Positions 1-64,000 of a stretch of 64,000 nucleotides of DNA are shown in pieces. How positions within the stretch are numbered: position 1 is the stretch's first letter; each line of letters begins with the position of its first letter. The position numbers were made by a program, and so were the translations under genes. The stretch lies in sequence record PP695294.1; one strand, given 5' to 3'. The notes under the pieces are model-generated. The model was not told where the DNA came from and did no database searches. It saw only the letters and a list, made by a program, of their open reading frames with translations.

Positions 1-2
1 AA

Positions 3-191
3 CCTGGTCGTTTAAAGTTTTGGGCAGTTGTGGTAATGCACACTGTGGTGCTACTGGGTATTTTCATGTCTCGCGCTACGCCTGCCTTTTGGGGCTTAGT
101 TGTTTTGGTGTTCTTAGAAGGGGTTTACTTCGGTAATCTGTGGAGCAAGCCCCCGCGTTTAAGGGACCCGGCTTATGACAGTCGTGAATAG
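3..191 (+). CDS. Partial small membrane protein (5' truncated by window edge)
   Basis: Open frame from base 3 to TAG 189-191: PGRLKFWAVVVMHTVVLLGIFMSRATPAFWGLVVLVFLEGVYFGNLWSK..., two hydrophobic segments. Not in the ORF track. Confidence 0.55.
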   Translation, partial: PGRLKFWAVVVMHTVVLLGIFMSRATPAFWGLVVLVFLEGVYFGNLWSKPPRLRDPAYDSRE

Positions 192-306
192 TGTCAACGC
201 AGCCATGATTGCAACAGGTGCGTATGATGGTGCCACCTGGACAGACCTTGGCATTACGATTATCATCTGTGCAATCGGAGCATTTCTGGCATCATGGTTA
301 TTTTAG
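175..306 (+). CDS. 43-aa single-TM membrane peptide
   Basis: ATG175 to TAG306, MTVVNSVNAAMIATGAYDGATWTDLGITIIICAIGAFLASWLF; overlaps the upstream gene end. Confidence 0.5.
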   Translation: MTVVNSVNAAMIATGAYDGATWTDLGITIIICAIGAFLASWLF

Positions 307-401
307 TGAAGTGGGTTGGGTGTATCATCTGTAGCCTGGTACTAGGAGCAGGCGCATACGCCCTAGGCGCAATCCTTGCATTGACGCAAGGTTGGTTTTA
401 A
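306..401 (+). CDS. 31-aa hydrophobic peptide
   Basis: GTG306 overlaps the previous stop (TAGTG); MKWVGCIICSLVLGAGAYALGAILALTQGWF, TAA 399-401. Confidence 0.45.
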   Translation: MKWVGCIICSLVLGAGAYALGAILALTQGWF

Positions 402-419
402 CAGGAGGGTAATTACGAA

Positions 420-698
420 GTGGGAGAAGTATCATGTGACAGTGAAACAGTCTCTGATCCCGTGGTCGTGGGTTCAGGGGCGGCCGAGCCAACCCGGCGT
501 ATCGTTCTTTCGAGTGTGGGGATGGCTATAGGGTCTTCAAAGAACCTTCTAGCAGACATCGCGGAAGTCTGCGGGCCGGATGATTTTGCAGTTTCACGCA
601 CAGTCGGGGAAGACTGGCGTGGTAATCAGAAGCGCCATGAGCGAATGTGGCGACGGAAGGTTACCTCAGCATCGCGACGTTTTCAACGACGTTGCTGA
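420..698 (+). CDS. Hypothetical protein, 92 aa, basic C-terminus
   Basis: AGGAGG upstream of the GTG start; same strand as neighbours. Confidence 0.55.
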   Translation: MGEVSCDSETVSDPVVVGSGAAEPTRRIVLSSVGMAIGSSKNLLADIAEVCGPDDFAVSRTVGEDWRGNQKRHERMWRRKVTSASRRFQRRC

Positions 699-844
699 TT
701 AAAGACACGGTTCCGATAGAGAACTGGTCTTTACCTGCAGCGGTATACACCGCTAAGCTTTACCGGTAAACTTAAGAAAACACAAACGCAATTCTTCGTT
801 ACTCGCTTTCATCGCAGGTGAAAGCTCACTTAGGAATTCAGCTC

Positions 845-1333
845 ATGGCCGAAATTGTCATTCTTTCCTCATCTTCAGATTTAACGGAAGCACAAAATAA
901 ACAGCTGTTGGGGCTGCATTATAAATTTCTGAACCACCAACGTACCATACTCCATATCGAAAAAGGTGAGATTCCGAACCTCACTCTGGAGAAACTGTTG
1001 GCGGGGAACCGTGCTTGCGTTGCTCTGGAAGGGGGCACCCCTGTTGGTTACTGTTTGTATCGCGTAATCGCTGGGGTTCTGAAGATTCGTACGATGTTCG
1101 TGTCCGAAATGGCACGCCGTCGCAAAACGATGACGCAGATTTTTGATGCGCTTGATGTGAATGAACAGTTCACCAGTGCGCATGGGGGAATATACGCTTG
1201 CCAGGAAGCTGGTATTGCGTTCTTTACCGCTCGCGGTTTTGACAAGACCGTCTCTACAGACGGACAATGGCTTGAATTTAAGAAGCAGGTTCCTGCGGAA
1301 GCAGATGAACCTTTAAGGACTGCGGTAGCATAG
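845..1333 (+). CDS. GNAT-family acetyltransferase
   Basis: VALEGGTPVGYCLY / IRTMFVSEMARRRKTMTQI (motif A-like) / QEAGIAFFTARGF (motif B). ATG845 has AGGA upstream; the track uses GTG818. Confidence 0.7.
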   Translation: MAEIVILSSSSDLTEAQNKQLLGLHYKFLNHQRTILHIEKGEIPNLTLEKLLAGNRACVALEGGTPVGYCLYRVIAGVLKIRTMFVSEMARRRKTMTQIFDALDVNEQFTSAHGGIYACQEAGIAFFTARGFDKTVSTDGQWLEFKKQVPAEADEPLRTAVA

Positions 1334-1358
1334 TCCTGTTTTAGCACTCCTTACGATT

Positions 1359-1386
1359 ATGCCTCACTATGAGTGGGGTATTTTTA
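1359..1386 (+). terminator. Intrinsic terminator after GNAT gene
   Basis: ATGCCTCACT-ATG-AGTGGGGTAT stem with G-U pairs, followed by a T-run. Confidence 0.55.
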
Positions 1387-1403
1387 CGCGAGGAGTGCTA
1401 TTT

Positions 1404-1613
1404 ATGTTTCACCGTCCTGGGTTTTCAGCTTTAAACACCGATGTCTGTTGGGCTGAGTACGAGCGGGTGAAGGAGTTCTTACCCGTAAATCCAAAACACA
1501 TCAACGTGGGTACTATCGGGCGTGTTGCGTTCGATGATACTCCGCTGAGTACGTGTATTAAAGCTGCGCTTGGTACGCTGCCAGCGTCTATAGTGTTTGA
1601 GGAATTAAAATGA
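1404..1613 (+). CDS. 69-aa protein containing a degenerate EF-Tu N-terminal segment
   Basis: GAGGAG upstream of ATG1404 (the track start 1359 lies in the terminator); HINVGTIGRVAFDDTPLSTCIKAAL vs EF-Tu [25 protein letters not shown]. Confidence 0.7.
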   Translation: MFHRPGFSALNTDVCWAEYERVKEFLPVNPKHINVGTIGRVAFDDTPLSTCIKAALGTLPASIVFEELK

Positions 1614-2128
1614 CGGACGTTCGTGTTGACATATATGGGGAAATTCATACCACGGCCGATCGTAATCGTGTTGAATGGGCGATCATCGATAACCATCGGA
1701 AAAAACCATACGATTTTTTACTGTGTGAAGAACTGGGGCCGTATGAACATCACACTGCAAAAGCGCAAGATAAGGCATTAAAGGAGAAGATGTACTCTAT
1801 TGGGCCCATGGGGCTGGAGTTGGCTAAGAAACTCGGCATCCCTGCTATTGGGATCGATGACTGGAGCGACGCAACCTACGCTAAAGATATCAAGGATAAA
1901 AAGGGAATGGCTGTAAACTTTAGCCGTTCTTTTTATATTCGTGAAACTAAAATGGTTGCAAAAATTAAAAAGTATATGGCAAAAGGGCGTTGTGCTGTTA
2001 TGCTTGGCGACTCACACTTGCGCACCACGAAAACTAAAGAGCTTGGTGATGCGTCCCTTATCTGGGAAACGTTTAAGGATAATCCTGAAGTGAAGTTTCA
2101 CAGGAGCCCTAAACGCGAGATTGATTAA
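1610..2128 (+). CDS. Putative Tiki/TraB/EreA/ChaN-fold metalloenzyme
   Basis: Ordered motifs YGEIH, LLCEE, RETKMV, VMLGDSHL; ATGA coupling to the upstream gene. Confidence 0.55.
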   Translation: MTDVRVDIYGEIHTTADRNRVEWAIIDNHRKKPYDFLLCEELGPYEHHTAKAQDKALKEKMYSIGPMGLELAKKLGIPAIGIDDWSDATYAKDIKDKKGMAVNFSRSFYIRETKMVAKIKKYMAKGRCAVMLGDSHLRTTKTKELGDASLIWETFKDNPEVKFHRSPKREID

Positions 2129-2146
2129 ATCTAAAGGAGCATTAAA

Positions 2147-2569
2147 ATGGTTACCGCTATTCGCGAAACAAAATCACTATACGATCATTTATCAGAAGAA
2201 GAAACAGCCTTATTCTACGACCTGTTACCTGAAACCAAAGCAAATGTTCAGTGGTGGTTACGTTTAGCGCTGCGTGATAAAGTTGGGGAAACGCCGGTTA
2301 GTATTCTCGCACACACGTTGGACATGACACCCATGATTGAAATCGCGATTACCCGCCCTAAATTCTGGCGGCCTGGTATGGTGCGTGAGGCGTATCTACT
2401 CCAACGCTTAGGTGTTGACCCGGAGAAGTGTTGGCGTAAGATGGACGACCATCGCTACCGTGAAGAAATTACGAATAGCCTCAACACTATGTTGGCAATG
2501 AAACGACTCGGTATCGAACACGAAGGTTTCGAGTCTGCGGTGCAAGCGTGGGTGAGAAGGAATAGCTAA
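2147..2569 (+). CDS. Hypothetical protein, 140 aa
   Basis: AAGGAG RBS, ATG start, operonic. Confidence 0.75.
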   Translation: MVTAIRETKSLYDHLSEEETALFYDLLPETKANVQWWLRLALRDKVGETPVSILAHTLDMTPMIEIAITRPKFWRPGMVREAYLLQRLGVDPEKCWRKMDDHRYREEITNSLNTMLAMKRLGIEHEGFESAVQAWVRRNS

Positions 2570-2818
2570 ATGCAAAAAACAATCATCGGAATAACGGTTG
2601 GTTCTTTCTGTGGCTTCCCTACCCCACAAACAGAACCCCAATATTTGGGCGCAGGCAAACCTGATCCGGAAGTCCGTAAGTTGCGCGAAGAAGCAAAAGC
2701 CAGAGTTCTTACTGAGCTGGAATCGTTGCTTCAGTCTCCGGTTATTTCACAATGGGGTATGGCAATAGATGTCACTAGAACTGATCGACGAGGCTATTAT
2801 CTCCCACGACCTGTTTAA
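2570..2818 (+). CDS. Hypothetical protein, 82 aa
   Basis: ATG directly after the previous stop; overlaps the macrodomain gene by 50 nt. Confidence 0.5.
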   Translation: MQKTIIGITVGSFCGFPTPQTEPQYLGAGKPDPEVRKLREEAKARVLTELESLLQSPVISQWGMAIDVTRTDRRGYYLPRPV

Positions 2819-3269
2819 CGCGCCTGAGCGCTTCAAGGTCGTTACAGTTAACTGTGTTGGTGCAATGGGAAGGGGCATTGCTTTGGCGTGCCGAGAACGC
2901 TTCCCATCGCTTTATAATGACTATCGCCAGAAATGTCGTAAAGAGCAAATCGTTATCGGTGAGGTCTATTGTTATCCTGAGGAAGGGGTAATACTCCTTC
3001 CTACTAAAACCCATTTTCGCTATAAATCGCAGATTTACTATGTCACGTCCGGCATTGATGCGCTGGCGCGACTAGGGGAAGACTTAGAAGGAGGGATTGC
3101 GATACCGCCCCTAGGGATGGCTAACGGTTGGTTACGTTACCATGAGCGATTGGAAATCTTTATACACTTACAGAAACGACTACAACACACGGAGCAGACT
3201 TATCGATTCTATTTACCGGACACACTGCTAAAGGAAGCAGAGAAAATCATCCCAAATAGTTTCAAATAG
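2769..3269 (+). CDS. DarG-like macrodomain (ADP-ribose glycohydrolase)
   Basis: DLF..., VTVNCVGAMGRGIALACRERFP, LLPTKTHFR, IAIPPLGMANGWL match DarG-type macrodomain motifs. Confidence 0.85.
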   Translation: MSLELIDEAIISHDLFNAPERFKVVTVNCVGAMGRGIALACRERFPSLYNDYRQKCRKEQIVIGEVYCYPEEGVILLPTKTHFRYKSQIYYVTSGIDALARLGEDLEGGIAIPPLGMANGWLRYHERLEIFIHLQKRLQHTEQTYRFYLPDTLLKEAEKIIPNSFK

Positions 3270-3277
3270 ATATTATC
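3267..3277 (+). promoter_or_regulatory. Candidate phage early promoter core (TAGATATTATC)
   Basis: Same core recurs at 12352, 19910 and 51589 in intergenic positions. Confidence 0.5.
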
Positions 3278-3303
3278 ATCAGGGCACATTACAAAGGAGC
3301 ACA

Positions 3304-3348
3304 ATGCCGTCCGCGCCGTCTTCCCGGATTGGGAACGGAAAAGTATAA
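3304..3348 (+). CDS. 14-aa upstream ORF / leader peptide (MPSAPSSRIGNGKV)
   Basis: AAGGAG Shine-Dalgarno 5 nt before ATG3304; stop at 3346-3348, 20 nt before the SLT start. Confidence 0.35.
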   Translation: MPSAPSSRIGNGKV

Positions 3349-3368
3349 ATCCGTTTGGAGATACATCC

Positions 3369-4091
3369 ATGTTTCGCACCATTTTATTTCTTCTGGTAGC
3401 AATGACTACGTTCAACAGCAACGCTTCTTACCAGACCACCAGTAACAAACACCAAAAAGAATTCGTCCTTATCCAGGACCAGTTCAATGAGATTAAACCT
3501 CTCATCGTCACCGCATCTCGAAAACAAGGCGTACATGCCGGGATGCTTGCGACCACCATTTACCGTGAATCCCGTTTTAATAAAAACGTGGGTAAGAATA
3601 AATCGAGCAGTGCTAGTAGTGTTGTCCAAATGACGACAGGCACTAAACGCTCCATGATACGTCTGTATGGGAAACAACTTAACATCCCAAAGAACGCAGA
3701 CCTTAATAAACCGAAGTATGCTGTACAGCTTGCTGCCGTTTACATGAAACACATCGAGGATCATCTGACAAAACAACTCAAACGCAAGCCGAGCACAGCC
3801 GAAATCGCTTTAGGCTACCGCTTCGGTGAGGGTGCTGCTGTTGCGATGATTAAAAAGAAATCACCGGTCGGGAAACGCTGGATGGCCAGCTACCGAAAAG
3901 ACGCAGCATTCTACGGTGCGAAAATGACACCACCGAAAGCTGAAACACGTCAGCTTGCTTTTGCGAAGGAAGACCACGACCAACGCGTCGCCGAACTTCA
4001 GAAAATCTGGGATACGCTGTACACCAAAATATCACCTGCGGCCGGTACATTACTGGCAAATAACACTATCATGAAAGGAGCATTGCTTTGA
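3369..4091 (+). CDS. SLT-type lytic transglycosylase with N-terminal signal peptide
   Basis: MFRTILFLLVAMTTFNSNA signal-like start; IYRESRF (catalytic Glu), ASSVVQM in place of AxGLMQ, DLNKPKYAVQLAAVYM, LGYRFGEG. Confidence 0.8.
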   Translation: MFRTILFLLVAMTTFNSNASYQTTSNKHQKEFVLIQDQFNEIKPLIVTASRKQGVHAGMLATTIYRESRFNKNVGKNKSSSASSVVQMTTGTKRSMIRLYGKQLNIPKNADLNKPKYAVQLAAVYMKHIEDHLTKQLKRKPSTAEIALGYRFGEGAAVAMIKKKSPVGKRWMASYRKDAAFYGAKMTPPKAETRQLAFAKEDHDQRVAELQKIWDTLYTKISPAAGTLLANNTIMKGALL

Positions 4092-4681
4092 CACTCGTAA
4101 CACGCCCCTGGTATCCAGGTCTTAAAACAGCCGCACAAATCACCGCCAAAGACGTTTACGAACTGATTCGCGCGGGTGCGGAACACGTTCAAACCAATCC
4201 GAACTACGTTGAGCGTCCTATCGGTGAAGTCGATGGGGAAGCTGTCGAAGCACCTGTCTACGTTGAGTACGGCGAATGGTTCGCAGAGAACCACGGTTTC
4301 TACGACGCGTTAAACGCGGCGTTTGGTGATGACGAAGACGAAGGTATCGAATTCGACTGGAACGTTAATCTGGCGCTGATGTGGATTTGTGGTTTACGTC
4401 CAGCGATTAACGAAACCGAAGCAGGCTTCGTGCTGACGTGGCGACAGTCGGCGGGTTACGATAAAGAACTCGACTTCAAACAGGCGTATATGGATGTGTC
4501 GATTGCACTGCAGAAACTGTTCTTCGGCGATCGTGCTTTCTGCCAGCTCAGCTGGTTGACCATCCTGGAAAAACTGGCAACGTGCCACAAACTGTGGCGA
4601 GCAGAAGATGCCCCAGAACATCTTTTCGTGCTCGAATATGCAGTGGTACCGAACCAGCCGTTCTTTGAGGCCGAAGCGTAA
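4088..4681 (+). CDS. Acidic hypothetical protein, 197 aa
   Basis: TTG start overlapping the SLT stop, AGGAG upstream; terminator follows. Confidence 0.75.
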   Translation: MTLVTRPWYPGLKTAAQITAKDVYELIRAGAEHVQTNPNYVERPIGEVDGEAVEAPVYVEYGEWFAENHGFYDALNAAFGDDEDEGIEFDWNVNLALMWICGLRPAINETEAGFVLTWRQSAGYDKELDFKQAYMDVSIALQKLFFGDRAFCQLSWLTILEKLATCHKLWRAEDAPEHLFVLEYAVVPNQPFFEAEA

Positions 4682-4686
4682 TTAAC

Positions 4687-4720
4687 GGTCAGACCTTCGG
4701 GTCTGACCACCTTTTATTTA
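4687..4720 (+). terminator. Intrinsic terminator
   Basis: GGTCAGACC-TTCG-GGTCTGACC followed by T-rich tail. Confidence 0.8.
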
Positions 4721-4732
4721 ATTCTTGGGTGT

Positions 4733-4999
4733 GTGTTCGTGAAACGTTTAATAAATTTTCTCTACTGGATGGAGAAACGCTATAGCCACAACATTCCGAT
4801 GATGTATAGTTTGTTATTCTCCACGGTAATGTTGGTGATCGGTGCGATCGTCGCGCATCTGATGGAACTCACGTCTCCATGGGCGCAACTCTTTCTTACC
4901 ATCTGGATGTTGTTCTCAGGCTACCACATACGTGGTTTCATAACCCGATTCTTTCGCTGGCGTAGTACCTGGCACGTCTTTAATTCCGACCGTAACTAG
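4733..4999 (+). CDS. Small membrane protein with 2 TM segments, 88 aa
   Basis: MMYSLLFSTVMLVIGAIVAHL and WAQLFLTIWMLFSGY hydrophobic stretches; basic C-terminus. Confidence 0.65.
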   Translation: MFVKRLINFLYWMEKRYSHNIPMMYSLLFSTVMLVIGAIVAHLMELTSPWAQLFLTIWMLFSGYHIRGFITRFFRWRSTWHVFNSDRN

Positions 5000-5059
5000 T
5001 TTTTTACAGCAGTAACTAATCATCTGAAAATACCATTGACTTTTATAAGGACTATTAAC

Positions 5060-6193
5060 ATGCAATTTCCAATTTCCGTAATCGAAGATATGGCTCGTGT
5101 AGTACGTGACCGTGCGTATGTGCTTAGCTACGAGGGTATTCGTGCATATTCAGAAGCTCTGATTGCACAACACGTCACTGGCACCGGTGTTATCAACCCG
5201 GATCTTTACAATGCGCTGGTCGATAACAATGTGGAGGCTTATCTGCCGCTGCCGCACCTGCGTAATAAGTTGTGCCTTTCTTCTCAAACTCTTCAGTTTG
5301 ATAACCTGCCGCCACTGAAATATTCGCCAGATGACCGTTGGGGAAGTATGCTGGGTGTAGCTTTCCAAAATTGCCACGCGCCTTATAACTGGTCTATTCT
5401 CGTTGAAGGTGTTGATGGTGTCTGGTATGCCATTGCACATTCTGACGGATTCTTCTTCGAACCAGGTGAGTTGATTAAACCAGTAAGTGCCCCACAGGGC
5501 CGTGCTAAGGTTGGGCATTGTTACATTGAATTGACTCATGTCCAGTGGACTATCGAAGACTGGCGTGCTGCCTCCGTTATCTTCGGTGACGGTAAACCAC
5601 ACTCAGTTACTTTCGAGCGTTGTGAAGCAGAGCATGTTGAAGAGACTGACAATGACGAAGTGGGAGATCGTTACGCGCCGCTGGAAGAGTGTCGTAACAT
5701 CGCGAACATCGACTGGGTGAAAGTCTTTACGGCCAACCCCGGTTTCCGTGGTCAGACTATCAACCCCGGCGAAGTAACCTGGGAAGGTTTCGTACAACTC
5801 GCAGATAAACTCGGTTATGACGTGTGGGATTATACCTACAAACGTCCATACCCGAATGCATCGGAAGATGAAGACCACGATGAAATCATTCTGGAAAACT
5901 TGGTTGATATCGAAAATGTGTTTATTGACGACGAAATCTTTGTTACCCTCGGTATCGAACGTCCAAAATCAACAACTTATCCGGTATCGGTTTCCAGTGT
6001 GATTCAGGAACTGGGCAAAATGCAGGAGCAAACCGTCGAAGTGAAAGTCGACGAAGAGCAAATGCATATCGTTACACAGGTACAGAAAACTCTGAACCTG
6101 GATAAGCTGTACGCGGAAATCCGCAAGCAGCCGAAAAAGAAACGTACTGCTGCCACAATCAAAGCAATGATGCGTGAAATTATCGGCAAGTAA
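5060..6193 (+). CDS. Hypothetical protein, ~377 aa
   Basis: Long ORF; ATG5060 with TAAGGA upstream (the track uses TTG5036). Confidence 0.8.
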   Translation: MQFPISVIEDMARVVRDRAYVLSYEGIRAYSEALIAQHVTGTGVINPDLYNALVDNNVEAYLPLPHLRNKLCLSSQTLQFDNLPPLKYSPDDRWGSMLGVAFQNCHAPYNWSILVEGVDGVWYAIAHSDGFFFEPGELIKPVSAPQGRAKVGHCYIELTHVQWTIEDWRAASVIFGDGKPHSVTFERCEAEHVEETDNDEVGDRYAPLEECRNIANIDWVKVFTANPGFRGQTINPGEVTWEGFVQLADKLGYDVWDYTYKRPYPNASEDEDHDEIILENLVDIENVFIDDEIFVTLGIERPKSTTYPVSVSSVIQELGKMQEQTVEVKVDEEQMHIVTQVQKTLNLDKLYAEIRKQPKKKRTAATIKAMMREIIGK

Positions 6194-6198
6194 TGCGA

Positions 6199-6250
6199 TA
6201 AAAAATAAAAGCCTACCTACTCCCTTGGGAGTAGGTAGTTCTTTTTTTCT
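6199..6250. terminator. Bidirectional terminator between convergent genes
   Basis: A-run, CTACCTACTCC-CTTG-GGAGTAGGTAG, T-run. Confidence 0.85.
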
Positions 6251-6874
6251 TTAATTTGTTAACCCATTATCTTTCAGGATTTTCAACATCGCATCATTCA
6301 ACGCCTGCAGTTCTTGATTCTGCTTAGTGAGTGCTGCAACTTGTTCTGTCAGAGGAACCTGCTCACGGATTTTGGCTTTACGCACAGCTTCCATTTGCAG
6401 ATGTTCTTCTTCCGTCACCGTCCCTTCGTAATCCATCGATGTGATGTCCACACGTGCATCGATTCCTAAACCGCGTTCTAAAATGCTTTTCAGGTCGTTC
6501 GTTAGCAGTGTGACGTCGACGTATTCGGGTATTAATGCCAGGTCAATAACCACCACATTGCGTCTATAATTTAACCCGTTCAGTCCGGGATACGTCTCAA
6601 TGTACGTATCAGGCAACTCGTAGACTTGACCGTCCCTCGACTTTAATGTTACAATCGAAGCTTCGACATTAGCGTCGCTGATATAGTCGTCACGAGTTAG
6701 GCCGACGGGTTTATAATACTTGTTATAAACGTCAATATTATTACGTTGGAGCTTCGGAAAGTTCTGTACCGCGTCAACACGGTAAATCACTTTATCTGGC
6801 AACGTATAAGGTGCCTTAACCTTGAACAACCCCTCAAGGTTAACCTGAGGCGTATTAGGCAACAGTTGTGCCAT
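6251..6874 (-). CDS. Probable virion structural protein, 207 aa
   Basis: AGGAGG RBS; co-transcribed with the 459-aa gene; C-terminal coiled coil; call rests on position in phiKZ-like genomes. Confidence 0.55.
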   Translation of the reverse strand: MAQLLPNTPQVNLEGLFKVKAPYTLPDKVIYRVDAVQNFPKLQRNNIDVYNKYYKPVGLTRDDYISDANVEASIVTLKSRDGQVYELPDTYIETYPGLNGLNYRRNVVVIDLALIPEYVDVTLLTNDLKSILERGLGIDARVDITSMDYEGTVTEEEHLQMEAVRKAKIREQVPLTEQVAALTKQNQELQALNDAMLKILKDNGLTN

Positions 6875-6884
6875 TTAACCCTCC

Positions 6885-8264
6885 TTAGGCTTCTGGCTCT
6901 ACCGCAGGGACATCCCAAACAGCTTTGCGGGCCAAGACACGATACTCCACGTTATCGAATTCGAAGACGTAGAAGTAAACGTTAGGATCGACGTCGTCTA
7001 CGAGCTTCACGATATCCAGCGGGGTGGAATGTGGGTGATACTCTTCCGCTGCGATTAACGCCTGGAAGAACAAGTCCAGCCACTCGGTGGTTTTCTTCGA
7101 CATTCTCGCAATATCTGCATTGTTAGTGCCGATTAATGCGTAGTCGGGAATCGTATCGTGCAGGGTCGTTTTGCGTGAATCGTTTTCAGGGCCTGCGATA
7201 ACTACAGCGTTTAGTGATTTATAGATGGACGGTAAATCCGTTACATCGGTAGTTGGAGTTGAGATTGCTCCACTATTTTTTTCCGTAATGGTTTGAACAG
7301 TCCACTCCCCAAATCGGGAGATTGCTTTGACCCAGAAATCATATGGGAGAATCGGCGAGTATAATGCCGCAACATCTTCCTCATTTGGAATCCCACGAAT
7401 TGACCAACCGGGAACAATTGTGAACTTGGTGGTCGTAAAGATTTCTGGGAACACCTTGACACCCAACGCCACAGTAAAACTGGAGTTTGCCAAAATGTAA
7501 TCACGTAACGCTTGTTTAATCCTGCTCGGGTTACGACCTGCGCGGCCGTAGATGATAACCGACATCGGTATCGGTAAGGTGGAATCAAAGTCTTCCTGGT
7601 CGTGCCAAGTATAGATGTTAGTAATCAGGCTAGTGTACGGATAACCGTCAGCTAATTCGTTAATCTTATTATGGTGATCCGGAAGGTTGAACCCTTCCAT
7701 TGCCTTTTCGACTACAGATTTCACAGCCAAGAAAGTATCAACCGGTAATATCGGCATTTGGACTTCAATTTCAAATCCGGTATAGTCCTGATTGAAATCT
7801 TCATCAGCAAACCAGAGAATAATCTGGTTATTCACATCAGATGGGTCTTCGACTTTATCTGCTGTGGTTTCAAGTTTCCAACTGACCCAACGTGGGAACC
7901 AGTTACTGTTAGTCTGAATCATCGCGCCAGACTGAACACCGCTGATGACACTATTAAATTGCCCCAACAGCAAACGCTGGAATTCAACTTCGTCGTTTCT
8001 TAAGTTGCCCAGGATAGACTGTTGGTAGATCCATTGGGAAACAGTAAGAACGTGGTCGCTAAAGACGGCCGGGGTCTTAATAGGCAACTCGTCACGTTTA
8101 GAAGTAAAAGCAACCAGTTCCACCTGCAGATTTTCTTTAGTAAAATACTGCTTGCTTTTAGCGAACGAATATGACAGCTCAGACAACTCACCTACCGGAG
8201 CGGTGTTGCCAGGGCCATTATCAATCAGAGCCGCTATTTGAATAAAGCCTTGTAAATCATACAT
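6885..8264 (-). CDS. Probable conserved virion structural protein, 459 aa (phiKZ-like tail/baseplate region)
   Basis: Long ORF; structural call from recalled synteny with SPN3US gp203-like gene. Confidence 0.55.
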   Translation of the reverse strand: MYDLQGFIQIAALIDNGPGNTAPVGELSELSYSFAKSKQYFTKENLQVELVAFTSKRDELPIKTPAVFSDHVLTVSQWIYQQSILGNLRNDEVEFQRLLLGQFNSVISGVQSGAMIQTNSNWFPRWVSWKLETTADKVEDPSDVNNQIILWFADEDFNQDYTGFEIEVQMPILPVDTFLAVKSVVEKAMEGFNLPDHHNKINELADGYPYTSLITNIYTWHDQEDFDSTLPIPMSVIIYGRAGRNPSRIKQALRDYILANSSFTVALGVKVFPEIFTTTKFTIVPGWSIRGIPNEEDVAALYSPILPYDFWVKAISRFGEWTVQTITEKNSGAISTPTTDVTDLPSIYKSLNAVVIAGPENDSRKTTLHDTIPDYALIGTNNADIARMSKKTTEWLDLFFQALIAAEEYHPHSTPLDIVKLVDDVDPNVYFYVFEFDNVEYRVLARKAVWDVPAVEPEA

Positions 8265-8288
8265 AATTAAAAACTCTCCGAGGTGAGC

Positions 8289-8798
8289 ATGATAGCATCA
8301 GTTTTCAAACTGCTTCCATTCTTACAGATGCTGTGGGAAGCATTTAAACCGGGCGAGGGGGAGAAAGTAACACGAGCCGGGAAAATAGTGACACTAGTGA
8401 TAGTGGCACTGATCGCGTTCTCTGCATTTGTCTCATATGCCTATATTGTTCAATACCACACACTGGTTAGCGTTCAATCGCGTACTCAGTATCTGGAGAT
8501 ATCCTATAAGGAGCTAAAAGAGAAGTCCGATCACGGCGAAGTGGAGAACAATAAGTTGTACGATCGTCTCTTCACGTGCCTGGGTTCTCGACCGCCATAT
8601 GATGGTACCAAATCTCCAACAGGAACAGGCACTGAGGCCGCGGTTCCGCCTGTAGAACTCAAGCCGGTAACACCGCCGGCACCGTTAAATCCGTCTAGCC
8701 CACCTGCCAAGAAATACCAGGCCGCTTCTCGCCCGGTAGGGTCGCAGGAGGCAAATGATTTCCGACAGGAGATTATCAGTACGCTTAATAATCCATGA
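8289..8798 (+). CDS. Putative inner-membrane spanin (Rz-like)
   Basis: Single N-terminal TM (IVTLVIVALIAFSAFVSYAYIV), coiled coil, a Cys, Pro-rich tail; directly upstream of a lipoprotein gene. GAGG RBS favours ATG8289. Confidence 0.65.
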   Translation: MIASVFKLLPFLQMLWEAFKPGEGEKVTRAGKIVTLVIVALIAFSAFVSYAYIVQYHTLVSVQSRTQYLEISYKELKEKSDHGEVENNKLYDRLFTCLGSRPPYDGTKSPTGTGTEAAVPPVELKPVTPPAPLNPSSPPAKKYQAASRPVGSQEANDFRQEIISTLNNP

Positions 8799-8807
8799 GG
8801 AGCATAC

Positions 8808-9287
8808 ATGAAGTTATTTTTGGTGGCGATACTGGTGCTATTGTTGACAGGATGTCCTGGGGTCATCCGTCACGTAGACCCAGATTACTCCTCAACCGGA
8901 GATTGGCCTTTTCGTCCTTTAGAACACCCACCAGTTTATGTCGGTGGGAACAGTCCTGAGGCGAAAAAGCTGGCAGGGAAAATGTTTGTTGCGGATGTGA
9001 ACGCTTATGCTTATTACGTTTATCTGTACGCTAAGTCGTTGAACAATTACGCAGAAGCTAAGGGGTGGCGCACCCCGATGGCCGCACCGCTTTGTGAAGA
9101 GTTTATTCGCCCCACTCTTCATGATATACCCACTGGGATATATCTCGACCCTGGTTCTCGTAGCCCTCAAGACATTAGTCGTGATTTGTCACGACAGATT
9201 AAGTCTCTCATTCGCGGCTATCGCGAAGACAGAGAGTCTTTTAATCGTGCCTACGAACGGCACAGAAGTAGTTGCCTTGTGCAATGA
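8808..9287 (+). CDS. Outer-membrane lipoprotein, putative o-spanin (Rz1-like)
   Basis: MKLFLVAILVLLLTG-C lipobox; +2 residue is Pro, not Asp; Pro-rich segments; two further Cys. Confidence 0.7.
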   Translation: MKLFLVAILVLLLTGCPGVIRHVDPDYSSTGDWPFRPLEHPPVYVGGNSPEAKKLAGKMFVADVNAYAYYVYLYAKSLNNYAEAKGWRTPMAAPLCEEFIRPTLHDIPTGIYLDPGSRSPQDISRDLSRQIKSLIRGYREDRESFNRAYERHRSSCLVQ

Positions 9288-9291
9288 AAAC

Positions 9292-9328
9292 TCCCTCTTA
9301 CCTTCGGGTAAGAGGGATTTCCTTTTTT
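9292..9328 (+). terminator. Intrinsic terminator
   Basis: TCCCTCTTACC-TTCG-GGTAAGAGGGA plus T-run. Confidence 0.85.
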
Positions 9329-9374
9329 ACGTTAGTAGTTAATAGTGTGATATATAATCTCGTGGAGAGTTGAA

Positions 9375-10094
9375 ATGACCTATCCTAAAATTCTGCCTGT
9401 TTTAACACCAACCGTGGTTGTTGGTACAGACTTAGAGACCCTGGCTTTACGTCCAGATGCCTACATCTTAACGTTGGCAAACGTGGCATTCGATGTTCCG
9501 ACAATGAAAATGATCGGTTCATGTTACCACAAAATCGACCCCAATGATGCAAAAGCAAAAGAAATCTTCTACATCGATCCACAAACGGTCGGTTATTGGG
9601 AAGGTAAAGGCGACCCCGAATACGCACCGAGCGAGAAAGCACGTATTGAAGCGTTTTCTGGGACCACTCCACTGCCAGAAGCACTGTGGGCGGCCAAAAA
9701 ATGGTTGGATGATCTGGGTAACGTGAAAATGGTTATCACCATGCGCGGTCCCGATTTCGATGCTCCAATTCTGATGAACGCATTCGCGCAGTGCGATATC
9801 CCGCCGGGCAAGTACCGCAAGTTTTCTATATTGGACTCTGACCGGACTGCAGAACGTATTGCATATGCGTTTGGCCTGGAACCGAACTGGCACGCAGAAG
9901 CGCACCACTGGACCCGTGGCAAAGAAGCGTACGAGCATAACGCTAGCTTTGATGCTGCGAAGGAAGCGTATTCTACGGCACGCATCTATCATTTGGCCCT
10001 GGTCGCACGCACGTACGGTTTCGAACGTATGTTAGAAGCGCATCGTGAAATGTGTACAGGTGAATACATTCCACCGCAGTTGCGAGGAGAATAA
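9375..10094 (+). CDS. DEDDh 3'-5' exonuclease (DnaQ-like)
   Basis: ExoI GTDLETL, ExoII RGPDFDAPIL, ExoIII HNASFDA. Confidence 0.85.
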   Translation: MTYPKILPVLTPTVVVGTDLETLALRPDAYILTLANVAFDVPTMKMIGSCYHKIDPNDAKAKEIFYIDPQTVGYWEGKGDPEYAPSEKARIEAFSGTTPLPEALWAAKKWLDDLGNVKMVITMRGPDFDAPILMNAFAQCDIPPGKYRKFSILDSDRTAERIAYAFGLEPNWHAEAHHWTRGKEAYEHNASFDAAKEAYSTARIYHLALVARTYGFERMLEAHREMCTGEYIPPQLRGE

Positions 10095-11608
10095 TGAAAG
10101 ACGTCGACGTAGCGGTTATTTATACCGATGGTAGTCATACTGAGTCCCCGAAAGGTTCGGGGGCTGGTATTCATGGTTATTTATTCAACAACGGAGATTT
10201 GGAAGACAGTCAGGCTTATAGCCATCCGGGTGTTTCAGAACGGATTACCACTGTTGGATACAAAAAAGTGCCGCAGGATGTGAAGTGTCCGGAGTTGCCG
10301 GACACCGTTCAATTTGTCGACGCCGTTATTCCCGTTCCGAAAGAGTTCTACTCAGATGTGGGCGAGTTAATCGCCTTCATCACGTTGTTTGAGAACGCGC
10401 CCTTCCGCGCGAAGAACTATATCATCTACGTGGATGCCAGTTACGTTGTAAACACTTTTAACGAGTGGATAGACGGCTGGCATAAACGTGGTTGGGTTCG
10501 TGCTGACGGTACTCCGCTGGCGAACAAAGAACTTATTGTTCGTATCTGGGAAATCAAACAGCAGATGAAAAAAGAAGGACGGGGTGTTAAGGTTATCAAA
10601 ATCAAAGGACACTCCGGCCACTACGGTAACGACCGGGCGGACGAATTGGCTAGAAAAGGTTCAGCTATCACAGCGACCAACGACGGCGTTCCATATCAGC
10701 CGTACTGGTCGAAGGATGAGTTGCCTGCATCCGCGGAACCCGAGCCCATCGCCGCTGGGATGAACCTTGCGGCATATCCGCCGATTTGTACGGTTAAATA
10801 TTGCTATCCGTTGGTGAACGAGGACCATCCTACTGTAAAAGTGAAAGATGAAACTTTCTATTACATGTTTGGTGGTAACCATGCAAAGAACAAGGACGAC
10901 TTGGTGTTTATTGGGAAAATGATTCCTGATGCACACTTTTCCGTAATGTTCACTAAACAACCGTGGGATAACATCTACACGATTGTAAATACCCACGCCG
11001 CCCTGGCATGGAAAGATACACCGAAGATGCGGCAGTATGATCCAATCGGTGTTGTTAACAATGAGTTCGTTAAACGTAAGAAGTTCGTTGATGTGGCAGG
11101 TGATGGATTACCGGCAGACAAGATGCATTTCAGTGGAGAAGATTCCAATGTCTGGTTCTTTGAAGACCTGGCCATCTCCAGAATGCTTCGCCCGCCCTTA
11201 TTGTCGTATCGTGCGCTGGATATTCGTGACGAACTCGCTACAACGTTGAGAGATGTTCTGCATCAGGAAAAGGGTTATGTCTTAAATGATATTACTGACT
11301 TGTTGTTCGATGACAAAGGTAAGCCTGTTAAGGAATACTACCGTAGTGTCGATAAGTCAATAACGTTAAAGATTGACTTTCCGATGGGTAAACGACCTGT
11401 CTCGGTTATTTTGACTCGCGGTATCGATATTCCATCGCGTACGGAAATCAACCGTATTAAAGAACCCGAAGGCCGTTATTACATCGCGGTGTGTCGTCCT
11501 GAAAAATACTACATCCGTTACTTCTTAATCTATATCGGTAAAGAGTATCATGGGTTGTGGTGTGCGTATTACGCAAACCGTCGCATACTGCGAGAAGAAG
11601 AGGTGTAA
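10094..11608 (+). CDS. rnhA: Ribonuclease HI with long C-terminal extension
   Basis: IYTDGS, GELIA, YVDASYVVN, W.KRGW...DG.PLANKEL, KIKGHSGHYGNDRADELA; TAATG coupling to the exonuclease gene. Confidence 0.9.
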   Translation: MKDVDVAVIYTDGSHTESPKGSGAGIHGYLFNNGDLEDSQAYSHPGVSERITTVGYKKVPQDVKCPELPDTVQFVDAVIPVPKEFYSDVGELIAFITLFENAPFRAKNYIIYVDASYVVNTFNEWIDGWHKRGWVRADGTPLANKELIVRIWEIKQQMKKEGRGVKVIKIKGHSGHYGNDRADELARKGSAITATNDGVPYQPYWSKDELPASAEPEPIAAGMNLAAYPPICTVKYCYPLVNEDHPTVKVKDETFYYMFGGNHAKNKDDLVFIGKMIPDAHFSVMFTKQPWDNIYTIVNTHAALAWKDTPKMRQYDPIGVVNNEFVKRKKFVDVAGDGLPADKMHFSGEDSNVWFFEDLAISRMLRPPLLSYRALDIRDELATTLRDVLHQEKGYVLNDITDLLFDDKGKPVKEYYRSVDKSITLKIDFPMGKRPVSVILTRGIDIPSRTEINRIKEPEGRYYIAVCRPEKYYIRYFLIYIGKEYHGLWCAYYANRRILREEEV

Positions 11609-11609
11609 C

Positions 11610-12350
11610 ATGTTGCGAGTCGTGAGTGAATCGCTCACGCTCCACACACAAAGTCTGATTAACTGTGTGGAGCAATACGGATGGATGTCGTGGATGGCAA
11701 CGAACCGTGAGTTTGGTGCTGCGCCCATGGAAGATTACGACGTGTTGTACAAGTGGGGATTTGAAGCGGCTTGTGATGTTGTGGCAGAGCTGGTTACCGA
11801 AACAATTGCGCGTTACAATGCAAGATGTGATGAACCGATGCCTAAACAAGTCCCGCCGCAAATACCTCCGCTACCGACAATCGATCGTGAGCATTGTCGA
11901 ATCTGGACAATGGAAGAGTTGTACGACGAACACGTTAGAATGCTGAAACCGAACGAGCTAATAACCGGTGCGTTGAACTGGTTCTTACATCGTTTCTGGA
12001 CAGAGTTGGTCGATGTGGCGGGTGACGAAGATAATTGTTCTCAGGTTATTTGGTACGATCGAGCGATGTTTCATCGCAGTCTTAAAGATCGTAGTCTCTG
12101 CAACCTGTATATTGTTGACCCGTGTGAAGACATTGTAAAGGTAGCAGAAGGTAACTCTTATTCCGACTTGGTGATGTCCGTGGTAGAAAAACCGATGGGT
12201 ATTTTCCTGCAGGGAGACGCTTGGGTTTTAACGGATGATATCTCGGGCTACCTGCTGGACCCGGATGACATTCACTCGGACGAACCTGATACCATCGAGT
12301 ATTTTCACTTTACAGAACAGGCAGCACGCTTCTTGCATCTCTTAAAGTAA
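11610..12350 (+). CDS. Acidic hypothetical protein, 246 aa (paralog array member)
   Basis: GAGGT RBS before ATG11610; N-terminus MLRVVSESL resembles 13541. Confidence 0.75.
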   Translation: MLRVVSESLTLHTQSLINCVEQYGWMSWMATNREFGAAPMEDYDVLYKWGFEAACDVVAELVTETIARYNARCDEPMPKQVPPQIPPLPTIDREHCRIWTMEELYDEHVRMLKPNELITGALNWFLHRFWTELVDVAGDEDNCSQVIWYDRAMFHRSLKDRSLCNLYIVDPCEDIVKVAEGNSYSDLVMSVVEKPMGIFLQGDAWVLTDDISGYLLDPDDIHSDEPDTIEYFHFTEQAARFLHLLK

Positions 12351-12351
12351 T

Positions 12352-12370
12352 CTGAGATAGATATTATCTA
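12352..12370 (+). promoter_or_regulatory. Candidate phage early promoter (CTGAGATAGATATTATCTA)
   Basis: Intergenic copy of the recurring motif. Confidence 0.6.
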
Positions 12371-12403
12371 CAGGGACGTAACCTTAAGGAGAATTTATTC
12401 ACG

Positions 12404-13138
12404 ATGCTTAAAGTCGAAGTGCCAGTGCTTTTAAACCTCACGCCCCAGTTTTTTGAAGCGTTGTTCGAAAAGCATTGGCCCGCGTTCGCGAAGAACGAAC
12501 TAAAGGATAACCCACAGTGGTATCCACTGCGCGATGAATTCAAGTACACAGCCATCAACGTCTGTATAGAAGTCTTCACTGCGTGGTTACAAGAGATGTA
12601 CGACTGCATCAACACCGAACGGTTGTTCACGCTAGAACATGTAGAGATTAATGTTGTTGACGTCTACGAAGGTTACACCTACGAAGAAGGCATTACTGCC
12701 ACGGGGTTAAGCCAACAAGACGTTGAAGAACAAATCTTTGCGTGGATCGAGTGGTTTACGGAAAAGTTGATGCTGGCTGATTTTGTCACGCAGGTGGAAG
12801 ATGTATTCATCCCAATGTACGAGCGGTTAGCTGAGATACGTCGTAACCATCGTCTGCTCGGTTACTGGTATGACACTTATACCACCTCCTCAACACTGTG
12901 GTCTTCCGCTACTGCCGCATTTGGCATAACTGATGGCGATTACGATGTCGTTCATTCCGGCCCTTGGCAGTATGGTTTCGGCACCCTGTGGCACGAGCTG
13001 ACCGATGCCATGTGTCTGGACTTTTATCTGTGTGAAGGTAAGTTTTACACGGATAACTGCGTGAGCCAAATTCCGAATGGTGCGATGGTGGTGATGTGTC
13101 GCATCCGTAAAGATGTCGCTGAGAAACTAAACTACTGA
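12404..13138 (+). CDS. Acidic hypothetical protein, 244 aa
   Basis: AAGGAG RBS, ATG start. Confidence 0.8.
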   Translation: MLKVEVPVLLNLTPQFFEALFEKHWPAFAKNELKDNPQWYPLRDEFKYTAINVCIEVFTAWLQEMYDCINTERLFTLEHVEINVVDVYEGYTYEEGITATGLSQQDVEEQIFAWIEWFTEKLMLADFVTQVEDVFIPMYERLAEIRRNHRLLGYWYDTYTTSSTLWSSATAAFGITDGDYDVVHSGPWQYGFGTLWHELTDAMCLDFYLCEGKFYTDNCVSQIPNGAMVVMCRIRKDVAEKLNY

Positions 13139-13151
13139 AGGAGTATTTAAA

Positions 13152-13529
13152 ATGACGCAAGACGAATTTGAAACGATGGTAAAACAGTATTACAAAGAAG
13201 GTGTGATTCTCTATATTGTCGAACCGGGACAAGAAGCCTGGTTAAATAAAGCAACGCTGAGTGTCGCTATTCGTGGAGAAGTGACAGTAGAGATGCGCAA
13301 TATGGCACGTCTTATTCGCGATACTGCGATTACTGGCGGTAAACTGGTGTCTCTTGCGCATTTCAGAACACAGGGTCGCGATCAGGTATCGCTGGATGCT
13401 GAAGTTGATGTCGTTGCTACTGTTGGTTTTGATTTAGATGGTCTTCCAGGCTCGAACCTTGTCGTGATTAAGAAATGGCGTGGATACGATGCAATCCCAT
13501 CGCCAGGGGTGTGGCCGGCAACCAACTAG
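13152..13529 (+). CDS. Hypothetical protein, 125 aa
   Basis: AAGGAG RBS, operonic. Confidence 0.8.
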   Translation: MTQDEFETMVKQYYKEGVILYIVEPGQEAWLNKATLSVAIRGEVTVEMRNMARLIRDTAITGGKLVSLAHFRTQGRDQVSLDAEVDVVATVGFDLDGLPGSNLVVIKKWRGYDAIPSPGVWPATN

Positions 13530-13540
13530 AGGTGGTCGCT

Positions 13541-13948
13541 ATGTTAAAGGTGTATAGCGAGTCATTGATGGACTTGCAAGAGTATCTAAAGCATGTGGAA
13601 ATTAACGGCAACCGTGGAATGATATACTCCATGGTTGTCGAGATTTTAATTAAAATCGTGCTTGTTTCATTCCACGTAGCAGAAAATGGCACTGCTGTAC
13701 CAGGAGATGTTTATAAAGGCGTTATTAAGCATCTTAGCGAGCGCTACAGTTGTTTACGTGAACCGGATATCTTTAATGAGGTGCAGCGTGTTGTGTTGCT
13801 TATCCTCGACAACCGTGAAGACTTGGCGTACAAGCTTGCGCATGAATTGGCAGACACGTCACAGCACGGTGGACAACTGAAATATAACGTTGTGGATCTC
13901 GTAGCGTGCAGATACTGGTATACGCAGCCCGAGGTAAGTAACTTTTAA
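13541..13948 (+). CDS. Hypothetical protein, 135 aa
   Basis: GAGGT RBS before ATG13541 (the track start 13475 overlaps the upstream gene). Confidence 0.75.
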   Translation: MLKVYSESLMDLQEYLKHVEINGNRGMIYSMVVEILIKIVLVSFHVAENGTAVPGDVYKGVIKHLSERYSCLREPDIFNEVQRVVLLILDNREDLAYKLAHELADTSQHGGQLKYNVVDLVACRYWYTQPEVSNF

Positions 13949-13958
13949 GGAGCATTAG

Positions 13959-14498
13959 ATGCAAATCGTAATTGACTTCGCTCTGTCGGAGTCGAGACGT
14001 CAGCTAGATGAAATTCTGTTAGGATTAAAACGAGACGTGGAATTTGAACTTCACGATGCGTTGGCCGTCCACGAAAATCGTTTGTCTGACGAAATAGGTT
14101 CGGGTGTAGATGTGGCTATCTGTGACACTGGGGATATGGTAAATCAGCTTATTGAACGTATGTTCACGCGGCTGCGTAACATTCTGAACTATCCCCATCG
14201 TTTTGAACTGGTAGAAGGGACGGACCAAATCACCGACTTATTGAGTGAAGCCTTTGATAAGGTTGGTGAATCTCTGGCGGGGTTACATCAAGAGAACCTG
14301 GGCGAGACATATGTTGCTGTGGTCATTAACGGGCAAACGTCGAACGTTACGGATACGGTAACATGGTCCGATATCGTTGACCAGCCAATCATTGACAAAA
14401 TCACCAAGTTGTATCGTGAAGCAGAAATGAAAGTGCTGGCTATCTGTCGCCGTGAGTTGTTATACCTCGGTGAGAAATACGGGAAACCTATTGAATGA
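13959..14498 (+). CDS. Acidic hypothetical protein, 179 aa (paralog of 14495)
   Basis: AAGGAG RBS; M.I.ID......R......L...KR..E..L and DKVG shared with the next gene. Confidence 0.8.
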   Translation: MQIVIDFALSESRRQLDEILLGLKRDVEFELHDALAVHENRLSDEIGSGVDVAICDTGDMVNQLIERMFTRLRNILNYPHRFELVEGTDQITDLLSEAFDKVGESLAGLHQENLGETYVAVVINGQTSNVTDTVTWSDIVDQPIIDKITKLYREAEMKVLAICRRELLYLGEKYGKPIE

Positions 14499-15037
14499 AA
14501 ATATTCATTGATTTACTCGATGACGAATTTCGTGAAATATTTCCAGCGGCGTTGTTCGAGTTTAAACGCAAGTGTGAAGACTATCTGATACCGAAGAATA
14601 TCGATCGTCAGCACCTCGCTGGGCTTATCTCTGCAGCGTATGTCAATATCGCGGTAAATGAAGTTCATCAACTCGCGCAACGTATTGCGTGTTTCGAATA
14701 CAACGACGAAGACATTGAAGACGGCTTCCTGCAGTCTAAGATGGGTCGCTTCTCACTCGAACTCAAGACCGATGAGGTTATTGATAAGGTCGGTAAAGCC
14801 TTTGATGAAATGAAGGACATCGAAATGATGATTAAGATGTCTGGACCGGAAGCAGGCCCATTGAAAGAAGCGTGGGAACATCTCAACCGCGACGAGTATA
14901 AAGAGATGTACATGGGTGAGTTCACCACCATGCTACGTCACCTCGAAGCACAGGTCTGGGAGCATATCGTTTCACGTCTGAAAGAAATACTGATTGTGGT
15001 CGAGCCAATGCAGCCTCTTGCTATCAGTAAATTCTAA
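14495..15037 (+). CDS. Acidic hypothetical protein, 180 aa (paralog of 13959)
   Basis: ATGA overlap; shared motifs as above. Confidence 0.8.
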   Translation: MKIFIDLLDDEFREIFPAALFEFKRKCEDYLIPKNIDRQHLAGLISAAYVNIAVNEVHQLAQRIACFEYNDEDIEDGFLQSKMGRFSLELKTDEVIDKVGKAFDEMKDIEMMIKMSGPEAGPLKEAWEHLNRDEYKEMYMGEFTTMLRHLEAQVWEHIVSRLKEILIVVEPMQPLAISKF

Positions 15038-15047
15038 ATCGGTCCGA

Positions 15048-15108
15048 AATAAAATAAAGCCTACCCACTCCCGTAAGGGGAGTGGGTACTGCTTACTTTT
15101 TATTTTTT
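15048..15108. terminator. Bidirectional terminator
   Basis: A-run, TACCCACTCCC-GTAAG-GGGAGTGGGTA, T-run, between convergent genes. Confidence 0.8.
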
Positions 15109-15855
15109 GTTTGCTTTCAGGGTCTTGAGGCGATCACCGGTTACGTTCAGGCATTCTGTCAGTTCATTAATCTGTTTCATAAACAGTCCGAACAGCTCAA
15201 CCCAGTCAGCACCCATGTCAGCCATTTTCACTAACTCTGCCGCCACATTAGGATGGACTTGTGAATTAGAGATAATGTCTACAGAGACGTTGATGCTTTC
15301 AACTGTACGGTCAATACCTTTCTGGAGTTTCTTAGTCACTTCCAGGTTCAGCGCTTTGGCACGATTAAACGCAACGTCAATCTCACCTGCACTGTGGTAG
15401 GTCTTTTCAATCGCACGCTGGTCGATCACATTGTTGGTGTACGACTTCGCCAGTTTTTCAACCAGGTCTTTTGGATTGATGTTTTTCAGTGGATAGTTCA
15501 GGTCTTTGAACTTAAACCCAATCGGCAGAGTTAACATGCCCAGGTCGTGTGTCATCGCGCCGAAACGTTTGTCGATGGGACTTAAAACCCCTTCCTGAAT
15601 CTTCTGGAGCACAGCCCATACAGATTCCAACCGTTCTATGTGGTCCATCACATACGTGTTGAAGCCCGGAGGTACGGGTACAAGCATTCCGGTAAAGTTT
15701 AAAAACTTCTCTTGCTGCATCCACTTGGACACATCAGACATGTCGTCATAGGTGGTCAGCGCGAGTTCCTGTTGAGAGCCGCTAAAGGCTTTAGGCAGAA
15801 TCGTGGATGCTTTGGCAACAAAGCCCGACAACGCTGCAAGTGGATTAACATTCAT
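15100..15855 (-). CDS. Probable virion/head protein, 251 aa, helical
   Basis: GAGGT RBS; structural call from recalled synteny only. Confidence 0.5.
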   Translation of the reverse strand: MNVNPLAALSGFVAKASTILPKAFSGSQQELALTTYDDMSDVSKWMQQEKFLNFTGMLVPVPPGFNTYVMDHIERLESVWAVLQKIQEGVLSPIDKRFGAMTHDLGMLTLPIGFKFKDLNYPLKNINPKDLVEKLAKSYTNNVIDQRAIEKTYHSAGEIDVAFNRAKALNLEVTKKLQKGIDRTVESINVSVDIISNSQVHPNVAAELVKMADMGADWVELFGLFMKQINELTECLNVTGDRLKTLKANKK

Positions 15856-15953
15856 TCTATCAACCTCGAATATATAAGGGATTGGGCTACATAGTAAGTC
15901 TTTTACGTATCACCCAAACCTTATGTACGAGAACTGCAAAAAGGTAACATCTG

Positions 15954-16253
15954 ATGAGAATCAAATTACTGACTCGCGCTTTAACCTCTCGTATCGAACC
16001 TGAGATTTACACCACCCCGACGAAGAAGAATACCGATGGTAGTCCGATCGTGGTTGGTAAAATCCTGAACGTGACCACACGTGCTGATGGTCAACGCGTT
16101 CTGGAAATCGAAATCGACGAACGTAACCGTAACCGCTTCAAAAGCATTTCTAACATCAATCCTAAGGATGACAACCAAGTCACCGAGTGGGCAGAAGTGC
16201 ATTTCGAAGTTTGGCATAAACGTCGTCTGTTACTCCCACTGAAAAAACGCTAA
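15954..16253 (+). CDS. Hypothetical protein, 99 aa
   Basis: AAGGT RBS; first gene of the recA-like operon. Confidence 0.7.
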   Translation: MRIKLLTRALTSRIEPEIYTTPTKKNTDGSPIVVGKILNVTTRADGQRVLEIEIDERNRNRFKSISNINPKDDNQVTEWAEVHFEVWHKRRLLLPLKKR

Positions 16254-16268
16254 TTGACGGAGCGCTAA

Positions 16269-17762
16269 ATGGCAGGTCCAGCTAAACAAGTCATGGGTGA
16301 AGTGATTCGCCCTCGTTTTAACGTATATACCATCATGGACCACGCTCTCGGTAACTACGAGCGCGGGGAAGATGGTTTGTACTACCTCAACGGTGGTTTT
16401 GCCCACATCATGGGCTTCGCAGGTCGTGGGAATACCTTTAAGTCTACCTTATTGGACTTCTGTATTTTCATGATTCTGCAACGTTATAATGCAGCCTGGG
16501 GATCGAAATACGATACCGAAGTTACGGCAGCATTAAGTCGTCTGGAAACAGGGTACATTTCCGCAGCGAAAGCAAACGGATTAGAAGTATCACCAACAGG
16601 CGGCGTGCTGGACCTGATCCACGAAGGTCGTTACAACATGGTTGGCTCGGATATCATGGCGGGTGAGGAGTATTACTCTGCTTATATCCGTGACGAAGTC
16701 GAAAAACGTTTCAAAGAGTATATGGCTGGTAAGGCACGTGAAACACCGTTCCCGGACCCAATCCGTCGCTCTGCGAAAAAGATTCTCGACCCGTGGTTGT
16801 ACTCGATTGACTCCCTGTCCGAATGGCACACCTCTTCCCTGGAAGAGAAACACGCCAAATCAGAAGTCGGTGATTCTGAACAGAACATCCTGAACGCCCA
16901 CGATGCGCTGCAGAAATCGAACATGATGAGCCGTTGGCCGTCTGCGTTTGCGCGTGGTGGTTTCTATATGGGCTTCGTTGCTCAGTTGGCCGACGATGCG
17001 GGTAAAGCAATGGCGGCAGGTGGCCGTGGTGGACCGAAGGCGAACGGTAAACTGTTGGACGATGCAGGCGATGATCTGAAGTTTGCGGGTATCCCGCGCC
17101 GTCAGTTGTCGTTCTTAACTAACTCCCTGCTGGTTGCAACCAAGTCTGGTGAGTTGAAGCAGGATCAGACTTACAACGCGAAGACCGGTGTAAACGAAGA
17201 GAAATACCCGACTGCGCGTTCGAAAGCAATGAATGCTTCGGTGAACGACCTGAAAGAAATTGTTTTCACGCAGTACCGTGCGAAGGGTGGTCACACAGGC
17301 GTTAAGTTCAAAATGGTCTTCTCGCAGGAGATGGGTCTGCTTTATCACCTCTCTCTGTGGCATTACCTGAGCGACACACTGAAAGATGAATGGGGCTACA
17401 AACGTAGTGGTGCTAATTATACCCTCGATTTGCTACCTGGTACATCTTTCATGCGTACCACGATTCGCGACATGTGTGACAGCAACCCGCGTTTGCGCCG
17501 TGCGTTGGAAATCACCGCCGCACTAGCGTACATGCAGAATAACTACCACCGACTGGAAATGAAGTACCATCTCTCACCGGCGGAGCTTTATAAAGTTATC
17601 GACGAAAAGTGGGACTGGAATGAAATTCTGGACAATACAGTGGAATACTGGATGTTCAAGGATCAGGAAGTCAAAGGTGGTAAGCGTTGCTTAACAGCAA
17701 TGTCATTACTGGCGATGGCCGTGGATGGTCTGGAACCTAAGTTCTTGACTAAGAAGAAATAA
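16269..17762 (+). CDS. RecA/RadA/UvsX-like recombinase
   Basis: Walker A GFAGRGNTFKST, Walker B YSIDSL, FVAQL; 497 aa as in phiKZ-like RecA homologs. Confidence 0.8.
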   Translation: MAGPAKQVMGEVIRPRFNVYTIMDHALGNYERGEDGLYYLNGGFAHIMGFAGRGNTFKSTLLDFCIFMILQRYNAAWGSKYDTEVTAALSRLETGYISAAKANGLEVSPTGGVLDLIHEGRYNMVGSDIMAGEEYYSAYIRDEVEKRFKEYMAGKARETPFPDPIRRSAKKILDPWLYSIDSLSEWHTSSLEEKHAKSEVGDSEQNILNAHDALQKSNMMSRWPSAFARGGFYMGFVAQLADDAGKAMAAGGRGGPKANGKLLDDAGDDLKFAGIPRRQLSFLTNSLLVATKSGELKQDQTYNAKTGVNEEKYPTARSKAMNASVNDLKEIVFTQYRAKGGHTGVKFKMVFSQEMGLLYHLSLWHYLSDTLKDEWGYKRSGANYTLDLLPGTSFMRTTIRDMCDSNPRLRRALEITAALAYMQNNYHRLEMKYHLSPAELYKVIDEKWDWNEILDNTVEYWMFKDQEVKGGKRCLTAMSLLAMAVDGLEPKFLTKKK

Positions 17763-17767
17763 GCATG

Positions 17768-17791
17768 GGCGGGGCAACCCGCCTGTTTTTT
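17768..17791 (+). terminator. Intrinsic terminator
   Basis: GGCGGG-GCAA-CCCGCC plus TGTTTTTT. Confidence 0.8.
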
Positions 17792-17809
17792 CCCCCCTGA
17801 GGATTAGCG

Positions 17810-18085
17810 ATGCGTTATCAGAAAGATATTGTAGAGCGTCTGTGTCTGGGTCTCGCTGGTATTAGCCAGGAACTTAGCACCGCGTTCCATAACGAGTTCT
17901 CAGCACCGCGACATGCACTGTCTGAATTTAGTCATCAGGTAAATGCCCATTACGGCAACCTGATTAATGATAAACCGAAGGTTGATGCGGTCGGTGTGCC
18001 TGAACACAATGAAGATATCCCGTACTGGATTGAAGACCTGGAACGTGTGGTTCTTCCAGTGCTCCGCGAGAGGATGAAAAAATGA
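17810..18085 (+). CDS. Hypothetical protein, 91 aa
   Basis: GAGGA RBS; ATGA-coupled to the vRNAP beta-C gene. Confidence 0.75.
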   Translation: MRYQKDIVERLCLGLAGISQELSTAFHNEFSAPRHALSEFSHQVNAHYGNLINDKPKVDAVGVPEHNEDIPYWIEDLERVVLPVLRERMKK

Positions 18086-18750
18086 GATTAGACCCGGCAC
18101 GGCGAAAAAAAGCAGAAGCTTATGCTTTACAGTTACTGAACTTAGTTGACCCGACCGGGATTAACGCGGAAGCTGCCAAGCGCGCTTTCTCACGAATGTC
18201 TGACGAAGAGTTCAATCGTCTGCGCGAAGGGTTGCCTGTTTACAACCCAACTGGCGGCAAGGTCAAAATTGACCATATGCGCAATATTAAAATTTGCGAA
18301 GCGATGGGACTGAACTTGTGTCAGCGCCTGTGGCTCACGGAACCGAAAACCGGTATCCTACAGCGTACCCGTTACCCCCATTTAGTCTTCCGGCTACCTG
18401 CACGTCGCCAGACGCAGATGCAAGAGAAGAAAATGGCGGTGGCGAAGAACGATAAAGTCCGCGATAAACTCTCAGGTCAGGTAGTAGGGCCTTCCAAAGC
18501 TTCGGGTGTTTCGTTTCCAGAAGCGTACATCATGTACTCGGATGGACACGACTCAACGCTCCAGGAGTTCCTGTGGGCGCGTGGTGGTAACGATACGTTA
18601 CAACGTGCGTTCTATCAATCGCTACGGCAAACCGGTAAAGGTCGCATCAACCTGGAAGGGGCTGAGCGTACCAGTTCAAAAGCGCCGCGTACATGGTCTT
18701 CGTACTTTAAAGCAATGCACATCGGTAACAACTTAGGACGCCCGGAATGA
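18082..18750 (+). CDS. Virion RNA polymerase beta subunit, C-terminal fragment (phiKZ gp149-like)
   Basis: FRLPARRQTQMQEKK...RDKLSGQVVGPSKASGVSFPEAYIM...LQEFL parallels the RpoB C-terminus (RL.H.V.DK..R....T.QP..G...G.ME...L.E.L). Confidence 0.75.
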   Translation: MRLDPARRKKAEAYALQLLNLVDPTGINAEAAKRAFSRMSDEEFNRLREGLPVYNPTGGKVKIDHMRNIKICEAMGLNLCQRLWLTEPKTGILQRTRYPHLVFRLPARRQTQMQEKKMAVAKNDKVRDKLSGQVVGPSKASGVSFPEAYIMYSDGHDSTLQEFLWARGGNDTLQRAFYQSLRQTGKGRINLEGAERTSSKAPRTWSSYFKAMHIGNNLGRPE

Positions 18751-19475
18751 GATTAGGACGCCGTTTCTTAGTCGATATCGACACAATCTTCGATACACGA
18801 ATTGGTTGGGCGAAAGTGCTGCAGCCTGATGTATTAGAGAAGCTTGATTTAGAAGTGTATCGGATGCGGTTCACGGATGCGTGGGCCGAAGTGGTAGGAA
18901 TTCAGGACTGGAATAAAAAGTTCGCGGAGCGTGATAAACGCGCGTTGCAGAACGCGCAGCCAACAGAAATGTTGCTTACGCTAAAGAACGAAGTACAGGC
19001 AATGTTAATGACGATACAGATGCACGCTCCTATCGAGCGACCTGTCTTAACGTTTAACCTGTGGCCATACGCTGATCTCGATGATGAAGAACGTCATGCG
19101 TTTTTGGAAGAACTGCGTTACTACTATAACGAAGTGCAAGTAGACGTCGTTGTTATTCCTCACAGCGATCTTACACCAGGACGACTTGCTTCGGCGTGGG
19201 ACGGTTGGATAATGTACGACTGGTACCCGTGGATAGAACAACACGCGGGCCATTTCCAGAAACCGATTCCGGATTTCACCATTACCCGACCGAGTATGCT
19301 GACCAGCGAATTAACGGAAGAAGCCATCGCGCAAATAAAAAGAGATAAGGTGAACCCCTTTAAGGAGTCCACCCGTTTTCTTGCACAATACGTCGGTACT
19401 GACGTAAAGGACACTGCGCTGTTTAGTCTTCGTCGTCATCAGCAGGACGACGACTCGCAAACGCAGACGCCATGA
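18747..19475 (+). CDS. Conserved hypothetical protein, possible HAD-like fold
   Basis: N-terminal FLVDIDTIFD resembles HAD motif I; other HAD motifs unclear. Overlaps the convergent gene by 53 nt. Confidence 0.5.
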   Translation: MRLGRRFLVDIDTIFDTRIGWAKVLQPDVLEKLDLEVYRMRFTDAWAEVVGIQDWNKKFAERDKRALQNAQPTEMLLTLKNEVQAMLMTIQMHAPIERPVLTFNLWPYADLDDEERHAFLEELRYYYNEVQVDVVVIPHSDLTPGRLASAWDGWIMYDWYPWIEQHAGHFQKPIPDFTITRPSMLTSELTEEAIAQIKRDKVNPFKESTRFLAQYVGTDVKDTALFSLRRHQQDDDSQTQTP

Positions 19476-19893
19476 TCTGGTCAACGTCAATCTTTTCGCC
19501 TACTGGTGCCAACTCACCTTCTTTCGGAGGCCGTACTGCGGCAATCTGTGGGACGGTGGGTTGGTATCCGTTATTTAAATCTTCTTCATCATCGTGACGT
19601 TTGATACCAACGCCAGCACGGGTCATTAAGAAGCCGTTTAAACTGTTGGCCAAATCTTGAGTCGCCTCAGCGCCTTTCTCAGCAGCTTTAATTTTCCGCT
19701 TCGTCATGACCTGTTTGTCGATGCCGTTGATTAGGCGTTCGATTCGGTCGACGGCTTTTAAGTCTTTGTGTACTTCACCGTCGTTCACCATATCCGTGAC
19801 GAGCTTAACGCGTAGCTGTTGTGTTTGGCGGAGAAGCGAATCTTCGTTGTCCACATCTCCGTCGAACGCTTGGTATTTCACTTCTTCGCTCAT
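19423..19893 (-). CDS. Hypothetical protein, 156 aa
   Basis: GAGGT RBS on the minus strand; helical, acidic tail. Confidence 0.75.
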   Translation of the reverse strand: MSEEVKYQAFDGDVDNEDSLLRQTQQLRVKLVTDMVNDGEVHKDLKAVDRIERLINGIDKQVMTKRKIKAAEKGAEATQDLANSLNGFLMTRAGVGIKRHDDEEDLNNGYQPTVPQIAAVRPPKEGELAPVGEKIDVDQIMASAFASRRPADDDED

Positions 19894-19909
19894 GGGATAA
19901 CCTCATCTC

Positions 19910-19936
19910 AAAAAGAACTCAGACAGATATTATCTA
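19910..19936 (+). promoter_or_regulatory. Candidate phage early promoter (AAAAAGAACTCAGACAGATATTATCTA)
   Basis: Near-identical to the 51589 copy over 27 nt. Confidence 0.65.
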
Positions 19937-19969
19937 TCCGAGACAACATCTCATAATAGGATAACACCT

Positions 19970-20500
19970 ATGCTTTTTAAATGGCTTTCAACACTCCTGC
20001 GTCGTAAGGCTGTAGAAGCTCGCAGACGCTCTTTGGAGGCTGAGTTTCATAAGAATACCCATAACACCCTACACAGAGTGATGGTGGGCTTAGAACTCAT
20101 TACAGAGCCTCTGGAATATAATGGGAAAGAATACCTTCCTTTTTCATTGCGTGGACAACTCGAATTACGTATTCGAGATTTTGACACGTTGGTGGAGCGA
20201 TTGGAATTCTTCATTTCTGAGTATAACCGTGTATCCAGTAGCAACATTCCCAATCAACGTTGGTTAGAGTTGCCTGAGGCAATCGATAGAAAAGGAGAGA
20301 GTTCAGAACCACGATGGCTTGATCATTATTTCGGTGCATCCGATCCTGAAGTCGCGCGCGATAAACTGCGCACAGTCTTCGCTATGTTAGAACTGTATCA
20401 GCGTGCATTTGATAAACAAACACCCGAACAGGATACGCTGTTTAATCAAACCGCACATATCTTCCGCGAGTTAGAAGTGATAGTGGAACACTATCTCTAA
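19970..20500 (+). CDS. Hypothetical protein, 176 aa
   Basis: AGGA RBS, ATG start. Confidence 0.75.
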   Translation: MLFKWLSTLLRRKAVEARRRSLEAEFHKNTHNTLHRVMVGLELITEPLEYNGKEYLPFSLRGQLELRIRDFDTLVERLEFFISEYNRVSSSNIPNQRWLELPEAIDRKGESSEPRWLDHYFGASDPEVARDKLRTVFAMLELYQRAFDKQTPEQDTLFNQTAHIFRELEVIVEHYL

Positions 20501-20533
20501 CTTTTAATCTATTCCCTTGTAACAAGGTGATGT

Positions 20534-21412
20534 ATGGATGATGAGAAAAAGCCGCCGCTGAATAGCACACGCGAGCAAATTTGGCACGGTACGCCACCGG
20601 CGTCAGATTCCAGCTACCCGTTAAGGAAAGCTTATTGGAATCTGGTTAAGTTGATGGGTATTAGCGACGGGATATGGAAAGACCTTATCCGTCAACATGT
20701 CAACGACCCGGAGTATCTGAAACAGTTTCGTGACAGCAAACTGACCACGATGACCGACCGCGTTAACCGGCTGAACACCTCACTTACGGGTGGTTCGGTA
20801 CGTAACCTGACAGTCGATTTTACGTGGAAACGTTTCATCGAGGGATTAGTTATCCTGGAGATGCAAACGCTAACAGTCACCCTGCTGACTAAGCGGGGAA
20901 GCTTTGACACGAAGTGTTTTGTATTCGACAGTACGTTTGTGCGTGAGGACTTCATTAAGAACTTACGTAATGAGAACAGGAAGAAACGTAAAGAGCGTTT
21001 CGAGCATCCCGCATCTTACGACGTTAACGAGTATGTCGCGAACATCGACCACACTATCGAACATGTGATGAAGCACATTCTCCTGCGTTTAATCTACAAA
21101 GTTATTCGTGGGTATAAAATCGATGGTGATAAACTGGAACGGTGGACGACGAACTACGTCAACAACCCTAAGTTGTGCCCAGGCACATCATCCAAACGTG
21201 GGGACAGACGAAACAACATGAAACAGGCGATGCGTCACACCGAGGCAATCACCTGGCGTTGGTTTCTAATAATCTTACAAGCGCTGGACGTACGTGAGTT
21301 CGAAATCACTTTCAAAGTTCGTCATCGTAGTGGTAGAGAATATGAGGTCAGCGACGACGTTCCGTTAGCGACGTATAGATTCTGGAGTTCCAATGAAACT
21401 GAACAACCTTGA
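20534..21412 (+). CDS. Hypothetical protein with internal tandem duplication, 292 aa
   Basis: Two ~95-aa units sharing VN(D/N)P...DR.N.(L/M)...TW(K/R).F...L..L. Confidence 0.75.
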   Translation: MDDEKKPPLNSTREQIWHGTPPASDSSYPLRKAYWNLVKLMGISDGIWKDLIRQHVNDPEYLKQFRDSKLTTMTDRVNRLNTSLTGGSVRNLTVDFTWKRFIEGLVILEMQTLTVTLLTKRGSFDTKCFVFDSTFVREDFIKNLRNENRKKRKERFEHPASYDVNEYVANIDHTIEHVMKHILLRLIYKVIRGYKIDGDKLERWTTNYVNNPKLCPGTSSKRGDRRNNMKQAMRHTEAITWRWFLIILQALDVREFEITFKVRHRSGREYEVSDDVPLATYRFWSSNETEQP

Positions 21413-22667
21413 TGGGATTACCAACCAGATAAGCAGCACAACGGGCGCAATAGAGAACAAAGTTAACGATGTTCAAAACCGTGTCCAGTCAACAATTGGT
21501 AATGCCGAGCGCGGTATTGAAAGTGCTCAAAATTTGTACAATAACGTAACCGCCAAAGCAGGGGAAACTTTCGACAAGATCTCCAACATTGGCAACACGA
21601 TAAGTGAAAAATTTGGTAACGTGTTCGGGGGTGGCGACCAAGTCACGGTAGGTGGTAAAAAGGCAGCAGGTTCAGCGGCTTCCGGAGTATCGCCGCCTCA
21701 ACGTGTGCCTACTTTTGCTTCCAACACGAAAGAAGCGCTGCCAGTTATCGATCCACAGAAACGCGATGTGTCCGAACCCTTTCAGAAGGTAAACCAGGAA
21801 GGGAAAACTGCACTGAGCTATCTCTCACCGGGCGGTGCAGGTAGTCTGTTAAGTAAGGGATGGGATACACTGACTGATCTTCGCGATAGCGCTTTAAGCG
21901 CGGTCGGGACAGATTATGCGTCAGTGAAAGCTCGCCTGGAGTCCACGATGAACATCGCGGGACAGCTTGCCAAACTGCCTGGTGAGGTACAGCGTGAAAT
22001 CGGTAACTACGTCGATATGGCCAATAGCGCCAAGTGGCAAGTCACCGCACTGATTGACGATGTTACGCACACGTTTGATAGCTTTAAGGACCTGGACGAC
22101 TTCTTGTCTATCGACGGGATCATTGATAGCTTTACGGGCGGGAGTGGGAATTTCTCCTCGCTGGATATCAACACCTCGTCTGCGTTGATATACGGTATGT
22201 CCACAAAGCTCAATCAATACGGTCTGCCGAATCGCATCGATCCGATGATTCAGGCTATCACCGATCCTATTGCACAACAAGCGTTGTACGGCGAACTGAT
22301 GATACAGGCTGCGGCTGCTGGCAATCTCAATTCTGTTGAGTATTACTTGCCTAAACTACAGCCAGGTCAAGGTGCTGAGATTGCAGATACTGTTATTCAG
22401 AATCTTCTGATGAACCTTAACGTTGAGCCGGGGGTGGGTTACAGCACCTACGGTCAGCGACTGTTGACGTTGTTTAATGCGCTTAATCCAAACTGGGATA
22501 TCTCTAAAACGAATCCTGGAATGGTTGAGCTTAAGCTTTACACGTACGCCAACAGTAATGCGATTCAAGCACTCCTGACCACCGAGAAACGTCCGTACGT
22601 TATCGCCGGTGGTAGTGTCCAATATCAGTCTGCCAGTACGCTGGTGCAGAGCTATTTCGCCTTGTAA
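21393..22667 (+). CDS. Probable virion structural protein, 424 aa
   Basis: N-terminal amphipathic N/Q/S/T-rich repeats; call from recalled synteny. Confidence 0.55.
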   Translation: MKLNNLDGITNQISSTTGAIENKVNDVQNRVQSTIGNAERGIESAQNLYNNVTAKAGETFDKISNIGNTISEKFGNVFGGGDQVTVGGKKAAGSAASGVSPPQRVPTFASNTKEALPVIDPQKRDVSEPFQKVNQEGKTALSYLSPGGAGSLLSKGWDTLTDLRDSALSAVGTDYASVKARLESTMNIAGQLAKLPGEVQREIGNYVDMANSAKWQVTALIDDVTHTFDSFKDLDDFLSIDGIIDSFTGGSGNFSSLDINTSSALIYGMSTKLNQYGLPNRIDPMIQAITDPIAQQALYGELMIQAAAAGNLNSVEYYLPKLQPGQGAEIADTVIQNLLMNLNVEPGVGYSTYGQRLLTLFNALNPNWDISKTNPGMVELKLYTYANSNAIQALLTTEKRPYVIAGGSVQYQSASTLVQSYFAL

Positions 22668-22676
22668 GGTACCTCT

Positions 22677-23528
22677 ATGTCGAAAGATGAAGGTAAGTTT
22701 TTGCGTAGTGCGTTGGAACGTCTACGTGTCGATGGTGCATCGGTGGATGCTTTGGCGGCTGCTTTTGGGTTTACGTTGCCCGCCTCGGTAGAAGCCACAT
22801 ATCCTGTTTTACGTCCCATCCTACCACCAGAAGAAAAGGAAGCCTTTGTACGCTATTTACTGCGTATGGGTTACCAGAGTACCTTGGTGGATATCACGCC
22901 GTCTACAGACGGTCTGAATCACTTCAACATCTATTCGCAGGGGCGAACTGAGATAGGTCGGATGGCGAGTAACTTCTATGCTCGCCCTGGTGAGTATTTT
23001 GTTACCCCCCACGGACCTTTCCGGACGCTCGAAGGTTATTATCATTACCTGCGTATTCTGGATTACTTAATGCGTGAAATTGATAACCGCACTTCGGTGA
23101 TGGAATTTGATATCATGCGACAGGCAGTGAACACCTGGCCTGATATTGAGAAGTTGCGTGCACTAGATGGCAGCGACTGTATCCGGCTAGGTCGTAATCT
23201 GAAAGCGGAAATCTACGGAGGAACCAGTTATAAGCCCGGTTCATTTACCCCGGTTACAGAAAGCCGCTTTATCCATGCGCTGGTAAATAAACTCTTTATA
23301 CTGTCGGTCGACGGGACATCGTTAGGTAATGTATTTGCAGAGATTCTGCGAGCACGTATCCCGCTTAAGCATTATTACATGATGCAAGGGCGTAAGATAT
23401 TCCCAGCACACTGGGACTGGCTACCAAATCTGATTGAGATGATAGCTGAACATATCGATCCTGAGGACAGTACGTTTGATCGAACCGAACTTTTGAAGAA
23501 ACTAGGAATCGATGATGGGACTATTTGA
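22677..23528 (+). CDS. NADAR-like protein (T4 gp30.3-like) with N-terminal extension
   Basis: DGLNHFNIYSQGRTEIGRMASNFY...HGPFRTLEGYYHYL, later LKHY; SNF...F...E motif of NADAR. Confidence 0.65.
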   Translation: MSKDEGKFLRSALERLRVDGASVDALAAAFGFTLPASVEATYPVLRPILPPEEKEAFVRYLLRMGYQSTLVDITPSTDGLNHFNIYSQGRTEIGRMASNFYARPGEYFVTPHGPFRTLEGYYHYLRILDYLMREIDNRTSVMEFDIMRQAVNTWPDIEKLRALDGSDCIRLGRNLKAEIYGGTSYKPGSFTPVTESRFIHALVNKLFILSVDGTSLGNVFAEILRARIPLKHYYMMQGRKIFPAHWDWLPNLIEMIAEHIDPEDSTFDRTELLKKLGIDDGTI

Positions 23529-24174
23529 TATTCTCAAAAACTTAGACGAGCAGCAGGAAAAAGAAGTCATTACTGTTGCGCGTGAGTCCATCTCTACGGA
23601 GAAGGAACGTGAGTATTGCATGTGGGTTAAACCCACTGAAGAAGGTTGGCAATGGCTGTTTGGTCAGACAGGTGAAACGTTCCTGGATGTCATCATGCCG
23701 GTCGTTAACGGCAAACGTCGTGTGCGGTTGTCCACCGATAAAACCGCAGTCTTAACGTTAAAACGACAAGCATCTGATGGTCGTATCGAAGAGAACTCGG
23801 ATATCGGGTTTGCCTCGGGTCTGACCTTCTACGAAGATGGCAATCTTGCACATCTCGTGCGTCGTATCAAACTCGAGCCAGGCGAGCTGGCAGAGCAAGG
23901 TGCGAAGCATTGGGATATCGACTTGTTCTTTAAACTGGCAGGTCACCCAGTTATCGAATCGCAGGCAGGTTTCGAAGACCTTGTCAACGAACTGCGCGAC
24001 TCCACTACATTCGGCGAGTGGGTAAAAGTCGAACTGGAAGTTGAGCGATTTGAGCTGACGTCTATTAAGGACGTATTGCCGTTTGCAGTAGAAGACGCTA
24101 TTCCAGGCAATCCTTCTAACCCCGATGACCAAGAAGTCATTCGGGACTACTGGGATAATGAAACCCGCATCTAA
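23512..24174 (+). CDS. CYTH / triphosphate tunnel metalloenzyme, probable head protein
   Basis: EKEREY (ExE), RRVRL, LTLKR, IEEN, WDIDLF, VELEV; ARE-S site before the domain. Confidence 0.75.
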   Translation: MMGLFDILKNLDEQQEKEVITVARESISTEKEREYCMWVKPTEEGWQWLFGQTGETFLDVIMPVVNGKRRVRLSTDKTAVLTLKRQASDGRIEENSDIGFASGLTFYEDGNLAHLVRRIKLEPGELAEQGAKHWDIDLFFKLAGHPVIESQAGFEDLVNELRDSTTFGEWVKVELEVERFELTSIKDVLPFAVEDAIPGNPSNPDDQEVIRDYWDNETRI

Positions 24175-24178
24175 GTCG

Positions 24179-24215
24179 TACCCTCTCCTTCGGGGGAGGG
24201 TATCTTCATTTTTTA
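24179..24215 (+). terminator. Intrinsic terminator
   Basis: TACCCTCTCC-TTCG-GGGGAGGGTA plus T-rich tail. Confidence 0.75.
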
Positions 24216-24232
24216 TCTTAAGGAGTATGTAA

Positions 24233-24595
24233 ATGCAAATCGGTTTTTTCTTTAATCGTCACGGAATCGTGTTTGTTTGTGGGGTTGCGGATAGCGACGG
24301 GAGACGTGTACGCACGTTAGAACTCGACGAAACATCTATGGTCGAGTGGAAAGAGAAACTTGCTCCCTTCGCAGAAGGTAAGTTTCAACTATTGCAACTC
24401 TACACGCAAGCTGCGTCGCCACGCGTGGCTTTCTCCCGACTTGGAGACGGCGAAGACACCACACACCTGGTTATCTTCAGTGGGCAGCCTGGTCGTGTAT
24501 TGAGCGAATTATTGATGGGATTCAACCCGCCTAGCAAGCCCAGGATGAATACGTACAATGTGCACGACAGTAGTCAAATTCTTATTCTTCGATAA
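24233..24595 (+). CDS. Hypothetical protein, 120 aa
   Basis: AAGGAG RBS. Confidence 0.8.
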   Translation: MQIGFFFNRHGIVFVCGVADSDGRRVRTLELDETSMVEWKEKLAPFAEGKFQLLQLYTQAASPRVAFSRLGDGEDTTHLVIFSGQPGRVLSELLMGFNPPSKPRMNTYNVHDSSQILILR

Positions 24596-24643
24596 TTTAC
24601 GGCCACGGCTGTACGTATGTAAAAGACCTCAAGGAGAACTATA

Positions 24644-25066
24644 ATGAACAATATCGCGTTTGAAAAAGGCGTTGGCTTACTTCTGAACAACACCATCATC
24701 GCTGGCACTAATAACGCTAACTGGGAAGCGTTAGCACAGCGTCTCAAAGACAAGCCTGTGAAGATTGTGGTAACGAGCGAGCTGCCGTTAAACGGCACGA
24801 TGGCAGACTGTGGTCCAATGTTTGCAGCGTTTAATGTCGACTATGATTGCGGCTCCGCTTTCTTACAAAACGCCGCGTTACGTAGCCGTCTGTACAGCTG
24901 GCGTTTGTTGGGTCCGGTAAGTAAAGCCGCTGGCCAGATGGTTAACCAGGGCACACCGATGTCGGGTGTGGAAGACCAGACTATCGCCGTTGTCGTTTCT
25001 CGCGCAACCAGCCAGCTTAACTTTGCAATCTGCTACGCGTATCGGGAGGAAGAAGTCTGTGCCTAG
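24644..25066 (+). CDS. Hypothetical protein, 140 aa
   Basis: AAGGAG RBS. Confidence 0.8.
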   Translation: MNNIAFEKGVGLLLNNTIIAGTNNANWEALAQRLKDKPVKIVVTSELPLNGTMADCGPMFAAFNVDYDCGSAFLQNAALRSRLYSWRLLGPVSKAAGQMVNQGTPMSGVEDQTIAVVVSRATSQLNFAICYAYREEEVCA

Positions 25067-25928
25067 CATCATTCAGCAAGTTCAGGCAGTCGAAGAGTGG
25101 TTTCGCAAGACAGATATTTACCAACAGAAAGCGACTGAACGTCAGTTGGTGAAGTATTACGTCACACTCGGCAGGATCTCAGCAGGTGTCGATGAACTGG
25201 ATAACCTAAAGGTGGCTGCCGGTATCGGCGAATCGATTTGGACATTTGCCGCGCTGCTACACCTCGGTCCACATTCTAACTTCGGCGATATTATCGTTCC
25301 GCTGAGTGACGCGCTATCCGTTCGTACTACAACTGGAACGAAAGAAGGGCAGCTGCAGCAACTCATGTTAATTGCGGTCGAGACCGTTAGTGTTGTTTTG
25401 CGTGAACCAGAACCTGACGCTAAGAGTTATAGCGCGCTGCTTCGTAAGTTGATGAGACAGTATCAATTGTTGGCGTGTCGTTGCGGGCTGGAGTTTGACC
25501 GTGTTGTTTTTAATGGCCATCGTAAGCTCGTTAAGACTCCCGAAACATTAAGCACGCTCGGCGAACTGCTTAAAGCAACGTTGCCGTTACCCGACAACGA
25601 TTTGGCGAAACAAACCTATCAGGCGGTGTACAAAACCAACGAGTCAGTTCACGACATTATTGTAAATTGCCTTTTGGCCACATCGAATGATTTACAAACC
25701 AAATATAACGGCGACGTCGCCATGCCGCAGCTATTGCTGCGGATGGAGGACATTATGAACGAAAAGCTGCAAGAGCTTCTCAAGGCGCACTTTGAACCGT
25801 GGATAGTAAGAAAACAAATGTTGTTCAATCGTAACCCTCGCGTTGATGTTAAGTTCGATGGTAACGCTGTAAACATTTGTGCGAACGACGATTTAAGAGA
25901 CATTTTGAATTTATTGAAAGGAAAATAA
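25059..25928 (+). CDS. Inactive MazG-like paralog (pseudoenzyme), 289 aa
   Basis: GTG25059 with GGGAGG; aligns by eye with 29290 but the acidic metal ligands are substituted. Confidence 0.6.
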
Positions 25929-25930
25929 TT

Positions 25931-26968
25931 GTGAAACAATATCTTGAGATGATGCAGAACATTCTGGACGAGGGTCATGTTAAAGGCGATCGTACTGGAA
26001 CAGGGACGCTTTCTGTCTTTGGACGCCAGATGCGTTTTGATTTGCGTAAAGGTTTCCCGTTAATCACGACTAAGAAACTCCACCTGCGTTCTATTATCCA
26101 TGAACTGCTGTGGTTCCTTAGTGGTGATACCAACACCAAATATCTGGAAGATAACGGCGTTACCATTTGGCGGGAGTGGCAAGATGAGAATGGGAACCTT
26201 GGACCCCTGTATGGTGCACAATGGAGACGTTGGAAAGATGTGAAACTGGTGCCTAAGAAAAATGCAGCTTTACTCGAGAAACTGCAAGATGCTGGATACG
26301 CGGATTATGGCGACGCGGACGATGGTTCACAAATGTTCGATGCGCGTGTACTTCTGAAAGAACACGACCAGATCTCTAAGGTGGTTGACCAACTGCGCAA
26401 CGATCCTGACAGTCGTCGTATTATTGTCAGCGCATGGAACGTGGGTGAGTTGGATCAAATGGCGTTAGCTCCATGTCATGCGTTCTTTCAGTTCTACACT
26501 CGTGAGCTGTCTATCGACGAGCGTCTTGATTGGTTTGAAAAGAACCTTCCAGATCAATTTAACGATTCCCGCTTTAGTAATGAAGCTGTAGCAGATGACG
26601 CAGTGTTCCACGTTGAGATGGACGCACTTGAAATACCTCGCCGTGTTCTTTCATGTCAACTGTACGCACGTTCCCAAGACTTCTTCCTGGGAACACCGTT
26701 TAACATCGCGTCTTACGCATTACTCGTGCACATGGTAGCACAGCAAGTTAACATGTTGCCGGGCGATTTCGTTTGGAGTGGTGGCGATGTGCATTTATAC
26801 TCCAACCATCTGGAGCAGGCCAAGCTGCAGCTGACTCGTGAACCCTTACCTTTGCCGAAACTGGTCATCAAGCGTAAACCGGAATCTATCTTCGATTATA
26901 AGTTCGAAGATTTTGAGATCCGGGATTATGTATCACACGACCCAATTAAAGCACCAGTCGCTATCTAA
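25931..26968 (+). CDS. thyA: Thymidylate synthase
   Basis: [67 protein letters not shown]; GTG start at 25931. Confidence 0.97.
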
Positions 26969-26980
26969 TTAGGAGCGTTT

Positions 26981-27517
26981 ATGGTTGACAACATCGTTCC
27001 CTTCAAGCCTAAAGCGGTGGTTGCTACGGACGAATCGCCGTTTATTCCTATCAACGGACAGAAGATCATCGAGTTTCCAGACGAACATCGTGGACAATTA
27101 CACGTTCCACAACCGGACGGTACAATGAAGGCTATCGGTTTCCCGATATCCGAACAAGAATGGTGGACGCTTCTGGCTATCCAGATGATGTCGCGTGGTC
27201 TGGGTGTGTCTACGGAACCTGTCGTTCGCATTAATACCGACCCATATATCCACGAGCAAGGTAGCTGGATGGAACGGCGTCGGACAATGGAAATACAGAT
27301 TAGCAAAGAAACGCTTTTGCAAATCGCTGAGTCCACGCCCTTTATCCTGACTTCGTCTTTTAACGGGGATATGGATGAAGACCTCTACATGCATCTTTCA
27401 GGCTTAGCAGCTGAGCACCGTATTGCGGAAGAAGAGCCTATCTATACCGAAGCGTTGATTATCCATCCGACTGGCTTAGAAGGTAATACCTTTAAACTGA
27501 TTTGGGTGGAGTTATGA
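26981..27517 (+). CDS. Hypothetical protein, 178 aa
   Basis: AGGAG RBS. Confidence 0.8.
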   Translation: MVDNIVPFKPKAVVATDESPFIPINGQKIIEFPDEHRGQLHVPQPDGTMKAIGFPISEQEWWTLLAIQMMSRGLGVSTEPVVRINTDPYIHEQGSWMERRRTMEIQISKETLLQIAESTPFILTSSFNGDMDEDLYMHLSGLAAEHRIAEEEPIYTEALIIHPTGLEGNTFKLIWVEL

Positions 27518-27765
27518 CAGACCGTCTCAGTAAAACAATTCGACTACCACAACAGCGTAATGTCCGCAAAGGCGACGTATTCACCGCGGAGGAATGGGTC
27601 GCATTAAAAGCTCTGTTCCCGGACGAAACCGATTCGCATGTCGTCCAAATGGCACTGAAAGAGTTTGCAAAGAACGCTCCTGAAATGCTGCTGCGTAAGA
27701 AAGAAGAAGAACTGAATATGCTCCGTAATAGCGTAGATGTTCTCTTTAAAACAATGGAGAAATAA
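27514..27765 (+). CDS. Hypothetical protein, 83 aa
   Basis: ATGA overlap, GGAG RBS. Confidence 0.7.
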   Translation: MTDRLSKTIRLPQQRNVRKGDVFTAEEWVALKALFPDETDSHVVQMALKEFAKNAPEMLLRKKEEELNMLRNSVDVLFKTMEK

Positions 27766-27766
27766 G

Positions 27767-28534
27767 ATGATGAAACTCTTTGCGTTCTCCGATGAATTCT
27801 ACACAGTGGAATTCGACGACTACGAATACGGGTTATTAGGGGCCGTCGACATGGAGGACGCTAAACGGCAGCTTCCCACTAGCGAAATAGAAATCATTGA
27901 GATTGGGGAAACTAATCTTAGTGGGATTTTGATGCTGGGGCGGCGACCACGCCCTGCGGAACCTGAGCAGGAAAGAGAGCAAGCGCAGGCGATTTGTCTG
28001 GTTTATGAGCCGATAGACCCTGCAGCGATAGCGAAGGTGGTCGATACACTACGGCCACAGATTGGCGTCGCGATTGAAAATTATCGCTGGGCTCGTTTCT
28101 CAGGCGACACGCCGATATTTTCGAATAAGCACTGGTTGCTGTGTATCAACAACGACACGATAATGGTACCTTTAACAGGGGAGAAGAATTTTGAAGATAA
28201 CTTCGTCCCTGGCGAAGAGTCTGTTATCTTCGAGTATACCCATGTCATCGGAAAGCCGAGCTTCTACCAAGTTCTGATTGATGTATTGACTCACGTCGGT
28301 CGAACCATCGAATACCACTACTGGGCACGCCATGCGCGTTTTAAATGGTTCTCGTTGACGTACGTCGAAGGTTGGGAACGTGTTGTTGAAAAGATTGACG
28401 GGCGCTATGAGCAGATTTGGTTCCTAAACCCGGCATTCCGTGAAGAATTACCCGCATGGGTAAAAGAAGAGGCGAGCAAGCTGACGGTTGGCTTTACTAA
28501 GCAGGGCGCGCCGTATATGGTTAACTACAAATAA
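27767..28534 (+). CDS. Hypothetical protein, 255 aa
   Basis: GGAG RBS before ATG27767. Confidence 0.8.
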   Translation: MMKLFAFSDEFYTVEFDDYEYGLLGAVDMEDAKRQLPTSEIEIIEIGETNLSGILMLGRRPRPAEPEQEREQAQAICLVYEPIDPAAIAKVVDTLRPQIGVAIENYRWARFSGDTPIFSNKHWLLCINNDTIMVPLTGEKNFEDNFVPGEESVIFEYTHVIGKPSFYQVLIDVLTHVGRTIEYHYWARHARFKWFSLTYVEGWERVVEKIDGRYEQIWFLNPAFREELPAWVKEEASKLTVGFTKQGAPYMVNYK

Positions 28535-28545
28535 GGTGAAAACAG

Positions 28546-29025
28546 ATGTCTATAACTCGGATCGATTATCGCGCCGTAGTAAAAGAACTGTCCAAAGGTC
28601 TTATCGAACTGGACTCCGATGAAGCCCGTAGCTGTGGCTTTTTACCGCATATTGCACTGAGCGAGTTCCGCACTATCCGCTATGGCGCTGGTCGTCAGAA
28701 AGGCGTTACAACACACGCTGTTGATATGTCAGCAAAGTTCCACGGCAGCGTTCTGTATCTGGTTCACAACGAAGCGTTACGGAGCGAAGTGGTGGAGAAA
28801 TTCCATGAAAAAGCCGCTGGGAACGGTTGGCTGACCGTGCACTGTAACTACTTGCCCGAGGGTTGGAAACGCGCGACGGGTGCTGGTATATCCGGCTACG
28901 AGAAATTCGGCTTGGTTATTGTCGACGAAGCGGGTTTCTTCTTCAACAAGTTCAGTTACGATAAAATCTATCGCAGTCTGGTCGACGTAGTAACGCCAGA
29001 CGTTGTGATACACCTGATTAATTAA
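28546..29025 (+). CDS. Small P-loop-like protein with degenerate Walker A
   Basis: YGAGRQKGVTT (RQxGKT-like with K to V) and LVIVDEA (Walker B). Confidence 0.55.
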   Translation: MSITRIDYRAVVKELSKGLIELDSDEARSCGFLPHIALSEFRTIRYGAGRQKGVTTHAVDMSAKFHGSVLYLVHNEALRSEVVEKFHEKAAGNGWLTVHCNYLPEGWKRATGAGISGYEKFGLVIVDEAGFFFNKFSYDKIYRSLVDVVTPDVVIHLIN

Positions 29026-29037
29026 GTAGAGGAAAAT

Positions 29038-29226
29038 ATGGCTGGAGAACTCGGTCGTGGGCAAGCCACAACGTTCATGTATCGTGATGGGTTAGGTGCG
29101 GATGTAAACATGTCTCCGGATGACGAGATGGTTATCCCTGGACTTGACCCGGACGCAGGTGTGGAAGGTGGCGTTGACCCGTCGAAAGACGACGACAACT
29201 GCACTGGTGGTGCGTGCAAGATTTAA
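29038..29226 (+). CDS. 62-aa free-standing NrdA C-terminal-tail-like peptide
   Basis: GAGG RBS, ATG start, own terminator; ends DDDNCTGGACKI-stop. Confidence 0.8.
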   Translation: MAGELGRGQATTFMYRDGLGADVNMSPDDEMVIPGLDPDAGVEGGVDPSKDDDNCTGGACKI

Positions 29227-29235
29227 AATACGTAT

Positions 29236-29272
29236 TAGGGTGTCCATATGGACACCCTACTTATTTTTTTTG
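29236..29272 (+). terminator. Intrinsic terminator
   Basis: TAGGGTGTCC-ATAT-GGACACCCTA plus T-run. Confidence 0.85.
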
Positions 29273-29289
29273 TTTAAGGAGCTATCAAA

Positions 29290-30231
29290 ATGGGCGACCG
29301 TTTCATTATCCAGATTCCGTATAACGTTATTGTTGAACCTAACCAGTACCTGGCACAGATTAATGAGCTTCTGGCTGGATTCTGCCAACGTCAGTTTGTT
29401 GAACCGTGGTCCTTTGAGAAACTGTACACCCTGTGCGTGAACAGTGAAACCGGTCACACTTACGTCGAAGGTAAAGTATTCACAGGCGACCAGAGTTTGG
29501 AAATAAATGATTTCGAAATGCCGTGGACGTTGGAAGGTGTCGAGTATCGTGGTACGGTTGATCGTCCGCGTTACGTACCTTTGTACACCATCCCACAATG
29601 TATTACTAACGTTATGGGTTGGTCTAAAGCGCGTGGTATTCTGGATAACGGCGTCTGGTATAGCCAAGCCACCAAACTCTACGAAGAAGACGGTGAAGCG
29701 GCAACCGGTATCAGTAAAAACAAACGCCGTTACATCATGGACGGTATCGGTGATGCTCTGGTCGTGTTGGTTAACTTGATGGAACTCATTAAGTTTGACT
29801 CGACCGATATCAGCACATATGTCAACGAAACGCGTTCAAAGAACCCACTTGCCGGGAACAGTCATTACCTGTTCCACAAAATGCGTTTCCATCTCACAGC
29901 AGCTGTTGATTACATCTGGGATCAAGCCGGCATCGACTCAGCTAAGCAACTCGAATATAAACACTTCGAGAACAGCGACGCGGTAATGATCGAATGTCAC
30001 TTCGCTCAGATGGTCGAATACGCCAATGCGCTGGCTAATGCGTACGATATGACCCTGGAACAGTGCTTCTCCTTGGCGTGGGATGAAATCAAAGACCGTA
30101 AGGGTTTCCTGAATGCGGACGGTATCTTCGTTAAAGAAGCAGACATGACTGCTGCTGAAATCGAAGTAAACGGTTCCCTTACTGTAAAAGATGAGGCGTT
30201 TACCGATGGCGAAGAAACTGTTCACGGTTGA
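29290..30231 (+). CDS. MazG-like NTP pyrophosphohydrolase with N-terminal extra domain
   Basis: QATKLYEEDGEA...MDGIGDALVVL and LEQCFSLAWDEIKDRKG..NADGIFVKEAD. Confidence 0.8.
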   Translation: MGDRFIIQIPYNVIVEPNQYLAQINELLAGFCQRQFVEPWSFEKLYTLCVNSETGHTYVEGKVFTGDQSLEINDFEMPWTLEGVEYRGTVDRPRYVPLYTIPQCITNVMGWSKARGILDNGVWYSQATKLYEEDGEAATGISKNKRRYIMDGIGDALVVLVNLMELIKFDSTDISTYVNETRSKNPLAGNSHYLFHKMRFHLTAAVDYIWDQAGIDSAKQLEYKHFENSDAVMIECHFAQMVEYANALANAYDMTLEQCFSLAWDEIKDRKGFLNADGIFVKEADMTAAEIEVNGSLTVKDEAFTDGEETVHG

Positions 30232-30628
30232 TTACGATGAATACGCTGATCGTTTACTGGTCAACAATATCGTCTGGGAAGACCACGGTCTAATGCCATG
30301 GCATCTGAAATTCCTAGCGGAGCGTTCAGAACAATGCGGTGGTTTGGAGTTCGTACTTACCGACACACCAATTCCGGTACCTCACATTGCGCCGGTAGAA
30401 AATTTGTACTTCTTCGATGCTAATGTGAAGTTATTACAGCAGGTACTCTATACGCATGATTGGCGTGGCGGTTGTCAGTTCCCAGAGAACGTTTTAAAGC
30501 TCTCTGAACGCTTCGGCACCGACATTGCGTACTGTCAAACGTTCCCAAAAGACTTGGGACGAAACAGCGTGGTGCTGTGGTATTACCCTCCGGTAGAAGA
30601 TATCGTAAAAGTGATTATCGAACGCTAA
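30206..30628 (+). CDS. Hypothetical protein, 140 aa
   Basis: GAGG RBS before ATG30206; overlaps the MazG-like gene end. Confidence 0.75.
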   Translation: MAKKLFTVDYDEYADRLLVNNIVWEDHGLMPWHLKFLAERSEQCGGLEFVLTDTPIPVPHIAPVENLYFFDANVKLLQQVLYTHDWRGGCQFPENVLKLSERFGTDIAYCQTFPKDLGRNSVVLWYYPPVEDIVKVIIER

Positions 30629-30684
30629 AAATAAAAGCAAACGAGTACCCCGTTAGGGGTACTCGCATTACTTATTTTTTTTTG
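30628..30684. terminator. Bidirectional terminator
   Basis: A-run, CGAGTACCCC-GTTA-GGGGTACTCG, T-run. Confidence 0.85.
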
Positions 30685-31236
30685 TTACGCTTGAGTCATG
30701 TCGGAGACGTCATAAACCAGACCGTTCAACTCAGTAACGGTGATCAGTTTACTGATATCGACACCATCGCTCGGAACTTCGGTCAAATAAACTTCAACCG
30801 TACCCGTCCACGCCAGTGACTTTCCATTGAAACGCAAATTGTGTTTCGTGGAAGACGTCATTGACTCCGTCGCATAAATCTCGCTCGCATCAATCAACCA
30901 ATTGTACTTGGCCTGTAACAACGGAACGAGGTCGGCGGCTGTATTGGCGCTACTACCGTCCACAGACAGCACCACGTTTTCAAACAGGTGGGCTACGTCC
31001 AGTCGACGGTAAGTAAGACCCATCTTACCAAACGTACCTTTCTCAACGATACCAGAAACATCGAGACTGGTGTTCAGTCTGGTGTACTGTTCTGGGTCAG
31101 GATCGGCTGCGGTGATGTGCGACGGGTTACCGAACGACAATTTATCGATGGTCACGCCCTTACCAGTCAGTCCGGGATTCTGGGACACGATAAGATCGTA
31201 AACCAACTCTTTTGCGGTCTTTCCAAATAAACTCAT
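30685..31236 (-). CDS. Virion/baseplate-associated protein (YRRLD-type jumbo-phage paralog domain), 183 aa
   Basis: LTYRRLDV motif and GKSLAWTG; co-transcribed with the baseplate and tape measure genes. Confidence 0.65.
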   Translation of the reverse strand: MSLFGKTAKELVYDLIVSQNPGLTGKGVTIDKLSFGNPSHITAADPDPEQYTRLNTSLDVSGIVEKGTFGKMGLTYRRLDVAHLFENVVLSVDGSSANTAADLVPLLQAKYNWLIDASEIYATESMTSSTKHNLRFNGKSLAWTGTVEVYLTEVPSDGVDISKLITVTELNGLVYDVSDMTQA

Positions 31237-31258
31237 AATGCGCTACCTCTGAGGTGTA

Positions 31259-33520
31259 CTATCGCGCTTGTGGTAGGAAAATGTTCGCGATTTGTCGTGC
31301 CGGTATGATATCTAACGCGGCGTTGACGATGCTGCCCTGTGACCAGGCACTTGCCCAGTTCTGCGCCCAGATAGACGCGTTGATTTTAGCCTGCGCGATA
31401 CCGTTGGTACGCTCGTAAAGCGTGGCAGCACCCAACACAGACATAAATTCACTGAACTTGTTATCATCATCAAACACACCAATATCGGTTACAATCGGCA
31501 TGTACATAACGCGTGACAGGTCACGAATAGTTACCTGTATATCACACGACAACGGCAGACCGTCAGCACGCCACCCTAACCCACCTGTACCAAACTGGAG
31601 ACTCAAGTTAGTTACCATGGCATTACGCATGGAATAACGACCACGAGAATAACACTCCAGATAGAACGGGTGCGTAAACGATTGTTTACCGGTTGCTAAC
31701 GGGCAAACTGCCGCTAACCAGAACGACAACGGGACAATCAGATCCTGGAACACATCTAAGTCGTTACCCGACCAACAGCGAAGGGGAATGCTTAGCGAGA
31801 TATCGTCACCTGAGGTGTCTGAGGAGTCCCACACTTCCGGGAAGTCAATCACTGACGAGTTGTACAGCGACATAATCCCTGATAAATGCAAGAAATCGAG
31901 TGCGCCTGTAAAGGCGGACTTCAACCCAGTAATGAGACCATCGACTGCGTCGAAACCAGTCTTACCACCAGAGAGGTTTACTTCCAAAGAACGTGCTTTC
32001 TGTGTGGCGGAGTTAACCGTGCCAGAGATTTCAGGTTCTTTGGTGGTGTTGGAGAACGAACGCCCTACGGTATCACGTCCATCAACACGCCAAGTAATCC
32101 ACTGCGAACCATTGCGTATCTCCGAAGCGATGTTCGAAGTTAACCCATCCATAGCGCCTTCTAAAATATCGATATAGTCTTTGAAGACGCTACCGACAGA
32201 TTCTTTCTGGCCTTGGTCCATCCAGTTTTCAATCTTCCCAATGTCGAGATTATTCTCATCCATTGAGTTTGCTTCGGTCTGACTTTTAGCAACCTGAGCC
32301 TGGTTCTTTTCAACCTGTGCCATACGCTCGGCAAGCTCTTTACGTTGCGCATCACCTTCGTTTTCGAAGTTTTCAGCTTTACCTCCTTGTGACTGAGCAT
32401 CCTGAATGCTTCCGTTCATCCCTGCTACCAGTTCGTCTTCTTTGTTATCGACGTTTTCAAAACCGGCATCGTACCCTTTACCGGCTTTGGCTACGTATTC
32501 AAGGTTACGTAAAGAAACCTCGTACTGCGCAGCTTTCTCCAAATGGGTTGTTGAGTACGTCGCTTCCAGATAGAAGTTTCGCAAACGACGAGCCATGTCC
32601 TCTTCGTTACTCGACTCTTTACGAATTTTATCGATGGTTTTCGCCTGGTAGTTGGCTAATGTTTGGTAGCGGTTAATCATTCGATAGATATCGAACTCAC
32701 CATCAGCTGTCCAGATTTCTGGCAGCATGGAGTACCACTCTTTGCGGTCGCCGTTGTACTTATTAGCAGTACCGCCTTTCTCAGACCCATCTACAGCATT
32801 AGCAAGCTGGAAAGTCCCTAACACACCCGTTGGTACCAATCGGCGATAAACTAACTGGGTGTTGACCATATTCTGCACAGCGCGCAGATACAAGTGCATT
32901 GTCGGTTTCACGTAGTAGTAGCGAGAAGTCTGCTTGTTCAGCACCATCTTCAACATACGTGGTGTAATTAGAATAACCGCAAAGGCAACCGTACCTACTG
33001 CGGCCCATATTGCTGCGGCGGCAACATACGTCCCCATCGCACGTAACATACCTGGGTAGTCACCTGTGCGCGCCAGATACGCTAGGTTGGAATCGTACAT
33101 ATTCGCGAAGAATGCAGCGACCCCGATATAACGAGGTTTACCGAAACGACAATGAAGATAAAAACTGTTTTGGTTAATAGCTTCGTAATAGAAAGTCCCT
33201 AAACGATAGGAACCGCGTTGGTCTTGACCTTTAACGTACTTTGAGTACGAGCCACGACCCGCATCAGGTTGTGCAAAGGCACCTGTTGAACTCGGATCAG
33301 CAAACATCGTAAACTGCGGCGGCGCATTTAACGCTTGCGAACCACCCATCGTGGTATCTTCAAACGAGAGCATCGCGTTAGAGTAACGACGCAAACCCAG
33401 GAAGCGCTCATCGCGCTGTGCGGTTGTACCGCCAAACAGGCCGGTTACCCATCCTGAATCTTTTAGTTGTCTTGCTTCCACGTAAAACCTCTCTGTAAGA
33501 TGATTAGGGGGTGTTGCCAC
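31259..33520 (-). CDS. Tail/baseplate structural protein, 753 aa (phiKZ gp182-like)
   Basis: Directly downstream of the tape measure; C-terminal hub-like beta strands (LSLQFG...DIQVTIRDLS). Confidence 0.65.
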   Translation of the reverse strand: MATPPNHLTERFYVEARQLKDSGWVTGLFGGTTAQRDERFLGLRRYSNAMLSFEDTTMGGSQALNAPPQFTMFADPSSTGAFAQPDAGRGSYSKYVKGQDQRGSYRLGTFYYEAINQNSFYLHCRFGKPRYIGVAAFFANMYDSNLAYLARTGDYPGMLRAMGTYVAAAAIWAAVGTVAFAVILITPRMLKMVLNKQTSRYYYVKPTMHLYLRAVQNMVNTQLVYRRLVPTGVLGTFQLANAVDGSEKGGTANKYNGDRKEWYSMLPEIWTADGEFDIYRMINRYQTLANYQAKTIDKIRKESSNEEDMARRLRNFYLEATYSTTHLEKAAQYEVSLRNLEYVAKAGKGYDAGFENVDNKEDELVAGMNGSIQDAQSQGGKAENFENEGDAQRKELAERMAQVEKNQAQVAKSQTEANSMDENNLDIGKIENWMDQGQKESVGSVFKDYIDILEGAMDGLTSNIASEIRNGSQWITWRVDGRDTVGRSFSNTTKEPEISGTVNSATQKARSLEVNLSGGKTGFDAVDGLITGLKSAFTGALDFLHLSGIMSLYNSSVIDFPEVWDSSDTSGDDISLSIPLRCWSGNDLDVFQDLIVPLSFWLAAVCPLATGKQSFTHPFYLECYSRGRYSMRNAMVTNLSLQFGTGGLGWRADGLPLSCDIQVTIRDLSRVMYMPIVTDIGVFDDDNKFSEFMSVLGAATLYERTNGIAQAKINASIWAQNWASAWSQGSIVNAALDIIPARQIANIFLPQAR

Positions 33521-33529
33521 CCCCTACGA

Positions 33530-36500
33530 TTAGCTTGCTTTCCGACTTACGTTTAACGACGGTGTCGGTTGGGTTATTTCCTGCCTACGTGCAGCTGAGC
33601 CAGGAGGAGGCACATTTGCCGCTTGCTGGATACTACCACCCCGTGTGTCGTTTGCCGCTCTTGGATTTGATTTCAAAATATCACGAATCTCTTTCAAGTA
33701 ATCGCGAGACTGAATCAGTACCTTGAGCTGCTGAACATCTATCGGGTCACCATTCAGCGTTGGCGTCGATGCTGTAGCATCAGAAGTTGGAGCGGCAACT
33801 GGACGAGCTGCTGCGTTAACCTGCGCTTCCGCGCCTGCTTTCACTTTAGCAACATCCGTCGCAGACAATCCTTCTGCTGCAGCTTGCGACGCTACGGTTT
33901 CGGCCGTTGTTGAGGCATCGGATGTTCCGGTACCGCCTGTGGTTGGTGTAGGTGCTGCTGGTCCTACATTACCTGCGGCGGTAGCCATTGCATCTTGTGC
34001 CGCCATGGCCCCTTTCTGCGTCAATGCGTCATCACGACGATTAGCATTATCTGCTGGCAGGTTATCTGCTGGCGACAGACTCGGGTCATTAGCGGCCGGT
34101 GCACCCATTGCTGCTGCCGGGTTGGTTGGTGAATTAGGCGACAAGCCTGCAACCATATCCTTCGTCTTGCTCGGATCGGCAGCGACTTCGTTGGCGGAAA
34201 TTGCACCCATGCGGCGGTTCAGTTCCTGAATAACCCCGTCTACGCTACGTATACGACCGTTGCTGTAGAAGACGTTGGCATTCCCTCTCAGTATTGCAGA
34301 TGTAATCCCAGGAGCACTTGATGCCGCCATATTCGGATTACGCTTCCATGCTTCCAGGAATTTCTTACCGCCGCCTGCACCCAGGAAGTGGTACAGATAA
34401 GCCACGGCTGGAGGTGGTGCTTTACCACCCAGGTCACGTTGTGCTTGTTGGATGTTGTCACGAATGAACTGTACACCCAAAATAGCATTCGCCCACGGGT
34501 CCATCTGGTTAACACGCGGAATACCAAACTTCCGCGAATACCCCTTCATCATCCCGTCCCACGTGCCGTTAACAAACTGGAACAACCCAGATGCCGAAGC
34601 ATACGGGTTTTTAGCGGTGTAGTTAAATCCGGACTCCGCCTTAGCCATTGCTAACGCCACTGCAGGTGGCACGCCCATCATGTTCGCTGCATCGGTAATC
34701 AATGCTTTGATATTCGGAACGTTCAACGCACCCTTTCTACCCAACATTTCTATCGGGTATTTTTCAGCCAGTGACTTATAATCACCGTCTTTCACATCAC
34801 TCAGGTTAATCGAAGACGAACCAGTGGTCATTGCAGCGTAGTTCCGCACACCACCAACCGCATCGACGACTTGACCTAAGTTACCCGGCACACCGCCACT
34901 CGTGCCCGATGGAATGTAGCCTGAGGCGCGAGCACCGTCAGATGACAAAGAATCTCCCGAACTGATGTTCGAGTCTTCTTCATCTTCACCGGTGACTTCC
35001 AGAGAACTGCGGTTCTTGTTACGATCCTTCCAGCGTGCACGCTTGCCATTATTTTTAATGGCTTTAATCATGTTACGCACGGCAAGGTCAGCTTCTTTTG
35101 ATAACAGCTTCAGCGTTTCCAGCTCGGCTTTGATAGACGACGGGTTCGTGTTAGCATCGCCCCCTAATGGGTTGATATTCACTTCCCACACCGACTGTCT
35201 TATACCGCCCTTCAAGCTATAAGCTGTTGACATCATCAAACTGATTTCGTACAGGTAACCGCCGGTCAGTTTCAAGTTCAGCGGATCAGCTGTTGGCAGG
35301 TAGCGTTTCACCCCAACCAAGTACGTCATGAATACCGGTAAGAAACGGTCAAAGAACCACCGCTTCAAACGATCTTCTTTCGGTGTGCCGATAGCGTCTG
35401 GAACCATTGAGGCGATTGCTTTCTTCCAATCACCTTTGTAGCTTGCGGTTTTCACGTCAATGTCTTTGATGACGTTTTTCTCGAATACCGTAATCAACGT
35501 GCGTGTGGCGTTGTCGATGGTGGTAAAACCATAAGTCTTCCAACGTACCGACTCCATCGCATTCATGTCTTTCTGGTCGAGCACCGCATTCCAGTCTACC
35601 TGAATCTGAACCTGCTCTGTTCCGTCTTCCCAACCCTCTACCTTCGCCAGATTTTTATTACGTTCGTTATCCAACTGTCCAAGTTTGTTGATAGCTTCAT
35701 CAACGCCCGCGGACTTAATCCCCTCTACAGCCGGTGCCATTCCGTACTTACGTGCTTTCTTATCGTCCATTCTGAACTTGATTGCACGCTCAACTTCATT
35801 CTGCACTTCCATAACCTCTTCACCGCTCAAAAACTCCTTCGGTGTAAAGGTTACAACGTCCCAAGCTTTCGAGAAGAAACCTTGGTTGACTTTGCGTGGG
35901 TCAGTTAACGAAGAGAACGCTTTTGCATCCTTAGTCATCTTCATTTTGTTGAAGAGTGTCTGCATGTCCTCTTTCGATACTTTCTTCGCATCGCCGACGT
36001 CAGCCAACTGGATACTGTTCGGCATCGATTTCAGTGCCGTAATCCAGCGGAGATAAATCGGAATGAAGCGCTGAAGCATAAACGCTTGGAAGGCCAACAT
36101 CTCGCCTTTTTCCTCAACGTTGATACCGAACCCTTCAGCTAACTTCTGAACGTCTTTTCCACTTAGTCCGCGGAGACTGGCTTGGCCATCTTCCGCGTAA
36201 GACACATACTCACGCAATGCGTCTTCTAAGTAACGCGCCTTCGCCCCGTCGTCCGACGACCACTTATCGTAATCACGGAAACCGTACTGAGCTAAACGCA
36301 TCTTATCCAGGTACTGGGTATAGGTAGTCGTTGCGATCTTGTACGCGGCGTAACCTGCCGCAGCGATCGCGCCACCGATAAGAATTGCCGGCCAGCCCAC
36401 TGCTGTCACGACGGCAGATGCCGCAGTTGCCACAGCGGACACCGCGGGTGCCGCCAAACGGGTTACTGCGAACTTACCAACGTTCCACGCAGCCTTACCT

Positions 36501-39500
36501 AAAAGACCTACGGGTTTTAACACGCCCCATTTCGTGATAGAACCGAGTATATTACCCACAGTTCCCAAGATACTGACGATGGGACCGATGATAGGTAAGC
36601 CTTTCACCATATCCCACAGACCGCCAGATTTCCCTTTGGAGCCCTGCGCTTTCTCTTTCTTCTCCTTACGTTTCTCACGCCAACGTTTGAAGAAGTTAAA
36701 GTAGTCGCGTTTTTCATCACCTTCAGGCGGCTTGTTACGTTTACCGAACTTCGCAAACATGGTACGAATAATGCCATCGTCGCCACCTGCACGGGATACT
36801 GATTCGCGCATGGTGTTAAACCACGACATCTCTTGCAAGCCAATCATTCGGTCCAAGCGTTCGAATAACCTTGCACCTGCTGACTTGGCGGCATTCTTCC
36901 CTTTGTTGATAACCCTCCCTGCTGCATCACGGGCGGTCTCAAGGTCTTCCTTCGCATCGCCGTAGACTTTACGGCCAGAAAGGCCACCTTTCGCGTTCAA
37001 ATGGCTGCGATAAAACTCAGCAACATCGTCATCGCGTCCAGCCAACCGACGTTCAACTTCGTAACGTGTAGCAATGTCGTGTCGTGCTCCACGATATCCA
37101 TCGAGCATATCCCCAGCCCGGCCTCGGAAACCACTGAACCAACCACGCAGGCGGTCACGTCCACGACCAAAGAACGCTTTTGTTCTTGACCAACGTCCAC
37201 CAAAACGTTCAGACAATGACGCTTTCGCACGATCATACGCCCCGCGTACTGCACGACCGATCGTACTACCGCCACCCCCGACGCCCTTCTCCATTTCCTC
37301 TGTCCAACTTTCGTCTTCCGGATCTCCCGGTAAACGTTGGTTCAACAGTTTATAGATACGGATAAGGATGTGGTTGGTTTTCTTGCCGGTTGATGAGAAG
37401 AGACTGAAACCACCACCCCCACCATCTTTACGGCCTTTCCACCAACGCGTCAGTGGGTTGTCGGTAATCATGTCTTTCAGACGATCGACACCACGTTTCG
37501 CAAAACCGAGCACTTTACCCGGTAAGCTCGTTACACGGTTGAACGCTTTCTGGAGACGTGTCTTTTCTTCGCCTTCCGGAATCTCGTTCAGCCAGTCCTT
37601 AATCTTACCAACGATGCTGCCCGCTTTTGGTGACAGGAAATCCAGGAACCGTTTCGGTAGCTTAGCCACCTTATTAAAGCCTAAACCAATCTTACTGGCC
37701 AGACCTTGGGTCAGCGCTTGGATTTTCCCGCCTTTATAGTAGCGGAGTTTACCGGCTGCGGCTAAGTCAGCGGCCGCTAATACCAGATTACCTGCGGAGT
37801 CAACAATATCACTCCCCAGTTTGATGTCGTCCAGTGTTTTCAACTGAACCATCTTACCATCAATAACCTGGTAGTATTCCCCAGCTTCCAGGCGTGCGCC
37901 CTGCAGAACAACATTACCGTGGTCATCGTAAATGTCGCGGATACCCAGTAGTCCTTTACCGAAAGAGCTTACTGCTTCAAAGCCCCCACGGACACTACCG
38001 CTGATAAGGCCACGCATCCGGGTTAAGAAACCAGGACCTTCTCCGCCACCCATTCCTGCGACTTTACCGCGTGCCCAGCCACCGAACTGGTTCAGTTTAT
38101 TCCAGGCACCCTTAACACCACGTTTCGCAAAGCCACCGATTCCTGCTGCGGTGTCGAACAACACACCACCCCAACGACGAATAAGCCCATCCTCACCGAT
38201 GATAATACGACGGCGTTTACCGCCACCGCTACCACCGCCAGGGCGAGGCGGGCCCATTTCTTCATCGCCAGAACCAGCACCCCCTGCTAACGAAGCCAGG
38301 AGAACCCCTTCTTCGTCCATACTTCTGACGTGTTCCAGAATTTTCTGGAGGGTGTCACTGTTGTTGTTACCCCGAATCGCTTCGATGATACCGTCAAAGT
38401 TATTCCGTGGTGCTTCTTCGCCACGGTTACGTTGACTCAACAATTCAACAAAGTTAGTCGAGGTTTCACCGTAGAGAACCGCGGCTAGCTGCCGAGGCGA
38501 CATTCCGCGGCCTTTACCACCGCCACGTAAAGCCGGCGGTAACGACGTGTCATCGGCACCACCACTTGCCCCTTGGTTCATTCGGCGCAGATAGTCGCCT
38601 AACGCCGAACCATTTTGCAGCTTACGTTGAATCTCCTGGTCACGAGTCAATGCACGCCCGCTGCGTGTCTTACCCATCGCCAAGTCATTAAACAAGGTAT
38701 AGGGATCGGACAGGTCTTTATCCACGCCGAAGGTGTCACTCTTCGCGTCGTAGTTAAAGATACCCGCATCACGCAACGCTCGCTCGCCGTAAATATTCAC
38801 CGCCTCGTCGATAATTGCCTGACGTTGGGTGATAGATGACTGCACTGTGGAGATTTTGCGAGCCAGTTCGTTACTTAATTCGTTGCTACCACCAGTAAGA
38901 CTGTCTGAATGCCCCTGTAACGCTTCCTTAATGCGTTCTGCAGAGTTTCCTGGCATATACCGATGAAGATGCATCGGGTCTTTCAGAATCGCTTCTACGT
39001 CGAATGCGCGGCCCTGCGAGGCACGTGACTCGATATAGTCGGCAAGATGCTGTCGATCCTTCTGCGAGAGCGTTTTGCCACGGTCAACAAAATCCACAGT
39101 GCTGTTAATGGAATTTTGGAGACGCAGGCGCTGCTCATCGTTTGCAACCGCTTTGCGTACACGGTTACCGACCACTTTGCGGTCTACGAAACCGCGACTG
39201 GTGATGTCGTATTCCAGATCGGCATGTTCGCCATAGCCACGACGAACAGATTTGTTAATCTCTGCCAGCCAGGCAGGAATAACTTCAACCAGGCTAAGAT
39301 ACGCTTTACGGTCAAACTTCGCCGAGCGACTTAACGTTTCGCCATTACGCTCATCGAGGAAGGCTTTCTCACGGTTTAACGGTTGGACAATACCGAGTTC
39401 ATTCAGTACCCGGAACAAATCCGCCAACGGTCCTTGCGTTTCGCCTGCGATAGCTGAGTTCGAGATAGAGGAAAGATTACCAAAGGTGAACGCGCCCTTC

Positions 39501-40651
39501 TGCAGGCGTTTCATGACCTCTGGATTTTTCTCCATCTCCTCACGAGTCCATTTCTGGAGTTTCTCGATTTGTGGGCCGAGTAGTTTCTTCGCAAGGAATC
39601 CGCTACCCCATGCAGTTGCTTTATCGCGAGCATTTGTTTTGCGACGTTCGGCAGTCAACGAAGAGCTGTCGCTCATGCCGAAATCGTCTTCAACACCCAT
39701 GCCGAGAACAGACTCTAACAAACCACGACCTTCGCCAAATATACCAGAAATTTTCTTCTTGGTATTTTCGCGAATCATGTCCATAAACCCGTCAGCATAA
39801 CGCAATGGGTTCATCCATTCCGCAGCCTGGCGTTTAACGTTCGCCCAACGGACTTCTGAGAAATCTTCCTTCGCGTAATCCGGCAGTGCCGTGTTCTTCA
39901 CGATGGCTTCTAAAGCAGGCGTGTTACGATCGAACTCCGACTGCTTCATCTTCACGATGTCTTGAATGGCGAACAGGGTGCGGTATTGCAATTCGAGCTT
40001 CTTACGCTCGATGTTTAAGAATACCCCACGGCTTAACCCGGTTAACAGGTTAATATCTTTCGCCATCCCAATCATGGTTTGGTGCATTGCATCCGCGCGC
40101 ATCTCTTTGATGCTGTCACGGAGCTTGTCCTCTACCATGCGATCCTGCAGCTGACGTTGCTCATCGGCGTCCTTTGGCACACCTGAGAATACGTCGCCCA
40201 GTTCACGATCCATCAATGCCTGATTCGGATCGTAGTTCTGGTAATCTAACTGGTCAGATTTTGACCACTTGTCGAAGCGTTTAGTAACTGCATCCGGCAA
40301 GTATTTCTTCATTGTCGGACCGAGTTGACGCGCTTGCATCTTCAGCGTGCGCTCGGTCTTCTCAAGCTCCCCTTTCGTATGGGCGTAAATGTCCTTTGCT
40401 GCAGCTGCCGCTGACTGATAGCCCTCGTATGCATCAGCTGCCGGCTTAGGCATCCCCTTGAGGATAACTTGGTCGCGTTTCCCTTCTGGCCAGATAGTTG
40501 ACAACGCCGACTTCCTGGCAACATTCAGGGTACTGAGTATCGGGCTTCGTTTTTTCTCGTCTTTGGGACGGGGTGGTTCACCGAAATCATCCCAGTCGTC
40601 GAGTCTATCTAAATCGATATCATCGAAACCGTCTTTGCCTCTTTTTGCCAT
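33530..40651 (-). CDS. Tail tape measure / tail-associated lytic transglycosylase, 2373 aa (phiKZ gp181-like)
   Basis: Long helical protein with G-rich and hydrophobic segments; C-terminal SLT domain AMAKAESGFN...ASGLFQFVNGTW...DPWANA...YLYHFLGAGG. Confidence 0.9.
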   Translation of the reverse strand: MAKRGKDGFDDIDLDRLDDWDDFGEPPRPKDEKKRSPILSTLNVARKSALSTIWPEGKRDQVILKGMPKPAADAYEGYQSAAAAAKDIYAHTKGELEKTERTLKMQARQLGPTMKKYLPDAVTKRFDKWSKSDQLDYQNYDPNQALMDRELGDVFSGVPKDADEQRQLQDRMVEDKLRDSIKEMRADAMHQTMIGMAKDINLLTGLSRGVFLNIERKKLELQYRTLFAIQDIVKMKQSEFDRNTPALEAIVKNTALPDYAKEDFSEVRWANVKRQAAEWMNPLRYADGFMDMIRENTKKKISGIFGEGRGLLESVLGMGVEDDFGMSDSSSLTAERRKTNARDKATAWGSGFLAKKLLGPQIEKLQKWTREEMEKNPEVMKRLQKGAFTFGNLSSISNSAIAGETQGPLADLFRVLNELGIVQPLNREKAFLDERNGETLSRSAKFDRKAYLSLVEVIPAWLAEINKSVRRGYGEHADLEYDITSRGFVDRKVVGNRVRKAVANDEQRLRLQNSINSTVDFVDRGKTLSQKDRQHLADYIESRASQGRAFDVEAILKDPMHLHRYMPGNSAERIKEALQGHSDSLTGGSNELSNELARKISTVQSSITQRQAIIDEAVNIYGERALRDAGIFNYDAKSDTFGVDKDLSDPYTLFNDLAMGKTRSGRALTRDQEIQRKLQNGSALGDYLRRMNQGASGGADDTSLPPALRGGGKGRGMSPRQLAAVLYGETSTNFVELLSQRNRGEEAPRNNFDGIIEAIRGNNNSDTLQKILEHVRSMDEEGVLLASLAGGAGSGDEEMGPPRPGGGSGGGKRRRIIIGEDGLIRRWGGVLFDTAAGIGGFAKRGVKGAWNKLNQFGGWARGKVAGMGGGEGPGFLTRMRGLISGSVRGGFEAVSSFGKGLLGIRDIYDDHGNVVLQGARLEAGEYYQVIDGKMVQLKTLDDIKLGSDIVDSAGNLVLAAADLAAAGKLRYYKGGKIQALTQGLASKIGLGFNKVAKLPKRFLDFLSPKAGSIVGKIKDWLNEIPEGEEKTRLQKAFNRVTSLPGKVLGFAKRGVDRLKDMITDNPLTRWWKGRKDGGGGGFSLFSSTGKKTNHILIRIYKLLNQRLPGDPEDESWTEEMEKGVGGGGSTIGRAVRGAYDRAKASLSERFGGRWSRTKAFFGRGRDRLRGWFSGFRGRAGDMLDGYRGARHDIATRYEVERRLAGRDDDVAEFYRSHLNAKGGLSGRKVYGDAKEDLETARDAAGRVINKGKNAAKSAGARLFERLDRMIGLQEMSWFNTMRESVSRAGGDDGIIRTMFAKFGKRNKPPEGDEKRDYFNFFKRWREKRKEKKEKAQGSKGKSGGLWDMVKGLPIIGPIVSILGTVGNILGSITKWGVLKPVGLLGKAAWNVGKFAVTRLAAPAVSAVATAASAVVTAVGWPAILIGGAIAAAGYAAYKIATTTYTQYLDKMRLAQYGFRDYDKWSSDDGAKARYLEDALREYVSYAEDGQASLRGLSGKDVQKLAEGFGINVEEKGEMLAFQAFMLQRFIPIYLRWITALKSMPNSIQLADVGDAKKVSKEDMQTLFNKMKMTKDAKAFSSLTDPRKVNQGFFSKAWDVVTFTPKEFLSGEEVMEVQNEVERAIKFRMDDKKARKYGMAPAVEGIKSAGVDEAINKLGQLDNERNKNLAKVEGWEDGTEQVQIQVDWNAVLDQKDMNAMESVRWKTYGFTTIDNATRTLITVFEKNVIKDIDVKTASYKGDWKKAIASMVPDAIGTPKEDRLKRWFFDRFLPVFMTYLVGVKRYLPTADPLNLKLTGGYLYEISLMMSTAYSLKGGIRQSVWEVNINPLGGDANTNPSSIKAELETLKLLSKEADLAVRNMIKAIKNNGKRARWKDRNKNRSSLEVTGEDEEDSNISSGDSLSSDGARASGYIPSGTSGGVPGNLGQVVDAVGGVRNYAAMTTGSSSINLSDVKDGDYKSLAEKYPIEMLGRKGALNVPNIKALITDAANMMGVPPAVALAMAKAESGFNYTAKNPYASASGLFQFVNGTWDGMMKGYSRKFGIPRVNQMDPWANAILGVQFIRDNIQQAQRDLGGKAPPPAVAYLYHFLGAGGGKKFLEAWKRNPNMAASSAPGITSAILRGNANVFYSNGRIRSVDGVIQELNRRMGAISANEVAADPSKTKDMVAGLSPNSPTNPAAAMGAPAANDPSLSPADNLPADNANRRDDALTQKGAMAAQDAMATAAGNVGPAAPTPTTGGTGTSDASTTAETVASQAAAEGLSATDVAKVKAGAEAQVNAAARPVAAPTSDATASTPTLNGDPIDVQQLKVLIQSRDYLKEIRDILKSNPRAANDTRGGSIQQAANVPPPGSAARRQEITQPTPSLNVSRKAS

Positions 40652-40681
40652 AATGTTTCTTCCAATTCAGGAGCCTAAAAA

Positions 40682-42295
40682 GTGAGAAAGCTTAACTGGG
40701 TAGATTTTTATCTACTGAACGTTAATAAGTCCCTGGTGTCGCATTTAAAACCAGTTACAACAACAGACACCTTTCAGGGACTGACGAAAAACTTTCACCC
40801 TGAAGGACTGTATTCAACCGAAATTTTTGGCCTCACAGGGAGCGAAGCACGAGACTCAACGTTCTCGTACATTGATATCAAACTGGATATCATTTCGCCG
40901 ACCGTTTGTTTGGCATTGTTCCAGCTGAAACAGCTGTACGAAGAAATCTGTTCCGGGAAGCGATTCGCTATCTGGAATGAGAAAGAAAAAGACTTCGAGC
41001 CGGCTCTGCCCAGTGATAAAGGTGCAGACACCGGCTTCAACTTCTTCCTACGCTACTACGAACAACTGACTCCGGGTCGCAACGAGTCGATGCGCCGTGA
41101 CGAGACAGTCGATTTCTTCAATAAGTTCCGTCCGGTCAGTCTCAGCCGCTATGTGCTGGTTCTGCCTGCGGGATTACGTGATTTGGTCATTCGTCAGGAT
41201 GGCCGCGACCAAGAAGAAGAGATTGGCGGACTCTACCGTCGTCTGATTTCTCTGGCGCGTGCAATCCCCGACCGCAGTACGCGAACGGAACTGACTGACC
41301 CGGTTCGCTGGAAGCTCCAACAAACCTTTAATGACATCTGGATGTACTTCTTCAACATCCAGGATGGTAAAGGTGGTTTTGCACGTCGTAAAGTGACGTC
41401 ACGTAAGTTAATGAACGGTACGCGTAACGTACTGTCTTCATTCTCAACCGGTTCCAAGGTCATGGGTCGCGAAGATGCGATTCGTCCAACGGATACCCGT
41501 ATCGGTTTGTACCAAACCCTGAAGGCATTACTGCCTGTGGCTCAATACCACATCCGTGAACGTTACCTCAGTAACATCCGGGCAGGGGACGGCAACTTAT
41601 ACGGCGTTAACACCAAAACACTCAAGCGTGAGTTCCTGGAAGTCTCCGGGCGGGTGTATGACCTTTTCACTACCGACGATGGCATCGAAACACTCATCAA
41701 CAGAATGGAAGCGCGCGAGCTTCGACATAAACCGCTGATGATTGATCCGGACCATTACGTGGCATTAATCTACCAAGACAAACGCAGCTTCAAAATCTTT
41801 TACGATATTGAAGACCTGCCGGAAGGACGTGACCGTAAGCTTGTCCGCGGACTGAGCTTAGCGGAACTCCTCTATTTGTCAGGTTACGATATTTGGAATG
41901 ACTACTTCTCGTTCATCACGCGTTATCCGGTTACGGGACGCGGTTCGACTTACTCCTCGACCATAAGATTGGAGACCACCACTTCTTCCCTCTATTTGCA
42001 TGAACTGGAAGACGATTGGGTCACGTTAAAAGAGAAGGGTGCAATTAGTTTCCCTGACCGTACCGTGAAAACCTTTGTGGAATCCATGGCACCACATCCA
42101 TCCCGATTAGGTGGATTGGGTGGTGACTACGATGGTGACACCGGCTCAGCAAACTGCCCGATGTCAACCGAAGCGCTCGAGGAAAATCGGAAGTGGGTCA
42201 GTTCGAAAAACTACTGGTTTGCAACAGACGGCAGTTTCAAAATCAATCCGGTTAACAACGTGATTAAAAGAACGACTGCTGCGCTGTTGAAATGA
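40682..42295 (+). CDS. Virion RNA polymerase beta' subunit, N-terminal part with catalytic motif (phiKZ gp180-like)
   Basis: GLYSTEIFG, VLPAGLR, RYP, LGGDYDGD (NADFDGD equivalent); GTG start with AGGAG. Confidence 0.92.
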   Translation: MRKLNWVDFYLLNVNKSLVSHLKPVTTTDTFQGLTKNFHPEGLYSTEIFGLTGSEARDSTFSYIDIKLDIISPTVCLALFQLKQLYEEICSGKRFAIWNEKEKDFEPALPSDKGADTGFNFFLRYYEQLTPGRNESMRRDETVDFFNKFRPVSLSRYVLVLPAGLRDLVIRQDGRDQEEEIGGLYRRLISLARAIPDRSTRTELTDPVRWKLQQTFNDIWMYFFNIQDGKGGFARRKVTSRKLMNGTRNVLSSFSTGSKVMGREDAIRPTDTRIGLYQTLKALLPVAQYHIRERYLSNIRAGDGNLYGVNTKTLKREFLEVSGRVYDLFTTDDGIETLINRMEARELRHKPLMIDPDHYVALIYQDKRSFKIFYDIEDLPEGRDRKLVRGLSLAELLYLSGYDIWNDYFSFITRYPVTGRGSTYSSTIRLETTTSSLYLHELEDDWVTLKEKGAISFPDRTVKTFVESMAPHPSRLGGLGGDYDGDTGSANCPMSTEALEENRKWVSSKNYWFATDGSFKINPVNNVIKRTTAALLK

Positions 42296-42313
42296 TACCC
42301 ATAAGGCACATGT

Positions 42314-45300
42314 ATGATTTTTCTGAAACAGTTTAACCAGCGCTTTACCGTGCGCAAGACCGATGAGTTCGGTCGTCCGCGTATTATCCCGCTGGAGAAG
42401 CTCCAGCTCCCACGTGGTTCCATCTACCACACCATCGATTTAGACCAGGTGGTTTTAGCACCACCGTTAACCACACCATGTTTTGGTCAGCTGGAAAAAC
42501 CGGCGATGATTCGTCACCACTTCCAGCTGCCTGAAGACGGCATTATTGGCCACCCGCGTAAGAAACCGGTTGTTGGTCAAGAGCGCCAAATCTTCCAGTA
42601 CCATCGTAACAACCGTCGTATTCGTCGCATGATTGAAGACGGCGTGGTACGTTCCGATCCGAAAGTGCTGCTCATCGAAAACTACACCCCGATGCTGCCG
42701 CATTATTTCTACCCAGATACTTTGATGTCCTGGTACGAACGTCTGCACAACATTCAGCTGCTGATAACTAACCAGATGAAAACTGACTCACGTGAGTACA
42801 TGCGTCAGAACTACTACATCATCGAACTGGGTAACGTACTGCCTTCTTTCGATCGTTTTAAAATGACGTATAACGATCGTGTTAAAACCAAACTGGAGCA
42901 CTTTAAAGACTTTAACCTGCTGTGGTTACTGGAGTTGTTCGGTTGGGTGTACGGCGATCAGCAAGCAACACTGTTTGACGGTATGGACATGAACCAGCTG
43001 TCACGTGTGAACTTTATCTTCACACACAACGGTGGTTTTACATCCATGAACATGGGTGTAATTGAAAGAATGCGTAAGTCTGCCGGTGGTCGTTTGACTG
43101 ACGTGCAGATGGGCAGAATGTTCTACCGTACACTGACTACGGTGATGACCACACCGCCGTCTACCGACTACGAAGATGACGAGTTCGTTACACCGGAAGG
43201 GGACGAACGCGTACATCTGGGAGAGGACGACGATGCTGTTGAAACCGTTGCCAGTAAACCGGAAGAAAGCCTCGATATCGTCGACGATGAAGCAACACAA
43301 AGCGACAACGTTGACGATACATTGAACGATCATGAGTTCGATGAGAAAGAAGATCTGGTCATCGAAGCGCCGAAAGAAGATGTCAAACCAACCACCATCG
43401 TCGTAGAACGCACCATCCCACACGATGCTGTGATTAAACAGGAAGTTGAGCGCCTGGCAGAAGCGGGCCGCGTCACCGCCAAAGCGTATCAGTTCCTGAA
43501 CGAATCTTCTAAACGTTTCGTAAACTTACCCAACCCGTACAATCCTAAAGAGACGTACGGCGAAGGTCTGACCATCGATCCGAAGAAACTCGAAGTTAAA
43601 GCCGAGCCTAAGAAGATTGAACGCTTAGTTACGGATGAAGCCTGGGCGGAAAATACCACCGACCAAATCATTCGTCAGTACAACCAGGAAATCTTCCCGA
43701 AAGATATTCTGGGGGCAGTAGCGTCATCTCAGCGTCTCGGTTTGGCGATTCACAATCACACTGTTGAGAAAGAGATTTCCGTTACCGGGAATATCGAACA
43801 CCACACGTTGCGTATTCAGCCGATTGGCGGAGAACCAACCACGGTACGTTTCTCAATTCCTGCATTAACCGAAGACGGTACTTGGGTTGCGAATGGTGTG
43901 GAATATACAATGCGTCGTCAGCGCGTTGATGTTCCTATCCGTAAAGTGTCCCACGATACCGTAGCGTTAACCACTGCCTACGGGAAGAACTTTGTCCGTC
44001 GCAGTGATAAAGTCGTCAATGATTACGGACGTTGGCTCACTAACGCGATTATTACTCGCGCGGTCGATCCAAAGAACACCGAAATCACTGATGCAAAACT
44101 GGCGAATGTGTTCGATCCGCTGTCTAAACTGCCGCGTCAGTACACCGAGGTGGCACGTCGTGTAGCAGCGTTCAACGCAATTGGGTACCAATGGAACTTT
44201 GACATTAAACAGAAAGCGGCATTCTTTAACGAAGGGCAACTGGCAGACGCGGACCGTGTCGAGCTGGTACCTGTGGCGAAGAAACCGCGGAGTCATGTCA
44301 TCGTCGGTATGGATAAAAACTCCCAGCTCTATCGAGTGGATAAGGATAAGACCGAACCACTGGGTACACTCGCCGAGGTCTTTGGCGTGGACACCTCTAA
44401 GGCTCCACGAGAAATGACCGAACTGTCACTGATGGGCAAATCAATCTCGCTGGGCTTTGTGTTTTCGTACTATCTCGGGTTAACCGGGATGTTGAAACAC
44501 TTTGGTATCAGTTACGAGGTTCTCTCTGTCGGACAACGTATCGATAAAGGTCAGTTCGACTCCATTATTCGTCTCCAGGATGCGAAAATTGCAATTGTCT
44601 GCGAGAACGATCAACAGAGGATGATTGTCAACGGCTTAGACCGTTACATTAAACACTTTACCACGTATACCGAGTCGGAAGTTGACCGGGAAGACATTTA
44701 TCTGAACCTGTTACGCGATGCAGATGGGCTAACACCACGCTACATCAAAGAGCTGAAGCTGATGCGGACCGCATTTGTTGACGACATGCACGCGCGTATC
44801 CTCAGGAAAATGGGCGAGCCGGAAACCTTTATCGGCTTACTGGAGCGTTCTAACGAACTGCTGCAGACGGACCACACGTTACCGGAAATTAACGGTGACG
44901 AAATGATGTTCATCGGGAACCAACGTATTTCGTATCACATCTACACCGCGATGGTGCGGGCGATGCGTAACTACAACAACGCGCCTAACTCGAATCGTAA
45001 GTTTGAGTTGACGCAGGACATGGTCTGGGGTGCAATTAACTCCGACCCGTCTGTTCTACTGGCTCCTGGTGCAAACCCGGTACAGAACATCAAAGAAAAA
45101 GATGTTGTTACCATGGGCGGTACAGGTGGTCGTAACCGCAAGACCATGGTCTACAGTACCCGTGAATTCCAACCGAGCGACCTGGGGATTGTCTCCGGTA
45201 ACACGGTCGATAACGGCGATGTAGGTATCACCGCCTTTGCAACAAACAATCCGCGTTACGACACCGTGGACGGCACGACCTTTAAAAAGGACCTCGATAA

Positions 45301-46519
45301 GCTGAAGCCAGGTGAGGCACTGTCATTTATTGATGGCTTGGTGCCGGATACCCTGATGGACGATGCTAAGCGTCAGAACTTCGTTGGGATTCAATTCGGT
45401 TCTGCGACCAGTTGTGTTGGCGCAACCACCACACCGTATCGTACCGAGCAAGAAAAGTTCGTGGCACACCGTACTTCTGTGAAGCACGCACGCGTAATCG
45501 ATAAACCAGGCAAGATTGTGGAGGTTCTTAACGACCACGTTAAAATCAAATACGACGACGGAGAGGAAGAAGCTTTCCCACTGGGCCGTTGGTTCGGTCC
45601 GCACGAAGGGACTTACTACCCACACACTCTGGTAACGAAATGGAAGCGCGGAGATAAACTCCCTGCCGGTGCCGTTATCACGTACAACGAACAACACTTT
45701 GAACCAGACATCTACGATCCAACGCAGGTCAGTTTTAAAAACGGGATACTGGCAACTGTCGCTTTGATTGAAGGGGAAGAAGTAATTGAGGACTCCAACG
45801 CCATTAGTGAGCGGTTCGCTGCTAAGGCTGAAGCCGATGTTACCAAACTCAAAGAAGTCACAATGACGTTTACCCAGAACCTGTTGGAGATGGTAAAAGA
45901 AGGGGACCACGTAGACGTGGATTCAATTCTATGCACCTTCACCGACAACCTGACCGGCGATATGAGCGGGTTCAGTAAAGAAGCAGCGGAAACGCTGCGT
46001 GAGTTAAGCTCCTTTGCACCACGCTCTGGTGTTCGTGGGTTTATCGACAAAATCGAAGTGGTTTACCACGGCGAGGTGGAAGATATGACCCCGTCTTTGG
46101 CGGAGATGGTTCGTAAATACGACCGTATACGTCGGAAGACTGCGCTGGCTCTCAAACGTGACGAGCCGAAGGACGGTCGAGTCAACGGTGATTTTCGTGT
46201 TGAGGGGGTGCCGTTAGCGTACAATAGCCTGTGTGTCCGATTCTACATCACACACCGGGTAGAGATGGCAGCAGCGGATAAGATGGTTATTGCTAACCAG
46301 CTGAAAACGACGGTTCAGGAAGTGATGTATGGAACCAACAAAACGGAAGACGGGCAGGAACTCGACATTATCTTTGGTCGTGATTCCGTCGACGCACGTA
46401 TCGTAGGTTCTATCATGCGCATCGGAACCACCAACGCTGTCGGGTATCGTGGTGGGGAGAATATCGGACGCATCTTAGATGGTGAAGACGTCCCAGCCTT
46501 GCCGGCTAAAATCAACTAA
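42314..46519 (+). CDS. Virion RNA polymerase beta subunit, N-terminal part (phiKZ gp178-like)
   Basis: NGVEYTMRRQ, TVDNGDVG, MDDAKRQNF, EDSNAISE, ADKMVIANQLKT, DIIFGRDSVDARI. Confidence 0.92.
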   Translation: MIFLKQFNQRFTVRKTDEFGRPRIIPLEKLQLPRGSIYHTIDLDQVVLAPPLTTPCFGQLEKPAMIRHHFQLPEDGIIGHPRKKPVVGQERQIFQYHRNNRRIRRMIEDGVVRSDPKVLLIENYTPMLPHYFYPDTLMSWYERLHNIQLLITNQMKTDSREYMRQNYYIIELGNVLPSFDRFKMTYNDRVKTKLEHFKDFNLLWLLELFGWVYGDQQATLFDGMDMNQLSRVNFIFTHNGGFTSMNMGVIERMRKSAGGRLTDVQMGRMFYRTLTTVMTTPPSTDYEDDEFVTPEGDERVHLGEDDDAVETVASKPEESLDIVDDEATQSDNVDDTLNDHEFDEKEDLVIEAPKEDVKPTTIVVERTIPHDAVIKQEVERLAEAGRVTAKAYQFLNESSKRFVNLPNPYNPKETYGEGLTIDPKKLEVKAEPKKIERLVTDEAWAENTTDQIIRQYNQEIFPKDILGAVASSQRLGLAIHNHTVEKEISVTGNIEHHTLRIQPIGGEPTTVRFSIPALTEDGTWVANGVEYTMRRQRVDVPIRKVSHDTVALTTAYGKNFVRRSDKVVNDYGRWLTNAIITRAVDPKNTEITDAKLANVFDPLSKLPRQYTEVARRVAAFNAIGYQWNFDIKQKAAFFNEGQLADADRVELVPVAKKPRSHVIVGMDKNSQLYRVDKDKTEPLGTLAEVFGVDTSKAPREMTELSLMGKSISLGFVFSYYLGLTGMLKHFGISYEVLSVGQRIDKGQFDSIIRLQDAKIAIVCENDQQRMIVNGLDRYIKHFTTYTESEVDREDIYLNLLRDADGLTPRYIKELKLMRTAFVDDMHARILRKMGEPETFIGLLERSNELLQTDHTLPEINGDEMMFIGNQRISYHIYTAMVRAMRNYNNAPNSNRKFELTQDMVWGAINSDPSVLLAPGANPVQNIKEKDVVTMGGTGGRNRKTMVYSTREFQPSDLGIVSGNTVDNGDVGITAFATNNPRYDTVDGTTFKKDLDKLKPGEALSFIDGLVPDTLMDDAKRQNFVGIQFGSATSCVGATTTPYRTEQEKFVAHRTSVKHARVIDKPGKIVEVLNDHVKIKYDDGEEEAFPLGRWFGPHEGTYYPHTLVTKWKRGDKLPAGAVITYNEQHFEPDIYDPTQVSFKNGILATVALIEGEEVIEDSNAISERFAAKAEADVTKLKEVTMTFTQNLLEMVKEGDHVDVDSILCTFTDNLTGDMSGFSKEAAETLRELSSFAPRSGVRGFIDKIEVVYHGEVEDMTPSLAEMVRKYDRIRRKTALALKRDEPKDGRVNGDFRVEGVPLAYNSLCVRFYITHRVEMAAADKMVIANQLKTTVQEVMYGTNKTEDGQELDIIFGRDSVDARIVGSIMRIGTTNAVGYRGGENIGRILDGEDVPALPAKIN

Positions 46520-46566
46520 TGTAGGGCGGGTCGCTCCCGCCCGGTAAATAAACTCCGGAGTTAATA

Positions 46567-46860
46567 ATGGGAATTTTAGATACGCTCAAGCAGCAGCATG
46601 GGATTCCGGTGGGCCGTAATAGCACGAATCCGGAAACGGAAGGTTATTCCCCACAGCAACGCATGAACTTTGTTGTTCTGGGCAATGCGGTTGAATTGGC
46701 CACCGAAATTATTCACGGACTGCTGAAGGGCAGCAATGGCCTGTCTGACCGCATGGGCGATCAGCGTTTGCTGAAACGAGACATCGCTGATATGGTGGGT
46801 GCGCGTATTACTGGTCGCATCCAGGATTCCATCAGCACCAAAAACGGGGGTCAGGCATGA
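46567..46860 (+). CDS. Hypothetical (probable virion) protein, 97 aa
   Basis: GGAG RBS; ATGA-coupled to the next gene. Confidence 0.75.
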   Translation: MGILDTLKQQHGIPVGRNSTNPETEGYSPQQRMNFVVLGNAVELATEIIHGLLKGSNGLSDRMGDQRLLKRDIADMVGARITGRIQDSISTKNGGQA

Positions 46861-48332
46861 TCAACTTATATTCACTTAATGCTGTCACCAACGCAATGAA
46901 ACTGGCGAAACAACACCAGGTTCGTTTGGAAGCTGACGTTGACAGTCCTGTTGGTCTACTGACAAAAGCGACTACGCAGCAGAGCGTTTTCGATACACAG
47001 ATAACCGACGAAGAGTTCTTCCAGTCTCTGCCGGATATCACTGCACTGAAAACGCCGCAGGCCGGTACAGGCGAAGCGTCTGTAATCGCGGACACGGCGG
47101 CGGGTCCAGAAACGCTGAACGTCGAAGACCACGAACCGACACTGTTCGAACTGAAACGTATGGCTATCCAACGTTGTCAGGGTATGCTTGACTTTGCCCG
47201 TAACGTTATTCAGCCGTTTGTTCAACTGGTTATCCAAAACAACCAGGGTATTGAAAACCAGGCAGTTAGCGAAGAATGGGCACTTGTGCCTGCAGGTATG
47301 GACCCGGCGTTGAACTCCCCGGTGGTACAGGCATTAATTGATTCGGTAGAAAACCCGCTGGGCAATGGTACTACGCACCCTGCAGTTAAAGCCAACGTCC
47401 CTGCCGATATCGAACTGCCAGAAACCGGCAGCAAAGCATACGACGATCTGGTTAAAGAACTGTTGAATGCGCTGGGTTGGAATATCAACGAAGCCGTTCG
47501 CAACATGCTCGAAGGGAACATGCTCTCTCCGGTAAGCGACCAGGCACCGCACAACCTGAAACGCAACATTCTGTTTATGCTGCTTTCTGGCTACTACCTG
47601 GAAATGCCGTGGAAAGACTCTGGTCTGAATAGCGGGCAGTGGAAAGCACAGATGCTGCCATTGCATTACAGCTATATCGGTTGGGTTTACGCCTACACCC
47701 AGAACATCGTTACCCGCATCAAGACCGGTAACATTGTCTTCGGATACGACAACGTTGAGAAGAAAGTGTATATCTGTCAGGAAGTGATGGACGACTATCT
47801 GGAAAAAGGTGGTAGCGTTGAAGCGTTACTGGGCGCTATCTACCAGCTGGACGAAGGTGACACCAATGTATCCACGCGTGTAGCTTCACTGTTGGAAAAA
47901 CAGAAAGACTACATCGCTGCCTGGGGCCACCGTTCTGCGATTCAGCGTGCTAAGCTCGACAGCAGTTGGGTAACACGCAATCGCCAGTCACTGAAACAAG
48001 CGTTTAACGTGGCTATCGATGCGACCGATCCTGAACTGTTCTGGCGTGGACAGGACGGTCAGGTAGCAACGCCGGAGTTCGTTAAGAAATCAACGGCAAG
48101 CTTCATCGATTCGTTCTTCACAACCGACACCACAGACATCACTGAGTTCGTTATCAAGGTCTCCGCGACTGAGGTCTTCGGTGAATACGAACTGTCCAAG
48201 CTGATGCTGGATATTCATCGTGGTATGATTGCTAACCGTCAACCTGACGAGGTGGCAACCGACTGGATGATTAACTACGTCCTGGATTGGATTTGTGGCG
48301 GTGTGGTTATTTCTGTACCGAGCAAAGTTTAA
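46857..48332 (+). CDS. Probable head structural protein, 491 aa
   Basis: Lies between the vRNAP beta and protease genes, as in SPN3US-like phages (recalled synteny). Confidence 0.6.
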   Translation: MINLYSLNAVTNAMKLAKQHQVRLEADVDSPVGLLTKATTQQSVFDTQITDEEFFQSLPDITALKTPQAGTGEASVIADTAAGPETLNVEDHEPTLFELKRMAIQRCQGMLDFARNVIQPFVQLVIQNNQGIENQAVSEEWALVPAGMDPALNSPVVQALIDSVENPLGNGTTHPAVKANVPADIELPETGSKAYDDLVKELLNALGWNINEAVRNMLEGNMLSPVSDQAPHNLKRNILFMLLSGYYLEMPWKDSGLNSGQWKAQMLPLHYSYIGWVYAYTQNIVTRIKTGNIVFGYDNVEKKVYICQEVMDDYLEKGGSVEALLGAIYQLDEGDTNVSTRVASLLEKQKDYIAAWGHRSAIQRAKLDSSWVTRNRQSLKQAFNVAIDATDPELFWRGQDGQVATPEFVKKSTASFIDSFFTTDTTDITEFVIKVSATEVFGEYELSKLMLDIHRGMIANRQPDEVATDWMINYVLDWICGGVVISVPSKV

Positions 48333-48341
48333 TAAAGAGAG

Positions 48342-49070
48342 GTGGTCGTGAGCGCCATTGAAACAGCACGTCGTGACGCGACGAAAATTCATGCAGATTT
48401 AGTGGACCAAGGCACGGCCACCATCACCAAAGGGGGATGTTACATTTACATCCCTGTTGGCTTCGTGGCTAAAGAGCTGGCGGTAATTTCTTCGCAAGTA
48501 GAAATCGTCGGTATTTTCGCTATCTCCACTGACCGCAAAACCTACGGGGTATCGAACGTCACGACGTTCATTGAAATTACCCCGTCGGCGTTTGAGGAAA
48601 TTGATGTTCAGGGTGTGCCGTATTACGAGTTCCGTTTTGACCCCGGCACGGTGGTGTTCCCCAACCGAATGCTGCAAGTGCTCTCCTCGCCAGTCTACAA
48701 CATCGCTTCGTACATCTACGACTTCGGAAACCGGCCTTTCTGGTACACCGCAGTAGATGACGCTGAGCTATTGTCTGACACTAAGACGTGGAACGGCTTT
48801 ACGGTCTTTAACGACCAGATCACCGCTGACTGTTATGCTGCCCACACACAGCGTAAGGTTGGCGACCCGCGGACGTATTTCCGCTACACCCTGAAAAAAG
48901 ACAGCGATTTGATGAATCGGGTGCAGTTTATTCCGCTGCGTTCAGGTTCATTGAACAAAACTTCCCGGTTGGCCAAGATCGCAGATGTGGAACTGAAACA
49001 GGGTATCCGTTCTGCACTCCAGGTCGATCCGGTACGTGCAGAGCCACTCGAGGATTTGTATATGAGGTAA
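48342..49070 (+). CDS. Probable virion RNA polymerase beta' middle fragment (SPN3US gp244-like)
   Basis: Size and position immediately before the prohead protease; no bacterial motif recognised directly. GTG48348 is an alternative start. Confidence 0.55.
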   Translation: MVVSAIETARRDATKIHADLVDQGTATITKGGCYIYIPVGFVAKELAVISSQVEIVGIFAISTDRKTYGVSNVTTFIEITPSAFEEIDVQGVPYYEFRFDPGTVVFPNRMLQVLSSPVYNIASYIYDFGNRPFWYTAVDDAELLSDTKTWNGFTVFNDQITADCYAAHTQRKVGDPRTYFRYTLKKDSDLMNRVQFIPLRSGSLNKTSRLAKIADVELKQGIRSALQVDPVRAEPLEDLYMR

Positions 49071-49132
49071 CTGAGGTAGGGTTATTGTACGTCCCCAATA
49101 ACCCGCTTCGGTAATAACAACTGGGGAAACCA

Positions 49133-49936
49133 ATGGAAAACTTGTCACTACGTTATAACTGCGTGGCACTCGCTGGGGTCAATAAAGGGGCAACGCTAAA
49201 GAAAGATGCGGACGGATATTACTACGTCCTGTTAGGTGCACTGAATATTTTCAACTCTGAGAATATTTACTACGCCTATAACGAGTCAAAACATGTCTTC
49301 GAGCGCTCTAACGTTTTCATGCGTAAAGTTTTGGCGGGGAATCTCTTCGGTGAAGAAGACCATCCGCAATACGAACAAGGCATGAGCGAAGCCCAGTGGA
49401 TCGAACGTAACGAATGGATCGAAACGCGTAACGTGTGTATGCACATTCGCGAAGTAGAAGTGAAGCCGACCGACCAGATGTGTAACGGTCTGCCGGTGAT
49501 GGAAATCTGGGGTTGGATTAAACCTAACCGTGAACGTGGTCCGCTTCTGGCGGAAGCACTAGAGAACCCACATCAGAACGTGTGTTTCTCACTGCGTGCT
49601 ATCGTTCGTGAAGGTCGTCTGGGTACGACAATCGTACGCCGCATCGATAAACTGGTCACCTTTGACTGGGTTATTGAAGATGGCCTGCAAATCTGTAACA
49701 AATACTCTGCGATTCAACGCGGTAGTAAAGTGGCACAGGAATCTACTCGCACTTACGTCGACCGCCCTATCAGTCGTCAAGTGTTGGAAGACATTCTGTA
49801 CAATCCGACAACGACCAGCGCTGTTGCCACTGAGTCCCGTCGTGGTGCTCTCCAGCAACTCGCGCAGGAATACCTGCAGCTGGCTCCGAAAGTGTCCAAT
49901 CTGCGGGTAATGGGCATGGGTGTAAGGAGCTGGTAA
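49133..49936 (+). CDS. Prohead protease (phiKZ gp175 / T4 gp21-like)
   Basis: GEEDHP (His77), CFSLRA (Ser153), TFDWV; C-terminal AQE203 and ATE234 self-cleavage-type sites. Confidence 0.9.
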   Translation: MENLSLRYNCVALAGVNKGATLKKDADGYYYVLLGALNIFNSENIYYAYNESKHVFERSNVFMRKVLAGNLFGEEDHPQYEQGMSEAQWIERNEWIETRNVCMHIREVEVKPTDQMCNGLPVMEIWGWIKPNRERGPLLAEALENPHQNVCFSLRAIVREGRLGTTIVRRIDKLVTFDWVIEDGLQICNKYSAIQRGSKVAQESTRTYVDRPISRQVLEDILYNPTTTSAVATESRRGALQQLAQEYLQLAPKVSNLRVMGMGVRSW

Positions 49937-49939
49937 AAA

Positions 49940-50569
49940 ATGGCAGAACATATCGACCCGTCATTAGAGCGGTGGTGTGAACGCCAGATGCCGCACGTCG
50001 CCAAAAAGTTGACGTTGCGTAAACTGACTGAACAGCCGCTGCATTTAAGCAAGTGTAAGATACCGACGTTTTCGCCGCGTATCCCACTTTCGTGCGCGCC
50101 AGATGAAGACAAGACCGTGCCCAGGATTTGCTGCTCGGTAGATTTAGAGCGAGCGATTAAGGGTGCACGTCACAACTTCTCTGCAATCGAAATACCCACA
50201 CGATTGTATCTTTACGGTTTTGATGAACGTGATGTAGCGCAGCCTTCGGTCAACCTGACGCAGGAACCGAATCGGGCGGGTGAAGTATGGATTGTACCGC
50301 ACCGCATGTCGAACTGGGATATCAAACCGATTTACCTGGGCGAGATGCGGTTGTCAGAACTTCGCAACGGTGGCCATGTTTTTGTCTATCACTTAAGTTT
50401 CGGACAAGACGTGCGCCTGTCTACCAGTCAACTGTTGAAAGCCGGCGAATTTTATCGACTGGTTATCAGCGTCAACTGGGAGCGCAGTGAAGTTAAGGTC
50501 TCGGAGGCGGTCGCCACTGCGCGTACTGCTTTTGATAACGCACTGAACGAATACGTCGTTTCACCGTAG
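49940..50569 (+). CDS. Hypothetical protein, possible ADP-ribosyltransferase-like fold, 209 aa
   Basis: LHLS / PRICCSVDLERA / LYLY / GEVWIV spacing resembles the ART core; tentative. Confidence 0.45.
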   Translation: MAEHIDPSLERWCERQMPHVAKKLTLRKLTEQPLHLSKCKIPTFSPRIPLSCAPDEDKTVPRICCSVDLERAIKGARHNFSAIEIPTRLYLYGFDERDVAQPSVNLTQEPNRAGEVWIVPHRMSNWDIKPIYLGEMRLSELRNGGHVFVYHLSFGQDVRLSTSQLLKAGEFYRLVISVNWERSEVKVSEAVATARTAFDNALNEYVVSP

Positions 50570-50624
50570 TGCCTAGTTCGTGGTCTGCAAATCACAACTA
50601 AAAACCACTACAGTAGGGGGACGC

Positions 50625-50924
50625 ATGAAGGTCGTTAACATCGCAATACCTCCGACCCTTCGTTGTTTGACGCCGGAAGAACTGAAAGCGTTAGCGATCT
50701 ACGCCATCCAAGGAAAGGCTGGTAAGGAAGTGCTTGCCGAAATCTTATCGGAACGTTTTGATACAAAACGCAAGGTTAATAACATTATCTCCGGAATCGC
50801 GTCGCTAGATATCATGGCGCTCTATTGCGACATTAAAGAGGCCGGAGTGACAATCGACTATCGCCGTACTTACTTTCTACTCACTGAGCCGTATCGTTCG
50901 AATATGGCAATAAAGCAGATGTAA
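50625..50924 (+). CDS. Hypothetical protein, 99 aa
   Basis: AGGGGG before ATG50625 (the track start 50580 has no RBS). Confidence 0.65.
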   Translation: MKVVNIAIPPTLRCLTPEELKALAIYAIQGKAGKEVLAEILSERFDTKRKVNNIISGIASLDIMALYCDIKEAGVTIDYRRTYFLLTEPYRSNMAIKQM

Positions 50925-50932
50925 TTTTTTAC

Positions 50933-51526
50933 ATGACGTTGGTTTCATGTGTTGGGGAACAAAATAAGGACAAGAAAATGTTTTATCTGGATAGCGATGG
51001 CGTTTTTGCACGCTGGCGTAAATACGTTTTATCCACACATTTTCCCGGAATGACGATTAAAGAGTTTAACGCATTACCTGAACTCCGTCGTCGTAGTTTG
51101 GTTCGTTCGATGTATCAGAACGATCCTGACTTGTTTTACAAACTCGAACCAATTGAGGGTGTAGAGCGAATCCTGGAAACGGTAGATAGACTTTGCGACA
51201 GTTGGGCAATACTCACCTCTGGGTCAGAAGATCACTACGACCACCAATTGGTTGTGGATTCAAAACAACGGTGGTTCATGAAGCACTTTGGGGTACCAGC
51301 TGACAAAGTCATCGTCACCGAAAGTTCAGGGCAGAAGAAAGCTTACGCCTCGCGAGGTAATTTGCTTGTCGACGATTATGGTCGTAACTGTCGAGAATGG
51401 ATTTTGCAAGGTGGCGCGGCAATATGGTCGCGAACTGAAGAACCGAACATTGATGGCATTTGCCTCCAGTGTGAAGCGTTCTACAATGACCCGATTAGTC
51501 ACTCGGGGACACTACTGCAAGTCTAA
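50933..51526 (+). CDS. HAD-family 5'(3')-deoxyribonucleotidase-like phosphatase
   Basis: YLDSDGVFA (motif I), ILTS (II), KQRW / KK (III), LLVDDYGRNCREW..GG.AI (IV). Confidence 0.85.
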   Translation: MTLVSCVGEQNKDKKMFYLDSDGVFARWRKYVLSTHFPGMTIKEFNALPELRRRSLVRSMYQNDPDLFYKLEPIEGVERILETVDRLCDSWAILTSGSEDHYDHQLVVDSKQRWFMKHFGVPADKVIVTESSGQKKAYASRGNLLVDDYGRNCREWILQGGAAIWSRTEEPNIDGICLQCEAFYNDPISHSGTLLQV

Positions 51527-51535
51527 GCTCCACTA

Positions 51536-51578
51536 GGCTCATCCTATCTTCGGATACGGGTGAGTCTTTTTATTTTAT
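51536..51578 (+). terminator. Intrinsic terminator
   Basis: GGCTCATCCTATC-TTCG-GATACGGGTGAGTC (one bulge) plus T-run. Confidence 0.75.
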
Positions 51579-51588
51579 TAATTGCATT

Positions 51589-51616
51589 CAAAAAGAACTG
51601 AGATATATATTACTTA
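51589..51616 (+). promoter_or_regulatory. Candidate phage early promoter containing TATATTAC
   Basis: CAAAAAGAACTGAGATATATATTACTTA, directly after a terminator; TATATTAC is the phiKZ early promoter core. Confidence 0.7.
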
Positions 51617-51672
51617 GGTGAGCGTTACACGTTAACGCTTTAATCGACTATTACCCAGAAGGAGTATTTACA

Positions 51673-52071
51673 ATGACTAACCAACTACGCCAAGACCCGT
51701 TTGTTGCCATGATGCTTTGTGCTAAAGCCGAGAGCAACGAAGCCGATTTAATTCGTCTGTTGACTGATGACGAATACCTTATCTCCGAGCGCGATAAACG
51801 TTTAAAAGAACTCTACAAGCCAGAAACCGGTGAATCGCTCGGCAATCAAGACGCCTGGAAGTTTCTTATTCTCGTTGCTGATGAAGAGTGGCGAGCAAAA
51901 AATCCCATCGTCTGTGATATTACAGACCTACCGTACAAATACGGCGGACTCATCACTAGCGACCTGCATCTTAAACCGTTCTTTGTTGGTAAAGCAATGC
52001 AAGAACTGCAAGATGTTCTTGTTACAGCAACGAACACTTTGAGACGTTTGCGCGCTGAGCAGCTAATCTGA
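51673..52071 (+). CDS. Hypothetical protein, 132 aa
   Basis: AAGGAG RBS. Confidence 0.8.
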   Translation: MTNQLRQDPFVAMMLCAKAESNEADLIRLLTDDEYLISERDKRLKELYKPETGESLGNQDAWKFLILVADEEWRAKNPIVCDITDLPYKYGGLITSDLHLKPFFVGKAMQELQDVLVTATNTLRRLRAEQLI

Positions 52072-52125
52072 TCTCTCAAAAATCACGAATCGTACAAATC
52101 CTTTGACTGTGTAGGAAGGAATAAA

Positions 52126-52515
52126 ATGAAAATCGCAGAGGGGTTAGTAGATGCGTGCAGAGACCCATTCACGCTATGGGTTCTTTGTGGCTTGCGCCGA
52201 GACGATCGTTTCGGTGAGTTTGTTCGAAATCCGGATGCTTTACTAAGCTTCGTAGAAAGCGAGGAGAAGCGTTTAGAGGAGATTAAAGAGGAAAGTAGTA
52301 CCCTTACACCAGATATGGTGGTTTATAGCCGTATGACGTCACACAGGTGGCGTACGACCCATCGGCTGAAGGGAACCTCAATGAAGGAATTGATTGAAGG
52401 GTTATCAAAGGCGCTTTCGTCTGATAACATTATCTGGCCGGTGGTGTATACCAACGAAGACCATTCTGATAACGTGAAGGTTACACTGACACGTTGCTAT
52501 CACACATTCTCGTAG
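52126..52515 (+). CDS. Hypothetical protein, 129 aa
   Basis: AAGGA RBS. Confidence 0.8.
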   Translation: MKIAEGLVDACRDPFTLWVLCGLRRDDRFGEFVRNPDALLSFVESEEKRLEEIKEESSTLTPDMVVYSRMTSHRWRTTHRLKGTSMKELIEGLSKALSSDNIIWPVVYTNEDHSDNVKVTLTRCYHTFS

Positions 52516-52549
52516 TAGTTAATCGACCATTATCGTAAGGAATATTTAC

Positions 52550-53221
52550 ATGCAGGGCACTGAACTCAACAAACTTTGGGAAAAACTGGTTCGTCAATTC
52601 CGCGACTTCTATCGTTATACCGATAGTGCGCATCGCATGGATCACATCAACTCAGTTAAATCAAATGCGATTCGTATCGCGTATATGCTTGGGCAAACCG
52701 AACACCTGAAGCTGATACTGATTGCGGTGGCAGCTCACGATATCTTCTCTACCAAAGAAGACCGTGCGTCGCACCACATCAAAGGGTATAGCTGGATACT
52801 GGATAACAAGCCAGTGCTCAAACGTAAGTATAAACTTACCGATGATGAATGTTTGACGATTGCCCATGCAGTCTTAGAACACCGCAGTTCTCACAAAGGG
52901 AACTACAACGGGATTGTCTCTGAGATAGTTGCCGCAGCTGACCGTGGTATACCGTCTGTAGATGACGTGAGCAATTACATGCACCGTTCTTATCTGTTTG
53001 CCCGTGAACAGGGTAAAAGTAAAGGCGATGCAAAATTCCATGCCGTTGGTCACGTCCAACAGAAGTTCGGACGCAACGGTGTTAGTAATGTCCCTAGTTG
53101 GTACGGTACGCTCTTCGCAGAGCGCATTCTGGAACGCAGGGATTTCGTGGAGCAGCTAGATATTAGCTATTTCACAGATACCATTATCGACGACCTCGAA
53201 GCTCGTCTTTCACACGATTAA
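52550..53221 (+). CDS. HD-domain phosphohydrolase
   Basis: AHRMDH, AAHDI, SHH, LEHR, AAADR metal-ligand pattern. Confidence 0.85.
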   Translation: MQGTELNKLWEKLVRQFRDFYRYTDSAHRMDHINSVKSNAIRIAYMLGQTEHLKLILIAVAAHDIFSTKEDRASHHIKGYSWILDNKPVLKRKYKLTDDECLTIAHAVLEHRSSHKGNYNGIVSEIVAAADRGIPSVDDVSNYMHRSYLFAREQGKSKGDAKFHAVGHVQQKFGRNGVSNVPSWYGTLFAERILERRDFVEQLDISYFTDTIIDDLEARLSHD

Positions 53222-53247
53222 TCACACTGACCTTAAGGAATATTAAG

Positions 53248-53736
53248 ATGGCTGAAGTAACTTCAATGAAAGCACTGCACAAACTGATCGCTGAACTGGA
53301 CACGCCGGCAGCAACCCTGTCCGAAGACCTGGCGCTGAACGCCGACCCGCTGGTTAAGATTTACGAAGAAACACTCCCCGTAACGAAAGTTGGGGATGTG
53401 GACTATCGCTTCACACTGGAAGACGCGGACGCTCTGCGACAGCACGACGCAAACTTCACTGAACTGTTCGGTGGCGTTGCCGGTGGTCTGATTGCTGACC
53501 GTGCGAAAGCGGATAGCGATATCGGTGCACTGGACTTAACGCTGGATATCGGTAACGCAGCATTCTCTACCGTGTTCTCTCGCCCGGTTACTGAAAACCC
53601 AACTCAGAAAGAATGGGCAGCGTCCATCTCTTACGGTTTCGGTTCTCCAAAGTCTAAAGCGTTGGAAGGCAAGCTGCGTAAAGAGTTTGCCAAGTCCATG
53701 ATGGCAACCGATGAAGAAGACGAAGACGACGAATAA
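53248..53736 (+). CDS. Acidic hypothetical protein, 162 aa, D/E tail
   Basis: AAGGA RBS; ends TDEEDEDDE. Confidence 0.8.
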   Translation: MAEVTSMKALHKLIAELDTPAATLSEDLALNADPLVKIYEETLPVTKVGDVDYRFTLEDADALRQHDANFTELFGGVAGGLIADRAKADSDIGALDLTLDIGNAAFSTVFSRPVTENPTQKEWAASISYGFGSPKSKALEGKLRKEFAKSMMATDEEDEDDE

Positions 53737-53939
53737 TGATTCCGTCCAGCCCAAAGGAACTCGCTGAGCTACTCGGGGCTAAAGTGGAATGTCATCCTAA
53801 TGTGAATCCTGCTACTGGGTTACGTTGGGATGGCACCATTGCGTCACACGAGGAAATCGGTCTCACCGTCACCTTCCCTAAACCTATGCCGAAGCCGCTG
53901 CAGTTAGAAGGGCTTGCTTCGCTATACGGTCGGAAGTAG
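53736..53939 (+). CDS. Hypothetical protein, 67 aa
   Basis: TAATG coupling; terminator follows. Confidence 0.65.
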   Translation: MIPSSPKELAELLGAKVECHPNVNPATGLRWDGTIASHEEIGLTVTFPKPMPKPLQLEGLASLYGRK

Positions 53940-53947
53940 TAAACAAT

Positions 53948-53980
53948 GGGGTGGTCTTATGACTGCCCTATTTTTTTTTT
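53948..53980 (+). terminator. Intrinsic terminator
   Basis: GGGGTGGTC-TTAT-GACTGCCCT plus long T-run. Confidence 0.8.
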
Positions 53981-53995
53981 GATTTTGGAGCTACA

Positions 53996-54538
53996 ATGAA
54001 GCAACTTAATACTCTCGGTCAGGATGATATCAAACCGATTCCATCTGATATGAAACGTGAAGACATTATTCGCCACATCAATCAGATCGGTGACGTGTTT
54101 ACGTTGTCCATGAAAGCTATACTGGAAGATGCTTTCGAAACCATTGCCGAATATCCGGTTGAAATCATCCCGCACACCATCAACGGCTACCAACGTTTTC
54201 TCGACACGATCACCAAAGGTAGTAGCGGTCGTATTATCGCGGGTTTTATCATTCGCTTTAAATGTCTGTTGCAGGTAGAATTGGGTGACGATGTACTCCG
54301 TCGGCTGGAACACGAACTCATTAGCATGTCCGCCAACGACATTCTCGCGGCAGAATCAGGGCAAGGTTATAAAGACGGGATGTCTCTCTGGAAGATTGCC
54401 CACCCTGACTTGGGTGATGTTCAACCACCGTCTGAATTCGATGTGCTCGTAACCTATCTGTTATTGCTGCAAATCAAGAACTTGCTGATTCGTGCCAATG
54501 CGCAGCGTGAAATTGATGCTGGCCAACCGAAAAAATAA
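53996..54538 (+). CDS. Hypothetical protein, 180 aa
   Basis: GGAG RBS. Confidence 0.8.
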   Translation: MKQLNTLGQDDIKPIPSDMKREDIIRHINQIGDVFTLSMKAILEDAFETIAEYPVEIIPHTINGYQRFLDTITKGSSGRIIAGFIIRFKCLLQVELGDDVLRRLEHELISMSANDILAAESGQGYKDGMSLWKIAHPDLGDVQPPSEFDVLVTYLLLLQIKNLLIRANAQREIDAGQPKK

Positions 54539-54585
54539 AACGTACCTCTCTCCAAATGGAGAGAGGTAACGCTTGTTTTTTTTTG
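54531..54585. terminator. Bidirectional terminator
   Basis: A-run, TACCTCTCTCC-AAAT-GGAGAGAGGTA, T-run. Confidence 0.85.
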
Positions 54586-54587
54586 TC

Positions 54588-55463
54588 TTAGCGCATCTGG
54601 TTGGCCATCTGCTCGTCGGAGACAGAGTTGTAGCCACCTGGGGTTGCGTTGACGTCCGGGTTGATACCATCGGTCTGCTGAGACGGAGTAAGCCACAGTT
54701 TGCGCTCGTAAGGACGCAGACCGTACAGCTTCATACGCTCCAGCTCTTTCGCAGCAGCCTGCATCGGACCCCAACCTGTCCATTGCTGGGAGGTAAAGGC
54801 GATTGACAGTTCGTTAATCTGCGGACCGGTGTTGGTTTCACGCTCACCGATATCCTGGCCGGCGGTTTCCGGAATCATGTTCGTTAACCACCACGCATTC
54901 TGCGGTTTACGCTGATATGCATCCGGTTCGATGAACAGCACGGTCATGCTGTACATATCCGGCAGGTGGTCAGGAACGTTCGGGTTGATTGCGGCCAGGC
55001 CTGGGTGACCAGTCTGGGGATCGCAAACACCGTAAACCAGCCACGCCCACAGCATGTTCTGGTACACCTTCCCGAGTTTATCCGGGGTGGTGAAGGTAAC
55101 AGAGGACAGTGCTTCCGTTACCAGACCAGCTTCATACTGGGTGCGGTTGTTACGGCCCTGTTGAGTTTCAACTGCCGCATGGCTCAGGGTTTTATCCAGA
55201 CCAGTAATCTCGGAGTGAACCTCGATAAAGGACTTGATAGCCTGACGCCACATCTGCGGGTTCGGCATGTAATCCACCCAACGAGGGAATTCCATGACAC
55301 GCGCAATGACGTTACGACGCAGACGAGAGGCGTTAGTAACGAACTTGCCAACCTGTCCAACCGGGCCGTTTTGGCCCGAGGAGAACGCGTTGACCATATC
55401 GTACTGGCCGCCGTCGACGTGCAGACCCTGATCAGGCAAAATGAGACGATCTTTGATTGCCAT
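54588..55463 (-). CDS. Tail tube protein (phiKZ gp30-like)
   Basis: 291 aa, directly downstream of the sheath gene; YSMTVLFIEPD...WWLTNMIP, LSIAFT. Confidence 0.85.
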   Translation of the reverse strand: MAIKDRLILPDQGLHVDGGQYDMVNAFSSGQNGPVGQVGKFVTNASRLRRNVIARVMEFPRWVDYMPNPQMWRQAIKSFIEVHSEITGLDKTLSHAAVETQQGRNNRTQYEAGLVTEALSSVTFTTPDKLGKVYQNMLWAWLVYGVCDPQTGHPGLAAINPNVPDHLPDMYSMTVLFIEPDAYQRKPQNAWWLTNMIPETAGQDIGERETNTGPQINELSIAFTSQQWTGWGPMQAAAKELERMKLYGLRPYERKLWLTPSQQTDGINPDVNATPGGYNSVSDEQMANQMR

Positions 55464-55466
55464 CTA

Positions 55467-57512
55467 TTAGCTCTCCCGACGGTAAACTTTGATAGTGGTG
55501 TTGAACTGGGTGAGCAGCACACCGCCTTCAGCGATCAGGTCCAGCGTCACAGAGTAACCATTGGATTTATCGTCTGCAGTGAAGTACGCCTTCGGAGTGA
55601 CGACAGCAACGTTATCGAGACGGCCTTCCAGACGTTCGATAATTTTGTTCTCAATCATCTTCGCACGTTCATCATCCGTCATGGCCGCTTCGCCAGACAT
55701 GTCCGCCCATACACGGTCGGAAACACGATAGACGTAGGTCATCATGAAGTTGAACAGGGCGTTGTTCAGTACAGAACGATCTTCGCTGTAGATTGACTGA
55801 ATCGCCGGAATGAACAAGCGATAGTAGTCGTAGGAACGGGCAGTGATCAGCGACACATCCCAGTCAGACGCATACACTTCGTTGCCTTTCCACGGCATAC
55901 TCAGGTCAGTCAGATCTTCGATAATCGTCAGTTCGCCACGGCTGAAACGATAAGCCGGTTTTGCACGACCGTCGCCTGCACCCAGGTACTTCGAGAAGAA
56001 GTTCGCCAGGGAGTAGTTCATCGGAACAGGCTTCTTGTAGGAAGAGTTCTTGATGAACGCCGATTGGCCGGTGACCATACCACGTGCAGCCGGAGTGCCG
56101 TAATAGGCAGATTCCGGTACCGCTGTGATCAATTCGATCAGGGCGATTTTTGCACTTTCTTCTGTCTGCTCATCGTTACGACCTTGGTTGTAAACGTGAG
56201 TCGCCAGCGTCAAGAAGGTGTTACGTGAACGACCGATGAAGTTCACGAGCGCAGCTTTAGTATCGAAGCTAAAGCCAGAGTCCCAGAAACAACCCAGCGA
56301 GTATTTCAGCTCGTTGTCGTAACGGACTTTACCGCCATCCGGGAACAGCAGCATTTCACGGCGAACGAGTTCGTCGTAAACGTCGTTGTTCATGGTACCA
56401 TCGCTACCACCTTGCAGGTAGTGGATGTTGGATGCGGAGAACACAACTTTACCGGTTTCAGTAGCCGGGTTTACCTGAAGACCATCGTAAGGCTGGCCCA
56501 GTAAATCATAGCCGCCAAAGATGTCAACCATATACGGGTCAGCAGGCGCATCAGTTGTGATAGCGGCCTGAGCCAAGCCCAGTACAGTTTCCAGGTTCTC
56601 GCGATACAGATAGAACTGCTCGAAAGGACCATAATCTGGCAGCTCGCCAATGTCAGGCATCGTCTGACGATATGCATCCGCAACAACAACTTCGAAGTCG
56701 AGTTGCGTTCTCATCGGCTGATAGTATGCATCGGGCTTAAAGCTAAAATTGATGCTACTCATGCCAGTGAGAGTTTTCCACACTACCGGAGAAGTCACGC
56801 CTGCCAGGGTTTCGAACCATTGCAGGGTGTAAACACGACCACCGACTTCATTTTGATAGGAGGAGGTCAGAGCCGGGCTGGATTTCTCGCTGAGTGGGAT
56901 CAGTTTGAAACCGAAACCGTTGACGTCAGCACCCGCATACGGGCCTGCGATATCGAACAACGGATACAGCTTCGATTTCGTGCCGCCTTCGCCAGTCATC
57001 GTCCCCTCGATAACCACACCTGCGCCGATGGCCGGGGTAGTTTCGTCGATTACGACAGAACGGAAGACGATTACCAAACCGTCAACTTGTTCTTTGATCT
57101 TGGGCTTGCCCGAGTTGTCGTACTGAACGATCCCGTTGCTGTCGCGTTCGTAGGACGGAACTTTCGTTTCGAGTACGTCGGCGAATACGCGAACACTTGC
57201 GGTTTTCGCATCTTCAGGGATCAAGCGCTGATACATACACTCGTTTGCGTTAGCGTTGAACATCGCCTGATAGGGCGTGTTGAACGTCGCGTAGGGGCCT
57301 CGCAAGTCAAAGACATTGCGACCAAGCAGAGACAGTGCATTATCCCCGGTTAACGGGAACGCCTCGTTGTCTACCCCGCGCGCGGCAAAGGTGAAGATCA
57401 GCGGCTTATGAATTGCGTCACCCGTAGGGGTACGCACAAGCTCGGGGACAGAGTTATCCTGCCAACCTTGCTTGTTATTCAACGGCGCGCCGTTTCGTGG
57501 AATAAAAGTCAT
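55467..57512 (-). CDS. Contractile tail sheath protein (phiKZ gp29-like)
   Basis: 681 aa; NGAP..NKQGWQDNS start, YLQGGSDGT, WDSGFSFDTK, YGTPAARG. Confidence 0.9.
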   Translation of the reverse strand: MTFIPRNGAPLNNKQGWQDNSVPELVRTPTGDAIHKPLIFTFAARGVDNEAFPLTGDNALSLLGRNVFDLRGPYATFNTPYQAMFNANANECMYQRLIPEDAKTASVRVFADVLETKVPSYERDSNGIVQYDNSGKPKIKEQVDGLVIVFRSVVIDETTPAIGAGVVIEGTMTGEGGTKSKLYPLFDIAGPYAGADVNGFGFKLIPLSEKSSPALTSSYQNEVGGRVYTLQWFETLAGVTSPVVWKTLTGMSSINFSFKPDAYYQPMRTQLDFEVVVADAYRQTMPDIGELPDYGPFEQFYLYRENLETVLGLAQAAITTDAPADPYMVDIFGGYDLLGQPYDGLQVNPATETGKVVFSASNIHYLQGGSDGTMNNDVYDELVRREMLLFPDGGKVRYDNELKYSLGCFWDSGFSFDTKAALVNFIGRSRNTFLTLATHVYNQGRNDEQTEESAKIALIELITAVPESAYYGTPAARGMVTGQSAFIKNSSYKKPVPMNYSLANFFSKYLGAGDGRAKPAYRFSRGELTIIEDLTDLSMPWKGNEVYASDWDVSLITARSYDYYRLFIPAIQSIYSEDRSVLNNALFNFMMTYVYRVSDRVWADMSGEAAMTDDERAKMIENKIIERLEGRLDNVAVVTPKAYFTADDKSNGYSVTLDLIAEGGVLLTQFNTTIKVYRRES

Positions 57513-57569
57513 GGAACGTCTCCATATATTCGTCTTAAAGACCTGATGGTCATACTAAGGATCATACTC

Positions 57570-58475
57570 ATGGCACTCGAAAACGCTTACAGCGGTAATC
57601 CCTTTAATGCACTTGACCTTACTCGCACCAAGGCAGACCTGGAATTAGCCCGTAAACTTAACCAAACTGTCTCACAGTCCGATGAAGTTCATTACGTTGT
57701 TGAGACCGCTGATGTAAAACCGTTTCCTTTGCCGATTGTTATCGGCGACGACGTTTATGTATACGCAGCCACGTTTACCACGCTGGATAAGACCAACGAG
57801 CTAAAAATACGAAACCCAGTCGAACACGCATTGCGTCTCGACCAGGCTCGCTGGGAATTGGTGTGGAAACGGAGTAATGGTAAGCTTGCTGCACTGATGG
57901 CACAGATGCCCTACCACCATGAGATTTTCAGCAAATGGGTGTCGGATGCGATTACCCACACGTTTGCACTTGCTCCATATCAAAGTGGGCAAATCAAAGC
58001 GTTGGCTGCATTGTTCTCTGTGGGACAGTTCTATAATCACGTCGAAGATGATGTGAAAGCTTTACGTTTGCAGCAGATGCTGGAGCAACAATTAGGCTTA
58101 CCTGCGGAACTGTTTGAATCAGTGACAGGCCACACAGAATATCTTTTCCCGCGTAATATCGCAGAATTCGTCGAAATGGTGCAGGCTGCAGATATCACTC
58201 CGCGGGTGCGTGACCTGAGCATTCTGTCTCTGCAGCAGATGTTGAATACCAGCTTCTTCGGGGTGAGTTATGAAAAACAACTCGCTACTAGCGCCATCGA
58301 ATATCCGCCTAGTCTCTTCGTTATGATTAAGGCTTGTCTGGATAATAACATGTTTAACCGCAGTCGGTTAGGTGGGATTGTGAAGAAGTCAGACACCGCT
58401 AAGAAACGCGATAAGTTTGAATTCACTTACAACCTTCTGTTGAATCAAAACACCAAACCACTGAACATCAAGTAA
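57570..58475 (+). CDS. Virion structural protein, 301 aa (phiKZ gp28-like)
   Basis: TAAGGA before ATG57570 (the track start 57408 overlaps the sheath gene); position in the sheath-terminase block. Confidence 0.7.
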   Translation: MALENAYSGNPFNALDLTRTKADLELARKLNQTVSQSDEVHYVVETADVKPFPLPIVIGDDVYVYAATFTTLDKTNELKIRNPVEHALRLDQARWELVWKRSNGKLAALMAQMPYHHEIFSKWVSDAITHTFALAPYQSGQIKALAALFSVGQFYNHVEDDVKALRLQQMLEQQLGLPAELFESVTGHTEYLFPRNIAEFVEMVQAADITPRVRDLSILSLQQMLNTSFFGVSYEKQLATSAIEYPPSLFVMIKACLDNNMFNRSRLGGIVKKSDTAKKRDKFEFTYNLLLNQNTKPLNIK

Positions 58476-58485
58476 GAGGCCCACT

Positions 58486-60999
58486 ATGGAGAACTGGCTG
58501 GTCGCTCACGCCGTTAAAAATGCGTGGCAGCGTCCGTACCTCGATGGGGTGTTGAACATTGCGCCTTTTCGATTAACTGAAAAGACCGGAGCGATCGGGT
58601 TTTTCAAGCACGGGCGTAATCCGATTCCTTTACCGGGCGAGGGGTGGTGGCACGCGTTTGTAATTGACAAGCTCCACCTCAACTACGGCAACTTGAGTAT
58701 CCCTCCTGAGCGCTGGAAGAAACTTACTACGTGTGTAAATAACTTCCATGCGTGGATGCAGGTGTACAACGAAGATGGGACAATTATCCCGTCGAACTCT
58801 GTGTATTTCTGGCGGACACTCTCTGGTCAGATTTACATGGCGATTCCGCAAACGGAACGCTACAAGTGGTTAGACGACACGCCGTGTTATCTGCGCATTT
58901 ATGCTGGTAATGATGGCGGCGAAAACGCTCCTGTTGTTAAACCGACGTTCATCGAACCGTATAATCCGCCGAACCCACAACAGATCCAGATCGTCTTAGA
59001 CCGTTATAATCTGTTGAAAGGCCAGAAAATCGGCTATGTCGATTTCTGGGTAAACGGAAAGATGATTGCTGATCCTAAGCCCGCGGATATCAAAGCGTGG
59101 GACGATGTTGAAATCCGTGTCGATGGGCGTATTCGTCGTGTGATTGAATACCGTTGTGGGGATTTGCAAACGTTCTACTCAACGCTTGACCAAACACGAA
59201 AATACCTGCTGCACATTCCAAAAGGGGATGGCATTTGGATTTTCAACAGCGATTGTGAAATTCAGTTGTTGTGGAAAGGCGAGGGACGTTACTACCATCG
59301 CCACCGCCATCTGGCCGTACGACAATTGACGTGGAACGATCTATCGATTCCTTCGATGCGGATTTCGAAGTACCGCACCGCGTTCAACACCCCGATGAAT
59401 GATATCGACGAACTAACGATTCGTTTATTGATACGCGACGATTTCCTTGACCTGAAGCCGCTGTATAATTCCACCCACACGCATGATCTCTATCGTCTTA
59501 GCGACGAGCAAATCATCGGTGCGATGGTGGGGGCAAACTCCAACGTACCAGAGTGGACCGCAGCAGCGCTCGAAGAATCGGCAGCGAATCGGTTAGCGGC
59601 GGCCAAACTCCGGAACATCACGCGCGATCTTTGCACTGATGCGTACGGCTACAACGCTGCTGCACGTTACAGCGCCGACACACCGCAGCGTCTGGAACTT
59701 ACCTCTGGCGGTTATCGTGGTATTTTGCCTGACCTACTGGCAACATTGTCGACTGTATACGAATACGATGCCGATGGGTTGCTGTTAGAGCATCACCGTA
59801 ATGCAGGCTACGATGTTTACATCCCTCGCAATCCGGAAGCACGAATCATTGAGGCAATTGCAGGTGAAGTCTCAGATGCGGTGAAGATTGTTGACAACGC
59901 TCCCGACTTTGAAATTGAGCCAGGTTCGAACGTTGGACTGTGGATTCGAATGGTCATCGGGGAGGTTCCAACTAACGACTACTACAAAGCCGAGGAAGGA
60001 ACGGATTATACCCGCGACGGAAATAAAATCACCTGGACCGTAGATCGGACACGACGTCACCCGACAGTGATTTACGACGACTTCCATCTGTTCTTCGAAG
60101 TGGATGTTAAGGTGTCGGAAGGTCAGATACGTATTCCGATTGTAGCACGTAACCAAGACGGGCAGCAGCGCACGCTGTGGCTACCGATGGAAACGGTTGA
60201 AGTGTGGTTGAACAACCACCCACTGGTGCACGGTATCGATTACCACACCCGCTGGCCGGAAATTGTGGTGGTTTGTAAAGCATGGATGGCGGACGGGGAT
60301 ACAAATAAAATCTCAGTGCGTTGTCGTGGCGTGACCGGTGAACTCCGTATTCCTAAACACGGTTTCGTGTCAAGCGGACTGCTGTCTAATAACAGCCAGT
60401 TTGATTGCCGTGACGACAAAGTGATTCGTGTCGTGGGTGGTGGTTCACTGTTACTGCGTGACGAAGTCGTGTTCCGTGAAGACAACACTGTAGGTGTCGA
60501 TATCGTACAAGACGGGTTCCCGTACTCAGTCGACGATCCGACTATTCCGTTACGGACGTTGGTAAGCGGCGATACTTACAAGTTGCGCGACACTGCCCGC
60601 GATTTGGACACACGCGTTGAGGCTTATTTGTCTAACTGGTTCCCAACACCACCGCCGGTTAACCCGGTACCGTTGCCGTATCTGTATCACCTCTATTCGC
60701 CAACCCTGAACAAGATCTTGTGGGACTACTTACAAGGTATTCTGATTCTACGGGAAGACGATCCGGAGTATCGTATCTCGACGTCACAGCTGGATAACAT
60801 CATGGAGCGTTATAAAGACCTCCTGCCGTTTGACCCGGCTTATATCGGTTACGATAAAGCGTTTGTGAAACTGCATCCGCATGTGAAGTACGAAACGGTA
60901 GAAATCAACGAACTTGGCTTTGCTTTCTTAGACCGCGTCAATGAACGTTATCTGAATGGCGAAGTGCAGCTTAATCAGTATCTGATAATCAAGGGTTAA
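58486..60999 (+). CDS. Virion structural protein, 837 aa (phiKZ gp27-like, tail/baseplate)
   Basis: GAGG RBS; NAWQRP start; position in the block. Confidence 0.7.
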   Translation: MENWLVAHAVKNAWQRPYLDGVLNIAPFRLTEKTGAIGFFKHGRNPIPLPGEGWWHAFVIDKLHLNYGNLSIPPERWKKLTTCVNNFHAWMQVYNEDGTIIPSNSVYFWRTLSGQIYMAIPQTERYKWLDDTPCYLRIYAGNDGGENAPVVKPTFIEPYNPPNPQQIQIVLDRYNLLKGQKIGYVDFWVNGKMIADPKPADIKAWDDVEIRVDGRIRRVIEYRCGDLQTFYSTLDQTRKYLLHIPKGDGIWIFNSDCEIQLLWKGEGRYYHRHRHLAVRQLTWNDLSIPSMRISKYRTAFNTPMNDIDELTIRLLIRDDFLDLKPLYNSTHTHDLYRLSDEQIIGAMVGANSNVPEWTAAALEESAANRLAAAKLRNITRDLCTDAYGYNAAARYSADTPQRLELTSGGYRGILPDLLATLSTVYEYDADGLLLEHHRNAGYDVYIPRNPEARIIEAIAGEVSDAVKIVDNAPDFEIEPGSNVGLWIRMVIGEVPTNDYYKAEEGTDYTRDGNKITWTVDRTRRHPTVIYDDFHLFFEVDVKVSEGQIRIPIVARNQDGQQRTLWLPMETVEVWLNNHPLVHGIDYHTRWPEIVVVCKAWMADGDTNKISVRCRGVTGELRIPKHGFVSSGLLSNNSQFDCRDDKVIRVVGGGSLLLRDEVVFREDNTVGVDIVQDGFPYSVDDPTIPLRTLVSGDTYKLRDTARDLDTRVEAYLSNWFPTPPPVNPVPLPYLYHLYSPTLNKILWDYLQGILILREDDPEYRISTSQLDNIMERYKDLLPFDPAYIGYDKAFVKLHPHVKYETVEINELGFAFLDRVNERYLNGEVQLNQYLIIKG

Positions 61000-61001
61000 T
61001 C

Positions 61002-62645
61002 ATGGCGAAGATTGCGTCCAAATTAATCGACAAGGATCGCGGGTTCGAAGTCTGGGACCCGAGTGAATTGTACGAACCAAACAAACCAACAGGTTACGTA
61101 CCTAACCCACGCGACCTCATCGTGAACGACATGACCTCCGGCTTTGACCGTGTGGTTAGCGTGAACTATTCGGTACCGTCGTGGGAAACAGAACCGTTCG
61201 GTGGCGTTGGTGTGGCAAACCAAGACGGGCGTCTTAATGGTCACTACCCACTACGCTCTGACAGATATCGCGTCTACGTGGACAGCACCAAACTTCCACC
61301 GACGATGGTTATCGATGATGCCGTCACTTTCAACGGTCCCGATATCGACGGTGTGCGTATCCTGCGTGGGTCATCTGTAAACGATGATGCGGAAATCCTG
61401 TCTGGTTATTACAAAGACGGGGTTCTGAAAAAGAACTATCTGCCGGTGCAGACTATCAGTGCGGCTGACGCAGAAACCGTGGTGAAGCAAGCGATTCCTG
61501 GGAGCTGCCTGGCCGAAGTCAGTAACGGCGAAGAGTGTACTTTCCTGGTTTACTCTGACACCGGTAACGTTGTTCAGATCGCCCACGGTCACATCATCAA
61601 GACCAATCTGGTGATGGCGCAAGAGACTCCGTCTCGCACTGTGCTAGGTATTAAACTGGTTTCACCGTTCCTGGTAGACGACAATGGTACTACGCTAACG
61701 CTGCCGATTAACATCCCGCTGGAATCTATTCCGCTGTGGTGTGACATCCAGTACAGCGACGGAACCAAACGCCTACCTATCGATGGTTCGCGTGTGAAGT
61801 TTAACGGTCTGCGTAACTCTGGTGCACATGACACGTTTTACATCGCTTCAAATGCCGGTAATGAGTTACCTTGCCAGTTAAGCTATCAGTTGGCTCGCGG
61901 TGAAACCTACGGTGGTACTGACATTGTTAAAGATACAATTGTCAAAGACTACACCGCTGTAACCGAAACAGTCGATGGTGCTTATTCCATGAAGCTGTTT
62001 GTGGTTCCGCGTTGGTTGGATGCGAACCGTGGTTATCGTCTGTCGTTCCTGCTGTACAACCTGACACGCGGCCAAGTCTACGACGCGACCGCAAACATCC
62101 AGTACACCACAGGGACTACATTCGACCCACTGTTGATGGGTGTGAAACAGCGTCTGAATGTGCAGGTGGATATCAGCAAAGTAAATCCACAATTCCGCGC
62201 ATTCATCCAGGCGCAGTCTTTCGCCATCACGTTAGTGAACCCAGGTAACGAGTTGAATACCAACTTCCTTATCGAATACCTGCCCGATGGGCTGGTCTAC
62301 GGTAATGAAATTTGGGCGGAGTTCAAATACTCTAACGTCAACTACTCCACGCTGAACCTTCGTTGTGGTTGTGCCTCTAAAGCCGAGTGGCTTAAAGCGT
62401 TGTACGAGCCGATTTATCCGCTCTACGATCGTCGTAATGAATCTGAGGCTCCCGAGCCTACACACTTTGAGGTGCATGTCGGTGGTAAGGTTTACACCCA
62501 CAGCATCGATGAGTGGTTAAATGAGCAAACGGTAGATTATCGTATCGCTCTGGACGATTCGTTAGTTATTCGCTGGATTCGTCGCACTCCTACGGATACG
62601 CTTAACCTCGCGGCTACGCCAATGCTGGCGCACCACATCGAGTAA
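61002..62645 (+). CDS. Virion structural protein, 547 aa (phiKZ gp26-like)
   Basis: Directly before the terminase gene; YVPNPRDLIV. Confidence 0.7.
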   Translation: MAKIASKLIDKDRGFEVWDPSELYEPNKPTGYVPNPRDLIVNDMTSGFDRVVSVNYSVPSWETEPFGGVGVANQDGRLNGHYPLRSDRYRVYVDSTKLPPTMVIDDAVTFNGPDIDGVRILRGSSVNDDAEILSGYYKDGVLKKNYLPVQTISAADAETVVKQAIPGSCLAEVSNGEECTFLVYSDTGNVVQIAHGHIIKTNLVMAQETPSRTVLGIKLVSPFLVDDNGTTLTLPINIPLESIPLWCDIQYSDGTKRLPIDGSRVKFNGLRNSGAHDTFYIASNAGNELPCQLSYQLARGETYGGTDIVKDTIVKDYTAVTETVDGAYSMKLFVVPRWLDANRGYRLSFLLYNLTRGQVYDATANIQYTTGTTFDPLLMGVKQRLNVQVDISKVNPQFRAFIQAQSFAITLVNPGNELNTNFLIEYLPDGLVYGNEIWAEFKYSNVNYSTLNLRCGCASKAEWLKALYEPIYPLYDRRNESEAPEPTHFEVHVGGKVYTHSIDEWLNEQTVDYRIALDDSLVIRWIRRTPTDTLNLAATPMLAHHIE

Positions 62646-62653
62646 CAAACCTT

Positions 62654-62677
62654 CCTCCACCCCTTCGGGGGTGGAGG
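62654..62677. other. Perfect stem-loop without U-tract, just upstream of the terminase RBS
   Basis: CCTCCACCCC-TTCG-GGGGTGGAGG followed by TATGGAG..ATG. Confidence 0.7.
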
Positions 62678-62689
62678 TATGGAGATTGT

Positions 62690-64000
62690 ATGATACTGCG
62701 AAAAAACGATTGGCGACACTATCCGGGGGCGATTGTTGACGACGTCACACCAAACGTGCACTTCCTTCAATTCGCCACAACACTACAAGGATTAGGTGTC
62801 CAGCATTGGTACGTCCACCTGGCATTACACAATCCCGAACTCCGTGGTGTTGATCCGTTTAGCCCGGATTTAACACTCGAACAAAAAGCGATGATTGTTA
62901 CGGAGTGTGCGGAAAACCCATGGTACTTCTTCCGTGAATGTGTCCGTGTCCCTGCGGATGGTGTAAAGAACGGGATGCCGTTTCGTCTAGACCGCGGTAA
63001 CTTTTCGATGTATTGGATTTTCTTCAACAACATCGACGCCGCTATCGAGTTTCTCCGTCAGCATGGTAAAACTGTCGGGATGTCCGCATTGCTATTGTGG
63101 CTGATGCGCTTCCTGGAGAACTCACGTACGATTCTTATCACGAAGGGTCCTGCCCTGCGTGAAGAAACTATCAACAAAATGAAACAACTGCGTAACGCGT
63201 TACCGGATTATCTCTGGCCACATCACCCGGACGATCCTGATAACCGTGAGACATTTGCATGTCTAGCGCAGGGTAACAAACTTATCACCGGCATCGGTCA
63301 AAACGATAAGGAAGCTGCGAACGGGGTAGGCCGTGGACTCACAGCCGGACGCCTGTTCTCGGATGAAGGACCGTTTACCAACAACATCCACCACATCCTC
63401 CCTGCTGCACTAGCATCGGGTACCGCGGCGCGTCGTATTAACGAAGCCGAAGGTGTTCCATACGGCAACGTCTTCGCAACAACGCCTGGGGATTTGGCGA
63501 CAGAAGAAGGCGAGTACATGTACAGCCTGATGACGTCGGGGATTTCGTGGGATGAACGGTATATCGACATTCCGACTCGTGCACAACTGATTGACATGAT
63601 TCGCAAAGGCTCTACTGCGAAGATTCCACGTATCATGTTCTACGTGAAATACAACCACCGCCAACTCGGTACCACGGACGAAGAACTCGCAGATATGATT
63701 GCGAACGCCCCAGGTACACCAGACCAAATCCGCCGTGACTTCGGTGGTGAATGGACAACCGGTGGTTACAACAAACCGTTCTCAGGCGATGATGCAAGAC
63801 GTATGAACGCCTCGCGTATTCGGGCAGCACAGAAAATTATCTCTGCTTCCAACTACGTAACGGATTGGTATTACACCGAAGAACAGATGCTGGTTAAAAT
63901 GCAAGACCGCCACATCATCGGTTTGGATACTTCCGAAGCCGTGGGACGTGACGCCATTGCCATGTCAATCGTCAACTCTGTCACTGCCGAATATGCCGGC
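62690..64000 (+). CDS. terL: Terminase large subunit (3' truncated by window edge; absent from the ORF track)
   Basis: Open frame from ATG62690 to the end (437 codons): NPWYFFRE, Walker A LRQHGKT, Walker B LFSDEG, FATTPG, nuclease IIGLDTSEA. Confidence 0.93.
   Translation, partial: MILRKNDWRHYPGAIVDDVTPNVHFLQFATTLQGLGVQHWYVHLALHNPELRGVDPFSPDLTLEQKAMIVTECAENPWYFFRECVRVPADGVKNGMPFRLDRGNFSMYWIFFNNIDAAIEFLRQHGKTVGMSALLLWLMRFLENSRTILITKGPALREETINKMKQLRNALPDYLWPHHPDDPDNRETFACLAQGNKLITGIGQNDKEAANGVGRGLTAGRLFSDEGPFTNNIHHILPAALASGTAARRINEAEGVPYGNVFATTPGDLATEEGEYMYSLMTSGISWDERYIDIPTRAQLIDMIRKGSTAKIPRIMFYVKYNHRQLGTTDEELADMIANAPGTPDQIRRDFGGEWTTGGYNKPFSGDDARRMNASRIRAAQKIISASNYVTDWYYTEEQMLVKMQDRHIIGLDTSEAVGRDAIAMSIVNSVTAEYAG

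Follow-up and report, generated by a model that had tools for sequence, protein, structure and literature searches.

The window analyzed here is a stretch of 64,000 nucleotides from sequence record PP695294.1. Over bases 800–3300 it matches Salmonella phage 1252 (PP695294.1) with 100% identity and SPN3US with 98.6%. SPN3US is a Seoulvirus jumbo phage of 240 kb; the source, phage 1252, is an SPN3US-like jumbo phage of Salmonella. The gene of interest is an open reading frame (ORF) of 69 codons. Its ribosome-binding site, GAGGAG, lies 8 nt ahead of it, and its stop codon (1611–1613) overlaps the ATG of the next gene. A 69-residue protein had been claimed at this position from the sequence alone, and the frame is indeed an annotated CDS in relatives. 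GenBank lists the product as a hypothetical protein in both phage 1252 and SPN3US (SPN3US_0192, gp192), and it is referred to below as gp192. It gives full-length profile matches to PHROG 28329 (1.1e-52) and PHROG 12626 (4.2e-17). The 69-residue protein is laid out as a phage-specific N-terminal helix with the conserved motif C-W-x-E-Y-x-R, an EF-Tu-like core, and a variable tail. The features of the locus, together with the EF-Tu-related loci from other phages that are discussed below, are collected in Table 1.

Table 1. Features of the gp192 locus (window coordinates) and loci of EF-Tu N-terminus mini-ORFs in other phages (locus:coordinates).
Feature	Coordinates	Strand	Basis
GNAT acetyltransferase gene (gp191 homolog, PHROG 3810)	845–1333	+	PHROG, Pfam; invariant upstream neighbor
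Spacer RNA element, 70 nt	1334–1403	+	Folding energy, covariation
69-residue protein gene (SPN3US_0192 / gp192 homolog; PHROG 28329)	1404–1613	+	ORF, ribosome-binding site, CDS annotation in relatives
EF-Tu-like segment, residues 28–57 (EF-Tu ~8–38: strand β1, P-loop, helix A)	1485–1574	+	HMMER, NCBIfam EF-Tu models
Strand motif HINVGTIG, residues 32–39 (H-x-N-V-G-x-I-G)	1497–1520	+	Invariant columns in family alignment
Degenerate P-loop GRVAFDDT, residues 39–46 (EF-Tu: GHVDHGKT)	1518–1541	+	Alignment to EF-Tu
Variable downstream cassette (gp193 homolog, 172 residues, PHROG 14325)	1610–2128	+	Presence/absence across relatives
Macrodomain protein gene, 166 residues	2769–3269		NCBIfam, PADLOC match to DarG
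EF-Tu mini-ORF	L022:1489–1668		
EF-Tu mini-ORF	L023:1495–2214		
EF-Tu mini-ORF	L024:1495–1818		
EF-Tu mini-ORF	L025:1501–1902		
EF-Tu mini-ORF	L026:1501–1680		
EF-Tu mini-ORF	L028:689–1276		
EF-Tu mini-ORF	L029:479–850		
EF-Tu mini-ORF	L030:686–1066		

The region downstream of gp192 is variable. The gp193-homolog cassette is absent from the SPLA3 and SPFM phages, and the slot is occupied by unrelated genes in most relatives. Presence of gp193 alters the last nine residues of the 69-residue protein, and in phages lacking the gp193 homolog (SPLA3, SPFM) gp192 has a different 12-residue end. Homologs of gp193 were found only in Erwinia phages Huxley and Caitlin, with 63–66% identity, whereas the flanking GNAT and gp192 proteins are only about 41–47% identical to those of Huxley. 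These comparisons suggest cassette exchange at the slot. In one Salmonella-labeled record (P0004), a deletion fuses gp192 residues 1–57 to the end of the gp193 gene. The macrodomain gene further downstream matches DarG (NCBIfam 7e-31, PADLOC 3e-32), and its product is probably the counterpart of the PhiKZ macrodomain protein AdfM, which counters DarTG2 by removing DarT2 ADP-ribose from phage DNA (PMC13309987).

Homologs of gp192 were located by tblastn in 48 phage genomes. Hosts of phages with the family are Salmonella, Escherichia, Proteus, and Erwinia, and members are also present on metagenomic contigs of about 220 kb. Seoulvirus forms contain 69–72 residues and Machinavirus and Erskinevirus forms 109–110 residues with an extra tail, overall identity between genera being only about 49%. 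Several SPFM records align to window bases 800–3300 in 30–32 pieces and contain truncated GNAT and gp192 genes (P0009–P0012, P0032–P0036). Gene decay in the SPFM phages (LR5359xx; P0009–P0012) was considered and rejected; the GNAT gene is fragmented too, and the records look like indel-rich assemblies in which the truncations are assembly errors. Erwinia phage Wellington (L027:1984–2471) carries the same GNAT gene followed by a compensated variant of the spacer hairpin and a gp192-like gene divided between two reading frames, with the N-terminal motif part running from 2066 and the EF-Tu-like part inside an annotated CDS (2172–2471). A frameshift, an insertion, or the presence of two genes might each account for the split. 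With two frames the gp192 gene may be dispensable in Wellingtonvirus, which would count against the joint role with GNAT that is proposed below.

The sequence-only reading had described gp192 as a mimic of the N-terminus of EF-Tu, one of the most abundant bacterial proteins. Alignment to E. coli EF-Tu from MG1655 reproduces both the 12 identities among 25 core residues and the altered P-loop, which reads GRVAFDDT where EF-Tu has GHVDHGKT. Shuffled controls support the similarity: only one of 5000 shuffles reached the Smith-Waterman score obtained with the MG1655 protein (z 7.2). When the 69-residue protein was compared by phmmer with all PDB sequences, 26 of the 26 matches at E≤10 were EF-Tu, all within EF-Tu residues 8–37 (E 0.076–1.4). 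All four matches in an NCBIfam scan were likewise EF-Tu models (E 0.016–0.033), with a score of 14 bits that does not reach the curated cut-off of 522. A Pfam scan found no domain in the 69-residue protein, GTP_EFTU (PF00009) included, and the distant member P0017 scored 14.2 bits against GTP_EFTU, under the cut-off of 26.5. Taken as a single sequence, gp192 thus gives a borderline match to EF-Tu (E 0.02–0.5).

Comparisons made at the level of the family gave stronger matches. A profile from eight close homologs matched EF-Tu about 20-fold better than the single sequence. When 1.8 billion representatives were searched exhaustively with a profile, more distant members came to light, and two of these, P0014 and P0017, contain 12 consecutive core residues that are letter-for-letter EF-Tu. 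With a profile of 11 members, 59 EF-Tu entries were matched at E-values between 2.9e-8 and about 1e-5 and eIF2-gamma came next at E 0.006; the long-form members alone matched EF-Tu models at about 1e-6. Two sets of profile matches were discarded as spurious sums of weak repeat matches, namely those to the long repeat proteins P0016, P0020, and P0022–P0024 and those to the neck repeats of DC-SIGNR. We conclude that the homology of the gp192 core to EF-Tu residues about 9–38 is real, because the family profile and the identities in distant members, rather than the single-sequence values, settle the matter. A further pairing that had been proposed, of YERVK in gp192 with FERTK in EF-Tu, is possible, but the length of the gap varies from 8 to 15 residues within the family and HMMER makes no such pairing. 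The nearest ESM Atlas clusters are short phage 'EF-Tu GTP-binding domain' proteins (score 0.62), which serve as a lead only. The likeness to EF-Tu is already on record in GenBank, where certain relatives bear the labels 'putative elongation factor Tu', 'putative GTPase', or 'putative translation elongation factor'; as to function these labels are wrong. Our literature search found no paper on gp192, phage EF-Tu fragments, or an EF-Tu decoy, and the family is uncharacterized in the literature, though annotators had seen the likeness before.

The relationship to EF-Tu resides in the protein and not in the DNA. The resemblance of the DNA to tuf, which had been pointed out, is merely what shared codons give, and blastn against 5,426 E. 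coli genomes yielded nothing at E 10. This result argues against a recent capture of tuf DNA, as do saturated synonymous sites and the differing codons among phages; across relatives, 2–9 of the 13–15 residues identical to EF-Tu share the tufA codon. The idea of a captured tuf fragment therefore survives as derivation from EF-Tu but not as recent DNA capture. Because there is no DNA similarity to tuf and codons differ among relatives, we take the gp192 core to be an ancient EF-Tu copy that is maintained at the protein level. Pairwise dN/dS values of 0.08–0.19 for unsaturated pairs indicate purifying selection. An RNA library from a 99.4%-identical phage shows three differences within the gp192 ORF; all fall at third positions and are synonymous, as read by eye from the codons. 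Residues invariant in the 11-member alignment (M1, C15, E18, Y19, R21, H32, N34, V35, G36, I38, and G39) make up the phage-specific N-terminal motif and the EF-Tu strand H-x-N-V-G-x-I-G, and this strand motif also holds in all isolate sequences examined.

The P-loop, which follows directly on the conserved strand, has degenerated throughout the family (HVDHSRS, QVDHGRS, QVEHSRT, QVCFGKP, HVGFSGS, RVTFSGT, and RVAFDDT). Members keep the strand without GKT: GxxxxGK[ST] occurs in none of about 20 distinct sequences examined, and QVCFGKP and QVDHGRS come closest to GK[ST]. Degeneration is most advanced in the window's clade; the Erwinia-phage genera retain the EF-Tu-specific residues H19, D21, and H22. 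The 69-residue protein terminates about 12 residues past helix A and contains neither the G2–G5 motifs (switch I Thr, DxxG, NKxD, SAx) nor domains II/III, and the extra tail of the 109–110-residue long forms is unrelated to EF-Tu. Since no member retains the phosphate-binding residues and the remainder of the G domain is missing, we conclude from the sequences that gp192 has no capacity to bind GTP and cannot be a GTPase. The statement that nucleotide binding had been specifically destroyed is borne out for the loss of GK[ST], which extends to all members examined, but a protein of 69 residues without G2–G5 could not be a GTPase in any case.

The 70-nt spacer that separates gp192 from the upstream gene is predicted to form a stable RNA structure (−32.3 kcal/mol, z −5.9). 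An outer 9-bp stem (1343–1351 with 1391–1399), in which AGCUCUCCU pairs with AGGAGAGCU, buries the Shine-Dalgarno sequence AGGAG of gp192; inside this stem lie an inner hairpin (1362–1378) and then a U-run (1379–1385). Among 11 phages, pairing is intact in 97% of outer-stem cells and five pairs show compensatory double changes, and the covariation score was reached by 0 of 500 shuffles. Besides those in the window's lineage, compensated variants are present at locus L016 and in Wellington. The conserved pairing forms a Shine-Dalgarno-sequestering hairpin with its base close to the end of GNAT: the outer stem, which is conserved, starts 6–9 nt past the GNAT stop, and the minimum-free-energy fold computed for the window has its base at that stop codon and also pairs part of the start region. 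The hairpin is unique within the window, and no Rfam family matches the spacer. Because a ribosome terminating at the GNAT stop would melt the fold that buries the Shine-Dalgarno sequence, the arrangement suggests translational coupling of GNAT and gp192. In RNA runs X1–X4 from the 99.4%-identical phage, window bases 700–2500 are wholly covered at high word depth. A contig from library X2 (741–1615) contains exactly GNAT and gp192, with breaks at 741–770 and 1586–1615, and X2 depth changes from 1091 to 705 across the gp192/gp193 border. The X2 contig agrees weakly with coupling, as contigs in an RNA library cannot prove transcription.

The upstream neighbor of gp192 is a GNAT gene in 14 of 14 contexts examined, which comprise Seoulvirus, Machinavirus, Erskinevirus, and two metagenomic lineages. 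Spacer length is 66–70 nt in these contexts and 82 nt in Wellington. The GNAT protein belongs to PHROG 3810 and matches Pfam Acetyltransf_1 at threshold, and in the searches made its homologs were confined to this phage group. Comparison with PDB sequences revealed no recognizable subfamily and no match to tRNA-acetylating toxins. The usual GNAT acetyl-CoA motif is R/Q-x-x-G-x-G/A; by eye, the Seoulvirus proteins have RRRK-x-M and the Erskinevirus homologs RRRG-F-M at this position. Because the motif is atypical, with RRRK rather than RxxGxG/A, activity of the putative acetyltransferase is uncertain. The linkage through a structured spacer, which the sequence-only reading had overlooked, points to a joint function of gp192 with the enzyme, with the caveat that adjacency in a dense phage genome can reflect shared timing only.

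Known systems offer partial parallels to such a pair. TacT/TacA and AtaT/AtaR resemble gp191–gp192 in combining a GNAT of about 160 residues with a small protein under coupled expression. In those systems, however, the antitoxin gene is upstream and specifies a ribbon-helix-helix protein, whereas gp192 is downstream and has neither a ribbon-helix-helix nor any Pfam domain, and gp191 has no PDB sequence match to TacT/AtaT-type toxins. Like gp191, the phage enzyme AcrVA5, which disables Cas12a by acetylating it, is a small GNAT from an accessory region; no accessory mimic protein is known for AcrVA5. In EF-Tu itself (TufA/TufB), strand β1, the P-loop position, and helix A align without gaps to the gp192 core, but gp192 holds only about 30 of the 394 residues, has lost GK[ST], and carries phage-specific flanks. 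The best matches to gp192 are EF-Tu tryptic N-terminal chains (PDB 2HCJ, 5I4R), free polypeptides of nearly the same residues as the gp192 segment; unlike gp192, these chains are cleavage products with an intact P-loop. The tryptic N-terminal fragment of EF-Tu remains in the folded G domain.

AF2 models of the 69-residue form (pLDDT 62, pTM 0.28) and of the 110-residue form (pLDDT 53, pTM 0.29) are of low confidence and show the EF-Tu-like strand as coil between two helices. A complex prediction with GNAT, E. coli EF-Tu, and gp192 scored 0.00 and is not usable as evidence. We tentatively favor, with confidence that stops somewhat short of even, a model in which gp192 serves as a binding module that is produced along with GNAT and acts with it. 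The module would present the EF-Tu strand and helix to another protein. The strand is probably unfolded alone and would pair with a partner's β-sheet; an unfolded strand that needs a partner sheet fits the predictions, and the poor model is not itself evidence for it. The spacer RNA would bury the gp192 ribosome-binding site until the ribosome finishing GNAT opens the structure, and because of this opening by the terminating ribosome the two proteins would most likely be made together and act together, with gp192 as a partner of the acetyltransferase, its specificity subunit, or its regulator. The two genes lie in a genome region in which the DarG/AdfM-like anti-defense macrodomain is also encoded. 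Homology, selection, P-loop loss, gene linkage, and RNA structure are shown by the analyses above; coupled translation, binding to GNAT, and any link to host EF-Tu biology are inferred.

A different account, possible though on balance unlikely, holds that the EF-Tu origin of gp192 is only history and that the strand-loop-helix now serves as the folding or oligomerization core of a small protein whose job is unconnected with EF-Tu or its partners. Consistent with an exapted relic, the window's clade no longer has the EF-Tu-specific P-loop residues H19, D21, and H22, and only hydrophobic or glycine core positions are invariant. The family-specific residues C15, E18, Y19, R21, and C51 match the EF-Tu-like ones in conservation, and no published EF-Tu binder is known to read residues 9–38. 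Such a relic is harder to reconcile with a 12-residue stretch that is exactly retained between genera whose overall identity is about 49%, and with the existence of independent EF-Tu N-terminus ORFs in unrelated phages; both observations argue for selection on the likeness itself.

These ORFs emerged from a comparison of EF-Tu residues 1–60 with phage genomes, from which bacterial contaminants were set aside. Short ORFs starting with the EF-Tu N-terminus are present in Aaphi23 (ORF27), in Vibrio phages henriette (VPDG_00052), 150E35-1, 1.244.A, 207E48.1, and Va2, whose copy carries the label 'elongation factor Tu', and in Burkholderia phage FLC9 (gp386); in Shewanella phage 1/4 the motif is near the C-end of its protein. 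The host groups represented are Vibrio, Burkholderia, Aggregatibacter/Haemophilus, and Shewanella. Most of the mini-ORFs end in an Arg/Lys-rich C-terminal tail, and GK[ST] is kept in some and lost in others. In the four longer Vibrio phage proteins the tail has the common motif NP[FY]-x-x-K-[HN] and continues with basic residues, and Va2 and 150E35-1 retain the RGIT switch-I motif. The mini-ORFs share with gp192 the same EF-Tu strand and P-loop, often degenerate, but differ from it in that the copy begins at residue 1 and keeps KFERTKP and in that none has a GNAT neighbor. Because no homology is detectable outside the EF-Tu part, the mini-ORFs are probably independent captures. At least four unrelated architectures copy the EF-Tu strand and P-loop, including gp192, the basic-tailed N-terminal copies of Vibrio, Burkholderia, and Aggregatibacter phages, and Shewanella phage 1/4. 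No other observation argues as strongly as this recurrence across unrelated phages for selection on the likeness to EF-Tu itself. A bolder reading, which we consider unlikely as it stands, is that the first strand and P-loop of EF-Tu are a recurrent target of phage mimicry and that the GNAT–gp192 pair is a two-part system which modifies, guards, or counterfeits EF-Tu in the course of infection. If this were true, an as yet unrecognized factor of host or phage would read that part of EF-Tu, perhaps while the protein is nascent or after it is cleaved.

The sequence-only reading had viewed gp192 as a decoy or interaction mimic; as a stand-alone decoy it would sequester or block a host immune effector or toxin recognizing EF-Tu. 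EF-Tu recurs in phage-host conflict, in Q-beta replicase and contact-dependent toxins besides Lit, type IV Thoeris, and Avs7. Lit cuts EF-Tu at G59–I60, and Doc acts on T382. A decoy would suit both the known role of EF-Tu as target or cofactor of Lit, type IV Thoeris, and Salmonella Avs7 and the position of the gene in a variable region, beside a cassette slot and with an AdfM/DarG-like counter-defense gene. The type IV Thoeris caspase, however, cuts EF-Tu at R45/R59 (bioRxiv 10.1101/2024.10.24.620036), and Salmonella Avs7 binds EF-Tu domains II/III (PMC13581612). The published cases reviewed act on EF-Tu switch I or domains II/III, and none of the EF-Tu-directed defenses reviewed is reported to read residues 9–38. 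Because the known systems act at G59–I60, at R45/R59, or on domains II/III, outside the copied segment, the decoy idea is weakened. In addition, PADLOC returned no defense or anti-defense family match for gp192, and the copied strand is buried in folded EF-Tu, where a sensor of native EF-Tu would miss it. We regard the decoy as rather improbable.

Less probable still, and in our judgment doubtful, is that the free strand-helix tunes host translation, either by inserting into newly made or cleaved EF-Tu (or into a related GTPase) or by competing for EF-Ts or the ribosome. The EF-Tu N-terminal tryptic fragment of 37–45 residues is a separate chain in the top-matching PDB entries 2HCJ and 5I4R, and from its staying bound to the rest of EF-Tu the segment can associate in trans. 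Against such a modulator, the phage needs host translation, and this clade has lost the P-loop residues through which EF-Tu contacts EF-Ts and the ribosome; the complex prediction, which gave no signal (score 0.00), is evidence neither way. Finally, chance similarity in a non-functional ORF, to which the single-sequence E-values of only 0.02–0.5 might have pointed, is refuted by the profile E-value of 3e-8, the 12 consecutive identities in relatives, and dN/dS values of 0.1–0.2, as well as by the occurrence of the gene in 48 phage genomes, and retains a negligible probability.

Taken together, derivation from EF-Tu, selection, and a dead P-loop all hold in these sequence comparisons, and on this evidence we rate gp192 as a case of host-protein mimicry. 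The selected copy of the EF-Tu strand and helix, together with the mini-ORFs, suggests an unrecognized interaction surface or folding step of EF-Tu that is exploited by phages. The close pairing of gp192 with the acetyltransferase offers a concrete and testable system of two genes in SPN3US, a model phage that is genetically tractable. Even if gp192 were only an exapted scaffold, it would still show cleanly how a phage can domesticate a fragment of a host gene.

Follow-up and report, generated by a model that had tools for sequence, protein, structure and literature searches.

The window analysed here is a 64,000-nucleotide stretch of sequence record PP695294.1, and the gene under study (the macro gene, encoding the macro protein; Table 1) appears in the ORF list of the window as an ATG-initiated reading frame coding for 166 residues. 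As an in-frame TAG lies immediately 5' of the ATG, no upstream extension of the reading frame is possible, and the first nine residues of the protein are the same in the orthologue from Erwinia phage Asesino, which supports the assigned start. An 82-aa ORF (SPN3US_0195) at 2570-2818 (+) shares 50 nt with the 5' end of the macro gene; the place that it would hold in Asesino is an unannotated 246-nt gap, which leaves it doubtful whether this ORF is coding. The gene order of the locus is common to Asesino, with an SMC-like gene, an acetyltransferase and small ORFs preceding the macro gene, followed by a transglycosylase and then by a virion protein on the opposite strand. The acetyltransferase neighbour (818-1333, +) is of the GNAT type (Pfam Acetyltransf_1, 21.1 bits versus a cutoff of 20.7) and occupies the same position in Asesino, as does a DUF7194 protein at 6251-6874 (-; E 2e-71). 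A strong, terminator-like hairpin at 4687-4708 (+) has nine pairs, six of them G-C, and a T-rich tail behind it. It is placed just 3' of an ORF ending at 4681 and may be where a run of co-directional genes that includes the macro gene and the SLT transglycosylase (3369-4091) ends. Beyond it, an 88-aa hydrophobic ORF at 4733-4999 (+) has a sub-threshold match to Pfam DUF4231 (E 3.6e-4, 21.4 bits versus a cutoff of 24.7). A scan for sigma-70 promoters revealed no enrichment of such sites (6 found versus 5.5 expected); the phage has its own RNA polymerases.

Table 1. Position of the macro gene and of its predicted active-site elements in the window, with residue conservation in the 62-sequence alignment.
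Feature	Position	Strand	Remarks
Putative adfM orthologue, stand-alone DarG-type macrodomain	2769..3269	+	ATG start, 166 aa plus stop; SPN3US_0196 (gp196), orthologue of Asesino gp217
Asn28 codon	2850..2852	+	aligned with T. aquaticus DarG N22 and PhiKZ AdfM N23; invariant
Glycine-rich loop 1, G31-A38, GAMGRGIA	2859..2882	+	M33, G34, G36 and A38 invariant; G31 at least 90% conserved
Lys80 codon, PTK motif	3006..3008	+	aligned with catalytic K80 of T. aquaticus DarG and K78 of PhiKZ AdfM; T79 and K80 invariant
Glycine-rich loop 2, P113-L122, PPLGMANGWL, putative second phosphate-binding loop	3105..3134	+	G116 and G120 invariant; P113, L115 and L122 at least 90% conserved

Salmonella phage 1252 (PP695294.1) shares 100% identity with the first 12 kb of the window, and SPN3US, of the genus Seoulvirus, shares 98.2%. 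SPN3US is included in a 2026 review among the phages with a demonstrated nucleus-like compartment (PMC13282480), and split multisubunit RNA polymerase beta-subunit genes are annotated in the region of its genome equivalent to the window. Closeness to SPN3US suggests that the phage encoding the macro gene is likewise a nucleus-forming jumbo phage (chimallivirus). In SPN3US the orthologue bears the number SPN3US_0196, or gp196 (L001:5768-6268), and has the RefSeq tag ACQ60_gp070 and the product name 'macro domain-containing protein'. This tag runs opposite to the original numbering and is easily mixed up with the 'essential gp70' of Thomas et al. 2016. Identity of the macro gene with that essential, non-virion SPN3US gp70 (PMC5105663) was rejected, as the original number of the macro gene is gp196; the gp70 of that study is 29% identical to its PhiEaH2 match versus 69% for the macro protein, which identifies them as different genes.

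The macro gene is present at full length and at least 97% identity in 23 records and is under purifying selection, with Nei-Gojobori dN/dS ratios of 0.11 versus SPN3US, 0.04 versus MET_P1_082_240 and about 0.08 versus Asesino, the last with saturated dS. Shortened versions in SPFM phages raised the suspicion of gene decay, which we rejected as an artefact of the deposited records. At the DNA level, 11 SPFM Salmonella phage ENA records match the macro gene in six to eight pieces, and in SPFM1 (L012, LR535901.1) the match between the window and a 3.5-kb neighbourhood is split into 50 non-collinear pieces of the same strand, with a median length of 60 nt and a rank correlation of -1.00. This pattern comes from the records and not from biology, and it looks like a file-handling artefact in the SPFM deposits. 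These records yield spurious database 'proteins' of 111-152 aa (P0037, P0038, P0042, P0043, P0047, P0050 and P0052). Three close homologues (P0001, P0013 and P0016) come from contigs of up to 243 kb and bear the name 'hypothetical protein [Salmonella enterica ...]'; bacterial isolate assemblies therefore contain whole SPN3US-like phage genomes under a bacterial label.

By sequence, profile and predicted fold, the nearest relatives of the macro protein are the macrodomains of DarG antitoxins, with TARG1 next and generic macrodomains far behind. The protein matched the NCBIfam antitoxin_DarG equivalog NF048014 with an E value of 7e-31, the match being limited to profile positions 7-154 of 338 and scoring 107.7 bits versus a whole-protein cutoff of 250. 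No other NCBIfam model matched at E<=10, including the YmdB-type ADP-ribose-binding models, and DarG was also its sole match in PADLOC (3e-32). Among solved structures, the only significant sequence matches were DarG macrodomains, namely those of M. tuberculosis (5m3i, 2e-20) and T. aquaticus (5m31/5m3e, 8e-19) and that of a Thermosipho DarTG fusion (7omu). A profile of 60 relatives gave E values of 1e-70 to 3e-52 for DarG, 7e-18 for TARG1/OARD1 (C6orf130; 4j5q/4j5r/4j5s), 6e-9 for Poa1p and at least 1e-7 for other macrodomains. The Pfam Macro model (PF01661) gave a borderline match to residues 25-118 at 21.7 bits (E 2e-4), and the position of this score just below the gathering cutoff of 22 probably reflects how the model was constructed, not doubt about the fold. 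An AlphaFold2 model of the macro protein, built on an alignment of window and search-derived proteins, had a mean pLDDT of 94.6 and a pTM of 0.90, and the predicted fold is unambiguously that of a macrodomain. When this model was compared with the PDB using Foldseek, ranks 1-4 were all DarG macrodomains, 5m3e among them (TM about 0.75-0.83, 24-32% identity), while TARG1, the second-closest class by profile and by fold, took rank 5 (TM about 0.68-0.79, 16% identity). Searches yielded 4,241 relatives. The NCBIfam DarG model was matched by all 62 of the aligned relatives, and the closest full-length cellular ones, P0090 (342 aa) and P0091 (349 aa), are each encoded directly 3' of a PF14487 DarT gene; because such relatives both match the DarG model and adjoin DarT genes, they are genuine DarGs. 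These results bear out an earlier note on this DNA, which had read the product as a DarG-like macrodomain and had named clustering with generic Appr-1-p or O-acetyl-ADPr macrodomains as the finding that would speak against this; we found DarG to be the better match by many orders of magnitude.

DarG2-like macrodomains of chimalliviruses have been described under the name AdfM ('anti-DarT factor macro') and occur in about half of these phages (Morgan et al., Cell Rep 2026, PMC13309987). The members named are PhiKZ gp104, PhiPA3 gp108, Goslar gp83 and Asesino gp217, of which PhiKZ gp104 strips ADP-ribose from a DarT2-modified oligonucleotide (thymidine-ADP-ribose), rescues E. coli from DarT2 toxicity and is required for resistance to DarTG2 (PMC13309987). 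The AdfMs of PhiKZ, PhiPA3 and Asesino localise to the phage nucleus (PMC13309987). Like these proteins, the macro protein is a stand-alone DarG2-like macrodomain of about 160-166 aa from a presumed nucleus-forming jumbo phage, with the same Asn and Lys and no DarT partner; unlike the named AdfMs, it and its phage are absent from the main text of PMC13309987. BLASTP aligned it with Asesino gp217 (YP_009290835.1) without gaps over 166 of 166 residues at 70% identity (E 4e-90), and with KTN4_132, a protein of the species Phikzvirus phiKZ that matches the gp104 construct printed in PMC13309987, at 35% identity (E 8e-25). Within the Seoulvirus/Erskinevirus clade it is localisation alone that has been shown, for Asesino AdfM, whereas activity has been shown for PhiKZ AdfM, which is about 35% identical.

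The motifs that the earlier note had quoted from the ORF were all found there (three of three), with VNCVGAMGRGIA at residues 27-38, PTKTHFR at 78-84 and IAIPPLGMANGWL at 110-122. Ten columns are invariant in a 62-sequence alignment that takes in Asesino gp217 and the PhiKZ-type protein, namely N28, M33, G34, G36, A38, Y52, T79, K80, G116 and G120. Several of these fall in the glycine-rich segment G31-A38, which we take to be the first phosphate-binding loop typical of macrodomains. The macro protein belongs to the same macrodomain subtype as DarG2 (T. aquaticus 5m31/5m3e, M. tuberculosis 5m3i, NF048014), with about 31-43% identity and with the asparagine, the lysine and both loops conserved. 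The lysine of the DarG FPTK motif, whose retention the same note had pointed out, is K80, which is aligned with the catalytic lysine of both the Taq DarG and PhiKZ AdfM. The asparagine and lysine of PhiKZ AdfM, N23 and K78, are marked as active-site residues in the AdfM paper, in which an N23A mutant had lowered activity (PMC13309987).

In a quick neighbour-joining tree built on the macrodomain core, effectively unrooted and with weak support, the macro protein grouped with Asesino AdfM in a clade whose members are all stand-alone proteins of 160-174 aa. PhiKZ gp104 fell outside this clade, a small clade common to the two being present in 4% of bootstraps. The SPN3US/Asesino-type and PhiKZ-type proteins share about 35% identity, each being about as near to bacterial DarGs as to the other. 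Such distances leave some room for the two types being separate captures of a bacterial DarG macrodomain instead of one vertically inherited chimallivirus gene, a history that we consider rather unlikely; if it were true, the Seoulvirus/Erskinevirus clade could have a specificity of its own, for example for Enterobacterales DarT2 variants or for a wider range of ADP-ribosylated nucleic acids.

The same distances bear on whether the macro protein may be a broader eraser of ADP-ribose from nucleic acids or proteins, directed against other or further defences (for example those yielding ADP-ribosylated RNA or phage proteins), with DarT2 reversal as one activity. We regard this as improbable. TARG1/OARD1 enzymes act on several ADP-ribosylated substrates, and they are the next-best relatives after DarG. 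ADP-ribosyltransferase defences acting on mRNA exist (PMC11618068), and a Seoulvirus clade as distant from PhiKZ AdfM as from bacterial DarGs has room for a shifted specificity. However, in the profile comparison DarG is ahead of TARG1 by more than 30 orders of magnitude (1e-70 versus 7e-18), TARG1 is a eukaryotic enzyme with about 16% identity to the macro protein, and the bacterial DarG2 macrodomains have been described as acting exclusively on DNA ADP-ribosylation (PMC13309987). Nothing in the present results points to another substrate. Still less probable is a housekeeping role in Appr-1''-p processing or on O-acetyl-ADP-ribose, in which the enzyme would clear NAD-derived metabolites during infection. 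The labels of public records ('phosphatase', 'Appr-1-p processing protein'), the assignment to PHROGs family 335, 'phosphatase' (5e-30), and a weak similarity of residues 21-59 to the ADP-ribose 1''-phosphate phosphatase Poa1p (E 0.05) are in keeping with such a role. These labels are, however, generic inherited macrodomain names, the Poa1p match is confined to loop 1 and lies about 20 orders of magnitude below that to DarG, and the matching of DarG alone among the NCBIfam models and the presence of the DarG/TARG1-class catalytic lysine both argue against a metabolic enzyme.

Although its macrodomain is of the DarG type, the macro protein differs from the DarG of DarTG2 in being the product of a lytic-phage gene that ends at residue 166, with no C-terminal DarT-binding domain and no adjacent darT. 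The DarT-binding domain has no counterpart in the 166 residues, which leave uncovered the profile region (positions 175-313) that matches the DarG C-terminal chain 7yk3_B. A search of the ten flanking ORFs with Pfam DarT/DUF4433 (PF14487) gave no match, and when two natural DarT proteins, taken from the DarTG operons of the closest full-length relatives, were compared with the whole window, the best tblastn E value was 0.85 and phmmer found nothing. A DarG-type HMM matched one window ORF only, the macro ORF itself. Extending the search to 50,697 phage records revealed DarT in two of them, one from Thermus phage phiMa and one a faecal contig, neither of them a jumbo phage, with no DarT in any jumbo phage or in any Seoulvirus record; the macrodomain was found in 253 of the same records, many of them from jumbo phages that infect Pseudomonas, Erwinia, Serratia, Salmonella and Escherichia. 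The earlier description of the gene as an orphan with no adjacent DarT is thus correct, and it extends to the whole window and to the Seoulvirus records. As the C-terminal domain and an adjacent darT were both tested for and are both lacking, the macro protein falls outside the strict definition of a DarG antitoxin; judged from its sequence, it probably acts as the macrodomain of DarG does and is a member of the phage AdfM group. Least probable of all is that it partners a phage-encoded ADP-ribosyltransferase and undoes or restrains modifications that the phage itself makes on host or phage targets, since, although some phages pair a transferase with a macrodomain (for example the DarT-DarG of Thermus phage phiMa) and one macrodomain match falls under a feature annotated as ADP-ribosyltransferase in Streptomyces phage Satis, a DarT-like gene is missing from the window and from every Seoulvirus record, an ADP-ribosyltransferase domain is absent from all ten neighbours, and the RefSeq annotation of SPN3US from 168.7 to 235.9 kb lists no ADP-ribosyltransferase. 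In Thermus phage phiMa (MH673674.1, L011:2471-4227), the complete DarT-like gene phiMa_38, whose product shares 36% identity with a bona fide DarT (E 8e-33), is directly followed by phiMa_39, a 357-aa full-length DarG-like gene, making this a phage-borne DarTG pair whose annotations read only 'hypothetical' and 'ADP-ribose 1-phosphate phosphatase related'.

We propose that the macro gene is very probably the Seoulvirus orthologue of AdfM, a counter-defence enzyme that would reverse DarT2 thymidine ADP-ribosylation on phage DNA, probably in the phage nucleus and without sequestering the toxin. On infection of a DarTG2 host, DarT2 would use NAD+ to ADP-ribosylate thymidines in single-stranded DNA, and these marks would block phage DNA replication and packaging. 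The phage would then supply a free-standing copy of the antitoxin's catalytic macrodomain, which would hold the ADP-ribose moiety via its two glycine-rich loops and hydrolyse the thymidine-ADP-ribose bond with Asn28 and Lys80, restoring unmodified DNA. As the protein has no C-terminal DarT-binding domain, we would expect a pure eraser that does not sequester the toxin, and as SPN3US-type phages build a nucleus, it would probably be imported there to work where the phage DNA is. Since nuclear import is largely cognate-specific (PMC13309987), import in the phage studied here is something that we infer.

What was computed here in support of this proposal is the homology, orthology and synteny of the macro gene, the catalytic residues and fold of its product, the absence of DarT and the purifying selection; we infer for the macro protein the same activity, localisation and role as for the PhiKZ and Asesino AdfMs. 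With only about 35% identity to the PhiKZ enzyme and no grouping with it in the quick tree, it is conservation of the active site and of the fold that underlies the transfer of substrate specificity. The published AdfM mechanism, the 70% identical syntenic orthologue Asesino gp217, the homologue PhiKZ gp104 and the retention of N28 and K80 support the suggestion made at the outset of a phage-encoded orphan eraser of thymidine-ADP-ribose. A survey of plasmids with a single DarT query, in which the records were mostly from Bacillus and few were enterobacterial, is too indirect to bear on how common DarTG2 is in the Salmonella hosts.

A comparable strategy is found in other phages. The T4 protein Tk.4, also named AdfM, is a phage macrodomain reported to be needed against DarTG2 (HIDEN-SEQ, Nat Microbiol 2026, PMC13716836). 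The macro protein would follow the same proposed eraser logic, while Tk.4 is only a distant structural relative (a Tk.4-family protein has Foldseek rank 39, 16% identity and TMq 0.58) from another macrodomain lineage and from a phage without a nucleus. The phage NADARs (AdfN, anti-DarTG1), AdfA and AdfB share the strategy of neutralising DarT with phage factors, and AdfN is likewise an 'orphan antitoxin-like enzyme' (PMC11825919). Unlike the macro protein, however, these factors have unrelated folds or mechanisms, NADAR reversing the guanine-ADPr made by DarT1 and AdfB binding DarT directly (PMC11481870).

The macro gene is of an already known kind, two 2026 papers having described orphan DarG-like macrodomains as anti-DarTG2 erasers, one in chimalliviruses (PMC13309987) and the other in T4 (PMC13716836). 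Its recognition adds no new biology; it confirms that a real counter-defence gene can be picked out by reading the sequence alone. It also makes relabelling possible, in that public entries now named 'hypothetical protein', 'phosphatase', 'Appr-1-p processing protein' or 'protein-ADP-ribosylation protein' could be renamed as AdfM orthologues. As loss of AdfM is reported to have narrowed the host range of PhiKZ on clinical isolates (PMC13309987), the presence of adfM would be a useful descriptive marker when SPN3US-like phages are set against the defence repertoires of their hosts.

Follow-up and report, generated by a model that had tools for sequence, protein, structure and literature searches.

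Computational analysis places gp224, a protein of an SPN3US-like jumbo myovirus, in the NADAR superfamily, and we hold this assignment with high confidence. The explanation that we favour, at a probability of roughly 0.55, is that gp224 is a divergent His-type NADAR, which works as an ADP-ribosyl N-glycohydrolase on guanine-ADP-ribosylated (guanine-ADPr) DNA and counters DarT1. The anti-DarT1 role, which we infer, is plausible. Beside its macrodomain protein, the phage probably carries in gp224 a second eraser against DNA-ADP-ribosylating defences.

The gp224 gene and its predicted NADAR fold

The whole stretch of DNA that was analysed (the window, 64,000 nt) comes from an SPN3US-like jumbo myovirus; across bases 21000-25000 it matches Salmonella phage 1252 (PP695294) with 100 % identity and SPN3US with 97.4 %. 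The gene and its layout are as follows.

22666-22669, + strand: Shine-Dalgarno-like AAGG read from the sequence, 7 nt 5′ of the gp224 ATG, overlapping the TAA of the upstream gene (22665-22667)
22677-23528, + strand: gp224 coding sequence, 283 aa, with an ATG start and the stop codon within the span; orthologue of SPN3US gp224 (SPN3US_0224 / YP_009153518)
22677-22892, + strand: N-terminal extension, residues 1-72, acidic (pI 5.3), with helices at residues 7-19, 23-29 and 51-63 in the model
22893-23471, + strand: predicted NADAR-fold catalytic domain, about residues 73-265, delimited from profiles and structural matches

The original prediction had proposed a NADAR-like protein here, with an N-terminal extension of about 70 residues. 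The reading frame was confirmed, the strings quoted for it lie at residues 94-101 (GRMASNFY), 110-125 (TPHGPFRTLEGYYHYL) and 230-233 (LKHY), and the conserved domain begins at about residue 73-77. In the records examined the ORF is annotated 'hypothetical protein', and it is a member of PHROG 652 (E 1.4e-90), which has no assigned function. gp224 is a real conserved gene and not a chance ORF, since an exhaustive phmmer search recovered 548 cluster representatives of its family (E<=1e-3), tblastn found the family in 478 phage records, and residues E119 and H232 are invariant in 50 of 50 aligned sequences. The RNA sequencing runs that contain the gp224 locus are wastewater metagenomes or metatranscriptomes stored as contigs, and a literature search for time-course data yielded nothing useful.

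To compare gp224 with characterised NADARs, we took T4 gene 30.3 (adfN) from the T4 record and E. coli ybiA, and made a family alignment for each. The gp224 family matched AdfN, its best profile-profile match, with 91 % probability in hhalign (E 9.4e-7, 149 columns) and YbiA with 68 % probability (E 4.7e-5, 145 columns). When a second set, of short-form members, was used instead (50 members, 23 of them common to the first set), the values were 97.2 % (E 3.7e-11) against AdfN and 95.6 % (E 1.3e-8) against YbiA; the control comparison of AdfN with YbiA gave 97.8 % (E 9.5e-13). These results show homology of gp224 to the NADAR superfamily at the level of sequence profiles. Among PDB sequences, the best match of the gp224-family profile was the NADAR 8BAU (E 0.0099).

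The single sequence of gp224 found no Pfam family at E<=1, including PF08719 (NADAR), PF08010 (Phage_30_3) and PF22397 (NADAR-DarT1), no NCBIfam family at E<=10 and no PDB sequence. Our own HMMs of the AdfN and YbiA families, run against all ORFs of the window at E<=10, also missed it, and no further NADAR-like ORF was found within the 64,000 nt. That the curated models missed gp224 reflects their limit of sensitivity and does not contradict the profile-profile and structural results. In the PADLOC search, the sole match of gp224 was a phospholipase at chance level, which we rejected.

AlphaFold2, run on gp224 with a 50-sequence alignment, returned a confident model (mean pLDDT 93.1, pTM 0.91). 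The predicted fold is that of a NADAR, with the alpha+beta arrangement of YbiA, a helical core and two small flanking beta sheets, as the original prediction had anticipated. When the model was compared with 48,161 representative PDB chains by an aligner independent of Foldseek, the top three were the three solved NADARs, well apart from the rest. The ESM Atlas shape search listed clusters of the protein's own family first, and then Phage_30_3 clusters (TM by hit 0.70 and 0.56), a cluster that is 99 % PF08719 NADAR (TM by hit 0.61, 155 residues) and DUF6939/NADAR-DarT1 clusters. Independently of shape, a language-model feature search ranked GP30.3, NADAR, 'N-glycosidase' and NADAR-DarT1 clusters highest. 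Foldseek itself found nothing significant in the PDB; YbiA was its top match in AFDB Swiss-Prot (E 0.47) and at or near the top in the AFDB clusters, in neither case significantly, so that the fold was recovered only by the independent aligner and the Atlas shape search.

The missing curated-model and Foldseek PDB matches count against the favoured explanation, and they would also be expected if the NADAR likeness were a chance motif match in an unrelated fold. We consider such a coincidence extremely improbable, given that the three solved NADARs rank first among 48,161 chains, that the profile-profile E-values reach 3.7e-11 and 1.3e-8 with the functional residues in register, and that the language-model and shape searches agree independently. 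Taken together, the profile-profile, fold and residue evidence supports the NADAR-like reading.

Active-site residues

Conservation was counted in a 50-sequence alignment of homologues with 25-66 % identity. Invariant in this alignment are N84, Y86, G94, F100, E119, G172 and H232, and conserved in at least 90 % of the sequences are D78, G79, H82 (49/50), S87, S98, N99, G113, F115, Y122, H123, L160, G165, K205, Y233 and Y234. In the second set, the equivalents of G79, H82, N84, G94, E119 and H232 are invariant. The conserved motifs lie at the following positions.

22908-22937, + strand: first-strand motif D78-G-L-N-H82-F-N84-I-Y86-S87, in which NIYS (84-87) corresponds to NFYS (18-21) of YbiA and to EIRS of AdfN
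22968-22976, + strand: NADAR 'SNF' motif S98-N99-F100, corresponding to S18-N19-F20 of AdfN and S30-N31-F32 of YbiA
23031-23054, + strand: core-helix segment E119-G-Y-Y-H123-Y-L-R126, located by the profile alignments
23190-23195, + strand: G172-R173 (50/50 and 44/50), corresponding to G65-R66 of AdfN, G78-R79 of YbiA and G78-R79 of 8BAU
23370-23378, + strand: H232-Y233-Y234 in 'PLKHYY', in which H232 (50/50) corresponds to H123 of T4 AdfN in 'VLKHSI'

The SNF...E motif noticed in the letters alone is indeed in register with AdfN and YbiA, with S98-N99-F100 as its first part and E119 as its glutamate. E119 aligns with the catalytic E36 of AdfN, E48 of YbiA and E43 of 8BAU, which supplies the mapping of the catalytic Glu that had been proposed as a check. 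R126 aligns with K43, K55 and K50 of the same three proteins, so that the NADAR pair of a glutamate and a phosphate-binding basic residue seven positions further on is present as E119/R126 (E88/K95 in the NADAR of E. coli C7). At position 126 the 21 long forms of the family all carry Arg and 20 of the 29 short forms carry Lys; one or the other is present in 45 of the 50 sequences. K205 aligns with K104 of YbiA. In AdfN, function requires E36 and K43 (PMC11257639), and the ADP-ribose contacts in the NADAR of P. nicotianae (8BAU) are E43, K50, G78, R79 at the pyrophosphate and E125 (PMC11543638).

The original prediction had failed to find the C-terminal pair of acidic catalytic residues and left the activity uncertain. 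The last-strand acidic residue is indeed absent; however, the position is not vacant, since H232 in the quoted LKHY aligns with the phage-type His of AdfN and takes its place as the polar or charged residue of the last strand. This residue is Glu in YbiA, Asp in BC4488 and DarG1-type proteins, and His in phage gp30.3-type NADARs (PMC11543638, PMC11125620). Here the register is lost when hhalign aligns the gp224 family directly with YbiA, and the basis for equating H232 with E125 of YbiA is therefore the alignment to AdfN together with published work. The contacts of the YbiA D-x-x-W-G-D-G motif (D130/W133-type) have no clear counterpart in gp224, in which W248 is conserved in 44 of 50 sequences.

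gp224 differs from CHARACTERISED NADARs in R126, H123, D78/G79/H82, an insert and an extension that is predicted to be helical. The residues D78, G79 and H82, which precede the first strand, vary little or not at all within the family and are specific to it. Position 123 is His in 45 of 50 sequences, and Gln is invariant there in the AdfN and YbiA families; Gln at this position is not universal, because the P. nicotianae enzyme has Met.

T4 AdfN (anti-DarT factor NADAR; gp30.3, PF08010) resembles gp224 in being phage-encoded with no toxin gene adjacent, and the two share the NADAR fold, the SNF motif, the L-E-G core, the G-R pair and the 'LKH' last-strand His. Compared with AdfN, gp224 has Arg for Lys, H123 for the invariant Gln40, the additional invariant residues D78, G79, H82, Y122, Y233 and Y234, an insert of about 30 residues past the catalytic helix and an N-terminal extension of about 70 residues. 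Of the AdfN-family invariants Q40, T134, L136, T137, E140 and F141, the C-terminal T-x-L-T-x2-E-F is not reproduced in the gp224 alignment. E. coli YbiA (PF08719; PDB 2B3W) is a housekeeping N-glycosidase of riboflavin intermediates with Glu125 in the last strand and the D-x-x-W-G-D-G motif, whereas the phage-encoded gp224 has His and lacks the motif. DarG1 (PF22397; PDB 8BAT; E. coli C7 NADAR) has Asp in the last strand where gp224 has His, and its extension is a basic beta1-beta2-alpha1 element (PMC11543638), in contrast to the three predicted helices, at pI 5.3, of gp224. The P. nicotianae NADAR, solved in complex with ADP-ribose (8BAU), is eukaryotic, carries Glu125 and has about 16 % identity with gp224; its adenine-stacking Tyr and Trp contacts are partly conserved in gp224.

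Since the Glu/His/Gly-Arg set is invariant, gp224 is likely to be an active ADP-ribosyl glycohydrolase. In the mechanism that we propose, R126 and R173, the latter forming a pyrophosphate clamp with G172, would bind the ADP-ribose moiety, E119 and H232 would hold the distal ribose between them, and gp224 would cleave the ribose-base bond on ADP-ribosylated phage DNA. Three features of the site count against this explanation. One is the Arg of all long forms, since the K95R variant of the E. coli C7 NADAR keeps hydrolysis in vitro but loses the rescue from DarT1 toxicity (PMC11543638); the others are H123 in place of Gln and the D130/W133-type contacts for which no clear counterpart was seen.

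The same Lys-to-Arg and Gln-to-His changes, at positions conserved in the characterised families, would fit a protein that has the NADAR fold without its catalysis and that either binds something, for instance a toxin or ADP-ribosylated DNA, or contributes to assembly or structure. Non-enzymatic anti-DarT proteins, AdfA and AdfB, do exist (PMC11257639). However, across homologues of 25-66 % identity no sequence departs from E119, H232, G172 or N84, and H82 is kept in 49 of 50, a pattern typical of active sites; Arg can also stand in for Lys in vitro (PMC11543638). We therefore regard a non-catalytic gp224 as quite improbable.

Family distribution and candidate substrates

The gp224 family also comprises hundreds of metagenomic clusters. 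The majority of its members are stand-alone proteins of 140-190 aa (the short form), which are found in Ackermannviridae (Kuttervirus and relatives) and in phages of Vibrio, Klebsiella, Serratia, Dickeya and others. One depositor named a short-form protein 'putative N-glycosidase', and 'hypothetical' is the label in nearly all the records examined. The long form, with the N-terminal extension, was found in 62 records, all of them from enterobacterial jumbo phages (SPN3US, Asesino, Wellington and CR5 groups). Fewer than 20 residues precede the first conserved motif in 107 of 154 family members, and 70-150 do so in the jumbo-phage forms; the extension is present in 21 of 21 long forms and absent from the stand-alone short forms. 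Searched alone, the extension had no detectable relatives, and its neighbours were uninformative.

In a maximum-likelihood tree, the gp224 family groups as a single clade (SH-aLRT 93) with a long stem (length 2.18), apart from AdfN (SH-aLRT 96) and from YbiA (SH-aLRT 99), the only outgroup, and gp224 lies outside the AdfN clade. All 21 long forms share a single clade (SH-aLRT 99), and the extension was therefore probably gained once.

The domain architectures bear on the substrate. Family domains are fused to a YAcAr-type SLOG domain, a UDG-superfamily glycosylase and a PD-(D/E)XK nuclease. A survey lists YAcAr-type SLOG as an established partner of NADAR and Macro domains (PMC9503650). Its fusion to the gp224 family would suit an active NADAR that acts on a soluble NAD+- or ADP-ribose-derived molecule, such as a toxic derivative of ADPr, a signal in immunity or a by-product of RNA repair, as Iyer et al. 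proposed for phage NADARs in general. The altered site, with H123 for Gln and the extra H82, is compatible with a different substrate as well. Against a soluble substrate, which we consider unlikely, the phage NADARs tested so far all act on guanine-ADPr DNA (PMC11257639, PMC11125620), the remaining fusions (UDG and PD-(D/E)XK) are to DNA enzymes and point towards DNA, and the short forms sit among DNA-metabolism genes. The Kuttervirus short form adjoins the genes for rIIB, a histone-like protein and topoisomerase II, and in T4 the DNA ligase gene and alt, the latter at a distance of about 3 kb, are both in the vicinity of adfN.

Guanine-ADPr DNA of DarT1-type systems, by analogy with the tested phage NADARs, is our best-supported guess for the substrate of gp224, because these act on it, because DarTG1 has been reported from Salmonella enterica (PMC11543638) and because the genome encodes a DarT2-specific partner. 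This partner is the macrodomain protein that the original prediction had paired with gp224.

2769-3269, + strand: macrodomain protein, 166 aa, orthologue of Asesino gp217 (AdfM), about 20 kb upstream of gp224

The ORF is 69.9 % identical to Asesino gp217 over the full length, and scores 21.7 bits against Pfam Macro, just below the cut-off of 22. Asesino gp217, named AdfM, localises to the phage nucleus and strips ADP-ribose made by DarT2 off DNA (PMC13309987), and the pairing thus gains an orthologue of a proven anti-DarT2 enzyme. N28 in 'VNCVG' and K80 in 'PTKTH', as read from the sequence, resemble the N/K active-site pair described for AdfM and may be its equivalent. AdfM, the anti-DarT2 factor of chimalliviruses (PhiKZ gp104, Asesino gp217), belongs to the same genome and phage group as gp224 and is, as we propose for gp224, an orphan antitoxin-like eraser of DNA-ADPr. 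It differs in its unrelated macrodomain fold, its thymine-ADPr specificity, and its activity and nuclear localisation, which have been shown (PMC13309987); gp224 is known from sequence.

On the favoured explanation, gp224 would be an orphan-antitoxin counter-defence against DarT1-type toxins, and together gp224 (guanine-ADPr, DarT1) and AdfM (thymine-ADPr, DarT2) would protect the phage from either class of DarTG. Replication of SPN3US-like phages takes place within a phage nucleus, so gp224 would have to reach the DNA there, and we speculate that the N-terminal extension has a role in this localisation. If this holds, nucleus-forming jumbo phages would have a second enzymatic anti-DarT factor, and a function would be found for a large and widespread phage family, which abounds in Ackermannviridae and in phages of enterobacteria and Vibrio. 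The 2026 AdfM study described the macrodomain alone, and found the phage nucleus by itself an imperfect shield (PMC13309987). Asesino, the phage used in that work, carries both gp217 and gp246, the latter its counterpart of gp224, so that the idea of a second eraser is directly testable. The natural active-site variants (Lys or Arg, His in place of Gln, and an additional invariant His) would also offer a route to NADAR substrate specificity, an open question according to PMC11125620.

It is rather doubtful that the gp224 family forms a distinct NADAR lineage, with a His-rich site (H82, H123 and H232 round E119) in which the jumbo-phage members have a fixed Arg, another specificity or chemistry, and an extension that directs it to the nucleus. 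Such a lineage may act on another base-ADPr linkage, or against a defence system as yet undescribed; if so, chimalliviruses would deploy two compartment-targeted DNA-ADPr erasers. The general idea of myovirus NADARs is not new, since Aravind-lab surveys described NADAR domains in their main texts as frequent in large myoviruses, with some of the genes among those for morphogenesis (PMC7824862, PMC9503650). Judged against those main texts, three things are new here: the assignment of SPN3US gp224 / PHROG 652, the changes in its active site and, in nucleus-forming phages, its pairing with AdfM.

The gp222-gp225 block and virion data

gp224 lies in the structural block of a nucleus-forming jumbo phage, unlike T4 AdfN, which lies in an early region.

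20534-24174, + strand: four-gene block gp222-gp223-gp224-gp225, with overlaps of 20 and 17 nt and a gap of 9 nt
24178-24203, + strand: terminator-like hairpin found by a consensus scan, 11 pairs (6 G-C) with a T-rich tail, directly past the gp225 stop

The hairpin is the probable 3′ end of the gp222-gp225 unit. In the SPN3US virion spectral counts (Table S4 of PMC5105663), gp223 is present in full virions and missing from tailless particles, and is therefore tail-associated; gp225 was found in heads (PMC5105663) and is cut by the prohead protease (PMC10052503). The flanking genes are orthologues of these two virion proteins, both identified by mass spectrometry, in agreement with the structural-looking operon of the original prediction. 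Its suggestion that gp224 itself might be packaged found no evidence in the published data: the SPN3US virion table (PMC5105663), which covers four preparations, does not list gp224 for any of them.

The position in the tail/head gene block suggests late co-expression, which is unusual for a counter-defence enzyme, and it is the remaining point against the favoured explanation. This structural context agrees with the non-catalytic alternative introduced above, but the missing row in the virion table does not, and a purely structural gp224 was ruled out as the main reading by this absence and by the active-site residue pattern.

The locus also bears on whether the phage itself places the ADP-ribosylation (or a different N-ribosyl modification) that gp224 reverses or regulates, in which case gp224 would serve as a self-immunity or maturation factor linked to virion assembly and not as an anti-defence enzyme. 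The place between the gp223 and gp225 genes is kept in three genera, with overlapping frames, and T4-like NADARs are encoded beside phage ADP-ribosyltransferases (PMC9503650), with T4 adfN and alt as a case in point. However, no ADP-ribosyltransferase was found in the adjoining genes, nor was any DarT1/ART domain among the orthologues of gp221-gp228, and gp224 is missing from the virion table. We know of no phage-installed ADPr modification in the SPN3US-like group, and we consider such a self-directed role improbable.

The main tension is between the conserved place of gp224 in a late-looking structural block and its absence from the proteins detected in virions. On the favoured explanation, gp224 could be a late product whose target is DNA that is being replicated or packaged. 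Alternatively, it may be packaged below the detectable copy number, or the gp222-gp225 block may not be one late transcript.

In the Erwinia phages Asesino and Kwan the block is conserved as gp244-247 and gp250-253, respectively, and the genes on either side of gp224 are genuine homologues. gp223 shares 69 % identity with Asesino gp245, and gp225 is 63 % identical to its counterpart in Asesino and 53 % to that in Kwan, whereas the values for gp224 are 49 % and about 39 %, indicating that gp224 diverges faster than its neighbours.

Macrodomain gene adfM and the adjacent endolysin candidate

2769-3269, + strand: macrodomain protein, 166 aa, resembling Asesino gp217 (AdfM)
3369-4091, + strand: SLT lytic-transglycosylase-domain protein, 240 aa (SLT domain E 2.2e-6)

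We found that the macrodomain protein is 70 % identical, from end to end, to gp217 of Erwinia phage Asesino, which is AdfM, an anti-DarT2 factor in nucleus-forming phages (PMC13309987). Its score against Pfam Macro was 21.7 bits, slightly below the cut-off of 22 bits. The gene is recorded as 'hypothetical' in phage 1252 and SPFM19, and the SEGD1 record carries no annotated feature there. Directly 3′ of adfM lies the SLT-domain gene, whose product has a hydrophobic N-terminus and whose Asesino counterpart, gp218, is annotated as 'putative endolysin'. The protein resembles an endolysin of the signal or SAR type.

The NADAR-like protein gp224 and its neighbour gp223

21393-22667, + strand: gp223 orthologue, 424 aa

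The N-terminus of the gp223 orthologue was helical and repeat-like, with weak matches to ApoLp-III and Baculo_PEP_C, and a tape-measure PHROG also matched the protein weakly. Its listed homologue is PhiKZ ORF174, a structural protein. Mass spectrometry of SPN3US detected gp223 in virions, whereas tailless particles lacked it (PMC5105663), indicating that it is tail-associated.

Orthologues of the divergent NADAR-like protein gp224 had odd lengths in several SPFM records (P0007-P0015, from Salmonella phages SPFM1, 5, 8, 9, 12, 15 and 20). Since the query matched these in 9-13 short stretches of 90-100 % identity, the comparison suggests that the odd lengths reflect many indel errors in the assemblies rather than real gene decay.

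In other family members (P0098, P0124, P0128 and P0142) and in the BFVD match A0A173GE06 from Erwinia phage RAY, labelled 'DprA-like protein', the NADAR-like domain was fused to YAcAr-SLOG, PD-(D/E)XK nuclease or UDG domains. The partner regions of six further members of 325-502 aa gave no Pfam match.

Genes downstream of the gp222-gp225 block

24966-25928, + strand: gp228 orthologue, weak MazG-like PHROG match
25877-26968, + strand: thymidylate synthase, Pfam match at residues 20-363
L009 (Erwinia phage Kwan) 5018-5671: Kwan gp254, annotated 'restriction endonuclease'

The gp228 orthologue matched phrog_715 (MazG-like pyrophosphatase) weakly (E 0.0019, residues 36-110), and SPN3US carries another, separate annotated MazG a few kb downstream of gp228; on this basis, the gp228 orthologue may be a second, divergent MazG-like protein of the phage. 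In the thymidylate synthase, 344 matched residues over a 266-position Pfam model imply an insertion of ~80-90 aa. Its mechanical ORF opens with a TTG codon that lies upstream of the starts annotated in SPN3US (338 aa) and in phage 1252 (345 aa).

In Kwan, the conserved block corresponding to gp222-225 is gp250-253, and gp254 follows it; SPN3US-like phages carry small hypothetical genes at this position. The position after the block may be a variable, defence-related insertion spot.

What the first reader, a model, noticed from the sequence alone, without database searches (positions are those of the whole stretch)
23512..24174. CYTH tunnel enzyme with a prohead-protease-type propeptide
Seen: a 25-aa leader ending A-R-E-S sits immediately before SISTEKEREY, so cleavage would expose the CYTH ExE motif at the N-terminus, where it normally lies. 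The protease in this window has AQE-S and ATE-S sites of its own. Known: phiKZ-like prohead proteases cleave head proteins after (A/S/G)-x-E, and CYTH enzymes hydrolyse or cyclise triphosphates. Inference: a packaged, protease-matured and probably ejected enzyme acting at the onset of infection on NTPs, RNA 5'-triphosphates or nucleotide alarm signals.
Basis: partly seen in the sequence, partly recalled or inferred. Interest (0 to 1): 0.65.

Follow-up and report, generated by a model that had tools for sequence, protein, structure and literature searches.

The report
Head-packaged, protease-trimmed CYTH enzyme of SPN3US-like phage
This gene of a giant Salmonella phage is gp225, a head protein already shown by mass spectrometry to lose a short N-terminal leader to the phage's prohead protease; here its mature part is shown to be a very divergent but apparently active triphosphate-tunnel (CYTH) enzyme, so its unknown function now has a testable chemistry.

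Summary
ORF 23512-24174 (+) is the orthologue of Salmonella jumbo phage SPN3US gp225, 100% identical as protein.

The propeptide is already published. PMC10052503 (Viruses 2023) found gp225 in purified virions and tailless heads. It identified gp225 as a new substrate of prohead protease gp245, with a 24-residue N-terminal propeptide and a mature mass of 22.3 kDa. I compute 22.32 kDa for S26-I220.

The CYTH reading is the new part, and it holds:
- Pfam, NCBIfam and HMM searches of PDB sequences all miss it.
- An AlphaFold model (pLDDT 87) matches CYTH/TTM structures almost exclusively (Z 11.1 to 3sy3 and 2gfg).
- The match starts exactly at the mature N-terminus.
- A profile-profile comparison with 42 Pfam-validated CYTH domains gives 88% probability.
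- The charged tunnel residues are invariant down to 20% identity: E32, E34, R70, R72, K84, E93, K172, E174.
- One signature residue is missing: the lysine of ExExK is a cysteine.

The family is small, with 28 representatives among 1.84 billion proteins. Every member whose source I traced lies in a phiKZ-like jumbo phage, and nearly all members carry a leader with an A/G/S-x-E site.

Ejection into the host, the substrate and catalytic activity remain untested. Overall this is a new, divergent member of known kinds, of moderate interest.

The parts
23512..24174 (+). gp225 gene (220 aa from the first ATG, 219 aa from the second at 23515; stop codon at 24172-24174)
   Evidence: ORF list and sequence. 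100% protein identity to SPN3US_0225. phrog_7768, E 1e-111.
23504..23507 (+). AGGA Shine-Dalgarno, 7 nt before the second ATG; the start region overlaps the end of gp224 (stop at 23526-23528)
   Evidence: Read directly from the sequence.
23512..23586 (+). N-terminal leader (propeptide), M1-E25, ending V-A-R-E; removed by prohead protease gp245; likely a capsid-targeting sequence
   Evidence: Published MS result of a 24-residue propeptide. Low-confidence helix 4-23 in the model. A23/E25/S26 conserved. Motif enrichment in leaders.
23587..24171 (+). Mature CYTH/TTM domain, S26-I220, 22.32 kDa, pI 4.6
   Evidence: AF2 model with pLDDT 87. Foldseek and VIA-align matches to CYTH structures covering model residues 26/29..218. 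hhalign 88% against validated CYTH. Mass computed.
23605..23619 (+). Strand 1 motif E32-R-E34-Y-C36: the ExE metal ligands, with Cys where canonical CYTH has the Lys of ExExK
   Evidence: E32 and E34 invariant in 33 sequences. Profile alignments place them on the ExE of YgiF and other CYTH proteins, and C36 on the K.
23716..23763 (+). Basic tunnel residues R69/R70/R72 and T82/K84 (RxR ... LTxK motifs)
   Evidence: R70, R72 and K84 invariant. They align to the lRvR and tlK motifs of CYTH.
24025..24039 (+). K172-V-E174-L-E176: C-terminal acidic ExE strand with a family-specific invariant Lys
   Evidence: K172 and E174 invariant, E176 nearly so. Aligns to the EvELE strand of CYTH.
24178..24203 (+). 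Intrinsic terminator-like hairpin (11-bp stem, TTCG loop, T-run) 4 nt after the stop codon
   Evidence: sequence.
49133..49936 (+). Prohead protease gp245 (267 aa), the enzyme that removes the leader; its own AQE203|S site leaves the 64-residue C-terminal propeptide
   Evidence: published in PMC10052503.

Best explanation
gp225 is a divergent CYTH / triphosphate-tunnel metalloenzyme built into the phage head.

Shown:
- It is made with a 24/25-residue N-terminal leader.
- It is found in purified virions and in tailless heads.
- The prohead protease gp245 cuts it after V-A-R-E25. The mature protein therefore starts at S26, six residues before the ExE metal-binding motif, which is where free-standing CYTH enzymes start.

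Shown by prediction only:
- Residues 26-220 form the eight-strand CYTH tunnel.
- The charged residues that line the tunnel in known enzymes are kept across the whole family: two Glu on strand 1, RxR, Lys, Glu, Arg, Asp and ExE.
- The strand-1 Lys is replaced by Cys, and an invariant Lys (K172) sits on the last acidic strand.

Inferred:
- The leader works like a T4 capsid-targeting sequence. It brings the enzyme into the prohead core and is then clipped off and lost.
- The mature enzyme is catalytically active and hydrolyses a triphosphate-bearing substrate with Mg/Mn. Its nearest structural neighbours are stand-alone bacterial, archaeal and plant CYTH proteins: two uncharacterised 'putative adenylate cyclases', then PPPi/NTP-type triphosphatases. 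RNA triphosphatases score lower. A small-molecule substrate is therefore somewhat more likely than RNA ends.
- Like many SPN3US internal head proteins, it probably leaves the head with the DNA and acts at the very start of infection.
For: Identity.

Head location, cleavage and 22.3 kDa mature mass: PMC10052503 text and supplement. Computed mature mass of 22.32 kDa.

Fold:
- AF2 model, pLDDT 87.3, pTM 0.80.
- Foldseek against PDB: 3sy3 at E 1e-4, and nearly all top hits are CYTH/TTM proteins.
- VIA-align: Z 11.1 (3sy3, 2gfg), 9.9 (AtTTM3), 9.4 (Sulfolobus TTM), 8.8 (YgiF). Model residues 26-31 align to chain residues -1..4.
- BFVD top hits are CYTH proteins of Ralstonia jumbo phages.

Sequence-level link: hhalign of the 33-sequence family against 42 Pfam-validated CYTH domains gives prob 88%, E 3e-6. 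Motif mapping.

Conservation: E32, E34, R70, R72, K84, E93, W134, K172 and E174 are invariant down to 20% identity.

Leader: the leader with an [AGS]xE site is conserved in 30 of 33 members, against 20.4 +/- 2.7 in shuffled leaders. The T4 CTS analogy is drawn by the SPN3US authors for gp45's 20-residue propeptide.
Against: - No sequence model recognises the family: Pfam CYTH gives no hit for gp225 and E 0.16 for 1 of 30 homologues, and there is nothing in NCBIfam or PDB sequences.
- The Lys of the ExExK signature is absent.
- TM-scores are modest (0.48/0.59).
- I could not inspect model coordinates, so tunnel geometry is inferred from strand periodicity and the alignments.
- No activity, substrate or ejection data exist.
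- The protein is very acidic (pI 4.6), which many internal head proteins are whether or not they are enzymes.
- The published work calls it only a 'head protein of unknown function' and does not list it among ejection proteins.
Confidence: 0.6

Rival explanations
1. Pseudoenzyme or structural head component. The CYTH barrel has been recruited as an internal head or scaffold-like protein and no longer catalyses anything.
For: The strand-1 Lys of ExExK is lost. The family escapes every CYTH sequence model. The protein is strongly acidic, like inner-body proteins. The Ralstonia homologues carry long acidic G/D-rich tails.
Against: Nine charged or aromatic residues stay invariant down to 20% identity, and they map onto the catalytic constellation of CYTH enzymes. 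A purely structural role would not hold exactly these positions.
Confidence: 0.15
2. RNA 5'-triphosphatase that travels with the packaged virion RNA polymerase and processes the 5' ends of the first phage transcripts, as the TTM domain of the poxvirus capping enzyme does in vaccinia virions.
For: vRNAP subunits gp240, gp241 and gp218 are head proteins of the same phage. Foldseek and VIA-align list vaccinia D1, mimivirus and Cet1 triphosphatases. In L107 and L109 the distant homologue lies beside split RNAP beta-subunit genes.
Against: RNA triphosphatases score clearly lower (Z 5.5-6.6) than stand-alone CYTH proteins (Z 9-11). No guanylyltransferase or methyltransferase partner was seen near the gene. 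The acidic surface is an unlikely RNA binder. No capping is known in phages (own knowledge).
Confidence: 0.1
3. Enzyme that works inside the producing cell or the prohead (for example on nucleotides or polyphosphate during assembly or packaging). It is merely trapped in the head and is not delivered to the next host.
For: Only the head location is shown, not ejection. Iyer et al. proposed nucleotide-pool roles for jumbo-phage CYTH and MazG enzymes. A thymidylate synthase and a MazG-like gene lie nearby.
Against: A dedicated, conserved leader with a protease site argues for purposeful packaging. Cytoplasmic nucleotide enzymes of this phage are not virion proteins. PSM counts are similar in virions and heads, which suggests a stable component.
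Confidence: 0.1
4. Class IV (CyaB-like) nucleotide cyclase delivered to manipulate host cAMP or another cyclic-nucleotide signal.
For: The two best structural matches are deposited as 'putative adenylate cyclases', and Yersinia AC-IV matches at Z 7-7.7.
Against: Those two deposits are uncharacterised. Characterised cyclases score lower than triphosphatases. Several 'plant cyclase' CYTH proteins turned out to be mainly triphosphatases (title of 6yp4). The strand-1 Lys used by AC-IV is missing (own knowledge for its role; for its absence).
Confidence: 0.05

Closest known systems
Stand-alone bacterial CYTH proteins GBAA_1210 (PDB 3sy3) and BH2851 (PDB 2gfg), and the characterised triphosphatases AtTTM3, Sulfolobus SaTTM, NeuTTM and E. 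coli YgiF
   Same: Same tunnel fold over the whole mature protein: Z 11.1, 11.1, 9.9, 9.4, 7.9 and 8.8. The ExE on strand 1, RxR, the Lys of 'tlK', Glu, Arg, Asp and the C-terminal ExE strand all align. The mature N-terminus coincides with theirs.
   Different: Only 10-18% identity, and below every Pfam/NCBIfam threshold. The Lys of ExExK is replaced by Cys/Val/Ser, and an extra invariant Lys (K172) sits on the last acidic strand. It is made with a cleavable leader and packaged in a virus capsid. An extra helix lies between strands 7 and 8.
T4 internal proteins (IPI-III, Alt) with their 10-20-residue capsid-targeting sequences
   Same: A short N-terminal leader, removed by the prohead protease after a Glu, on a non-shell protein that ends up inside the head (analogy drawn by the SPN3US authors for gp45).
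   Different: The targeting function of the gp225 leader is not tested. The protease is of the phiKZ gp175 type (MEROPS S80) and cuts A-x-E, not the T4 gp21 motif. Ejection is not shown.
SPN3US gp45, the other gp245 substrate with a short propeptide
   Same: Propeptide of 20 versus 24 residues. Nearly the same site context: V-A-S-E|S-I in gp45 and V-A-R-E|S-I in gp225.
   Different: The mature proteins are unrelated (451 aa versus 195 aa), and the upstream parts of the leaders show no similarity.
Vaccinia D1 capping-enzyme triphosphatase (a TTM packaged with the virion RNA polymerase)
   Same: A TTM-fold enzyme carried inside a virion that also carries a multisubunit RNA polymerase. It is a structural match.
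   Different: Weaker match (Z about 6). D1 is fused to guanylyltransferase and methyltransferase domains, and no such partners are seen here. No proteolytic leader.
Ralstonia jumbo phage proteins RSF1 ORF094 and RSL2 ORF085 (phrog_14791) and RP12 'CYTH domain-containing protein'
   Same: Best BFVD structural matches (E 2.5e-9 to 7e-8). The family profile finds RSF1 ORF094 and RSL2 ORF085 at E 7e-11 and 4e-9. Those two have a leader of about 30 residues with A/S-x-E sites before the ExE motif.
   Different: The RSF1 and RSL2 proteins carry long acidic Gly/Asp-rich C-terminal tails, and RSL2 has a further C-terminal domain. I found no virion data for them.

Membership tests
CYTH / triphosphate tunnel metalloenzyme superfamily | Eight-stranded antiparallel beta-barrel (tunnel) fold | tested here: met
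   AF2 model with pLDDT 87 has 9 strands plus helices. Foldseek and VIA-align top hits are almost exclusively CYTH/TTM, with Z up to 11.1 over 142-149 residues. This is a prediction; I did not inspect coordinates.
CYTH / triphosphate tunnel metalloenzyme superfamily | Two metal-binding glutamates (ExE) on strand 1 at the N-terminus | tested here: met
   E32 and E34 are invariant in 33 sequences. They align to the ExE of YgiF and of 42 validated CYTH domains. They become residues 7 and 9 of the mature protein.
CYTH / triphosphate tunnel metalloenzyme superfamily | Lysine of the ExExK signature | tested here: not met
   Cys36 occupies the position (Cys/Val/Ser/Thr in relatives). It is therefore an atypical CYTH. 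K172 is invariant and may compensate, but this is inference.
CYTH / triphosphate tunnel metalloenzyme superfamily | Basic tunnel residues (RxR, Lys, Arg) and a C-terminal acidic ExE strand | tested here: met
   R70, R72, K84, R118, D137, E174 and E176 are invariant or nearly so. They align to the corresponding CYTH motifs.
CYTH / triphosphate tunnel metalloenzyme superfamily | Detectable sequence homology to validated members | tested here: inconclusive
   Profile-profile comparison gives prob 88%, E 3e-6 in a single pairwise comparison. HMMER-level searches of PDB sequences find nothing.
Pfam PF01928 (CYTH) as a curated family | Score above the gathering threshold (23.2 bits) | tested here: not met
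   No hit for gp225. The best of 30 homologues reaches E 0.16. There are no hits for distant members or the Ralstonia homologues. The SPN3US genome record has no match.
CYTH / triphosphate tunnel metalloenzyme superfamily | Divalent-cation-dependent action on a triphosphate substrate | not testable with these tools
   Needs enzymology.
Substrates of the phiKZ-type prohead protease (SPN3US gp245) | A-x-E at P3-P1, with preference for Val at P4 and Ser at P1' | tested here: met
   V22-A23-R24-E25|S26. The motif definition comes from PMC10052503.
Substrates of the phiKZ-type prohead protease (SPN3US gp245) | Cleavage seen in particles, and presence in heads | tested here: met
   Taken from the literature, not from a tool of mine: semi-tryptic peptides, a 24-residue propeptide and the Head assignment. 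My check is that the computed S26-I220 mass of 22.32 kDa equals the published 22.3 kDa.
Capsid-targeting sequences (T4 CTS type) | Leader necessary and sufficient for packaging into the prohead | not tested
   Only circumstantial evidence: short length, removal by the protease, and conservation of an N-terminal M-x-[FL]-[LF] motif and of the site across the family.
Ejection (E) proteins of giant phages | Leaves the capsid with the DNA and enters the host cell | not testable with these tools
   No published statement found for gp225.

The most novel reading that the evidence does not exclude
SPN3US-like and other phiKZ-like jumbo phages inject a ready-made, protease-matured CYTH enzyme together with their DNA and virion RNA polymerase. 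In the first minutes of infection it would destroy or convert a triphosphate-bearing molecule that matters for host takeover or immunity, for example an alarmone or defence nucleotide signal, or the 5'-triphosphate of early transcripts. That would make it a new class of injected counter-defence or takeover enzyme.
Probability: 0.2. Interest if true: 0.75.

Novelty: new member of a known kind. Interest (0 to 1): 0.45.

Why it matters
SPN3US is the genetic model for giant-phage head assembly. Its head holds about 50 proteins, most of unknown function.

Assigning one of only nine known protease substrates to an enzyme superfamily with a defined chemistry turns 'head protein of unknown function' into a protein with a short, concrete list of assays. 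It also offers a small, monomer-sized cargo for studying how a short leader directs proteins into giant-phage heads.

If the enzyme is injected, it would be one of the few catalytic activities other than the virion RNA polymerase known to be delivered by these nucleus-forming phages. The family also shows how far CYTH can diverge: it is invisible to Pfam and its signature lysine has moved.

Tried and rejected
Searches that gave nothing:
- Pfam, NCBIfam and PHROG scans of gp225, 30 close and 20 distant homologues and the Ralstonia proteins gave no CYTH call. PHROGs returned only 'unknown function'.
- HMM searches of PDB sequences with both family alignments returned only chance hits.
- hhalign against a single YgiF sequence was too weak (prob 0.4%). 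Against 79 near-identical YgiF domains it reached only 21%. A diverse CYTH set was needed.
- The ESM Atlas gave no usable hit.
- Searching the nearest held SPN3US record with PF01928 found nothing.

Literature and other checks:
- I looked for virion data on the Ralstonia homologues in PMC5468394 and its supplements and found nothing.
- The N-terminal domain of the 400-aa fusion P0056 is not related to the upstream gene gp224.

Steps not run:
- The read-mapping tools were not used.
- No alternative genetic code was used.

Rejected idea: E30/E32 as the catalytic pair. E30 is not conserved in distant members.
Full report
**What the window is.** The 2.1 kb around the finding is 100% identical to Salmonella phage 1252 and 97-98% identical to SPN3US and its relatives. 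These are 240-kb jumbo phages of the genus Seoulvirus. The ORF at 23512-24174 (+) encodes 220 aa. Its product is 100% identical to SPN3US_0225, which GenBank starts at the second of two adjacent ATG codons, giving 219 aa. The AGGA box at 23504-23507 lies 7 nt before the second ATG and 4 nt before the first, and most homologues begin M-G/S. The leader is therefore more likely 24 than 25 residues. The gene start overlaps the end of gp224. An 11-bp GC-rich hairpin with a T-run follows the stop codon by 4 nt, so gp225 closes its transcription unit.

**The propeptide is real and already published.** PMC10052503 (Viruses 2023;15:723) reports gp225 as a previously unrecognised substrate of the prohead protease gp245. 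[quoted passage not shown]
- The protease motif is A-x-E at P3-P1, with a preference for Val at P4 and Ser at P1'. The sequence here is V22-A23-R24-E25|S26.
- I compute 22.32 kDa for S26-I220, which matches the published mature mass.
- The supplement lists about 114 peptide-spectrum matches in wild-type virions and about 88 in tailless heads, and assigns the protein to the head.
- The protease gene is in the window at 49133-49936. Its AQE203|S site leaves exactly the 64-residue C-terminal propeptide described in the paper.
- In an alignment of 30 homologues (39-87% identity), the leader is variable except for L8, E16, A23, E25 and S26.

**The CYTH reading.**

*Sequence models.* Sequence models fail. 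Pfam gives no CYTH hit for gp225, and only 1 of 30 homologues reaches E 0.16. NCBIfam and HMM searches of PDB sequences give nothing. The PHROG family is 'unknown function'. Two sources nevertheless label homologues 'CYTH domain-containing protein' by automatic annotation: UniRef for Erwinia phage Wellington gp253, and JGI for a metagenomic protein.

*Structure.* An AlphaFold2 model built on the alignment has mean pLDDT 87.3 and pTM 0.80. Residues 1-30 are of low confidence (54-63) and form a single helix at 4-23. The rest is nine strands plus helices.
- Foldseek against the PDB puts the Bacillus anthracis CYTH protein 3sy3 first (E 1e-4). The list is filled with NE1496, AtTTM3, YgiF, thiamine triphosphatase, class IV adenylate cyclase, Vtc4 and viral RNA triphosphatases. 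Mediator Med18/20 is the only other recurrent fold.
- VIA-align gives Z 11.1 (3sy3, 2gfg), 9.9 (AtTTM3), 9.4 (Sulfolobus TTM), 8.8 (YgiF), 7-7.7 (AC-IV), 7.0 (ThTPase) and 5.5-6.6 (RNA triphosphatases).
- In almost all of the top 15 CYTH rows, model residues 26-31 align to chain residues -1 to 4.
- In the viral structure library the best matches are CYTH proteins of the Ralstonia jumbo phages RP12, RSL2 and RSF1.

*Sequence-level bridge.* A profile search of 1.84 billion representatives found only 28 proteins at E <= 0.001, so the family is narrow.
- Adding the distant members gave a 33-sequence alignment reaching down to 20% identity.
- In it, E32, E34, R70, R72, K84, E93, W134, K172 and E174 are invariant. 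Y35, T82, R118, D137, L175, E176, V177 and P190 are nearly so.
- I collected 42 proteobacterial CYTH domains that pass Pfam's threshold.
- hhalign between the two alignments gives 88% probability, E 3e-6, over 122 columns.
- The alignments are consistent with one another. E32-x-E34 falls on the ExE of ExExK. R70-x-R72 falls on lRvR, and K84 on tlK. E93 falls on the strand-5 Glu, R118 on the conserved Arg, and D135/D137 on the E/D of 'WEvD'. E174-x-E176 falls on the final ExE strand.
- One signature residue is missing: the Lys of ExExK is Cys36 (Cys/Val/Ser/Thr in relatives). The family instead has an invariant Lys172 two residues before E174, on the same face of the strand. I infer that it may take over phosphate binding.

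On this evidence gp225 is a fold-level, probably catalytically competent but atypical member of the CYTH/TTM superfamily. It is not a member of Pfam PF01928 by that family's own threshold.

**Distribution and the leader as a family trait.**
- BLAST-level relatives occur in SPN3US-like Salmonella, Escherichia and Proteus phages, many Erwinia jumbo phages and Cronobacter CR5.
- More distant members lie in Vibrio phages pVa-21 and pVp-JHP1101, and in metagenomic contigs. Two of the three contigs I examined carry split multisubunit RNA polymerase beta genes typical of phiKZ-like phages.
- The extended profile finds RSF1 ORF094 and RSL2 ORF085 at E 7e-11 and 4e-9. These form phrog_14791.
- Almost all members have 13-34 residues ahead of the ExE motif. 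Thirty of 33 have an [AGS]-x-E in that stretch, against 20.4 +/- 2.7 in shuffled leaders. A-x-E occurs in 23 of 33, against 9.4 +/- 2.5. Among the 15 distant members A-x-E occurs in 8, against 3.6 +/- 1.5. The sequences are related, so these are indications rather than probabilities.
- A small hydrophobic motif right after the initiator Met (M-x-F/L-L/F) persists even at 20% identity.

A conserved, cleavable leader on a CYTH domain therefore looks like a shared feature of this jumbo-phage clade. The SPN3US authors compare gp45's similarly short propeptide with the T4 capsid-targeting sequences. The two sites are nearly identical in context: V-A-S-E|S-I in gp45 and V-A-R-E|S-I in gp225. I adopt the capsid-targeting reading as the most likely role of the leader. 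It is not tested.

**What it does.** Shown: head location and maturation. Predicted: fold and active-site conservation. Inferred: activity, substrate and ejection.
- The structural neighbours rank stand-alone CYTH proteins (two uncharacterised deposits, then PPPi/NTP-type triphosphatases) above cyclases and RNA triphosphatases. The mature protein is strongly acidic, with pI 4.6. Both facts lean, weakly, toward a small triphosphate substrate rather than RNA.
- Iyer et al. noted CYTH and MazG triphosphatases scattered in jumbo phages and suggested nucleotide-pool roles. A packaged enzyme with a dedicated leader suggests action at or before the start of the next infection.
- I found no statement that gp225 is ejected.
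- The rivals are a pseudoenzyme, an RNA 5'-triphosphatase working with the virion RNA polymerase, an assembly-time enzyme and a cyclase. Each is listed with its test.

**Novelty.** The propeptide, the protease and the head location are published. The CYTH label exists only as automatic annotation on two homologues. I found no paper linking SPN3US gp225, or any jumbo-phage head protein, to CYTH. What is added here:
- the fold assignment and residue map for gp225;
- the missing strand-1 Lys and the family-specific Lys172;
- the extension of the family to Vibrio and Ralstonia jumbo phages;
- the conservation of the leader with its protease site.

This is a new, divergent member of known kinds, and a modest but useful result.

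**Limits.** I could not read model coordinates, so tunnel geometry is inferred. The hhalign E-value is for one pairwise comparison. The leader statistics ignore relatedness. The window's own assembly is not held, so the nearest record (SPN3US) was used where needed.

Noticed in passing
window 22677-23528 (+), gp224: The gene upstream overlaps the gp225 start by 14-17 nt. It has no Pfam hit at E <= 1 and falls in phrog_652, 'unknown function'. An earlier first-reader note calls it NADAR-like; nothing I ran supports or refutes that. It is absent from the parts of the published virion table that I saw, which list gp223 as tail and gp225 as head.
   Followed up: partly
window 24966-25928 (+), gp228: This 320-aa ORF (GenBank starts it later, 289 aa) matches phrog_10269. 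Its N-terminal part matches a MazG-like pyrophosphatase PHROG only weakly (E 0.0019). That would put a second possible nucleotide-pyrophosphatase-type gene about 1 kb from the CYTH gene, next to thymidylate synthase (25877-26968).
   Followed up: no
protein P0056 (400 aa, metagenomic): In this homologue a 180-residue domain of phrog_10766 (unknown function) is fused upstream of the complete leader plus CYTH module. The V-A-Q-E|A site is therefore internal. It is either a real fusion that the protease would split, or a gene-calling artefact. The extra domain is unrelated to gp224.
   Followed up: partly
L114:3049-3972 (-) RSF1 ORF094; L115:2650-4173 (-) RSL2 ORF085: The Ralstonia jumbo-phage homologues carry a tail of about 100 residues rich in Gly, Asp and Asn after the CYTH domain. 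RSL2 has a further 200-residue C-terminal domain.
   Followed up: no
window 21393-22667 (+), gp223: The published proteome assigns this protein to the tail. Its first 70 residues give weak coiled-coil and tape-measure-like matches.
   Followed up: no
phage records LR535901-LR535913 and LR535917 (SPFM1, 5-10, 12, 14, 15, 20): In these GenBank records the gp225 region matches only in many short pieces. The called proteins (P0042-P0048) are scrambled versions, which points to poor assembly or consensus quality rather than biology.
   Followed up: no
window 49133-49936 (+), gp245: Besides AQE203|S and ATE234|S, the protease has two more A-x-E motifs: ALE144|N and AQE246|Y. Whether ATE234 or AQE246 are cut within the released C-terminal propeptide was not stated in the text I read.
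   Followed up: no
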